A DNA stretch of 42,964 bases from Octopus bimaculoides (GCF_001194135.2 NC_068998.1:10535924-10578887), one strand, 5' to 3'. Shown: positions 1 to 42,964, counted from the first letter of the stretch. The notes: a model not told the origin generated them from the sequence alone. Numbers and translations are program-made.

Positions 1-101
1 TCTCTCTCTCTCTCTCTCTGCATATCTTTTACGTCATACGAATTGTCAATCAAATGCAGATGTGAACTTTCCGCCATTGTTCCTCATTCGGCATGACGTA
101 G

Positions 102-185
<84 letters not shown>

Positions 186-346
186 GTGAAATATCTCAAT
201 AAAACTCATTTATAAGATGCAAGTGCATACATACGTACATACATATATACATACACACAAATACACATGTATGTATTATATACATTATCAAGATCTCATA
301 CGGGTAACTACTCATGATGCAATTGACAATAATTTTGCATTAATTA

Positions 347-396
<50 letters not shown>

Positions 397-645
397 TACA
401 CACACTAACACACGCACACGTACACACACATACAAACCATTTGCACGCACATACACGCACATACATACTCATGTATACTTACACACAAATGTGCATGCAT
501 ACGTTTGTGACAAGTGTACTCAAGGAAAAAGAAACGATGATGACGATGGAGACGATGATGAGGAAGGTGATAATGATGAAGATGATGATGATGATGACGA
601 TGATGATGGCGGTGGTGGTGAAGAGGAGTAGGAGTAGTAGTTGGA

Positions 646-720
646 GGAGGAAGGAGAGTAGGAGGAAGGAGAGTAGGAGGAAGGAGAGTAGGAGGAAGGA
701 GAGTAGGAGGAAGGAGAGTA
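646..720. repeat. 15-bp minisatellite (GGAGGAAGGAGAGTA)x5 within degenerate GAT/GGA microsatellites
   Basis: Five perfect units read directly. Confidence 0.95.
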
Positions 721-799
721 GGAGGAAGAAGAAAAAGAAGAGGTGGAGGAAGGGGAAGTAGTGGAGGAACAGGAGGAGGTGGTGGAGGACAACGACGAC

Positions 800-1724
800 N
801 NNNNNNNNNNNNNNNNNNNNNNNNNNNNNNNNNNNNNNNNNNNNNNNNNNNNNNNNNNNNNNNNNNNNNNNNNNNNNNNNNNNNNNNNNNNNNNNNNNNN
901 NNNNNNNNNNNNNNNNNNNNNNNNNNNNNNNNNNNNNNNNNNNNNNNNNNNNNNNNNNNNNNNNNNNNNNNNNNNNNNNNNNNNNNNNNNNNNNNNNNNN
1001 NNNNNNNNNNNNNNNNNNNNNNNNNNNNNNNNNNNNNNNNNNNNNNNNNNNNNNNNNNNNNNNNNNNNNNNNNNNNNNNNNNNNNNNNNNNNNNNNNNNN
1101 NNNNNNNNNNNNNNNNNNNNNNNNNNNNNNNNNNNNNNNNNNNNNNNNNNNNNNNNNNNNNNNNNNNNNNNNNNNNNNNNNNNNNNNNNNNNNNNNNNNN
1201 NNNNNNNNNNNNNNNNNNNNNNNNNNNNNNNNNNNNNNNNNNNNNNNNNNNNNNNNNNNNNNNNNNNNNNNNNNNNNNNNNNNNNNNNNNNNNNNNNNNN
1301 NNNNNNNNNNNNNNNNNNNNNNNNNNNNNNNNNNNNNNNNNNNNNNNNNNNNNNNNNNNNNNNNNNNNNNNNNNNNNNNNNNNNNNNNNNNNNNNNNNNN
1401 NNNNNNNNNNNNNNNNNNNNNNNNNNNNNNNNNNNNNNNNNNNNNNNNNNNNNNNNNNNNNNNNNNNNNNNNNNNNNNNNNNNNNNNNNNNNNNNNNNNN
1501 NNNNNNNNNNNNNNNNNNNNNNNNNNNNNNNNNNNNNNNNNNNNNNNNNNNNNNNNNNNNNNNNNNNNNNNNNNNNNNNNNNNNNNNNNNNNNNNNNNNN
1601 NNNNNNNNNNNNNNNNNNNNNNNNNNNNNNNNNNNNNNNNNNNNNNNNNNNNNNNNNNNNNNNNNNNNNNNNNNNNNNNNNNNNNNNNNNNNNNNNNNNN
1701 NNNNNNNNNNNNNNNNNNNNNNNN
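800..1724. other. Assembly gap (925 N) hiding the precursor C-terminus. Other gaps: 10478-10924, 14110-14400, 29614-29699, 31583-31906, 32856-33334, 35736-35745
   Basis: Runs of n; most are bordered by microsatellites. Confidence 1.
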
Positions 1725-1859
1725 GTCTGTGTTCCTTGCTGTCTTCGTCACTATTCAGGCCAGTAAGAGGCACCTCCTTATCTGGTTTGGGGTCGGATTT
1801 TTTCACTCTGGGCGAGTTCTGTTGGTTGCCAAACATCAACACCTCTTTGGCTCTTTTCT
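1725..1859 (-). CDS. GNXQN: Neuropeptide precursor (GNXQN/GNQQNxP family), second coding exon containing the mature peptide; 3' end lost in the N gap
   Basis: Acceptor tgtttctttgcag|AG in phase 1, matching the donor at 10155/10154 (G+AG = Glu). The frame is open to the gap: (E)KRAKEVLMFGNQQNSPRVKKSDPKPDKEVPLTGLNSDEDSKEHR. The FGNQQNSP motif lies between KR and KK dibasic sites and matches the annelid/mollusc GNXQN family as I recall it. Confidence 0.85.
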
Positions 1860-1871
1860 CTGCAAAGAAAC

Positions 1872-1951
<80 letters not shown>

Positions 1952-1984
1952 GTCGTTATTAACGGCGGAAACAGTGTCATTTCA

Positions 1985-2118
1985 AAAGAGACCGATGGAA
2001 TAAATACTAGGCTTAGCAAAGAATAAGTCCTGGAGTCGATTTCTGCGACTAAAAATCCTTTAAGACGGTACTCCAGCATGGGCGCAGTCAAATGACTGAA
2101 ACAAGTAACAAAATAACA
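1985..2118 (+). mobile_element. CORE-type SINE, 3' tail fragment
   Basis: ...aataaatactaggcttagcaaagaataagtcctggagtcgatt...ctccagcatgggcgcagtcaaatgactgaaacaagt matches the tail of the full-length copies. Confidence 0.75.
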
Positions 2119-3054
2119 ACAGAATATTGTAGAAATCCACACAACTGTGGTATTCGCCTCGAGAAAGTATCTCGTATCGACGTCTAGTGTTAAAAAGCAC
2201 GGAGGAATATCAGTTGCCTCTGGCGGACGATTTTCTTCTGTTATATAGGTATTGCCCAAGGTCGAACATTCCTGACGAAGTCTCTCCACAATTATGCGAT
2301 TGTTCTGTCATAGTTTGTTTTACGGTTGCTAATATGGGGTCGCAACTCTTCCTGTAAGCCTGCAGTTTCCTGCATACTAGAGCTTGTGTGCCTGTCAAAA
2401 CAGATGCCAATAGACCAATCTGTCGTTGTTTGCCAAGTTAAACTCCTGTATATCCGTAGGAGATATACAGGTTTATGAAGGTTGACTTCCTTTCGTCATA
2501 TTCCTGATAGGGGTGGCTAAACGGGTACTATGCCTGGCCAAAGGGCAACCCATATCTATTCAAAACACGATCGTCTGCTACTGTGTGGCGTTCTACAGTA
2601 TATCTGCGTTAAGTAAATTATACGGAATGCTATTTCGAAATATAAAATCGGTTTATAAAATAGAAAATTGTAATTACGTCAGACGACTGACATTAATAAT
2701 TTGAAACACTTTCATCATATCTCAACATAACAAGAACAAAAACTACAACAAAAATGCTTATATTCCATGCCTGTATGCGCATAGAACAACTATTATGTCA
2801 TGCTGTGTTTAAATTTGTTTCTCTCCAAACCTGTTAGGCTTCTAGGTAGAAACTGATCATGTATAAATTGAGTTCACTTTCGAATCTCTTTTATACGGGA
2901 TATATATATATACTTAGCTTTAAAAGCACATAAATGTATTCTGCTGCATTGAGTTTATGATTTAATAATGCAGTGTGTCGTACTATATTTAATATAAATT
3001 TAGTCTTGCAGAGTGAGCGAAACTTTTCAATATATCCATAGGCTTAACCAAACA

Positions 3055-3412
3055 AACGTAGATAATAGACAGCAGGTTTCTAATAGGTTAGCTTTCATCA
3101 GTTCTTAATTTCTGCAATCCCGCAGAGAGATCGCACTTAGCAGTTGTGGCATAGTACACAACTCTAGTGTACAGGCTAGTAGGCTAGTTTACATAACAGT
3201 GTTACTTTGACAACTTATAAAAGCACTCTTTAAAAAAATTCTCTAGCCAAGCAAGCGTATCTAACAGGACAGCGGATTTCTAGCAGGTTAACCACATCAG
3301 TTCTTTTGAACTCCGCAGTTTTGTTAAAAGATCGCAGCAAACAACTGCAATATAGAACACGATTTTATTGTACAAATGGGTAAGCTAAATTTGACAACTG
3401 ATAAAAATTCTG
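3055..3412. repeat. Old ~200-bp tandem duplication
   Basis: gacagcaggtttctaataggttag...catcagttctt...agatcgca...tttgacaacttataaaa versus gacagcggatttctagcaggttaa...catcagttctt...agatcgca...tttgacaactgataaaa. Confidence 0.7.
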
Positions 3413-3480
3413 TTTTTACACATACATTTCAGCAAGGCAATTGAAAAAAAAAAAAGAAAATTCGGTAACACCGAGATATA

Positions 3481-3566
3481 GGCGCAGGAGTGGCTGTGTG
3501 GTAAGTAGCTTGCTTACAAACCACATGGTTCTGGGTTCAGTCCCACTCTGTCAGTTCGCTACCTTG
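3481..3566 (+). mobile_element. CORE-type SINE, tRNA-like head only
   Basis: ggcgcaggagtggctgtgtggtaagtagcttgcttacaaaccacatggttctgggttcagtccc, containing A and B boxes. Confidence 0.75.
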
Positions 3567-3794
3567 AAATCAATAAATGTAACCAGGAAATGTAATACAT
3601 GGATAATCCCAGAGCCCAGTATTCGATACTTGGCAAAACTAATAACGATATTGGCTTCTTACATAGGCATCATGATGTAAAGAGCTGTAATTAAATACCG
3701 CAAGGTATTCTGTCCGATTCTTTAGTGCCAGTATTTAATTGCTAATTGTTTTATTGAGACCAGAAGATAATGACTATCTCAATAGAATTTGGAT

Positions 3795-4640
3795 GAAAAT
3801 CTTAAGGGGACAAAGTCATCGTTTCGTTCGATGTTCCATCGATTTTTATTCTCTACGACCTTGTTTGGCAAAAATAAGGAAAAATTATTAATAATGGTTT
3901 CTAATTTGGAAATTTTGGTAGGAGGGAACAGTCAATTATATCATTCTCAGTTCTTGACAGGTAATTTATTTTATCGAATCTGAAAGGGTAAATAGCAATG
4001 TCGATCGTAATGGAATTCGAACACAGAACATTTAGGGTCATAACTAAATATGATAAAGCATTTTGCCTAACTCTCTGACGATTCTGCTAACCAAACGCTT
4101 TTTAAAAATAATAATTTCTAACACAGGCACAAAGATTTGGGGGTAAAGGCAAGTCGATTAAATTGACTCTGAAAGAATGCAAGGCAAAGTTGACTTCGGT
4201 GGGATTTGAGTTCAGAATGTATCAACCCCAGTACTTGACTGGTGCTTTATTTTATCGACCACAAACTAATGGAAGGCAAAATTGATCTCGGCAATATTTG
4301 AGGTCAGAACAGATCTACTCGTAGAGCTTCACTGCTTCTTTATTTACTTTATTTTATCGACCACGAAAGAATGAAAGAGGAAGTTGATTTCGACAGGATT
4401 TGACCCCAGGAAATAACGAACTCAAATCTTGATCAGTACTTTATATCATCAATCCTAAATGGATGAAAGACAAAGTCGACATTGAAAGGATTTAATCTAA
4501 GAAAGCATCGAACTTAGTACTGGATTGGTGCTTTATTTTATCGACCAAAGCAACAAAAGAAAAATAGGAAAAAGATGGAAGACGAAGTTGACCTCAAGAG
4601 GATTTGAACTCAGAACGTAAGAAGTCGAAATAAATACCTT
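3795..4640 (-). repeat. Head-to-tail stack of about 7 degenerate internal Meta-SINE segments
   Basis: The unit ttattttatcgacc...aa(t/g)gaaaggcaaagt(c/t)gac...ggatttga(a)ctcagaac recurs at ~3800, 3966, 4150, 4245, 4349, 4440 and 4534. Confidence 0.65.
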
Positions 4641-5551
4641 GCGGTATTTATTGCTTCCGACGTTCTAACAATTAAACCAATTTACAACTTTCGATCCATC
4701 GGAATAACCATAACCGAACTATGGCATTTGCCTTCAAATGTCAACAGCGATCGACCTCGGATAATATTTAAACCAAAGTCACCGTTGTTAAATCACTCCA
4801 CCAAAGAGCAAGGTTAATTAAAACACTCTAACCGGATAACGATCTCCACAGAAATTTAGGATGACCGAAGCAGATTTTAATTAATAATGGATTACATTAA
4901 TACACCAGATGAATCGTGATAACATTGCTTTTTCACAGCTAAAAGAGACACAACAAGTATAGCTGTAATACAATTAACCAGTAACCAAACTTTCATGTAA
5001 AAACCCGAACGAATTTCATTAAGCACACTCCCTTATTCTTTTATTTATCGAAAGGTCTTTGAAGTGCGGCCATGTTATGGAATTGCTTTTCAAGAGTTTT
5101 AGTGGTTTTAGTGGTTTTATAACGATTCTAGGAGTTTGCATGGTACATATTTAATCGACATCAGGGTGGGGAAAAGGCTGAAAGGAGAAAATATTGAACG
5201 AACGTAAAGGGACGTAACCAAGATGGGTCAAATTAATGTAGAGCATTTTCTTTTGACCACGACTTTGTGAACCCATGCCTATAGACATACACATTTGGAG
5301 AAAAGTATGGCTGGACTTCGGTTCTTGGTGGGGGACGAAGCAGACCTTTAGTTCATACACTACAAAATATCGCGACGTCTGGATTAATAAAAATCTGCAA
5401 GACCTTTTTAAGATTTAAATGATGATGAAGAAAACAAGATGCTTTCTTTTACAATCTTGCTACGAAACAGGTGGCCGGTCAAAATTTAATCCATATTACA
5501 AAGAGAAAGAGAATACACATACATACATACATACATACATACATACATACA

Positions 5552-5599
<48 letters not shown>

Positions 5600-5602
<3 letters not shown>

Positions 5603-6135
5603 CTAGACGTGATCCTAGACCTGAAAACAAGCCAGCACTACCCTTACAAGAAGGCCAGCGTGGCGACTGTAGACATTCATAGAAGTTCGAATCACCTCAC
5701 CCTTGCTATAATTAGAAACCTAGTCCCAGGCGTTACCAGAAGAATATTCAAGCTTTCGCTGATAAGGATGTCATCAATAGGGCCGCCCTCCACTACAATG
5801 ATGCTTTGGAGAGGAGTGGGTTTACTGAGAAGTTAAAATATATGGAGGACTCTTAACCCCCAACCCCGCACTTGATGAAGACTAGAAAGAGGAAGATAAT
5901 CTAGTTCAATGCTCCATATAGCTTAGAAGTTTGCACCAACGTGGCGAGGAGCTTCCTGTCATTGATTAAGAAGCATATCCCCAGGGGCTACGAGTACTAC
6001 AAGCTCTTCAACCTATATAACATCAAGGCGAGGTACTCTTGCTTAGATAACATCACTTCTAATATTGCACGCTACGACAGACACAAAAAAGCATGCGCAC
6101 AACCGCCAGCCTCAATCTGTAACTGTCGAAGCCCT
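5600..6135 (+). pseudogene. Penelope-like retroelement fragment (Naiad-type RT C-terminus/thumb, linker and start of the Cys motif), decayed
   Basis: FLDVILDLKTSQHYPYKK...SSNHLTLAIIRNL...RRIFKLS, then a frameshift, then DKDVINRAALHYNDALERSGF...RKRKII*FNAPYS..TNVARSFLSLIKKH...KLFN..NIKARYSC..NI...CNCRS. This resembles PLE RT/linker motifs (RKRxIIWFNPP; CNCR). There are two in-frame stops and one frameshift. It is cut by a SINE at ~6137. Confidence 0.8.
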
Positions 6136-6136
6136 A

Positions 6137-6262
6137 CCGGTGTTCGTGTGTTTACGTACTCGTCATTTAGTGGTTCGGCAAAAGAGACCGACAGACTAAG
6201 TACCAGGTTTAAAAAGGAAATAAGTACTAGGGTCGGTTAATTTGATTAAAATTCTTCAGGTG
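6137..6262 (+). mobile_element. CORE-type SINE 3' half, directly after the Penelope-like fragment
   Basis: ccggtgttcgtgtgtttacgt...ggttcggcaaaagagaccgacagactaagtaccagg matches the 3' half of the 24680-25085 copy. Confidence 0.7.
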
Positions 6263-6862
6263 TCATTAGCGTCAATAACAATTCTTTTAAAGGAAACTAA
6301 GGAAGAGAAGACTGAGACTGAAAGTGGCTAAAAATTAAATAGCGATACATAGTGGGTGGGGCAATGTGATTTTTGGTTGGTACAATGATAAATCCATATA
6401 TATTTCAATCTTATTAGGCCTTCTCAGCCAGAGATTGTATTTATTACACATTCTCATCAGGTCTTAAAATGTGTGTGAGGATAAAAAAAATTTGTGCAAG
6501 AATTTATTCAATGAAATGTGGTTTTAGTTGATATATTATGTTTGATTGGTAGCTTTCGTTTTTGCAGAAATATTAATAGCTTTAAGATGAAAACCATGCT
6601 GCCACCACCACCACCACCACCAGCAACAACAACAACAACGACGACGACAACAACAACAACAGCAGCACGCAACAACAGTAGCAAAACAACATCAACAACA
6701 ATAACTACAACATCCGGATTCTCTTGTCGACTAATCCAAAGCTTTGAATGTTCTTCAAACTCATTTCGTCTGCTTCTTCCAATCCCTGTCTTGTTCTATT
6801 GATTCAGTTAGATGCCAAATAAATAAAAAAACGAAATAAAATAATAATAATAATAATAATAA

Positions 6863-6930
<68 letters not shown>

Positions 6931-7659
6931 ACAACAACAAATATTATTATTATGATTATTACTATTATTATTGTTGTTGTTGTTATTATTATTGTTATCA
7001 TTATTATTATTGTTATGAAAAGTGATAGGAAACACGAAATCACAGAAACGATAACAGCTGCAATAATATTTGCAACAGCCTACATCAGCATCGCTACTAC
7101 GAGTGCAACAGCAACAGCCAAATCAACAAAAGTAGAATAAAGACATCCTCAACAGCAGCAGCAGCAGCAGCAAAAAGTAAAAATGGCAAAGAAAAATAAA
7201 AAACAAAACGAGGCAAAAACAAATGCAAGAACAAAGCAACATCTATAATAATTTCAACTATTGCAATGACTACAAATTCAAGTGAAACAATAATAACAAC
7301 ATTTGCAACAATAGCACAAAATAGCAACGAGTCAATGAGGCAATCTTTATACCGGTTGCCAGGTTTGCAAGAAGATGAGAGGACCACAAATGGAACCACA
7401 GTCGAAGGATCGAAATTCTTACTCAATCATAAAGAATAACAAGCTGGCATGGGAACCTCAACAAAATGAGTCGACTTGCTAAAAATGGCAGCCTAACCTC
7501 TGTCTCAAATAACACTCAATAGTCTAAAATAACCATCCTCGACAGTTTTTGCACTACGAACTGCTATCATGCAACACAAGTTTCTCCCATAGACCGGGGG
7601 ATCACGCGTATAACAAAACACAATAAACTGCATAATCTATAATTCAACTATTACATATA

Positions 7660-7878
7660 GACGTGGCTGAGTGGTAAGAAGCCTCTTTGCCAACCACATA
7701 GTTCCGGGTTCAAAGCCACTGCTCATTGCGTGACAATTTGGGCAAGTGTCTTCTACTATAGCCTCGGACCAACCAAAGCCTTGTGAGTGGATTTGGTAGA
7801 CGGAAACTGAAAGAAGCCTGTTGTGTTTCTGTGTGTCGTTGTGTGTTTTTGTGTTTGTGTTTATATATATATATGTAT

Positions 7879-7956
<78 letters not shown>

Positions 7957-8270
7957 ATGCGTATCTATGTGAGTATGTTTGTGTTCATGTTTGTCTCCAA
8001 CATCGCTTGACAACTGTTGTTGGTTTACTTACGTTCCTGTAACTTAGCAGTTCAAGAAAGCGACCAATAAAATAAGTGCCAGGCTTAAAGAAACAACAAT
8101 AAATATTGGAGTCAAGTCGTTTAATTAAACCAGTACAAGGCCGTGCCACAGCATTTCAGTGACGCAGCATGACAGTGCCACAGCATGGCAGTGCCATAGT
8201 ATGGCGATGCCGTACCATGGTGGCGCTCAAGCATGGCTGCAGTCCAATGACTGAAATAAATGAAAGGTAA
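7660..8270 (+). mobile_element. tRNA-derived CORE-type SINE (OR2-like), full length
   Basis: A box (tggctgagtggtaag), B box (gggttcaaagcc), CORE-like tttgggcaagtgtcttctactatagcc, central (TA)n(TG)n and tail ...cagcatggctgcagtccaatgactgaaa. Homologous copies occur throughout the window. The family name is from memory. Confidence 0.8.
8143..8238. repeat. 16-bp degenerate minisatellite x6 inside a SINE tail
   Basis: gtgccacagcatttca/gtgacgcagcatgaca/gtgccacagcatggca/gtgccatagtatggcg/atgccgtaccatggtg/gcgctcaagcatggct. Confidence 0.85.
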
Positions 8271-9157
8271 TATCATAGGAGATAAAGAATCGATTCGCTG
8301 CAAATATCTTTGGGAATTATCATCCACACCACGCTATGTTTTCTAATTTCAGGATAAAACTAGATACTGCATCGCAAATTAGTTTCCTCAAACAGATAAA
8401 ATGTATCGATTTTGAGTTTTTTTTCCCCCTATCAATTTATAAAGAAAATTAGATCTTTTATTTTTTCTTTATCAGAGTGTGGCATTTATCTAATCTTTTG
8501 AAGGATAGTGTTGATGGCCTTCTTTATTTCCTCTTGATTGGCAAGATTAGACATAAATCTTCATGTTAGTAGTTAGCCGGAAAGAAAATGGTATGTTTTT
8601 GTAGTTCAGACAGACGTCCTTATCAGGAAAATGAGTTAACGAAAGTATTAGTTTGTCTTTGTTTTGACATAGATTAGTGAAGGTCGAGTAAGACCTGTGA
8701 TTTAAGTAATTTCAGCATTGGCCATACTGTTTCGTTATTTATTTATTTATTTAGGCATAGGTGCAGGCATGGGTCTGTAGTTTACGAATTCCACTTTGTA
8801 ACCACACGTTTTGGGGTTCGGATCTTCTGCGTAGCATTTTGAGTGTCTTCTGCAATTAAAGCCTTGAGCTGATTATTGCCATATGAGTGAATATGACAGA
8901 CGGAGGCGCTGTGAAAATACATATACATACGTACAAACACATCCACACGCACTCACACACATATTTATATGCATATGTGTGTGCGTGCGCGCACACGTGT
9001 GATTAGTGGTTAAGGTTTGCAGCCATAGTCGTAATATTGTTTCCCTTCCTGGATCGGGCTATGCGTGTGTTCTTCAGTAAGTTCTCATTGTCCCGGTCCA
9101 CGCAGCTGGCAAAAATGAGTAACCCTTCGACGTCACAAAAACCGAGAAAATGGCCTT

Positions 9158-9990
9158 GTGCGGTGAATAAATTGTCGTCTAAATTACGCAAAAATGAAAA
9201 TAACACTGACATCTCATTTTATGATATATTTACCAAAATTACATAAAAATATCTGGAAATGCTAAAGAGCCAATTTATTCAATAAAATCGCCATTGCCTT
9301 CAACCACGGCCTCCAGACAACTTCGGAACCTCCCGCAACTCTTCTGGACAGTCTCCTTGTTTAAGTTGGTGAATACTGCCATGATTCTTGCCTCCAGTTC
9401 ATCTTTGGTGTTACAAGGAGTTTTGTTGGTCTCTCGCTCAACTGCGTTCCATACATAATAACCAAGCGGGGTGCAGTCTGAGGAGTTAAGTGGTCAGATG
9501 TTAGGAGAGATGTGGTCACAGAAATTATCTGACAGCCATGATTGAATTCTCCTGCTTGTGTGGCATGGTGCAAAGTCCTGTTGCCAGACACAGGGTCTTC
9601 CAGCATCCACCCTCTTGATCCAGGGCAGCACTATCTCCTCCAGGCACTTGATGTAGGCCTCCGGGTTGAGTCTGAGGCCGTGTGGGAAGATGAATAGAGG
9701 CATAACTTCGCCGTCACTAGTGATCCCTTCGAACACCATGATGCTGGTTGGATGTTTGCTTTTTATCACTTTCGGTACATGTTCGTATTGGAGCTTCCGG
9801 TGCGAATGCCAAGAAGTACAGCATGTCGTTTCCAAATTTCTGGCAGAGTGAATTGCGTCATGGTGCTATTTTTCTCACAGACGGTGCCCATCATAGAATG
9901 CCTATTATATTGACAAAATCAAAAACAAAGAATACGCTTGCGCAAAATTAAATATATAAAATGGCGACAACTTACTCATCGCACCCTTTA
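9158..9990 (-). mobile_element. Tc1/mariner maT (DD37D) DNA transposon, internally deleted and non-autonomous
   Basis: Imperfect TIRs at 9158-9177 (gtgcggtgaataaattgtcg) and 9965-9984 (cgacaacttactcatcgcac). Transposase C-terminus ...VWQQDFAPCH...NSSDCTPLGYYVW...EAVVEGNGDFIE* has 37 residues between the second D and the third catalytic position, which is G here. The N-terminus MTQFTLPEIWKRHAVLLGIR (ATG 9861) is fused out of frame near 9780. Confidence 0.85.
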
Positions 9991-10154
9991 TGTATGTATG
10001 TATATATATACATCGTACTAAACTTGGAAAAAACAATAAAACCTATTGGTGGCTAAGCTGGTCAAATGAAACCCTGCAAGGAGGTGCTCCAGCATGACCG
10101 CAGTCCAATAACTGAAATATGTAGAATAATATGTAGAATAATAAATAGCGTTAC

Positions 10155-10290
10155 CTGCGTGGCTGTTTCTGTCAGTATTGAGTGGCATTGCCTTCTCATC
10201 GCCGTCTTTCTTTTTTCTCATTTCCATGGGATGACTGCAACATACCATCACTACCAGCGAGATTATCGCGAGACTTATTAGCAGTCTCAT
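10155..10290 (-). CDS. GNXQN: Neuropeptide precursor (GNXQN/GNQQNxP family), first coding exon: signal peptide plus N-terminal propeptide
   Basis: The ATG at 10290 has A at -3 (aaccaaccATG). It encodes MRLLISLAIISLVVMVCCS|HPMEMRKKKDGDEKAMPLNTDRNSHA+G: basic n-region, hydrophobic h-region, small residues before HP. The exon ends at a strong phase-1 donor GCAG|gtaacg. An upstream acceptor, (CT)n-ccaatcag|, puts the exon start at 10335 with 45 nt of 5'UTR. Confidence 0.85.
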
Positions 10291-10342
10291 GGTTGGTTCT
10301 TATTTCAATTGCTCGTGTAAACGTTGTTTCTATGCCTGATTG

Positions 10343-10389
<47 letters not shown>

Positions 10390-10946
10390 AAAGGAGAGAT
10401 TTTAATATAAACGCAAATAATGAAGGTAAGATTTATGCAGACATTACAAGTTTCTTTCATTGCACGCGCCCCGTTTANNNNNNNNNNNNNNNNNNNNNNN
10501 NNNNNNNNNNNNNNNNNNNNNNNNNNNNNNNNNNNNNNNNNNNNNNNNNNNNNNNNNNNNNNNNNNNNNNNNNNNNNNNNNNNNNNNNNNNNNNNNNNNN
10601 NNNNNNNNNNNNNNNNNNNNNNNNNNNNNNNNNNNNNNNNNNNNNNNNNNNNNNNNNNNNNNNNNNNNNNNNNNNNNNNNNNNNNNNNNNNNNNNNNNNN
10701 NNNNNNNNNNNNNNNNNNNNNNNNNNNNNNNNNNNNNNNNNNNNNNNNNNNNNNNNNNNNNNNNNNNNNNNNNNNNNNNNNNNNNNNNNNNNNNNNNNNN
10801 NNNNNNNNNNNNNNNNNNNNNNNNNNNNNNNNNNNNNNNNNNNNNNNNNNNNNNNNNNNNNNNNNNNNNNNNNNNNNNNNNNNNNNNNNNNNNNNNNNNN
10901 NNNNNNNNNNNNNNNNNNNNNNNNAGATTGATTGATAGATAGATAT

Positions 10947-11024
<78 letters not shown>

Positions 11025-12045
11025 GGATGGATAGCTGGATAGATAGGTAGGTAGATAGAAAAATAGATAGATATTTAGGAGTCGGTTATAGATTTACTTA
11101 TTGAATTTATTTACCGATAGTGTTGTACATAAGGTAAATGTGTTTGTAAGTTGTGGCTTCTTTGGTATGTTTGTTCCTAAACAACACTTATTTTTGTGCT
11201 GTTGACACCACCGGATTGAATGGTACTGCCGAGGTGTCGAAACCATAATGATATCCGTGGGGCAGCTGATGATGGCGGCATGTTGGATTGGTGTTATGGT
11301 TGGTTTTGTATATGTGGAATAGTATCATAACACATCCTTTTGATATATATATATAGTTCCATCCCACCGACATCAATTTGCTTGTTATACTTTCGGAGTC
11401 AATAAAATTAAGCACCATTCTAATAACAGGGTCGATTACATCGCCTGAGCTCTTCCCTTAAATGTTGATGATCTGTCTAATTTAGAAGCGATTATTAGCG
11501 AGAGAACAACCTTCTGAATTCAAACGCCGAAATCAACGCATTAATAATGAGCATGCTTTAACTCACGCCTCCGGGTTTTGTGAGGTTTCTGGAGACTGGA
11601 AACTAAATCCATTACTTAGAAAGAAAAATAAATGAATAAATAAATAAATGCTCTGTATTAAGTGAAGCCTTCGTTGTACAAAATCTGCTTTTCTGTTATA
11701 GCTCTGGCATGTATCTCAACTCTATATGCAAAGTGGTGTCAAGTGATGAACAAAGGCGTCATAGCCAAAAGCTACGAAGCTTACCAGATAGGCATGAAGC
11801 TGAGCGTCGATATAATTCTACCACCTGAACCACATATATTCATCTTCACACAAATACATATATACACATATAAATGCACAGAGACAGACTAAATTTTACT
11901 AAACGGTAAGACAGGCATACGGAAGAAATTCATTTCCGGTGAACTCTCTCTATACGTCTATTTATATACATATACATGTCAATTTAGCTACATGTCGGAA
12001 TGTAAGCCTCTCTCTATCTGTAGATACTATATTGACCTATTTTCT

Positions 12046-12085
<40 letters not shown>

Positions 12086-12107
12086 CCTACCTACCTACCT
12101 ACCTACC

Positions 12108-12140
<33 letters not shown>

Positions 12141-12220
12141 GCCTATCTATCTACCACCTACCTATTTATCTACCTACCTACATACCTACCTACTTATCTA
12201 CCTATTTATCTACATGTTTA

Positions 12221-12251
<31 letters not shown>

Positions 12252-13317
12252 TGTCTAAATACTTATATAAGATATTCTATGCTGATCTATTTTCTCGTTA
12301 TACCTGTATGTATCTGTCTAGACAAATATATAGTATATAAAGACAGAGAGACAGGCTGATATATACAGATAACGAAAAGATAACACATACAGGAAAGAAA
12401 ATGACAGATTGACACTCTGACAAATTGTTATGCATATACCTATACATACGTATAAGTAGATAAATCGAAATATTTCACAGGAAATGAATTCCTTCCGTAT
12501 GAAAAATCCTTAGGCACTGAAGTGCCTAAGGATTTTCATTTCCCTGTAGTGAACTTTTAATAGGTGAAACTATGGGTGTTGTAAGAAAATGTGGAATACA
12601 CACACAAACACATACAAACACACACACAAATACACTTTTATTTAACGATACATAATTTAGAATTATATATATAAACATGAAACTTTTACAGATATGCATT
12701 TTCTCATTTGAATGAATGCCCAAGCATATTTTTGTTACAAATATCGTGCTTTATATTTCAAAATACAGTTACTCGAAAAGCGACTGATATCCACCTAACT
12801 TCGTGTTATCATAAATAATCTTGTGAGCATCAGCTGACTTTTGCCATTAATAACATGTAATGGTTGTAATGAGGTTTAAATAGAACAAACAGAATAAAAT
12901 TTTAAGAAAAAATGTCTGTTCATCGTCAACAAAAACGAGAGTTTGGTACCAGACAAATACTCGTTAGTTAACATTTGGTCTTCTATACAGCAAAATAATT
13001 CCTGAAATAGCAAATGTACCAATTTCCTGATCGATTAGATATGAATGACTAAAGAAAATGTATCAAGTAATACAAAGTACGTCTAGATAGGTTATTAAGA
13101 CTATTATTGAGATTAAACAACGTGAGACAATGGGAAAATGTAGAAAGAGTTCAGGTATATTTTCTATTTCATTTTTCTATATTCATCCAATGCTCAGACG
13201 TAGTTCAGAACACCCTAGCTGATCACATGGCTGAAAACAACAAATAAAAACAATACATTCGTTAGCAGTTGTTTGTGGTTACCTATATTTGATTTAGTAT
13301 GAAAAAATATATGTATA

Positions 13318-13470
13318 GGCGCAGGTATGGCTGTGTGGTTAAGAAGCATGCTAACCAACCATGTTGTTTAGGTTCACTCCCACAATCCGGCACCATAGGT
13401 AAATGTCTACTACTATAGCCCCGACCCGACCAAAGCCGTCTGAGTGGTGAGAGACTGAAAGCAACTCTTC
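13318..13470 (+). mobile_element. CORE-type SINE, head plus CORE (another head at ~13595-13645)
   Basis: ggcgcaggtatggctgtgtggttaagaagc...ggcaccataggtaaatgtctactactatagcc. Confidence 0.7.
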
Positions 13471-13972
13471 GTTGCTGACAAAATGAGATTTTGGCCATAG
13501 AAAATTTGCCTTAATGAAATCTGTCTAAGCCATGCAAGCATGGAAAAGTGAAACTTGATACAATTATATAAACATTACATTTGTGTGCGCATATGGCTGC
13601 AGGATTGGCTGTGTGGTAAGAAGCTTGCTTCCCAACCCATGGTTCCGCACTTCGTGGTCGAATAATATCTGAACAACACGATCTGTTTATAATGATTTAT
13701 TGTATGTGCCAATTGTTGATGTCTTACACGCCTCGATTCTTAAGGAATCCTTGAAATTAACATGCATATACATATATATATGTACTATCCAGCTGTTTTC
13801 AGAACTCTCCGGAGATACTATTGTATATCCGTATCGGCAAGTGTGATTTTTGTTTCGAGAATATCATACCTCCATTGAGATGAAGAGTTTCACCTCGAAT
13901 TACTCAGATTGGCAATCTTCGAACGATTTACGTTTTGTCTTCTGCCTAGCTAATTATTATTATTATTAGTAA

Positions 13973-14035
<63 letters not shown>

Positions 14036-14400
14036 GAGTAGTAGTAGTAGTAGTATTCATATGCGCGCACGCACGCACACACACACACACACACACACAC
14101 ATATTTGTANNNNNNNNNNNNNNNNNNNNNNNNNNNNNNNNNNNNNNNNNNNNNNNNNNNNNNNNNNNNNNNNNNNNNNNNNNNNNNNNNNNNNNNNNNN
14201 NNNNNNNNNNNNNNNNNNNNNNNNNNNNNNNNNNNNNNNNNNNNNNNNNNNNNNNNNNNNNNNNNNNNNNNNNNNNNNNNNNNNNNNNNNNNNNNNNNNN
14301 NNNNNNNNNNNNNNNNNNNNNNNNNNNNNNNNNNNNNNNNNNNNNNNNNNNNNNNNNNNNNNNNNNNNNNNNNNNNNNNNNNNNNNNNNNNNNNNNNNNN

Positions 14401-14435
<35 letters not shown>

Positions 14436-14959
14436 TTATATACGCATATGTATGTATATATGTGTGTAGATAGTGTATATATCCTGATATATATAATTAC
14501 ACATATATATATATGCATGTATATATACGTATGTATATGTATAGGCATATATATCTATATATGTGTGTATATATATAAATCTATATATATATATATATAT
14601 GTATATACATGTATATATGTATATATAATATATATACATATATATATATATATATGTGTGTGTGTGTAAGTATGTATGTATTTATGTATGCATGCCTATA
14701 TATACACACACATATGATTGGTGGACTTAGGTAAATTAATTCACCGTGTCTGAAGATAAATATGCTCTACGGGAAAAAAGTATTTAGATATTATGTATTA
14801 TTTCCAGCATTAACTGCATAATAGATTCCAGATTTCTTATCAGGTTGCAGATAAATGCTCTGGAATATCGACCCACACACGTAGCTATCGATTACTACTT
14901 ATTACTTCGACGGATATTCCTAGAGACTTGCTAACAAAACACTGCGTTTAAAACGCAAT

Positions 14960-15375
14960 GGCTGCAAGCGTTGCTATGTGGTTAAGAAGTTCTGTTTGCC
15001 GCTTCGTGGTGTCTGGTTCGATAGCTCGAACCTACTGCACGGCACCTTAAGCACAATGTCTTTCTGTCGTAGATGTGTGTCGAGAAAAGCCCTGTGAGTG
15101 AAATTTTTGTAGAGGGGGAAACTATTTGGGAACCTTTCATATGAACAGCTTCTGTCATTTGGTCGAAGACGTAGACTATCGCCCGGTTTAACACCATCAT
15201 TTGGTCCTTTTTACAACCATTTAGATCTCCGATTTGAGGATAACGCCTTGGTCTCCTCTTCCCTCCCCTCCTCACACCACTACCTTTATAGAGAACCTGA
15301 AGTGGGGTCAGTGGGGTGTTGGGTTCTTTACGTTCCTGTGACTTAGAGGATCGATCACAGACTCCGATACAGTTT
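14960..15375 (+). mobile_element. Degenerate CORE-type SINE with ~200 bp of unrelated sequence inside
   Basis: Head/CORE at ~14960-15125 and tail remnant tttacgttcctgtgacttag at ~15325-15375. Confidence 0.5.
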
Positions 15376-16029
15376 GTATGTATGTATGTATCTATGTACG
15401 TTGTATGTATGCCTGTATGTATAAACCTATATATAACTCTATATATGTGTGTACATCTGTGCATATGTATGTATATATGAGTGTATATCTGTCCGTCTGC
15501 ATGTCTACATGTATGCGTGCATGTATGTATGTATGTATGTATGTATGTATGTATGTATGTATGTCTTTGGCGTAAGCAAGATTAGTGAATGTCAATATCG
15601 ATCGTATTATATTACATAATATTACACAGTAGTATCCGTGATAATTCCGAAGTTATTTTGAAAACCAAGATTGGTGGCAGTTTACAAAAGTCCACGATAT
15701 ACATAATTTCTTTTGAAATAGCATTTTTTTCCTCGCTTTCTGAAGTGCTTGCTTCTTGAGATGGTGTAAAATCTACAAAGTTAATATTGAAGGTGTTGTC
15801 ATAGAAGACGACACGTACGAAAACTATATTCTTTCTTATACACTTGTCACCTCTTCTTATCTTTAGAGACTTTATCTAATATTTTTCTCTGTATTTTAAA
15901 AAGCAAACGATCTTAACTACAGAACAACATCGAAGATATAATCTGTATATATAATATTATTTTGCTATGGTACGATAAGGTTGGTGACGTTTGAACAAAT
16001 TGTAACCTACCGTACTCTCTCTTTTATTT

Positions 16030-16410
16030 TCAGAGAAAGTGCATAGAGCCGGTTTCTGATCTAGATCCAAGGCTCTTTCATTGGAATTTCAACAACATCA
16101 AGTACTTTTGTATTCATTAATGTATGTATGTATATGTGCAACTTTGCATGTTTTTTTATGTATGTATTCTCATGCATATACTTGCATATCTAAACATGCT
16201 CATATATACTTAAATGCTAAACTTCTGGAAAGCTTTACAGATTTTTACAGTTCCAGTGATGGTTTGGATCTGTAGTTTTCGAATCAGCTTTCTCCTTTTT
16301 GGTTTTGAGAAGCCAATTTTCTCAAGATTGATATTTAGGCAGTGTGCTACATGTCCCAGTGCTCCAGTAATTACAGGTATAAACCTGAACTTGTAATCTG
16401 AACAGAGTAG
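16030..16410 (-). mobile_element. 3' end of an RLE-type non-LTR retrotransposon (R4/Dong-like), 5'-truncated
   Basis: Open minus frame 16410-16210: LLCSDYKFRFIPVITGALGHVAHCLNINLEKIGFS...RKLQIQTITGTVKICKAFQKFSI*. The IPVxxGALG...LQ..T..GT.KI motif is typical of RLE-LINE C-termini. The 3'UTR resembles that of the copy at 28211-28478. Confidence 0.7.
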
Positions 16411-16689
16411 CTATGTATGTATGTATGTATGTATGTATGTATGTATGTATGTATGTGTGTGTGTGTGTATGTGTGTGTATGTTGTTGCCAGTTGACACAA
16501 GTCTAGAATACTGCGTTAGCCACGTGACATGTTTGTTGATACAGAACTAATGTTTGATTAGTTAATTGTTTGTTACATTATTTTACGGTTGGTTGGTTGG
16601 TTGGATGGTTGGTTGGTTCCTCAGTTCATTAGTTATTTGACTATTAATAACAGACAACAATGTTATTGATGTGATTTAATTAGTATTTT

Positions 16690-17129
16690 TCTGCCATTCT
16701 CTTTCTCTCCCTCTCTTTCTCTCTTTCTCTCCCTCACGCACACCCTCATACACACAAATGCACATACACACACACACATACACACACACATACACACACA
16801 CACACACACAAACACAAACACACCCTGTCATGTCAGAAACTATCAAGCACATACACGCTCTCGTTCATTCGCAATCACATTTTACCTGTCTGTCTGTCTG
16901 TCCGTCGGCTTGCCTGTCCGTCAGTCTGCCTGTCTCTCTCTTTCTCTCCCTCTCTGTCACTCTTTCTCTCTCTCTCCTCTCCCTTCCCCTCTCTCTCACT
17001 CTGTCACTCCCCCTCTCTCTCCCTATCTCTCTCTCACACACGCGCACACACACAAACATGCGAGGATTTGTTTCTATCATATACAAGTACACACGCATAC
17101 ACAAGCTTTGTCGTTCATAGACATTCACA

Positions 17130-17165
<36 letters not shown>

Positions 17166-17208
17166 CTTTCTCTCGCTTTTTCCTCATATATATATACACT
17201 TTCTCTCT

Positions 17209-17284
<76 letters not shown>

Positions 17285-17383
17285 GCACACACACGCACAA
17301 CGTGCGCGCACACACACACAAAACTCACAGTTGAGCACACATACAAGACAACAAAAAAAGCGACAAAGAATGAGGAGACAGAC

Positions 17384-17422
<39 letters not shown>

Positions 17423-17424
17423 GG

Positions 17425-17495
<71 letters not shown>
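16690..17495. repeat. Compound microsatellite block (CA, CT, GTCT, GATA, GA). Similar simple-repeat blocks at 103-182, 1871-1950, 5520-5600, 6600-6930, 10925-11030, 12050-12250, 13970-14700, 23174-23250, 30380-30540, 35500-36270, 38500-38605, 39325-39500, 40150-40270, 42760-42845
   Basis: Read directly; these blocks generate most of the low-complexity ORFs in the track. Confidence 0.95.
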
Positions 17496-17497
<2 letters not shown>

Positions 17498-18599
17498 TGT
17501 GTGGTGGGGGAGACAGTGACGAGCCCGATGGGTAAACATCTAAGATAAATACTTATCGATTTAGAAGGCATTCATTGTCAGTTTCAACGAAGATCGATAG
17601 GTCGATACGTCGAAACATTTTACATAAACTAAATATCTTGTTAAGGAATCAATGAATAACAACACTGATGATTTACAATTTATAGCTATCGACCATTACA
17701 TATCGACAGAGGAAAAATAAGACAATTAGTTCTTGGTAGGATATGGAGCCTGTCAATGTCCATAAGATAGAGTGACGTAACTTTAAGATATATTAAGTAG
17801 ATCATGGTCATAGCTGTGCCGTTAAGAAGGTCAATTCGCAACAACGTGGTTCTAGTTTCGCACCGTGGGCATTTCCTACACGTGGGCATTTCGCTCACAC
17901 ACATTTCGATGAATTTCGTACACAGAAAAAATGAACGAAAGCCCGTTGTCTACCCCACCACACACACACACACACACACGCACACACGTATGTATGTATT
18001 TATGTATTTATGTATGTATGTAAGCAAACCTGCACGCATATGTATAAGACTGTGTGTATGTATGTAAGTATATATATGTACGCATGATGCAAAATACGGT
18101 GAAGTCTATGCTTCCCTGACGAGACCATAATAAGAGCGAAGCATGCCCTCATTTATCTCCTGTACTTGTCATATTAATTAAAGTAATATAAATCATAAAA
18201 TCAATATCACCATTAATGCTGCTATTCTTTTTAACTGCATAATTATAATTTCTAGTTAGTGAATTATTATCTTTTTAATGTTCCCTGAATTAACAATGTT
18301 AAATATTTGATAAGTAACCTATTCTTTCTAATTCAAGGTAAAAATCAACTCTTTCGAGAGGAGCCACTTTGCCTGGCGTGCTGACGATTCTGCCAGTTCG
18401 TCGCTTCCACCTACCTAAGTTATATTAAACAGAGAAATTTGTCCGACGCCTTTTAAATTATTACAGCATCACCACCTGCCCACCTATATGTGAACACTAA
18501 TGTAAAGGGCATGTCAGAGATAGAATAGACACACTTAGTTGCGTAGAGATTTTTTTTAATGCACAGTGAATGCATATTCAACATTTATGACATTGATGA

Positions 18600-18815
18600 A
18601 ATACATTTAGTTTTGCTGACAAATTCTATTTATGCTTTGCTCAAAATTCTGTTTAGTCTTCCCGAAAAAACATATTTAGTCTGGCCGAGAATATATATTT
18701 AGTCTTGCTCAAAAACATATTTAGTTTTACTGAAAAAGAAAAATAGCAAAAACATAATTGGTTTTGCTGGGGAAAAAAAGCTATTTAGTTTTACAAAAAT
18801 ATATTTAGACTTGCT
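18600..18815. repeat. Degenerate ~21-22-bp minisatellite (core atatttagtcttgct), about 9 units
   Basis: Recurring tatttagt(c/t)tt(g/a)ct...aaaa. Confidence 0.7.
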
Positions 18816-19260
18816 TTCCGCTTCTAAAACGGGAATTTTCCACTCTGATTAAGGCTCTGAGGTTTTTTTGAAAAAAAAAACAAAAAATCACGACGAATCG
18901 TGATGCAAGTGTATCACTGTGCCTCGGTGAAATGGCGGCATTTATGACAAATATTTGCTTAGTAAAATTGTATTTTCAATCGCTGCTGTACAAAATTGAT
19001 TAAAAAGATTAATATAAAAGATTTAATATTGGAGCAAGTGTAATGGAGTAAGTGGAGCAAGAGCACACACGAAAAGTGTCGCTGAAGAGGTCACAGATGT
19101 GTGACGAAAGATTTCCGGACAATGGACATGAGTTAAAATAAGAACAGTGATAAACGAGTGACGAATAAAATGTATATAGTGCGTGTGTTTATTTGACAAA
19201 AAGAAAAGAAAAGAATGACCGTCCCAAAATACAACAATATCAAAATTTTTGTCTAACATC

Positions 19261-19457
19261 AAGGCAGTGAGCTATCAAAATCGTAAGCATGCCAGACAAA
19301 GATGCTTACTGGTATTTCTTCCGGTTTTAGGTTCTGAGTTCAAATTCCATCATATGCTGACATTCCTTTCGGGGTCGATAAAATAAGCAGAAGTTTAGCA
19401 GTGGGAGTAGATGTAATCGACTGACCCTTCTGCCAAATTTTCAGGCCTGATTACCTT
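19261..19457 (+). mobile_element. tRNA-derived Meta/MESC-type SINE (OR1-like), tail type A
   Basis: aaggcagtgagctatcaaaatcgtaagca...ttctgagttcaaattcc...cctttcggggtcgataaaataag...caaattttcaggcc. The domain name is from memory. Confidence 0.7.
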
Positions 19458-20029
19458 TCGTCTTTTACTTGTTTCAGTCATTAGACTGCGGCCATGCCAG
19501 GACATCGCCTTGAAGAATAGTCGAACGAATCGCCCCCAGTGCTTATTATTTTTGGTAGAGCCTCATACTTATTTTATCGATCTCTTTTGCCAAACCTCTA
19601 AGTTACAGGGACGTAAACCGATTATCAAACAGTGGTCACACACACACACACACAAGGCAGTGAGCTAGCAGAAACGTTAGCACGCCGGGCGAAATGCTTA
19701 GCGGTATTTCGTCTGTCTTTATGTTCTGAGTTCAAATTCCGCTGAGGTCGACTTTGCCTTTCATCCTTTCGGGGTCGATTAAATAAGTACCAGTTACGCA
19801 CTGAGGTCGATATAATCGACTTAATCCGTTTGTCTGTCCTTGTTTGTCCCCTTTGTGTGTAGCCCCTTGTGGGTAGTGAAGAAATAACACACACACACAC
19901 ACATACATATACGACGGGTTTCTTTCAGTTACCGTCTATCAAATCCACTCACAAGGCTTTGACACTTCCCCAAGGTGCCACGCCGTGGGACCGAACCTGG
20001 AACCAAGTGGTTGGGAAGCAAACTTCTTA
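19458..20029 (-). mobile_element. CORE-type SINE (OR2-like) split by a nested SINE insertion
   Basis: Tail at 19458-19630 and head/CORE at 19909-20029, both on the minus strand. The central (CA)n is interrupted by a plus-strand Meta-type SINE. Confidence 0.75.
19654..19886 (+). mobile_element. Meta/MESC-type SINE, full length, tail type B, nested in a CORE-SINE
   Basis: aaggcagtgagctagcagaaacgttagcacgccgggcg...gagttcaaattccgctgaggtcgactttgcctttcatcctttcggggtcgattaaataagtaccag...tgtttgtcccc...gaaata, flanked by (CA)n on both sides. Confidence 0.85.
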
Positions 20030-20932
20030 GCTTTTTTCCCGATGACAGTTAAACGTTCTATAGAGAATTGGAACTATAGATAGACAAGCGTCCGTCTATG
20101 ATCATATTACAAGAAATAAACGACGGATCAACATTAAAAAGACTCCATGAATTTCTAAAATTGGTTTCTTCTTTTTTATTTCTTCCTGCTTAGTAATCCA
20201 TTTCCTTGACTGATAATCTAAGCAAACACTACTTCGTTTAGGATCACTGTGTTTTTGTTACGGAGTAATGTAAACAGCTCTTTCCAGCGAGAAAAAAATC
20301 TTTCAAACGATAGGGTTACGAAACTATGCATCAGCAAAAGAATGTGTGACTGAAATTACGTTTACAGCGTTTGCAGCTATTAGTGGATAAGTTAATTTAA
20401 CGTTAAGTATATATAGCAACTGAGATGCAATAAAAAACACAACGTCATTGGGGGTTTTTTTTCACTCTTAAGTTTGCAGTTATTGTCAGTCATTTAAAAA
20501 ATCTAATTTATTGCTTTTCATCAGTTTATAAACTGTAAGCCTATTCAAAAACAAATATTATGTCGTAGAACAGAAGGAAGATCTCGTATGATGTGAAATT
20601 CAAACTAAATGTAATGGAGTAGAATAACACACATGCACATACACACACAGGGAGCAATAAATTGGTGATCAAAGGAAGTCAACTCCGAAATGCCTCATCA
20701 CATTCTGTGAAGAAACTCTGAACTGCATTGGCTTCGTTACTACGAAATGGAAATTAATCCGCAGGAATGGATTTTAGAACTTCGCTTCATTGACTGTATT
20801 GTTTGTTACTCGCTCTACTTCTCGCCTACGCGTTCTGCGTATCACTAAGGAACTGGGACGAATTTAAGGCAACAAACAGTTGCTGCACTTCGCCTTATGA
20901 ACCGACATGATTTGTACTGTTAATTCTTATGC

Positions 20933-21150
20933 CTTTACTTGTTTCAGTCATTTGACTGTGGCCATGCTGGAGCACCGCTTTCAGGGGTTTTAGTCAAACA
21001 AATCGACCCCAGGACTTATTTTTTGATTAGCCTAGTATTTATTCTATCGGTCACATTGGCCGAACCGCTAGGTTATGAAGACGTAAACATACCAACATCG
21101 GTTATCAAGTGATGGTGGGGGACAATTACAGACTCAAAGACACACACAGA
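20933..21150 (-). mobile_element. CORE-type SINE, 3' half
   Basis: tttacttgtttcagtcatttgactgtggccatgctggagcaccgc...gccgaaccgctagg is the reverse complement of the family tail. Confidence 0.8.
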
Positions 21151-23171
21151 TAAATTAAGTGACAGTTGCATACTGGGGTCGATCTAATCGACTGGCCCCC
21201 TCCTCCCAAAATTTCGGGCCTTGTGCCTAGAGTAGAAAAGAATATTCAACCAATTCAATGTCTAACTGATATTTGAATCAGCTAAAATTCGATAGTTCAA
21301 CCTGATAAAAATAGCAACTAAATCGCCTTCAAATCACATGCTACCGTCTGAAAAAATGGATTAGATGGGAACGGACATCTTGGATAGAACTTTAATCCAG
21401 GATATGACATGTATGAAAATAAGGAATGATGATCACAAATGGAACACCTTTGACTAAAGTTCTGCTCGATCAGGGTTAATGTGTTGCTGAACGACATCGA
21501 CGATAATAACAACGACAACAACAACAATGGCACTAACAATGATGTCGTCGACGACGCTGACGACACCTGCAAGTATATTGCTATCTTATTTCTGTCTCCA
21601 GCAATTTACGTCTTAGCATTCAAAATGTCTGGAAAAACAAAGTGAATCGAAGGAAGGACGTGAAGTTGCGTGACTCATCACACACATAACACGCAAACAC
21701 GCATATACATATATACATATTCATAAGCACTGACATATATGCATAAGTGTATGTATGTATGTAAGTGTATGTAAGTATCTTTGCGTAATATGTATGTATG
21801 CATCCATCTGTCTGTTATGTTATGTATGTATTTAGGTAGTGTACGGATATCACAATTCGATATCCTCTATTAGACCTTGACAATCAATTTCCGTTCTTTC
21901 TAACGAAGATTCCTCGGCATGATTTAAAGTTACATTCATTGCTCTAAATACGTGAGACGGAGCCATTACCTATTTTCTTGTTTATTTTTTACCACTGACC
22001 AAAACCGTAATCTAAACCGAAGCCTATTATATGCAAGCGTATATCTCACTATATGGAGGCAGCTTGGCCGACTGGTTCGGAAGGTCGCTTTTCAAGCTTG
22101 AAGTCTCTGGATCGATACAACTGCGCAGTACTTATCGTAAGTATCTTCTGTCTTTGAGTTGATTTATCCAAAGACTTGTGCAAAACATGGGTATTTATTT
22201 TCTTATTTTATGTCTTTTAATCAATAGGGAAGGCAGTACTTATGGTCCTTTACATGGCGGGTGGGAGAGAGAAAGGGGATGGTATTTTCAAACCAGAAAC
22301 CTGTACCGAATGCTTGCAACCGAGTGGACACTACTAAAGGCACCAGGTGTACCCGACAGATGGAACTCATGGGTATTTAAAGACGGTCCACCTTGTACCC
22401 TTACACTGTTTTAACATGTGTTGATTTTCCTGTTGATCTGATCAAACTGGAACAAATCGGACAATTATCTATGGAACCGACACAAAAACATCCTTGAACT
22501 CATCAAATTACGATCAAATTCTGAGACAACACTGTCTGTCTGTCTGTCTGTCTGTATCTATTTCTCTCTATTTCTCTTTCTGTGTGTGTGTTCCTCTCTC
22601 TTTCTCTCTCATTTTCTTGCTCTTTCTCCTTCGCTCTTCTCATTTAATCAATTTACGCTTCGCTGAACAAAGACACAGTCCTCCCGAGGCCTTAACTAAA
22701 CCGAATTTCAGTCGAATATTTTGGGTTTCAAAGGAAGGCAAAGGCGAAGGAAAAAGAATTACAAAATACAAACATAAATAAAATAGATTACAGAGAACCA
22801 AGACAATTAGAAACAGAATCAAACAAAAGTCAATCACCCATACTTCATTTCCAATTAACTGACGAGTATTCATATAAATTTTCAAATCGATGAAAAAAAA
22901 ATGTAAAAGAAAAAAAGAAAAAAAAATCATTATTTCACCATCACCGTCGCCGCCATCATTTACCCTTCCAGAATGGAAGAAGTCGATAGTTTCAAGAAAA
23001 ATTTGCCAAAAATTTGGAGAAAAAAATGTGCTCCCATACACATGTATATAACTATCTATCTGATTTTTCTTTCATCATCATCATCATCACACACACACAC
23101 ACACAGTGTCTCGATTGAAAAAGTAAAATTAATGGAATAAGTTAAAATGTAATTCAAACTGAAAGCAAGGC

Positions 23172-23250
<79 letters not shown>

Positions 23251-23775
23251 GCCCTGATACAGTACCAGGCAGTGGCTCTCATGGCTTTTGATCTTAACTG
23301 ACTAGAAGTGTTATCATGTATACGTTTTGTCTTGGTATAAAAGATGGGCTACAGCAAATATTCTGCTTAATACCACAGATTTGCTTGTCATTTGTTTAAC
23401 CTTAACCCGTTGAGTATGTCCCTTGGTGGCTGACAATATGTGCATCTCTGATCACGAGCAGGAGTAGTCGGAGAGCATCATAGCCATGTGTTGAGAGAAA
23501 TTCTATGGAGTTTGAATAATTCACCTCTGGAAACATGGGTGTTTCTTTCCTTATCCTTAAACAATACTTATTCGGAGACCTTTCGATCAGGATGAGCCGT
23601 AACTGGGCTCCACCTGCAAGGCCATAAGCTGTTTATCTTCATATGAGATCACCATGTCGCGCACATATAGTTGTGATGTATGTGTCTGGCGTACTCTTAC
23701 AGAACGTGTAATCATGTGTATATTAGGCTTCGTACCCCAGTGTCACTTTGACAGCGTGTGCTACTCTTTCACACG
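23251..23775 (-). mobile_element. Probable 3' region of an unclassified retroposon with an (ATT)n tail
   Basis: A non-coding complex sequence abuts an (AAT)n tract (23174-23250) that reads as an (ATT)n tail on the minus strand. I recall it as a common Octopus repeat; not verified. Confidence 0.45.
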
Positions 23776-24129
23776 ATAATAACGATGAAGATGATGGTGA
23801 TGATTTCATGGTAGAGGCGATTAATTTTCTAAGCAACATTCAATGCAACGAGACTAACACATATTTTTGATTAATCGTAAAAACGTCTTAGCACAGAAAT
23901 TCTTCGTGTTATTTGATTATCTTCATATAGAGTGTTCAACTGCTCGACAGCTTTAAAAGCAGGTCAGATTTTTCCAATCATGGTTGGTTTAAATTACCTT
24001 AGAATTCATTTCCCGAGAGAAATTAATTATCATGAAATAAACAGTTTGTAGTAATAATATTTTTATGAATAATTTGCAATAGTTTTTATTAAGTTGGAAA
24101 AGAAAAATCAAAACAAAATTAATCTATAG

Positions 24130-24346
24130 TTATTTCTTTTTTGCCCACAGGACTGTAAACATAGAGGAGACAAACAAAGGGATTAAGTCGATTACATCGA
24201 CTCCAGTGCGTAAGTGGTACTTATTTAATCGACCCCGAAAGAATGAAAGAGAAAGTCGACCTCGGCGGAATCTGAACATAACGGTAGACGAAATACCTCT
24301 AAGCATTTCGCTCGGCGTGCTAACGATTCTGCCAGCTCGCCGCCCT
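24130..24346 (-). mobile_element. Meta/MESC-type SINE, full length, tail type B
   Basis: Reverse complement of the 19654-19886 copy, including the tail segment (plus strand gagacaaacaaagggattaagtcgatt). Confidence 0.85.
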
Positions 24347-24679
24347 AAAATTAATCTATATTGGAAGTTTTTAAAGAATGCCGCTGTTTCTTACAGATGT
24401 GTTTCAGCTTTATCAACTTCTTCAGTAGAGCAATGGGAATTCTACTTATGAAGGAAAACTATATTAGTATCAATGGTGTGTTCAATTCAAAGTGAAGTTT
24501 TTCAAAACCAAAACGATGTGTTAGTTTATGAAATTAGATTAATATGAGACGTGAAAAGTTGAAATGAAATAACTTTATTGAGAATAGAATACATAATTCT
24601 TTCGCTCTAAAGACCACTCAGTTCTTCAGAATTATATGATTCTAGATCTCTTCCCTTTTCAGTGGAAAGTTTCGTTTTA

Positions 24680-25085
24680 GGTGCAGGCATGGCTGTGTAG
24701 TTTAAGCAGCTCGCGTTGCAACCACATGGTTTCGGGTTCTGTCCCACTGCGTGGCACCTTGGGCAAGTGTCTTCTTCTATAGCCTCGGGCTGACCAATAT
24801 TTTGGAAGTGAATTTGGTAGATGGAAACTGTATTGAAGCCCATCGCATATATATACATGTGTGTGTGTGTGTGTGCGTGTGTGTCATCGTGTCACATACG
24901 CCCATCACTTGACAGCCGGTGTTGGTGCTTGTTTACGTCACCGTGGCTTGGCAGTTCGGCAAAAAAGACCGATACAGTAAGTACCAGACTTTTAAAAAAA
25001 CGCATAAGTTCTGGGGTCGACAAAAGGTCTTGAAGGCGGTGCCCCAGCATGGCCGTAGTCCAATGACAGAAACAAGTAAAAAAAA
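24680..25085 (+). mobile_element. tRNA-derived CORE-type SINE (OR2-like), full length
   Basis: ggtgcaggcatggctgtgtag...gggttctgtcccactgcgtggcaccttgggcaagtgtc...ggcggtgccccagcatggccgtagtccaatgacagaaacaagtaaa. Confidence 0.85.
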
Positions 25086-25582
25086 TATTACACTTAATTC
25101 ATTTATTTTGGTAACTTTTTTGTTTTGTTGAGGGAATTGGCAATCAGCCTATTTCTATCGCAGACAGATTAATCAAAGCTGGGTTAATTCGACGGTTCTT
25201 CAACTGGTGTATATTAATAATAAACTCCCGCCAAAATATATTAGTGGAATTTTTTTGCATCCCTCACAGACTTTCTTTATTAATTGAGTAGACGGAATAA
25301 TTTGCTACTAAAAAATTCTGCTTTCTTTTCTATGATGTTGGATAAGTTTAAAAAGATGGAAGCCAACTTAATTTTATTAAGTATGGCAATTTGCCCACCT
25401 CTTTTCCACCCTCGCTCTTTTCTCTCCCACCTCATAAGAAACACTAGGTTAACTTTATAAAAAGAAACGATGAAGATTTCTACTAAAAGGGAAATAATCA
25501 TAATCAGTAATTTAACATAGATTATGATTCGAGAAATAAAAGCTGTGAACTGGAAGAATCATTTGAGCATTTAAAAAAAAAT

Positions 25583-26329
25583 GCCTTGCAGTATTTGTTC
25601 CAGTTCATTACGTTCTGCGTTCAAATTACACCGAAGTCGATTTCGCCTTTCTTCCTCTTCGGGGGTCAATAAAATAAGCACCGGAACTTCAGGCCGTCTG
25701 CCTATAGTAGAGAGAATTATCACTTAATAAACAAAGGTATTCATCGAGCAGATTCGTTTGAGCGTCGGAGAAGAAGATTTTAAAGTAATTGTACAGGCAC
25801 TTTACGTTCTGAGTTCAAATCTCGCCGAGGTCAACCTGCATTTCATCATTTTTTTGGAGGGGTGGGGATGGAGGTGATAAAATAATGTACCAGTCGATGG
25901 CTTCAACTATAACTCTCCCCTAAAAATAGTCAGTCTTGAGTCTAAATTCTTTATAATTTTGGTACACGGCCAGCAATTTTTAGGGTGAGCATGTTAACCG
26001 ATTACAGCACTTATTTTATAATGTCACCCCGCGAAAGGTTAAAACGCAAAGCTGACCTCGGCGGAATTTGAACTCAGAATGTAATGAGCCAGAAAAAAAA
26101 CCGGTGATAAGAATTTTTTCTCAGATGCGTTAACGATTCTGCCAGCTCAACACCTTAGTCTTGTGTCTAACCCATTATCTTTTAATAAATAGCAAGGCCA
26201 ATTAGTAGAATCATAAGAGTATTGAAGGAAAGCCTTGAAGTATTTGCTCTCACTCTTTGGGTTCTGAGTTCATATCACGCCAAAGTCAGATTTGCCTTTT
26301 ATCTCCCGGAGTCACTAAATCAAGTACCG
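25583..26329. mobile_element. Cluster of four Meta-type SINE copies (+ 25583-25720, + 25790-25945, - 25947-26156, + 26193-26329)
   Basis: Each copy carries ttctg(a/c)gttca(a/t)at...gagg/gaagtc and gtacc/gcacc motifs; the third is reverse-complemented. Confidence 0.7.
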
Positions 26330-26340
26330 GTATCAACATG

Positions 26341-26594
26341 ATAGGATGAAAGTCTTTCTCGAGTCGTAAAGACTTATAGGACCTGTTTCCTGGTTTCCAT
26401 GGCGTATACATTCCCCACTTGGACGAGATGCCGGTCCATCGCAGGATTACTCATTTTTGCCAGCTGAGCGGACTGGAGCAAGATGAAATGAAGTGTTTTG
26501 CGCAAGAACACAATGCGTCGCCCGGTCCAGGAATTGAAACCACAATTTTAAGATCATGAGTTCAACGCCCCTAACCACTAAACCACGCGCCTCC
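26341..26594 (-). mobile_element. tRNA-derived SINE with CORE-like plus V-domain-like body, full length (degenerate plus-strand copies at ~9001-9157 and ~42432-42520)
   Basis: Minus strand ggaggcgcgtggtttagtggttagggcg (A box)...ggtttcaattcc (B box)...gtgttcttgcgcaaaacactt...cctgcgatggaccggcatctcgtcca (V-domain-like, from memory)...ggaaaccaggaaacagg. Confidence 0.75.
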
Positions 26595-26817
26595 TCCAAT
26601 CGAGTATATACTTTCTTTAAAATGTCTTGCTTTGTCTCTGTGTAAGTAATTATAAGAGCAGTGGGTTGTCAATGTCACAGTTTCATTAAACTTTAGATAC
26701 GAAGTATGCCAATACGTTATGCATTTGATCTCCAATGCGACAGGAAGTCAAAGCATTTAAAAACCAGTTATTCACATACAATCACAGTCCGTCGCTAAAA
26801 CACCTGATAGCAGTAAC

Positions 26818-26860
<43 letters not shown>

Positions 26861-27163
26861 ATTATGTTATCGTTTTTTTTAATAGTGTTTACGTTTGGTG
26901 AGCGCTTCGTTACTGGTGTTTGGGTGTTTTAAGAGTAGTGTTGGTGACTGTATAAGCGAATGTGCTAGCTGCGTGGGTTGCGCTATATTATTGGGTGATA
27001 ATAGCGTTGAATACGAGTTGCGTGAATTGTGTAGGATGTGTTATGGTATTGGCTGTTGATTATGTAATGTTATGAGTTGTGATATTTTTATTGCGCGGTG
27101 GTTATTAAAGAATAGTTCTTGCTCTTTTTTTTTCATTATCGTTTCTTTATTTCATTCTTATTT

Positions 27164-27327
27164 TAAGGCGGCACAGTGGAAGGATCGTTAGCATGCCGGG
27201 CAAAATGTTTAGCTACATTTCGTTCGGCGTTCTGTTCTGAGTTCAAATCCAGCCAAGACCTAGTTTGCTCTTCATCCTTTCCGGGGTCGATATAATAAGT
27301 ACCAGTTGAGCACTGGGGTCGATCGAC
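27164..27327 (+). mobile_element. Meta-type SINE, 3'-truncated
   Basis: taaggcggcacagtggaaggatcgttagcatgccggg...gagttcaaatcc...ggggtcgatataataagtaccagttgagcactggggtcgat. Confidence 0.8.
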
Positions 27328-27356
27328 ACATATACAGATATTCACTCAATGACATT

Positions 27357-27387
<31 letters not shown>

Positions 27388-28210
27388 TCACTCACTCACT
27401 CATTCATTCACTCGTTCTCTCCCCACCTCTCTCTCTCTCCTTCAAACACACATACACGCAGCAAATAAATAATTGATGAATTGTGTAAATTGATAAACAA
27501 TTAACACAAAGTCTGCAATCTTATTTTGAGAGCGGGGAGAGAGAGAGAGAGAGGGGAGGATCTAAATTTTGTTATTTTTAACAGCAGCAGCAGCAGCAGT
27601 AGCAGCAGCAATGGCGGTTGTAGGTGATGCTGTTGATCACGTAGTTATTACTATTTTCACGTTGTTGTTGATTTGTTGATTTTGATTGTATTATTGTTGT
27701 TGCAGTTATTCATGTCGCTGATGTTAGTGTAGTTGTTGTTGCTGATGTTGTTATCGATATATTTGTTGAATATGTTGATTTTATTTTTCAAAACCTTAGG
27801 TCAAACCGGATATACCTGACTTATAATTAAAGTTATTCCAGGCATGACCATCCCATCATTTTTGGGGGTTTCAAGAACTACTTAAAACAAATACATCTGT
27901 CCCCTTCTCAGAGTCGTCTGAGTGCGATCTGAGGGAGAGTCGGCTGCTTTTTCTAGTATTTAGATCGACCACATACAAGATGCCTTTATTTCTATTCTGA
28001 TGTTGTTGTTGTCGTGGTTGGTGGTGGTTGTGGTGGTGGTGGTGGTGGTGGTGGTGGCGGTGGCGGTAGTGGTGGTGGTGGTTGTAGAGGTGCTGGTGGT
28101 GTTCATCCCAGCTCAGCTCTGACAGAATAAAACTCAAAAAGCCGTCTTATTTTTAGAGTATCTGTATGTATGTATGTATGTATGTATGTATGTATGTTTG
28201 TTTGTTTGTT

Positions 28211-28478
28211 CTCTCCTACGATTAACTTTTTGAAGTCTTCCTCTAAGGAAGGCGCAGGTTTCTAACAAAGATGCAATGCTCCATCATTAGAATGTAAATA
28301 ACAAAATCAAATTCACATTTTGAAAATGAGATAAGTCTTGCATGTTTTTACAGTCTGGCTAACGGATTGTATTTGTAATGTGCGTGTTTGCTGGTTGATT
28401 TCTTTTTCCGAAAACCCCAGCTTAACCAGATTGTCACTTAAGCATTTCCTCACAAAGCAAAGTACACGATTTATGGTA
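28211..28478 (-). mobile_element. 3' end of an RLE-type non-LTR retrotransposon (R4/Dong-like), second diverged copy
   Basis: RVLCFVRKCLSDNLVKLGFSEKEINQQTRTLQIQSVSQTVKTCKTYLIFKM* (stop 28313-28315) aligns by eye with the 16410-16210 peptide (CL..NL.K.GFS; R.LQIQ; TVK.CK). (ATGT)n flanks both sides. Confidence 0.65.
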
Positions 28479-28721
28479 TGCATGTATGTATGTATGTATG
28501 TATGTATGTATGTATGTGTGTATGTATGTGTGTATGTATGTATGTATGCATTAGAAAATTGCTGTTGTTTAAGCACATGTCAAGTTTATACAGTGTGTCA
28601 TGTAACTCGTGTTTGTAGAATTGAGCTTGTGAGTGTGTGTATGCGCTATGTATATATATGTGGTGTATAAAGACAGATAAATACATACATACATATAATT
28701 ATCATATAATATATATTCACA

Positions 28722-28765
<44 letters not shown>

Positions 28766-29699
28766 GATAGCTGCGTATATTGGATTTACTGATAATTTTG
28801 TTATAAGACGTAATCTGTTTCAGCTATCAAGGATGCTCTTCAGAGAAAAATCTATAAGAACTGCGTTGTTAATAGTCGAAATAACTGCACTTAGTCTTAT
28901 ACCCGGAATAAATAAACGTTTTATCCTGTAGGTATCACACTAATAAGAATGATAGAATCTCAACAGCTTGAATTTGTATCCTTTCGAGCCAATGACAAGC
29001 ATTTATTTTAAAACAATATTGGTGTTGGAGTGGCTGTGTGGAAAGAAGCTTACTTCCCAACCTCATTGTTCCAGGTTCAGTCCTACTGTGTGGCACGTTA
29101 CGCTGAGGACGGATAACAACCAGAAACCTAGGTCAGTAAGTATCAAGTAAGGCTAGAGATGAGAGCGGTGACTTCCCTTGCAAATGCTATACGGACACAA
29201 ACTGTGTGCCAATAGGCAGCTGGAAAAGATGTTTTCCTGGGATTAAAACAACAGTAACATCGTCCTTCATAGGATTGCCACATTCTGTTGGCGTATAAAC
29301 ACTACTATCTGGTGCTGTTACTGTATATCTCTCGCTTTATATATATATATATATATAAGATAGTATGTTAGCGATAGTAAATATGTGCATGTTTGTGCGC
29401 CCGAGTGTATGTATGTATATGTTTACATATGCACATATACATGTACACACACACTCACACACATACATCTATGAATAAGTATATATATGCACATATGCAT
29501 AGACTCATTTTATTCAAGAACTTTTCTCTATGCCTATTTGCACGCGTGCGCGCGCGTGTGTGTGTATGCATACATATATCTATATACATGTATGCATGTA
29601 TATATGTATATATNNNNNNNNNNNNNNNNNNNNNNNNNNNNNNNNNNNNNNNNNNNNNNNNNNNNNNNNNNNNNNNNNNNNNNNNNNNNNNNNNNNNNN

Positions 29700-29736
<37 letters not shown>

Positions 29737-30464
29737 AGTATACACACACACACACTATCTGTACAGTCCAGTTAGTCTATTAAATCTAATACAATATAGA
29801 CAGATGTTTTCCCTCGCGCCCGATTTCATTTCCTTCTCCAATTTTCGAATAATAATTGACGTTTTTTCACGAAGATCCTAGTTATTTCCTTCATTATTAT
29901 TTTAATATATTCTTTTATTCCTTGCATCATTTCTATTTTGTATTACATCGTTGCCGGTCTTCTGTTCTTCTATTTTCCACATTTTATATATTTCATCCGT
30001 TCCTTGTCTTTTCAATTACTTTCTCACTTTTTACCTTCCTTCTTTCTTTCATTCTTTTTTCTTTCTTTATTCCACCCCACCCCCTGCTTTTTCCTTCACC
30101 TTTCTTCTCTTTGCTTTACTTTCTTCTTGTTTTCTTTCTTCACTTTCTTCCAGTTCTTTTACCCTTTTTCTTTATTCCCTTCCTTCGTTCCTTTATCTTT
30201 CACTTCAAATTTTTCTTTGCACCTTTCGTCTTTTTCGTCTTGTTTATTATTTACGCTTCGTCCATTTTCCTCCTCCATATTTTCTCCTTTCTGTTACTTT
30301 TCCTTCACCCACATCCTTCAATTAACTATTCTTTAGCTCCTTAATGATTTTAATTCACTCTTCTTCTTTCTTCACATCCCATTCTCTCTCTCTTTCTCTG
30401 TCTGTCTGTCTCTGTCTGTCTGTCTCTGTCTCTGTCTGTCTGTCTCTGTCTGTCTGTCTCTGTC

Positions 30465-30540
<76 letters not shown>

Positions 30541-31182
30541 AGTATAAGTAGAGGTAGAATCCACAAATAAAGTACTCCTCCAGAGTGAGAGATAAATATT
30601 CAATTTAATACGCAACCAAAGGAGCTACTAATAGTTTCATGCTTTTATGATACTTTAGCTAGGTATGTTTATAAAATACTCCACGCAATCTTTCAGGATC
30701 CGTTTATGTAATATATATTTTTTAATAAACAAGGACGCTGGACAGTGAGAAAATAAGGAAATACGTGAAAAAAATATTGGAAAGAACAAGGAGAAGGCTG
30801 ATGCCAAAAAGTGGATCGAGAAAAAAGAAACGAAATCAAGAAACTTATGATCTTTGTCCTCTCTGACTGCAGAAACTACAATTGATACAACTGGTATAGA
30901 ACAAAATAACAGAAAATATGTCAAAGGCTGCAAGACAGCAACTCAGTTCGGAGCGGGTGATGTCCTTCAATCCAGCAATAGAAACTTGTCCATGTGTTTA
31001 CACCTGATAAAAATTTCAGATCTGGAGTTAAGTAGTGTGCTGGAATTGTTGGATTTAAGAATATGAGATCTTTCTGCTACGCATTAGTTGCACTTCTTAA
31101 ATCCGTTTATATTAGGCTTCGGTTTCTCTACGATTCTCCACTTGATTGCATGTGGTGTGGCGCAGGGCTTCAAACTCCAAAC

Positions 31183-31235
31183 GTGGCTAGCCAACTAAGT
31201 GGCTAGCCAACTAAGTGGCTAGCCAACTAAGTGGC
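31183..31235. repeat. Perfect 16-bp tandem repeat (GTGGCTAGCCAACTAA)x3.3
   Basis: Read directly; each unit contains the 10-bp palindrome TGGCTAGCCA. Confidence 0.95.
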
Positions 31236-32646
31236 AATGCTTTTGTGGGTGTAGCGGAAACAAGACAGGTGGTTTGCATAATGTATTTTGAATTCACATT
31301 CACATAACCCGATGTAATTCTTCTTTTCAATTGATTTATCTTGAAGCGTCGCTGTTACTTCTGTTTTGTATATGACAGAGTTTATCATACACGCCTGATG
31401 ATCACACTGGCATGAAACTCGAGTCCTAAGACAAACACTCATTTTCAGGTTTAATAAAAAATTATATTCTCTTCAACATGAATTGAGCACTCCTCTTTCG
31501 TTCGTTTGATATTAATAACGTACGTGTATCTGCGTGTATGTGTGTGTGTGAGTGTGTGTGTCTTTGTATGTATGCATGTATGNNNNNNNNNNNNNNNNNN
31601 NNNNNNNNNNNNNNNNNNNNNNNNNNNNNNNNNNNNNNNNNNNNNNNNNNNNNNNNNNNNNNNNNNNNNNNNNNNNNNNNNNNNNNNNNNNNNNNNNNNN
31701 NNNNNNNNNNNNNNNNNNNNNNNNNNNNNNNNNNNNNNNNNNNNNNNNNNNNNNNNNNNNNNNNNNNNNNNNNNNNNNNNNNNNNNNNNNNNNNNNNNNN
31801 NNNNNNNNNNNNNNNNNNNNNNNNNNNNNNNNNNNNNNNNNNNNNNNNNNNNNNNNNNNNNNNNNNNNNNNNNNNNNNNNNNNNNNNNNNNNNNNNNNNN
31901 NNNNNNATATATATATATATATATATATACATACATACATACGCATATGTGTAAGTATGAGTGTGTGTGTAAACATATATATAGTCCTGAACAATATATA
32001 TAAAGTACTGAACATTATATAATTTACAACTTGTCCCTTATATGAGTGGGTACATGTATATGTATGTATATATGCACGTACACACACACATATTTATTTA
32101 TATATATTTATTTAAACATATATACCTCATACACATGCAAACACACACACATACATACATACATACATACATACATACATGCATACATACATATATATAC
32201 ACATCTATACTAAAGGATTTTGTGAAGTGCTTGTTGTTTCGACCACTTCACAATTTGGTAACTCCACTCAACTCGCGCTTCCTTACAGCGACAGAACACC
32301 ATTGAAATGTCGCTGTTGCAATCGTGATAGTTGCGTTTTTATTATTGTTGGTGTTGTTGTTGGTGATGGTGATGATGATGATGATGATGATGAAATTCCT
32401 TTTATTGTTACGGTTTTTTTAGTTTGTTGTTGTCATTGTAAAAGATCTTATGTTTTTATAAATACGGAATGATACATAAAATCGATTTATTTCGCCAAGG
32501 ATTCACAAACCAAATAGATTGTATTTTTAGCGATAGGGAAAAGCGCTATGTCACATTCCTACATTATCGTTTTCGACCAAGAATCGTAGACTGCAACGCG
32601 GTTTCGATTCATGTGATTACATTTTCCTGTCTATATGTTGTATTTT

Positions 32647-32795
32647 GTAAGAAGCTTGCTTCCCAACCACATGGTTCCGGGTTCAGTCCCCTGCGTGGCA
32701 CCTTGGGCAAGTGTCTTCTGCTATAGCCAAGGGCTGATCAAAGCCTTGTGAGTGAAAATGGTAGACAGAAACTGAAAGAAGTCCGTCGTATATAC
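32647..32795 (+). mobile_element. CORE-type SINE, head plus CORE, truncated at (TA)n next to the gap
   Basis: gtaagaagcttgcttcccaaccacatggttccgggttcagtcccctgcgtggcaccttgggcaagtgtc...gaaactgaaagaagtccgtcgta. Confidence 0.85.
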
Positions 32796-33588
32796 ATATA
32801 TATATATATATATTTGCTTTGCAAGATTTTTGATATATATATATATATATATATANNNNNNNNNNNNNNNNNNNNNNNNNNNNNNNNNNNNNNNNNNNNN
32901 NNNNNNNNNNNNNNNNNNNNNNNNNNNNNNNNNNNNNNNNNNNNNNNNNNNNNNNNNNNNNNNNNNNNNNNNNNNNNNNNNNNNNNNNNNNNNNNNNNNN
33001 NNNNNNNNNNNNNNNNNNNNNNNNNNNNNNNNNNNNNNNNNNNNNNNNNNNNNNNNNNNNNNNNNNNNNNNNNNNNNNNNNNNNNNNNNNNNNNNNNNNN
33101 NNNNNNNNNNNNNNNNNNNNNNNNNNNNNNNNNNNNNNNNNNNNNNNNNNNNNNNNNNNNNNNNNNNNNNNNNNNNNNNNNNNNNNNNNNNNNNNNNNNN
33201 NNNNNNNNNNNNNNNNNNNNNNNNNNNNNNNNNNNNNNNNNNNNNNNNNNNNNNNNNNNNNNNNNNNNNNNNNNNNNNNNNNNNNNNNNNNNNNNNNNNN
33301 NNNNNNNNNNNNNNNNNNNNNNNNNNNNNNNNNNAAAAAAAAAAAAAAAAAAAAGATAAATAATGTAATAAACTAAAATATGGTGGACCAGACGAAAGAC
33401 CTAAGTCTGTGTGAAATAAAACGAATGGTGATGAAATCGAATATTTATATTAAAACCTATAGAAACCATTGCAGACACAGCCGTCAGCCATAATCTGACA
33501 CCTACTTGAAGCATGGAAACAGTAGAGCTCTTTTGAGCACTAAACAATATATTTCCTTTTAACTTCACAGCGGTATTTAAATACTTAC

Positions 33589-33757
33589 GCGTTTACAATC
33601 ATATATTCGACAGACTGTAATGAGTGTGTGGAAAAACCACTACCAAAAGGTCGGTGGTTCGTTTCTTGTCACTGGCATTGTGTGTTGTGCATGTGACCAC
33701 AGAAAGAAAATTAGCTATTAACGGACCACCGAAGGACCCTCTCGATATAACAGCCAA
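33589..33757 (-). other. Candidate non-coding (5'UTR) internal exon, possibly of the neuropeptide gene
   Basis: On the minus strand a ~35-nt polypyrimidine tract plus catggcag| precedes 169 nt of apparently non-repetitive sequence that ends in CGC|gtaagtat. All three frames contain stops. Linkage to the gene is not shown. Confidence 0.35.
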
Positions 33758-34757
33758 CTGCCATGAAAAAAAAAAGAAAAAAGAAAGAGAAATAAAGAAG
33801 GAAATGACGCATTGGAAAATTTAGTTGTAGATACACTATGTCCAGTGTCGTTGCAAGAGAGTATGCTGCTCGGGGTAGCCTTTGAATCTGTCGCTCTCCT
33901 GGTTCTCTGGCGACTTTATACAGGGTTATACAATGAATCCAAAAGCATCGCCTAGTGTGAACTCCCCCTTTGTGTTCCCTCCTTCCCCACACCGGTACGC
34001 TACTATGCAAAAATAAACTGGATGGTCACAGTTAGAACACCATTGATAATAGGTCTGTAAAAGCGGAAGGCTGAAAATCTGGATGGTCATAATTGATTAG
34101 AATGATATTGATCAGAGGAAAGACAGAAAAAAAAAATGGATAGTCACAGTTGGAACTCTTTTGACCATAAGTGTATTCTGTCAGAACAAACTTCCGCAAG
34201 CAACATACATTAACCATTTAATGGGCGAGTCCACCGACTGGTAATTAGGTAATGCAAGGTTGAACACAGTTTTACTCTGTAGGCACTGAAAAAATTTCTA
34301 GTTTATCATCAGCTGACTGCTGAAACGTGTCTGTAATAGGCGAGCCAATTAGAGATCTTCTAGTTAAGAGGGGGTTGCAGAGGAAATCTTAGCCCCCTAC
34401 CTTCACATTTAAACCTGAAACCGCTTGCTGATGGTGTCTTGAGAAACTCAAATAAAATTTGAAAATAGTGGTTAAGAACTTAAGATATAAACAGTAATTT
34501 AATAAAATGACATGTTATTACCAGTTCAAATTTGCTTGTGGCACGTTCGAACTCGTAAACAAACAATTCACCGTGTTTTGTCATGGAGAAAATTACTCGC
34601 TGTAGACAAATGGTGTAATTTAATAATAGCTGAAGTAGTAAAATAAAGACTTCACTATTTTTTCTTTTCAGAGACGTGTCTTAATGTGTACTAATGCACA
34701 TGCAATTCAACCCTGGTCGTAAAAAATCCCCCTCTTTACTCTAAGCGGTTACTTGAC

Positions 34758-34965
34758 AATTTAATCGACTGCCCCCCCACCCCCCAAAAAAAATTTCAGG
34801 CCTTGTGCCTAGAGTAGAAAAGATTATATCATTGTTTCGGAAGCGGCGAGCTGGCAGAAACGTTAGCATGCCGGGTGAAATACTTAGCGGTATTTCGTCT
34901 ATCTTTACGCTCTGATTTCAAATTCCGCTGCGGTCGACTTTGCCTTCCATTCTTTCGGGGTCGAT
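34758..34965 (+). mobile_element. Meta-type SINE 3' end followed by a second copy (head plus Meta domain); another 3' end at 21171-21247, another copy at ~41340-41450
   Basis: aatcgactgccccc...aatttcaggccttgtgcctagagtagaaaag, then gcggcgagctggcagaaacgttagcatgccggg...tttcggggtcgat. Confidence 0.8.
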
Positions 34966-35695
34966 GTAAAAGACTTACCCGCTTCTCTGAATTTGCTGTC
35001 TTTGTGCCAATAATTGGAGAAATGTATCTATCTATCTATCTATCTATCACACACACACACACACACATATATATGAGAGTAAATCTAAGTTTTAATAATA
35101 AACTAAATTAAGTATATCTGGCAAATATAAATAAATGCCTTTTTACAATCTCTTCGAGGCCGGAAAAGAGGGGGAACAGTCTAATTGGTTTTAATCCTTA
35201 CTAGGAGCTCGTCAGAAAACTAGAAACTACCAGCAGCTGTTCACGAAGACATAAGAGGCCACTAAATCGAAGAAACTAATTTGCATAAATGACGCCTTGC
35301 TTGTAGCTAGTTCAATTACTTAATTAAATATTGAGATTATATAAAGACAGATGTTTACAATTGTCCAGTGTGTGTAATTTAGTTTAATTACACGGGACGT
35401 ATCGTCTAAAATCTTAGATTTACTCTAAGGTGTAATTATAGCATCAGACAGACACTATTTAACGAGTCAATAATTAGTTGATTGACACTTATGTATGGGT
35501 GTGTGAGCATATGTGTGTGTGAGTGTTTATATGTGTATGGTGCACGTGTGTGTATGTGTGTGTGTGTATGTGTGTGTGTGTATGTATTTATATACACATA
35601 CATATACATATATGTATATATATATATATGTATATACATACATACATACAAAATAATATATTTATATGTATATACATACATATACATACATACAA

Positions 35696-35735
<40 letters not shown>

Positions 35736-35745
35736 NNNNNNNNNN

Positions 35746-35791
<46 letters not shown>

Positions 35792-36164
35792 TAGATCATA
35801 CTTTTATATTTGGTGTGTATGTATGTATGTATGTATTTATAAATATATGCGTATGTAGCGATAATTCATTTTGTACGCGAATGACATAATGATGAATGCG
35901 TGGGACATATATTCAGAGATAAAAAGGGAGATTAGAGGAAGTAATTGATGAAGGGGAGGTGAGAGAAGAAGAATCTAGAGAGATAGCGAGAAAGAGAGAT
36001 AGCGAGAAAGAGAGATGGAGAATAAGAGAGTGCGAGATAGAAAGGAGAATGAGAGAGAGGAAGAAAGAGAGAGAGATGGAAAGAGAGGGTGATAAGAGAT
36101 GGAAAGATAGCGGCAGTGATTGGAGGGAAAAAGACGGTGATTAGGAAGATAGATCGGAAGCTAG

Positions 36165-36246
<82 letters not shown>

Positions 36247-36599
36247 GGGGGAGTGGGTGAGAGAGAGAGAGCGTGACATTCAATTAGAATGCGCAAGAAA
36301 CATCATATAATGCGTTGTCGATTCTCTTAAGCTTATTTTAGCTTTTCTCTTTTTGTTTCAGTGTGACTGTCATTAAGGTGAACATATGAGACTGTGACTT
36401 GTGCATACCCTGCTTGTAAGTCGTGTTCCTCACTTTGTAATACGAAACACGGGTAGTTTGATGTTGTTTTTCTTTTTTATGAACGACTGGTTAACCAACA
36501 CAGTACTTGCCAAAGGGGAATAGTTAACAATATGTAATCAAATGCTGCTTCGCATTTAATCTGACCCTCAACGTCTTCTGCTACAACTGTCTGTCTTTC

Positions 36600-36905
36600 A
36601 ACAAATGTGAATAATAAAACTAGATGGTCATCTTGGCTGGAACCCCTTTGATCAAAGGTCGGCTCTATCAAAGCTGGTCTAGGACTAACGAAAGAGTTTT
36701 CTACGTGGTCACTTGACTTACTAGAAATAATAACTAAATCTCTCTCACAGCACTTCCTATCATCTTCAATACAGAAAGAACACATTAGATAATATAATCC
36801 TAGATATATACATAAAAAGTCCGGATCATCACAGCTGGAGCATTTTCGATTCCAGGTTTGCTCTGTAAGATTTGATTTGGGACTAACCAACATGAACAAC
36901 ATCAT
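36600..36905 (+). repeat. Unclassified interspersed repeat, (CAA)n-tailed retroposon-like (other copies ~7445-7530 +, 21255-21530 +, 27790-27885 -, 34010-34180 +, 40545-40680 -)
   Basis: Copies share ctagaaata(a/g)(t/c)a(a/g)c(t/c)aaatc(t/g)c(t/c)(c/t)tc and ggatggtca...(c/t)tggaa...ctttga(t/c)ca motifs and end in caacaac runs. Confidence 0.6.
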
Positions 36906-37504
36906 AAGTATTAGATAGGAAAAGGCGTATAATATCGTAAAGAGTGATAGTACGACCGTGGTTAAATGGTTCAAAAATCAATTTTTACACTAAAAAATAA
37001 AAGGGTATCTAATCTTAGTTTATTTTTAAATTTTCAAAGTATCAATAATAAAGAAACCAATCAAAAACAAATCAATTTTTTAAATTTTACCAAAAAAAAA
37101 AAACCAATCGTACAAATTAATTTATACATTCACATTCACCTCACTTTACTTTCAAATTAAGACAATCAAGGTCTATAGCATTTAGAAACGAGGTCCTAGT
37201 GTTACACATCACACACACACCTACATATATTCAGAAAGATAAACACAAGTATACATATACAAATATATTTACATAGAGCTTAAAAATACTGATTACTAAA
37301 AGGAGAATACACAGTCTCTTAACTCGCCAGCTGTTTCAGGAAGCACAGAATTACGTAACATTCATAATTTATAAATGAAATATGCAAGAAGCATTGGGTA
37401 TGCAACAAGTAAGCAGTCACTCGGAGATATTACATTAAGCCCGACTATCCTACACACATATACGCATGTATCTGTTTACATCAATGCGTGTGCGTCTTTG
37501 TGCT

Positions 37505-37710
37505 TGGGTTGTATTTGTCCTCCACCACCGCTTGATAACTGGTTTTGGTTTGTTTCCTTCACCATAACCTAGCGGTTCAGGAAAAGTCACCAGCAGAATA
37601 ACTACCAGACTTTAAAGAAAATACGTACTGGTGTCAATTTGCTCGACCAAACCTTTTAAGGCAGTGTTTCCCTGATAGCTGCAATTCAGTGGCTGAAACA
37701 TGTTAAAGAT
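37505..37710 (+). mobile_element. CORE-type SINE, 3' half (further tail fragments at ~10070-10125 and ~39610-39668; heads at ~8755, ~17810, ~22055, ~29020, ~42170)
   Basis: cgcttgataactggttttgg...tagcggttcagg...ttttaaggcagtgtttccc...gctgaaaca matches the family tail. Confidence 0.65.
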
Positions 37711-37986
37711 ATTTAAAGATAAAAGATTAAAAAAAAAGAGAGAAAAATCATCCCTTGGACGAGAGGAAGTTTGTGATATGGTGGATTTTCATTGCTTGTC
37801 GCCGCCATTTTCTTTTCAACTTACGACCGGAAAAAGACATACATAAATATCACAACTCATTCTTCTATTATCTCATTTAATCCTAAACTATTACAATTCA
37901 TTTATGCGTAGCCAATAACGACATCAATATGGTAAACAGATATCTCTACAACAAAACCATATACTAAAATAAATAACTATTAAACA

Positions 37987-38036
<50 letters not shown>

Positions 38037-38517
38037 ATGACCGGTCAGTGAGTAGAATATTAAGTGATGCCTGGAGACACACAGACTATGTTCGTGAATG
38101 TAAGTCACGTGTTTTTGGAATATTCCGGAAAAAGCGTTAAAATAATCACCTTTTGTTTGATATGCATACTTTTGGTTTGATTTTTACTATATTTACTTTT
38201 GAAACAAGATTCATTTCCGTTGTTCATAGTTTCTTTCCAATTGTCCTCAAATCTGCTTCTTTTGTTTGTTTTTTTTCTTTTTTAACTCATTCCTCTCTCT
38301 CTCTTTCTTCTCTCATTCCGTCTCTCTTTCTCTCTTTCACTGTTTCTTTCACTCCCTCTTTCTGTCTATTTATATTCATACAAATATTTATATTCTACCT
38401 GCCTCTCTTTCAAGCCTTCTCGATTTCTTTCTTTATTTCTTTCTTTCTATTTAAACATAAATTTATTTAACGGTTGTCTACCTTTCTGTTCATATTTATC
38501 TACCTATCTATCCATCC

Positions 38518-38566
<49 letters not shown>

Positions 38567-38567
38567 C

Positions 38568-38606
<39 letters not shown>

Positions 38607-39323
38607 ATTTTTACTCCCTAATCCAAATACGATGAAGTGGTAGGACTTCTTCCTCTCTCCCCTCCTTCTCCACTTATCCTTCTTCTTCAATCTCTCTCCC
38701 CCTCCCCCTTGCAATCAACAGTCTTCAGTATGTTAGGTGCATTGACACTTCTCATTCATACAACCTTCTTATTCCAGGAGAAAATGCGCACACATTTACA
38801 ATCAGGCATATAAATAATTGTTTGGATGTATGCATGTATATGCATATGTTCTTTGTGAGTATACGTTTGAGAATACAAACGGTAAATAGTACTCAATACT
38901 TATAGTAGAGTTTATTTGTTCGATCGAAAAATATATGTTTATACACACACACACATAGATTCATACACTGACAGATATATAATTATATATGATCCAAAAA
39001 TAAAGAAAACATAAAGACTTGGTGAAAGACCAACAAACAAGGTGTATAAGGTTAACGCTCAGGAACAAGGGAAAAAGTCTTTAACGTTCCGAGCTTACAT
39101 TCTTCTGCAGAAAGGAGAGATGAGGAGAGTAAAATGCTGGAGAGGAAAAAGAAACGTGTCTGGATTAAACCAAGAGACTAAGAATCCTTTAACAAAATTA
39201 ACCCTAAAGGGATGGCGAAAGTAAGAGAGTAAGAGCAGAACGAAGATAAAGCTCTAAAATAGAGTGATATTTAGAGAGATAGCGTGATGAAATAATTGAA
39301 GTATTGAAGGTGAGTAAATGAGA

Positions 39324-39414
<91 letters not shown>

Positions 39415-39937
39415 GGAGAGAGAGGGAGAGAGAGGGAGAGAGAGAGAGGCAAGAGAGATGAGAGAGAGGCAAGAGAGATGAGAGATAGATAGATAGATGT
39501 GTAGAAAATGAATGATGAAATGTGAGCAAATCAGCGAGAATAATGAAGGAGAGAAAAAATTTGAGAGCACAAGTGTAAAGAAGTGAAGATCTAACTTTAC
39601 GAATATATAAGGTGGTGCCCCAGCATGGTCAGAGCTCGATGAGTGAAAAAGTAAAAGAGTAAAAGAATTCTTTAAAAGCGGGTATACTGCAAATGATTAC
39701 AAGTCAAACAGATGAAAGAATTCTCAGTCACAGAGAAACTTCTTGAGCTCGAACTGCAGAAACATAGAGAAAATTATTACGGTTTACTCGACGACAGTTG
39801 AAGAGACATGGTGTGAGACAAGAAGCACGAGAAGCAACATAAACAAGGTTCGAGACACAAAGATTAAGAATAATTTATGAAAGCGAAATAAAACACAAGA
39901 AAATGGAACTTGAAGCAATAATAATAATAATAATAAT

Positions 39938-40144
39938 CCTTTCTATTATAGGCACAAAGCCTGAAATTTGGGGGGACGTAACTAGTCGGTTACATCGACC
40001 CCAGTGTTTCACTGGTACTTAATTTATCGACCCCCAAAAGGATGAAAGGCGAAGTCGACTTTGGCAGAATTTGAACTCAGAACGTAGCGATGGGTGAAAT
40101 ACCGCTAAGCATATTTCCCGGTGTGCTAACGATTCTACCAGCTC
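39938..40144 (-). mobile_element. Meta-type SINE, full length, tail type A
   Basis: Reverse complement of the family consensus, from ...ccagctc (head) to cctttctattatagg (tail), with an (ATT)n tail. Confidence 0.85.
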
Positions 40145-40148
40145 ACTT

Positions 40149-40212
<64 letters not shown>

Positions 40213-40213
40213 C

Positions 40214-40260
<47 letters not shown>

Positions 40261-40270
40261 CGATGATGAT

Positions 40271-40476
40271 GAGCCGGTAAACTCGTTAGCATGCCGGGAA
40301 AATGCATAGCGGCATTCTGTCTGCCCTTACGTTCTGAGTTCAAATTCTGCTGAGGTTAACTTTGCTTTTCATCCTTTCGGGGTCGATGAAATAAGTACCA
40401 GTTACACACTGGAGTCGAAGTAACAGACTAGCCCCCTTTCCTCAAAATTTTCAAGGCCTTGTGCTTAGAGTAGAAA
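40271..40476 (+). mobile_element. Meta-type SINE, full length, tail type A
   Basis: gagccggtaaactcgttagcatgccggg...gagttcaaattc...cctttcggggtcgatgaaataagtaccag...ggccttgtgcttagagtagaaataat. Confidence 0.85.
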
Positions 40477-40494
40477 TAATAATAATAATGATAA

Positions 40495-40539
<45 letters not shown>

Positions 40540-40860
40540 CTAACTTGGTAGTATATTTAGGAATCGATTATTTCAGGTATCTCTTATGTCTTTATGCTAT
40601 GGTATGACTTGAAGGGAGATTTAGTTGATATTTCTAGCAGATCGTATGACTACATAGAAGTTTCCCCGCTATGCGGTCACTCGATCTACATCCTACACAC
40701 CGTTGGTTGGTGATAATTAATGATTGCTAGATCCGGTGTATGCGACAGTTAGCTTAGGCTACGTTTGTTTCACTGTCTTGTAATTTATACGAAGTGATGC
40801 GATGCGACAGTTTTAGAAGAGAGCGGTATGGGTGATACAGAAGGCTGTTAAGAAAAACGG

Positions 40861-40894
<34 letters not shown>

Positions 40895-42778
40895 GAAGAG
40901 CGGAAGAAAGATAAATGATTTGTGTATGTATGTGTGTATGTATATATGTCTTCAGTTGCTTTTAATGTCGTTTATACATCATTTCTCCACCGACTTACTC
41001 CTCTATCACATCTTCAGTTCTCGCTATAATATCGTTGATCTTCTCCCGCCACTTCAGTTTATTTCTTTCCTCTCTTTGTTCTTATCCTATTCCACCCATA
41101 GTCTCTCTATCTCTCACTCTGTCTCTCTATCTCTTTTTCTCTCTGTCTCTCTTTCTCTCTGTCTCTCACCTGATTTTAATTTTTCGTTTTCCGATTAATC
41201 AAATATCTTTGTGATTATCATAAATTACATGTAGCATTCATTAAATATGAACAGCGTGAGTCTAAAGCTTTTTTTTTTCTCTTCTTTTATGTGGGCGAAG
41301 TATACGTTTTGTGTTGTCACATCGTCGTTAAAGTGTCAGACAGAACGCCTGGCGGTATTTTTTTCTGGCTTTCCGCATTTTGAGTTCAAATCCTGGCGAG
41401 GTCACCTTGGACTTTCAGCATTTTGAGGCGAATAAATAAATAACAATTACTGGGGTAGCTTTTCCTTCTCTTTCAGACTTTCTTGCTCCCTTTCCTTTGG
41501 TAAGAAATTGGTTGTATTTAAACCTACGGAGAGATTAGCTCCACCTCATATAAAATGTCTAGCGCATACTGCAAGTCAGAAAAGCACATCTGTGGTTCCT
41601 GTAGGAGATGAGGGTTCATGGAAGAAACGAAGAACTTATATGTATTGCTGTGTGTCATGTGATGTCACTTTGCAGAACTTCTCTTATAACAGCTTCGTAA
41701 CAAGCGTTACAGCTAGAGTGGGTGCGGCCCGGAGTAGTTCTTGATTTGCTTCCCCACTGACAAACCTCCCTGCCTTAGCCTAGAAAGGCTTATACAATAG
41801 ACCTCAAAGAACCGCACTCCTTTAAAAGCGTCTCCCAAAGTGGACCTTCCCCTTTACCCCTTCTCCTAGGTAGGCTATTGCTTGTGACCGCCCAAATATC
41901 GAGTGATACTGTGTGAAAGCCCATCGGTTGAGCTGCGTTTGTGATTCGAATGTCCAGCCTTGTCTCTGCCACACGGTGTGTCGAGGTGGGTCTCTCCGAG
42001 ATCTAGGACAAAAGTGTTTGTGAAATAGCCACTTATTATTTTATACAATAAAGCAGGTGACCCTGGTTATAGGACATAGGACAACTAGATCGAACATTCG
42101 CCGACAGCGATGTGAGATCCGTTCGTCTGATGTGTAGCTTTCAAAACATGTGTATGTACATGGTTTATACATGGCCGAATGGTTAAAAATCTCGTTTCGC
42201 AATCACGAAGTCGCACGTTCGATACGGTATTGTGGAGTGTGTCTTTTACTATAACTTCGAGTCAGTCCAAACCTTGGGAGTAAAACTCAGTAGACGGAAA
42301 CTGCACGGAAGCTCGTCAGATTGATTCTGCCTGTAATTCTAAAGTCCAGTCCTCTACATTCAGTGCCTCGCCGATTTTGCTTGAAGATTACGTTAAGGAC
42401 ATACATGTCTTTGAAATATTCAGCCATTTACACGGCTCAGTAGTTAGAGCGTCAGTCTAACAATCGTGTGGTAGTGAGTTCAATTCCTGGACTGGGCCGT
42501 GCGTTATGTTCTTGAGCACCTCGGTGGCTTCTATTTCAGTACAGCCTAAACATGCTTATACAGCAAACCCTAAGAGCGTCATCCTGGGAAGATCATCACC
42601 CACTAATCCAGCTCCGATTGATACATAATGTTGTTATACCTAAGTGTGGATACTTGAAACGAAGGAAGTAATTGGTTTATAATGGTTTTCTTCATTTCTA
42701 AATTTTTAACTTTTGAACACAGATTGTATAAAACTTTCCATATAAAGTGCACCAATAATGTTATTATTATTATTATTG

Positions 42779-42845
<67 letters not shown>

Positions 42846-42964
42846 TTTCCCTGCGGATAGTGCGAGTAATTTAGTGTTTTGATCTCCAGTATATTACGAA
42901 ATCTAAAAGATTGAGAATCACTAGCATGCTCTAGGGTGTAAGCAGTAACTGCATATATATATAT

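What the first reader, a model, noticed from the sequence alone, without database searches (positions are those of the whole stretch)
1725..10335. Split GNXQN/GNQQNxP neuropeptide precursor gene, invisible in the ORF track
Seen: a signal-peptide exon ends in GCAG|gtaacg and an exon 8.3 kb away starts at tttgcag|AG. Both are phase 1, and joining them gives ...NSHAE-KR-AKEVLMFGNQQNSPRV-KK-SDP.... Established (from memory): GNXQN/GNQQNxP is a lophotrochozoan proneuropeptide family found in annelid and bivalve surveys; to my knowledge it has no deorphanised receptor or demonstrated function. Inference: this is the octopus orthologue and an orphan cephalopod signalling system. The track hides its two halves inside ORFs 10018-10290 and 520-2289.
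Basis: partly seen in the sequence, partly recalled or inferred. Interest (0 to 1): 0.85.

Follow-up and report, generated by a model that had tools for sequence, protein, structure and literature searches.

The report
Octopus GNXQN neuropeptide precursor, 5' half
The two exons are real and splice into the start of a known mollusc and annelid neuropeptide precursor (GNXQN/GNQQNxP, also called prohormone-2). The gene model is already in public databases and the family has already been reported in cephalopods, so this is a correct but ordinary annotation.

Summary
On the minus strand, ATG 10290 opens a 136-nt signal-peptide exon ending GCAG|gtaacg at 10155. An 8,295-nt GT-AG intron follows. Exon 2 starts at 1859 after tttgcag. 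Both junctions are phase 1, and the join reads ...NSHAE-KR-AKEVLMFGNQQNSPRV-KK-SDP...

It is not chance:
- A profile of 45 non-octopus family peptides hits only this exon in the six-frame window (E=1.7e-14).
- The oyster peptide AQEVMMFGNQQNKPRI, seen by mass spectrometry, is 12/16 identical.
- The phase-1 intron in the codon before KR is also present in Patella and Pecten.
- An uninterrupted contig from a relative (most simply a transcript) reads straight through the join.

It is not new:
- The exact 90-aa spliced product is already a public protein record.
- A 506-aa Octopus sinensis protein, misnamed "LEO1-like", is 96% identical and carries the family's acidic middle and conserved C-terminus.
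- De Oliveira et al. 2019 already placed GNXQN/prohormone-2 in every mollusc class except Scaphopoda.

The window holds only the first 90 codons. Exon 2 runs into a 925-N assembly gap, and the C-terminal domain is absent from the window.

I found no paper reporting a receptor, so the family's orphan status stands. That is a property of the family, not a discovery made here.

The parts
10155..10290 (-). Exon 1, coding part. ATG at 10290, 136 nt, ends in phase 1 at the donor CAG|GTAACG. Encodes MRLLISLAIISLVVMVCCSHPMEMRKKKDGDEKAMPLNTDRNSHA plus the first base of Glu46.
   Evidence: sequence. O. sinensis orthologue residues 1-45 map to 10290..10156 at 95.6% identity; identical public gene model.
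10234..10290 (-). Predicted signal peptide, residues 1-19 (MR, then a 16-residue hydrophobic core, then Ser). Probable cleavage is CCS|HPM.
   Evidence: Kyte-Doolittle 9-residue means of 2.1-3.2 over residues 1-17, dropping below -2 afterwards. S-H-P aligns with the S-A-P that follows the signal peptide in homologues (Pro21 is invariant in A1 and nearly invariant in A2). SignalP was not available, so this is a heuristic call.
10300..10302 (-). In-frame TAA four codons upstream of the ATG. ATG 10290 is therefore the first possible start in this exon.
   Evidence: sequence read directly.
1860..10154 (-). Intron 1, 8,295 nt, GT...AG, phase 1, fully sequenced. Contains microsatellites and a transposase remnant.
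   Evidence: the same phase-1 intron lies in the codon immediately before KR in Patella vulgata (L001) and Pecten maximus (L002); an intron-free contig from a relative reads through the join.
1725..1859 (-). Visible part of exon 2 (135 nt). Encodes the last two bases of Glu46, then KRAKEVLMFGNQQNSPRVKKSDPKPDKEVPLTGLNSDEDSKEHR. It is cut off by the assembly gap, not by a stop codon or a splice site.
   Evidence: O. sinensis residues 45-90 map to 1863..1726 at 95.7% identity. The orthologue continues ...KEHR-LTGDPDDDGS... for 416 more residues.
1852..1857 (-). Lys47-Arg48, the dibasic prohormone-convertase site at the N-terminal side of the peptide.
   Evidence: K47 and R48 are invariant or nearly invariant across the family alignments.
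1804..1851 (-). Predicted mature peptide AKEVLMFGNQQNSPRV. It has 16 residues, is not amidated, and has a calculated monoisotopic mass of 1816.925.
   Evidence: oyster AQEVMMFGNQQNKPRI, same length and 12/16 identical, was detected by MS; scallop SEEGIGFGNQQNLPK was detected by MS; family HMM consensus KRAkEtImFGNQQNeprvvKKsDp; masses.
1798..1803 (-). Lys65-Lys66, the dibasic site at the C-terminal side of the peptide. It is followed by SDP (1789-1797), the start of the next predicted peptide.
   Evidence: K65 is invariant in both alignments and K66 in A3; the oyster peptides SDPEVPALPDL(R), which begin at the equivalent SDP, were detected by MS.
800..1724 (.). Assembly gap of 925 Ns that hides the continuation of exon 2 (the acidic spacer and possibly more).
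   Evidence: gap list. (orthologue sequence after KEHR); no match to the family C-terminal domain anywhere in the window.

Best explanation
This is the 5' end (exon 1, intron 1 and the start of exon 2) of the octopus orthologue of the GNXQN / GNQQNxP / prohormone-2 proneuropeptide gene.

Inferred mechanism: the 19-residue signal peptide takes the roughly 500-residue, very acidic precursor into the secretory pathway. Prohormone convertases cut at KR47-48 and KK65-66, and perhaps at RKKK25-28. A carboxypeptidase trims the basic residues. This releases a 16-residue non-amidated peptide, AKEVLMFGNQQNSPRV, together with flanking peptides (DGDEKAMPLNTDRNSHAE and SDPKPDKEV...). The peptides are stored in dense-core vesicles and released from neurons to act on a receptor that has not been identified.

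Shown here: the exons, the splice junction, family membership of the N-terminal part, and the existence of a full-length orthologue. Shown by others in bivalves and annelids: that the equivalent peptides are produced (by MS) and that the gene is expressed in neurons. Inferred only: processing, neuronal expression and signalling function in octopus.
For: 1. Sequence and splice sites.
2. The identical 90-aa product is already a public protein record.
3. An exhaustive profile search finds a 73-member family. Its named members are gastropods, bivalves, the annelid Capitella and the brachiopod Lingula.
4. A family-peptide HMM built without the octopus sequence hits only exon 2 (E=1.7e-14). tblastn with the scallop precursor gives E=1.3e-5.
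5. Equivalent peptides with the same boundaries were detected by MS in oyster (AQEVMMFGNQQNKPRI and SDPEVPALPDL; PMC8398477 supplement) and scallop (PMC5996578 supplement).
6. The phase-1 intron in the codon before KR is conserved in Patella and Pecten.
7. An uninterrupted 1,548-nt contig, most simply a transcript, encodes ...TSHLEKRAKEVLMFGNQQNSPRIKKSDP... in a relative that shares 51% identity with the O. sinensis C-terminal half.
8. The O. sinensis 506-aa orthologue is 96% identical over the 90 residues, with an identical mature peptide. It carries the acidic spacer (pI 4.2, 27% D+E), the RRRR and R.KR basic clusters, and the C-terminal FFPYSEEP.SH...RLLELARALA domain.
9. GNQQNxP is a general neuronal marker in oyster and polyclad larvae (bioRxiv 10.1101/2023.01.04.522730).
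Against: About 82% of the coding sequence is not visible in the window. It lies in the 800-1724 gap or beyond the window start, so I cannot show that this copy is intact. I have no expression, junction-read or peptidomic data for octopus. SignalP could not be run. No receptor or bioactivity is known for any family member, so 'signalling peptide' is an inference from precursor architecture and MS detection. The species was not verified; 'octopus' rests on 96% identity to an O. sinensis protein.
Confidence: 0.8

Rival explanations
1. Same gene, different role. The product works mainly as a granin-like acidic secretory-granule protein (a cargo-sorting or processing helper, like 7B2 or the secretogranins) rather than as the precursor of a receptor-activating ligand. 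On this view the conserved GNQQN stretch is a sorting or processing determinant, or a by-product.
For: The full-length orthologue is long and very acidic (pI 4.2, 27% D+E) with scattered dibasic sites. In larval single-cell atlases the gene behaves as a general neuronal marker co-listed with 7B2, not as a marker of a few peptidergic cells. No receptor has been reported more than a decade after the family was described. Two separate regions, the N-terminal peptide and the C-terminal domain, are conserved.
Against: The 16-mer is by far the most conserved element and is bracketed by nearly invariant dibasic sites, which is the usual signature of a bioactive peptide. It accumulates as a discrete processed peptide in oyster. 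Granins have no defining sequence family to test against, and nothing was tested here.
Confidence: 0.15
2. The locus in this genome is a truncated or decayed copy (a pseudogene or partial duplicate) of the GNXQN gene, and only the first two exon pieces survive.
For: Only 90 codons are visible. The sequence after the gap (799..1, minus strand) is low-complexity with no acidic or family-like reading frame on the gene's strand. The C-terminal domain is absent from the window.
Against: Both exon pieces are open and 96% identical at protein level to O. sinensis, with an identical mature peptide and canonical splice sites. The break coincides exactly with an assembly gap. The gene runs towards the window edge, so absence of the rest is expected.
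Confidence: 0.04
3. The two ORF pieces are chance reading frames in repeat-rich non-coding DNA.
For: The window is AT-rich, full of microsatellites and contains many spurious ORFs.
Against: The motif occurs 0 times in 300 shuffles. The HMM gives E=1.7e-14. The intron position is conserved. Orthologues exist in other species.
Confidence: 0.01

Closest known systems
Octopus sinensis RefSeq protein 'RNA polymerase-associated protein LEO1-like isoform X2' (P0099, 506 aa)
   Same: It is 96% identical over all 90 visible residues, with 4 substitutions (S6T, L12V, E46V, P69T) and an identical mature peptide AKEVLMFGNQQNSPRV. This is clearly the orthologous gene.
   Different: It is full length: acidic spacer, RRRR and R.KR clusters, and the C-terminal FFPYSEEP.SH...LARALA domain, none of which is visible in the window. 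Its automatic name is wrong, driven by the acidic low-complexity region. Its genomic locus could not be retrieved.
Crassostrea gigas Cragi-GNQQN precursor (Realis-Doyelle et al. 2021, PMC8398477)
   Same: It has KR, a 16-mer AQEVMMFGNQQNKPRI (12/16 identical, same length), KK, then SDP.... The peptides were confirmed by MS, so the predicted octopus cleavage pattern has a direct experimental precedent.
   Different: The spacer between signal peptide and KR differs, being 27 residues with an extra RKKK site in octopus. The oyster transcript is mainly larval. There are no octopus expression data.
Mizuhopecten (Patinopecten) yessoensis GNQQNxP precursor (Zhang et al. 2018, PMC5996578; P0002)
   Same: Same architecture. 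It is 65% identical over KR...SDP, its peptide was seen by MS, and the related scallop Pecten maximus has the same phase-1 intron before KR.
   Different: The scallop peptide starts SEEGIG rather than AKEVLM. In Pecten the rest of the precursor lies in one exon, whereas Patella has at least one further intron. The octopus structure downstream is unknown. The scallop gene is eye-enriched.
Annelid GNXQN proneuropeptides (Platynereis, Conzelmann et al. 2013, PMC3890597; Capitella P0063)
   Same: KR-AEEIMYGNHQNSARM-KK-SGP in Capitella aligns with the octopus peptide, and Capitella shares the C-terminal domain with the octopus orthologue.
   Different: GNHQN rather than GNQQN. Identity outside the two conserved blocks is low.
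Insect prohormone-2 (NVPIYQEPRF-containing precursor; linked to GNXQN by De Oliveira et al. 2019, PMC6425005)
   Same: It is reported to share a GN[QHR]QN-type region near the N-terminus and to cluster with mollusc GNXQN precursors.
   Different: According to PMC8398477, cleavage sites are not conserved and homology is limited. I did not test this relationship.

Membership tests
GNXQN / GNQQNxP / prohormone-2 proneuropeptides | N-terminal signal peptide | tested here: met
   MR followed by a 16-residue hydrophobic core, with small residues at positions -1 and -3 (C-C-S|HP). Hydropathy profile. It aligns with the signal peptides of homologues. This is a heuristic test; SignalP was not available.
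GNXQN / GNQQNxP / prohormone-2 proneuropeptides | A single GN[QHR]QN motif near the N-terminus, inside a peptide of about 16 residues bracketed by KR upstream and KK (or KR) downstream | tested here: met
   KR-AKEVLMFGNQQNSPRV-KK. The HMM built from 45 other members gives 49.7 bits, E=1.7e-14. K47, R48, E51, G56, N57, Q59, N60 and K65 are invariant or nearly invariant.
GNXQN / GNQQNxP / prohormone-2 proneuropeptides | The next peptide starts with SDP (S-[DG]-P) directly after the dibasic site | tested here: met
   KK-SDPKPDKEV. S67, D68 and P69 are nearly invariant. Oyster SDPEVPALPDL was seen by MS.
GNXQN / GNQQNxP / prohormone-2 proneuropeptides | Phase-1 intron in the codon immediately before the KR site | tested here: met
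   Octopus G|AG (Glu), Patella G|CC (Ala) and Pecten G|TG (Val), each followed by K-R. This feature is my own observation on three species, not a published criterion.
GNXQN / GNQQNxP / prohormone-2 proneuropeptides | Long acidic spacer followed by the basic clusters RRRR and KR..R.KR[DE]L | tested here: inconclusive
   Not visible, because exon 2 enters the 800-1724 gap after residue 90. It is present in the 96%-identical O. sinensis orthologue.
GNXQN / GNQQNxP / prohormone-2 proneuropeptides | Conserved C-terminal domain [FY]F[FY]P[FY]S.EP.[TS]H...(AFVPEKR)...Y..L..LA.AL | tested here: inconclusive
   Absent from the window: C-terminal HMM best E=1.5, and tblastn with the scallop and O. sinensis proteins finds only low-complexity hits. 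The gene runs off into the gap and the window edge. The domain is present in O. sinensis as VFFPYSEEPRSHYSGLVGNKR...YSRLLELARALAV.
GNXQN / GNQQNxP / prohormone-2 proneuropeptides | The processed peptide is detectable by mass spectrometry and the gene is expressed in neurons | not testable with these tools
   Shown for oyster, scallop and Platynereis and in oyster and polyclad larvae.
Granins (chromogranin/secretogranin-like acidic secretory proteins), considered for 'works like' only | Acidic, heat-stable, Ca2+-binding dense-core-vesicle protein with multiple dibasic sites. There is no shared sequence signature across the class. | not tested
   Only composition was examined, on the O. sinensis orthologue (pI 4.2, 27% D+E). 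No membership claim is made.

The most novel reading that the evidence does not exclude
The GNXQN/prohormone-2 product may be a pan-neuronal, granin-like secretory protein conserved across protostomes. Its conserved N-terminal 16-mer and C-terminal domain might then serve the regulated secretory pathway rather than a classical ligand-receptor pair, which would explain why no receptor has been found. Alternatively, the perfectly conserved octopus peptide AKEVLMFGNQQNSPRV could be the handle that finally deorphanises the family in an animal with a large brain. Nothing in the window itself favours either reading; they rest on the family's architecture and published larval expression.
Probability: 0.15. 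Interest if true: 0.5.

Novelty: already known. Interest (0 to 1): 0.2.

Why it matters
It matters little beyond correct annotation. The family is an orphan in every animal studied, and the octopus peptide sequence is now explicit, so it could be synthesised for receptor screens or used for in situ probes. All of this could already be taken from the public O. sinensis protein and the 2019 mollusc survey.

One practical point: automatic pipelines misname family members because of their acidic spacer (LEO1-like, CWC22 homolog, IWS1 homolog, ARID4B). Cephalopod neuropeptide catalogues built from RefSeq names would therefore miss this gene.

Tried and rejected
- The word-indexed search with the 90-aa product found only itself. 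The scallop precursor, taken from a paper supplement, was needed to seed the family.
- Pfam has no model for the family or for the intronic ORFs.
- The look-up of encoding contigs had no record for P0001 or P0099. I therefore could not compare the O. sinensis gene structure or learn what lies in the gap.
- The stored copies of the De Oliveira 2019 sequence data sets are truncated and hold no GNXQN entries. I could not confirm that this exact octopus sequence is in their catalogue. The 'already known' label rests on their text, the public 90-aa record and the O. sinensis RefSeq protein.
- Post-gap sequence 1-799: I asked whether it carries the acidic spacer. On the gene's strand it reads S/P/L/H-rich low complexity. 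The D/E-rich reading is on the opposite strand and has stop codons. I rejected it as coding evidence; a misoriented contig cannot be excluded.
- The unnamed Logan contig L003 (P0071) shows no DNA similarity to the window, so it gave no information about the organism.
- Bacterial, phage and plasmid collections and the RNA tools were not used, because they are irrelevant to a eukaryotic protein-coding gene.


Full report
**What is in the sequence**

On the minus strand an ATG at 10290 opens a 136-nt coding exon. An in-frame TAA lies four codons upstream, at 10302-10300. The exon ends ...CACGCAG|GTAACG at 10155.

An intron of 8,295 nt follows (10154..1860). It contains no assembly gaps and ends in an (ATT)27 microsatellite followed by GTTTCTTTGCAG. 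Exon 2 begins at 1859. Both junctions are phase 1.

The spliced product reads MRLLISLAIISLVVMVCCS|HPMEMRKKKDGDEKAMPLNTDRNSHAE-KR-AKEVLMFGNQQNSPRV-KK-SDPKPDKEVPLTGLNSDEDSKEHR. All coordinates in the finding are correct, including the two bacterial-style ORFs that hide the halves.

At 1724 it runs into a 925-N assembly gap (800-1724). ORF 520-2289 is an artefact of reading through those Ns.

**Is it more than chance?**

Yes, on several independent tests.
- A regex for the full motif occurs once in the six-frame translation and never in 300 shuffles.
- tblastn with the scallop GNQQNxP precursor, taken from the PMC5996578 supplement, hits only 1857..1789 (E=1.3e-5).
- A 30-position HMM built from 45 family members, without the octopus sequence, hits only this ORF (49.7 bits, E=1.7e-14; next best E=0.73). 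Its consensus, KRAkEtImFGNQQNeprvvKKsDp, is almost the octopus sequence.

**The family**

An exhaustive profile search of 1.84 billion representative proteins returned 73 members at E<=1e-3.

The members I could name are:
- Gastropods: Patella, Lottia, Haliotis, Gigantopelta, Babylonia, Arion.
- Bivalves: Mizuhopecten, Pecten, Ylistrum, Tegillarca, Solemya, Pinctada, Mytilus, Mya.
- The annelid Capitella and the brachiopod Lingula.

All share four features:
- a signal peptide;
- one KR-...[FY]GN[QH]QN...-KK-SDP block;
- a long acidic spacer with RRRR and R.KR[DE]L clusters;
- a C-terminal [FY]F[FY]P[FY]S.EP.TH...LA.AL domain.

This is the GNXQN (Conzelmann 2013, PMC3890597) / GNQQNxP (Zhang 2018, PMC5996578) / Cragi-GNQQN (Realis-Doyelle 2021, PMC8398477) family. 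De Oliveira et al. 2019 (PMC6425005) linked it to insect prohormone-2.

**Support for the splice junction and the processing**

Three lines of evidence support the junction.
- In Patella vulgata (L001) and Pecten maximus (L002) a phase-1 intron interrupts the codon immediately before KR, exactly as in the window: G|CC-AAA-CGT, G|TG-AAA-AGA and G|AG-AAA-AGA.
- A 1,548-nt contig from a public sequencing run (L004) encodes P0098, a 416-aa relative, as one uninterrupted ORF reading ...HTDRTSHLEKRAKEVLMFGNQQNSPRIKKSDP.... It is most simply a transcript, and it shows the same join at the mRNA level.
- The exact 90-aa spliced product already exists as a public protein record, UniParc UPI00069569FC. 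An earlier annotation pipeline therefore chose the same junction and was cut off by the same gap.

For processing, oyster mass spectrometry detected AQEVMMFGNQQNKPRI. It has the same length and is 12/16 identical; my calculated mass of 1889.924 matches the reported value. Oyster MS also detected SDPEVPALPDL(R), and scallop MS detected SEEGIGFGNQQNLPK. These give a direct precedent for cleavage at KR47-48 and KK65-66.

**The rest of the gene**

A profile search with names returned a 506-aa Octopus sinensis RefSeq protein, misnamed 'RNA polymerase-associated protein LEO1-like isoform X2'.
- It is 96% identical over all 90 residues, with four substitutions and an identical mature peptide.
- After ...KEHR it continues LTGDPDDDGS..., through a very acidic spacer (proprotein pI 4.2, 27% D+E).
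- It then has YIYRRRRELQDRSPRTKRGL, and ends with PAKRVFFPYSEEPRSHYSGLVGNKR...YSRLLELARALAV, the family's C-terminal domain.

None of that is in the window. A C-terminal HMM and tblastn with two full-length proteins find only low-complexity matches. About 82% of the coding sequence therefore lies in the gap or beyond the window start. The integrity of this particular copy cannot be shown from the window.

**How it most likely works**

The mechanism is inferred from precursor architecture and from the bivalve and annelid data. The signal peptide directs the precursor into the ER. Prohormone convertases and a carboxypeptidase then release the non-amidated 16-mer AKEVLMFGNQQNSPRV and its flanking peptides into dense-core vesicles for neuronal release.

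No receptor or bioactivity is reported in the searchable literature. Published expression data:
- a general neuronal marker in oyster trochophores and polyclad larvae, listed alongside 7B2;
- eye-enriched in scallop;
- mostly larval in oyster.

The pan-neuronal pattern, the extreme acidity and the two separately conserved blocks leave room for a granin-like role in the secretory pathway. I give that about 15%. A pseudogene gets about 4% and chance about 1% or less.

**Comparison with what is known, and novelty**

However, De Oliveira et al. 2019 used the O. bimaculoides proteome and an O. vulgaris transcriptome among their data. They state that GNXQN extends to all mollusc classes except Scaphopoda, and that it is protostome-wide through prohormone-2.

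Together with the public 90-aa model and the full-length O. sinensis protein, this makes the gene already known. The stored supplements are truncated, so I could not verify that this exact sequence is listed in their catalogue. If it is not, the label would soften to 'new member of a known kind'.

'Invisible in the ORF track' is a property of the tool, not of the biology.

**Verdict**

This is a correct, well-supported annotation of the 5' fifth of a known orphan proneuropeptide gene. It is ordinary. I score interest at 0.2.

Noticed in passing
window 9494-9835 (-), inside intron 1: A 113-aa ORF (…FEGITSDGEVMPLFIFPHGLRLNPEAY…WQQDFAPCHTSRR…) looks like the catalytic-domain remnant of a Tc1/mariner-type transposase. 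It gives a weak match to Sleeping Beauty SB100X (E=0.0025) and no Pfam hit at E<=0.1.
   Followed up: partly
window 1872-1951: A perfect (AAT)27 microsatellite, (ATT)n on the gene strand, sits 11 nt upstream of the exon 2 acceptor, directly abutting the polypyrimidine tract. Length variation there could affect splicing. Not examined.
   Followed up: no
window 520-799, just beyond the gap: Low-complexity block: a 15-mer tandem repeat (AGGAGGAAGGAGAGT, about 6 copies, 645-732) and (GAT)n at 536-608. Read on the plus strand it is D/E-rich, and by composition only it resembles the acidic spacer of the O. sinensis orthologue. It lies on the opposite strand to the gene and contains stop codons. It could be unrelated repeat DNA or a misoriented small contig.
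   Followed up: partly
window 10346-10399 and 10478-10924: A (GA/CT)n repeat lies about 55 nt upstream of the ATG, followed by a 447-N gap. The promoter and any upstream non-coding exon cannot be read.
   Followed up: no
family members P0099, P0016, P0054, P0091 (not in the window): Automatic annotation misnames GNXQN precursors because of their acidic low-complexity spacer: 'LEO1-like' (O. sinensis), 'CWC22 homolog' (Patella), 'IWS1 homolog' (Lingula) and 'ARID4B' (Mytilus edulis).
   Followed up: yes
whole window: Seven assembly gaps totalling 2,562 Ns (6%), about 59% A+T, and dense di- and tri-nucleotide microsatellites that generate most of the long 'ORFs' in the ORF list. This is typical of a draft short-read cephalopod assembly.
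   Followed up: no
L004 (ERR1712168 contig, 1,548 nt): This contig carries a complete 416-aa GNXQN precursor. It is 74% identical to the N-terminal part of the window product over 56% of it, and 51% identical to the O. sinensis C-terminal half. It comes from an unidentified organism, presumably another cephalopod. The source organism of the run could not be looked up.
   Followed up: partly
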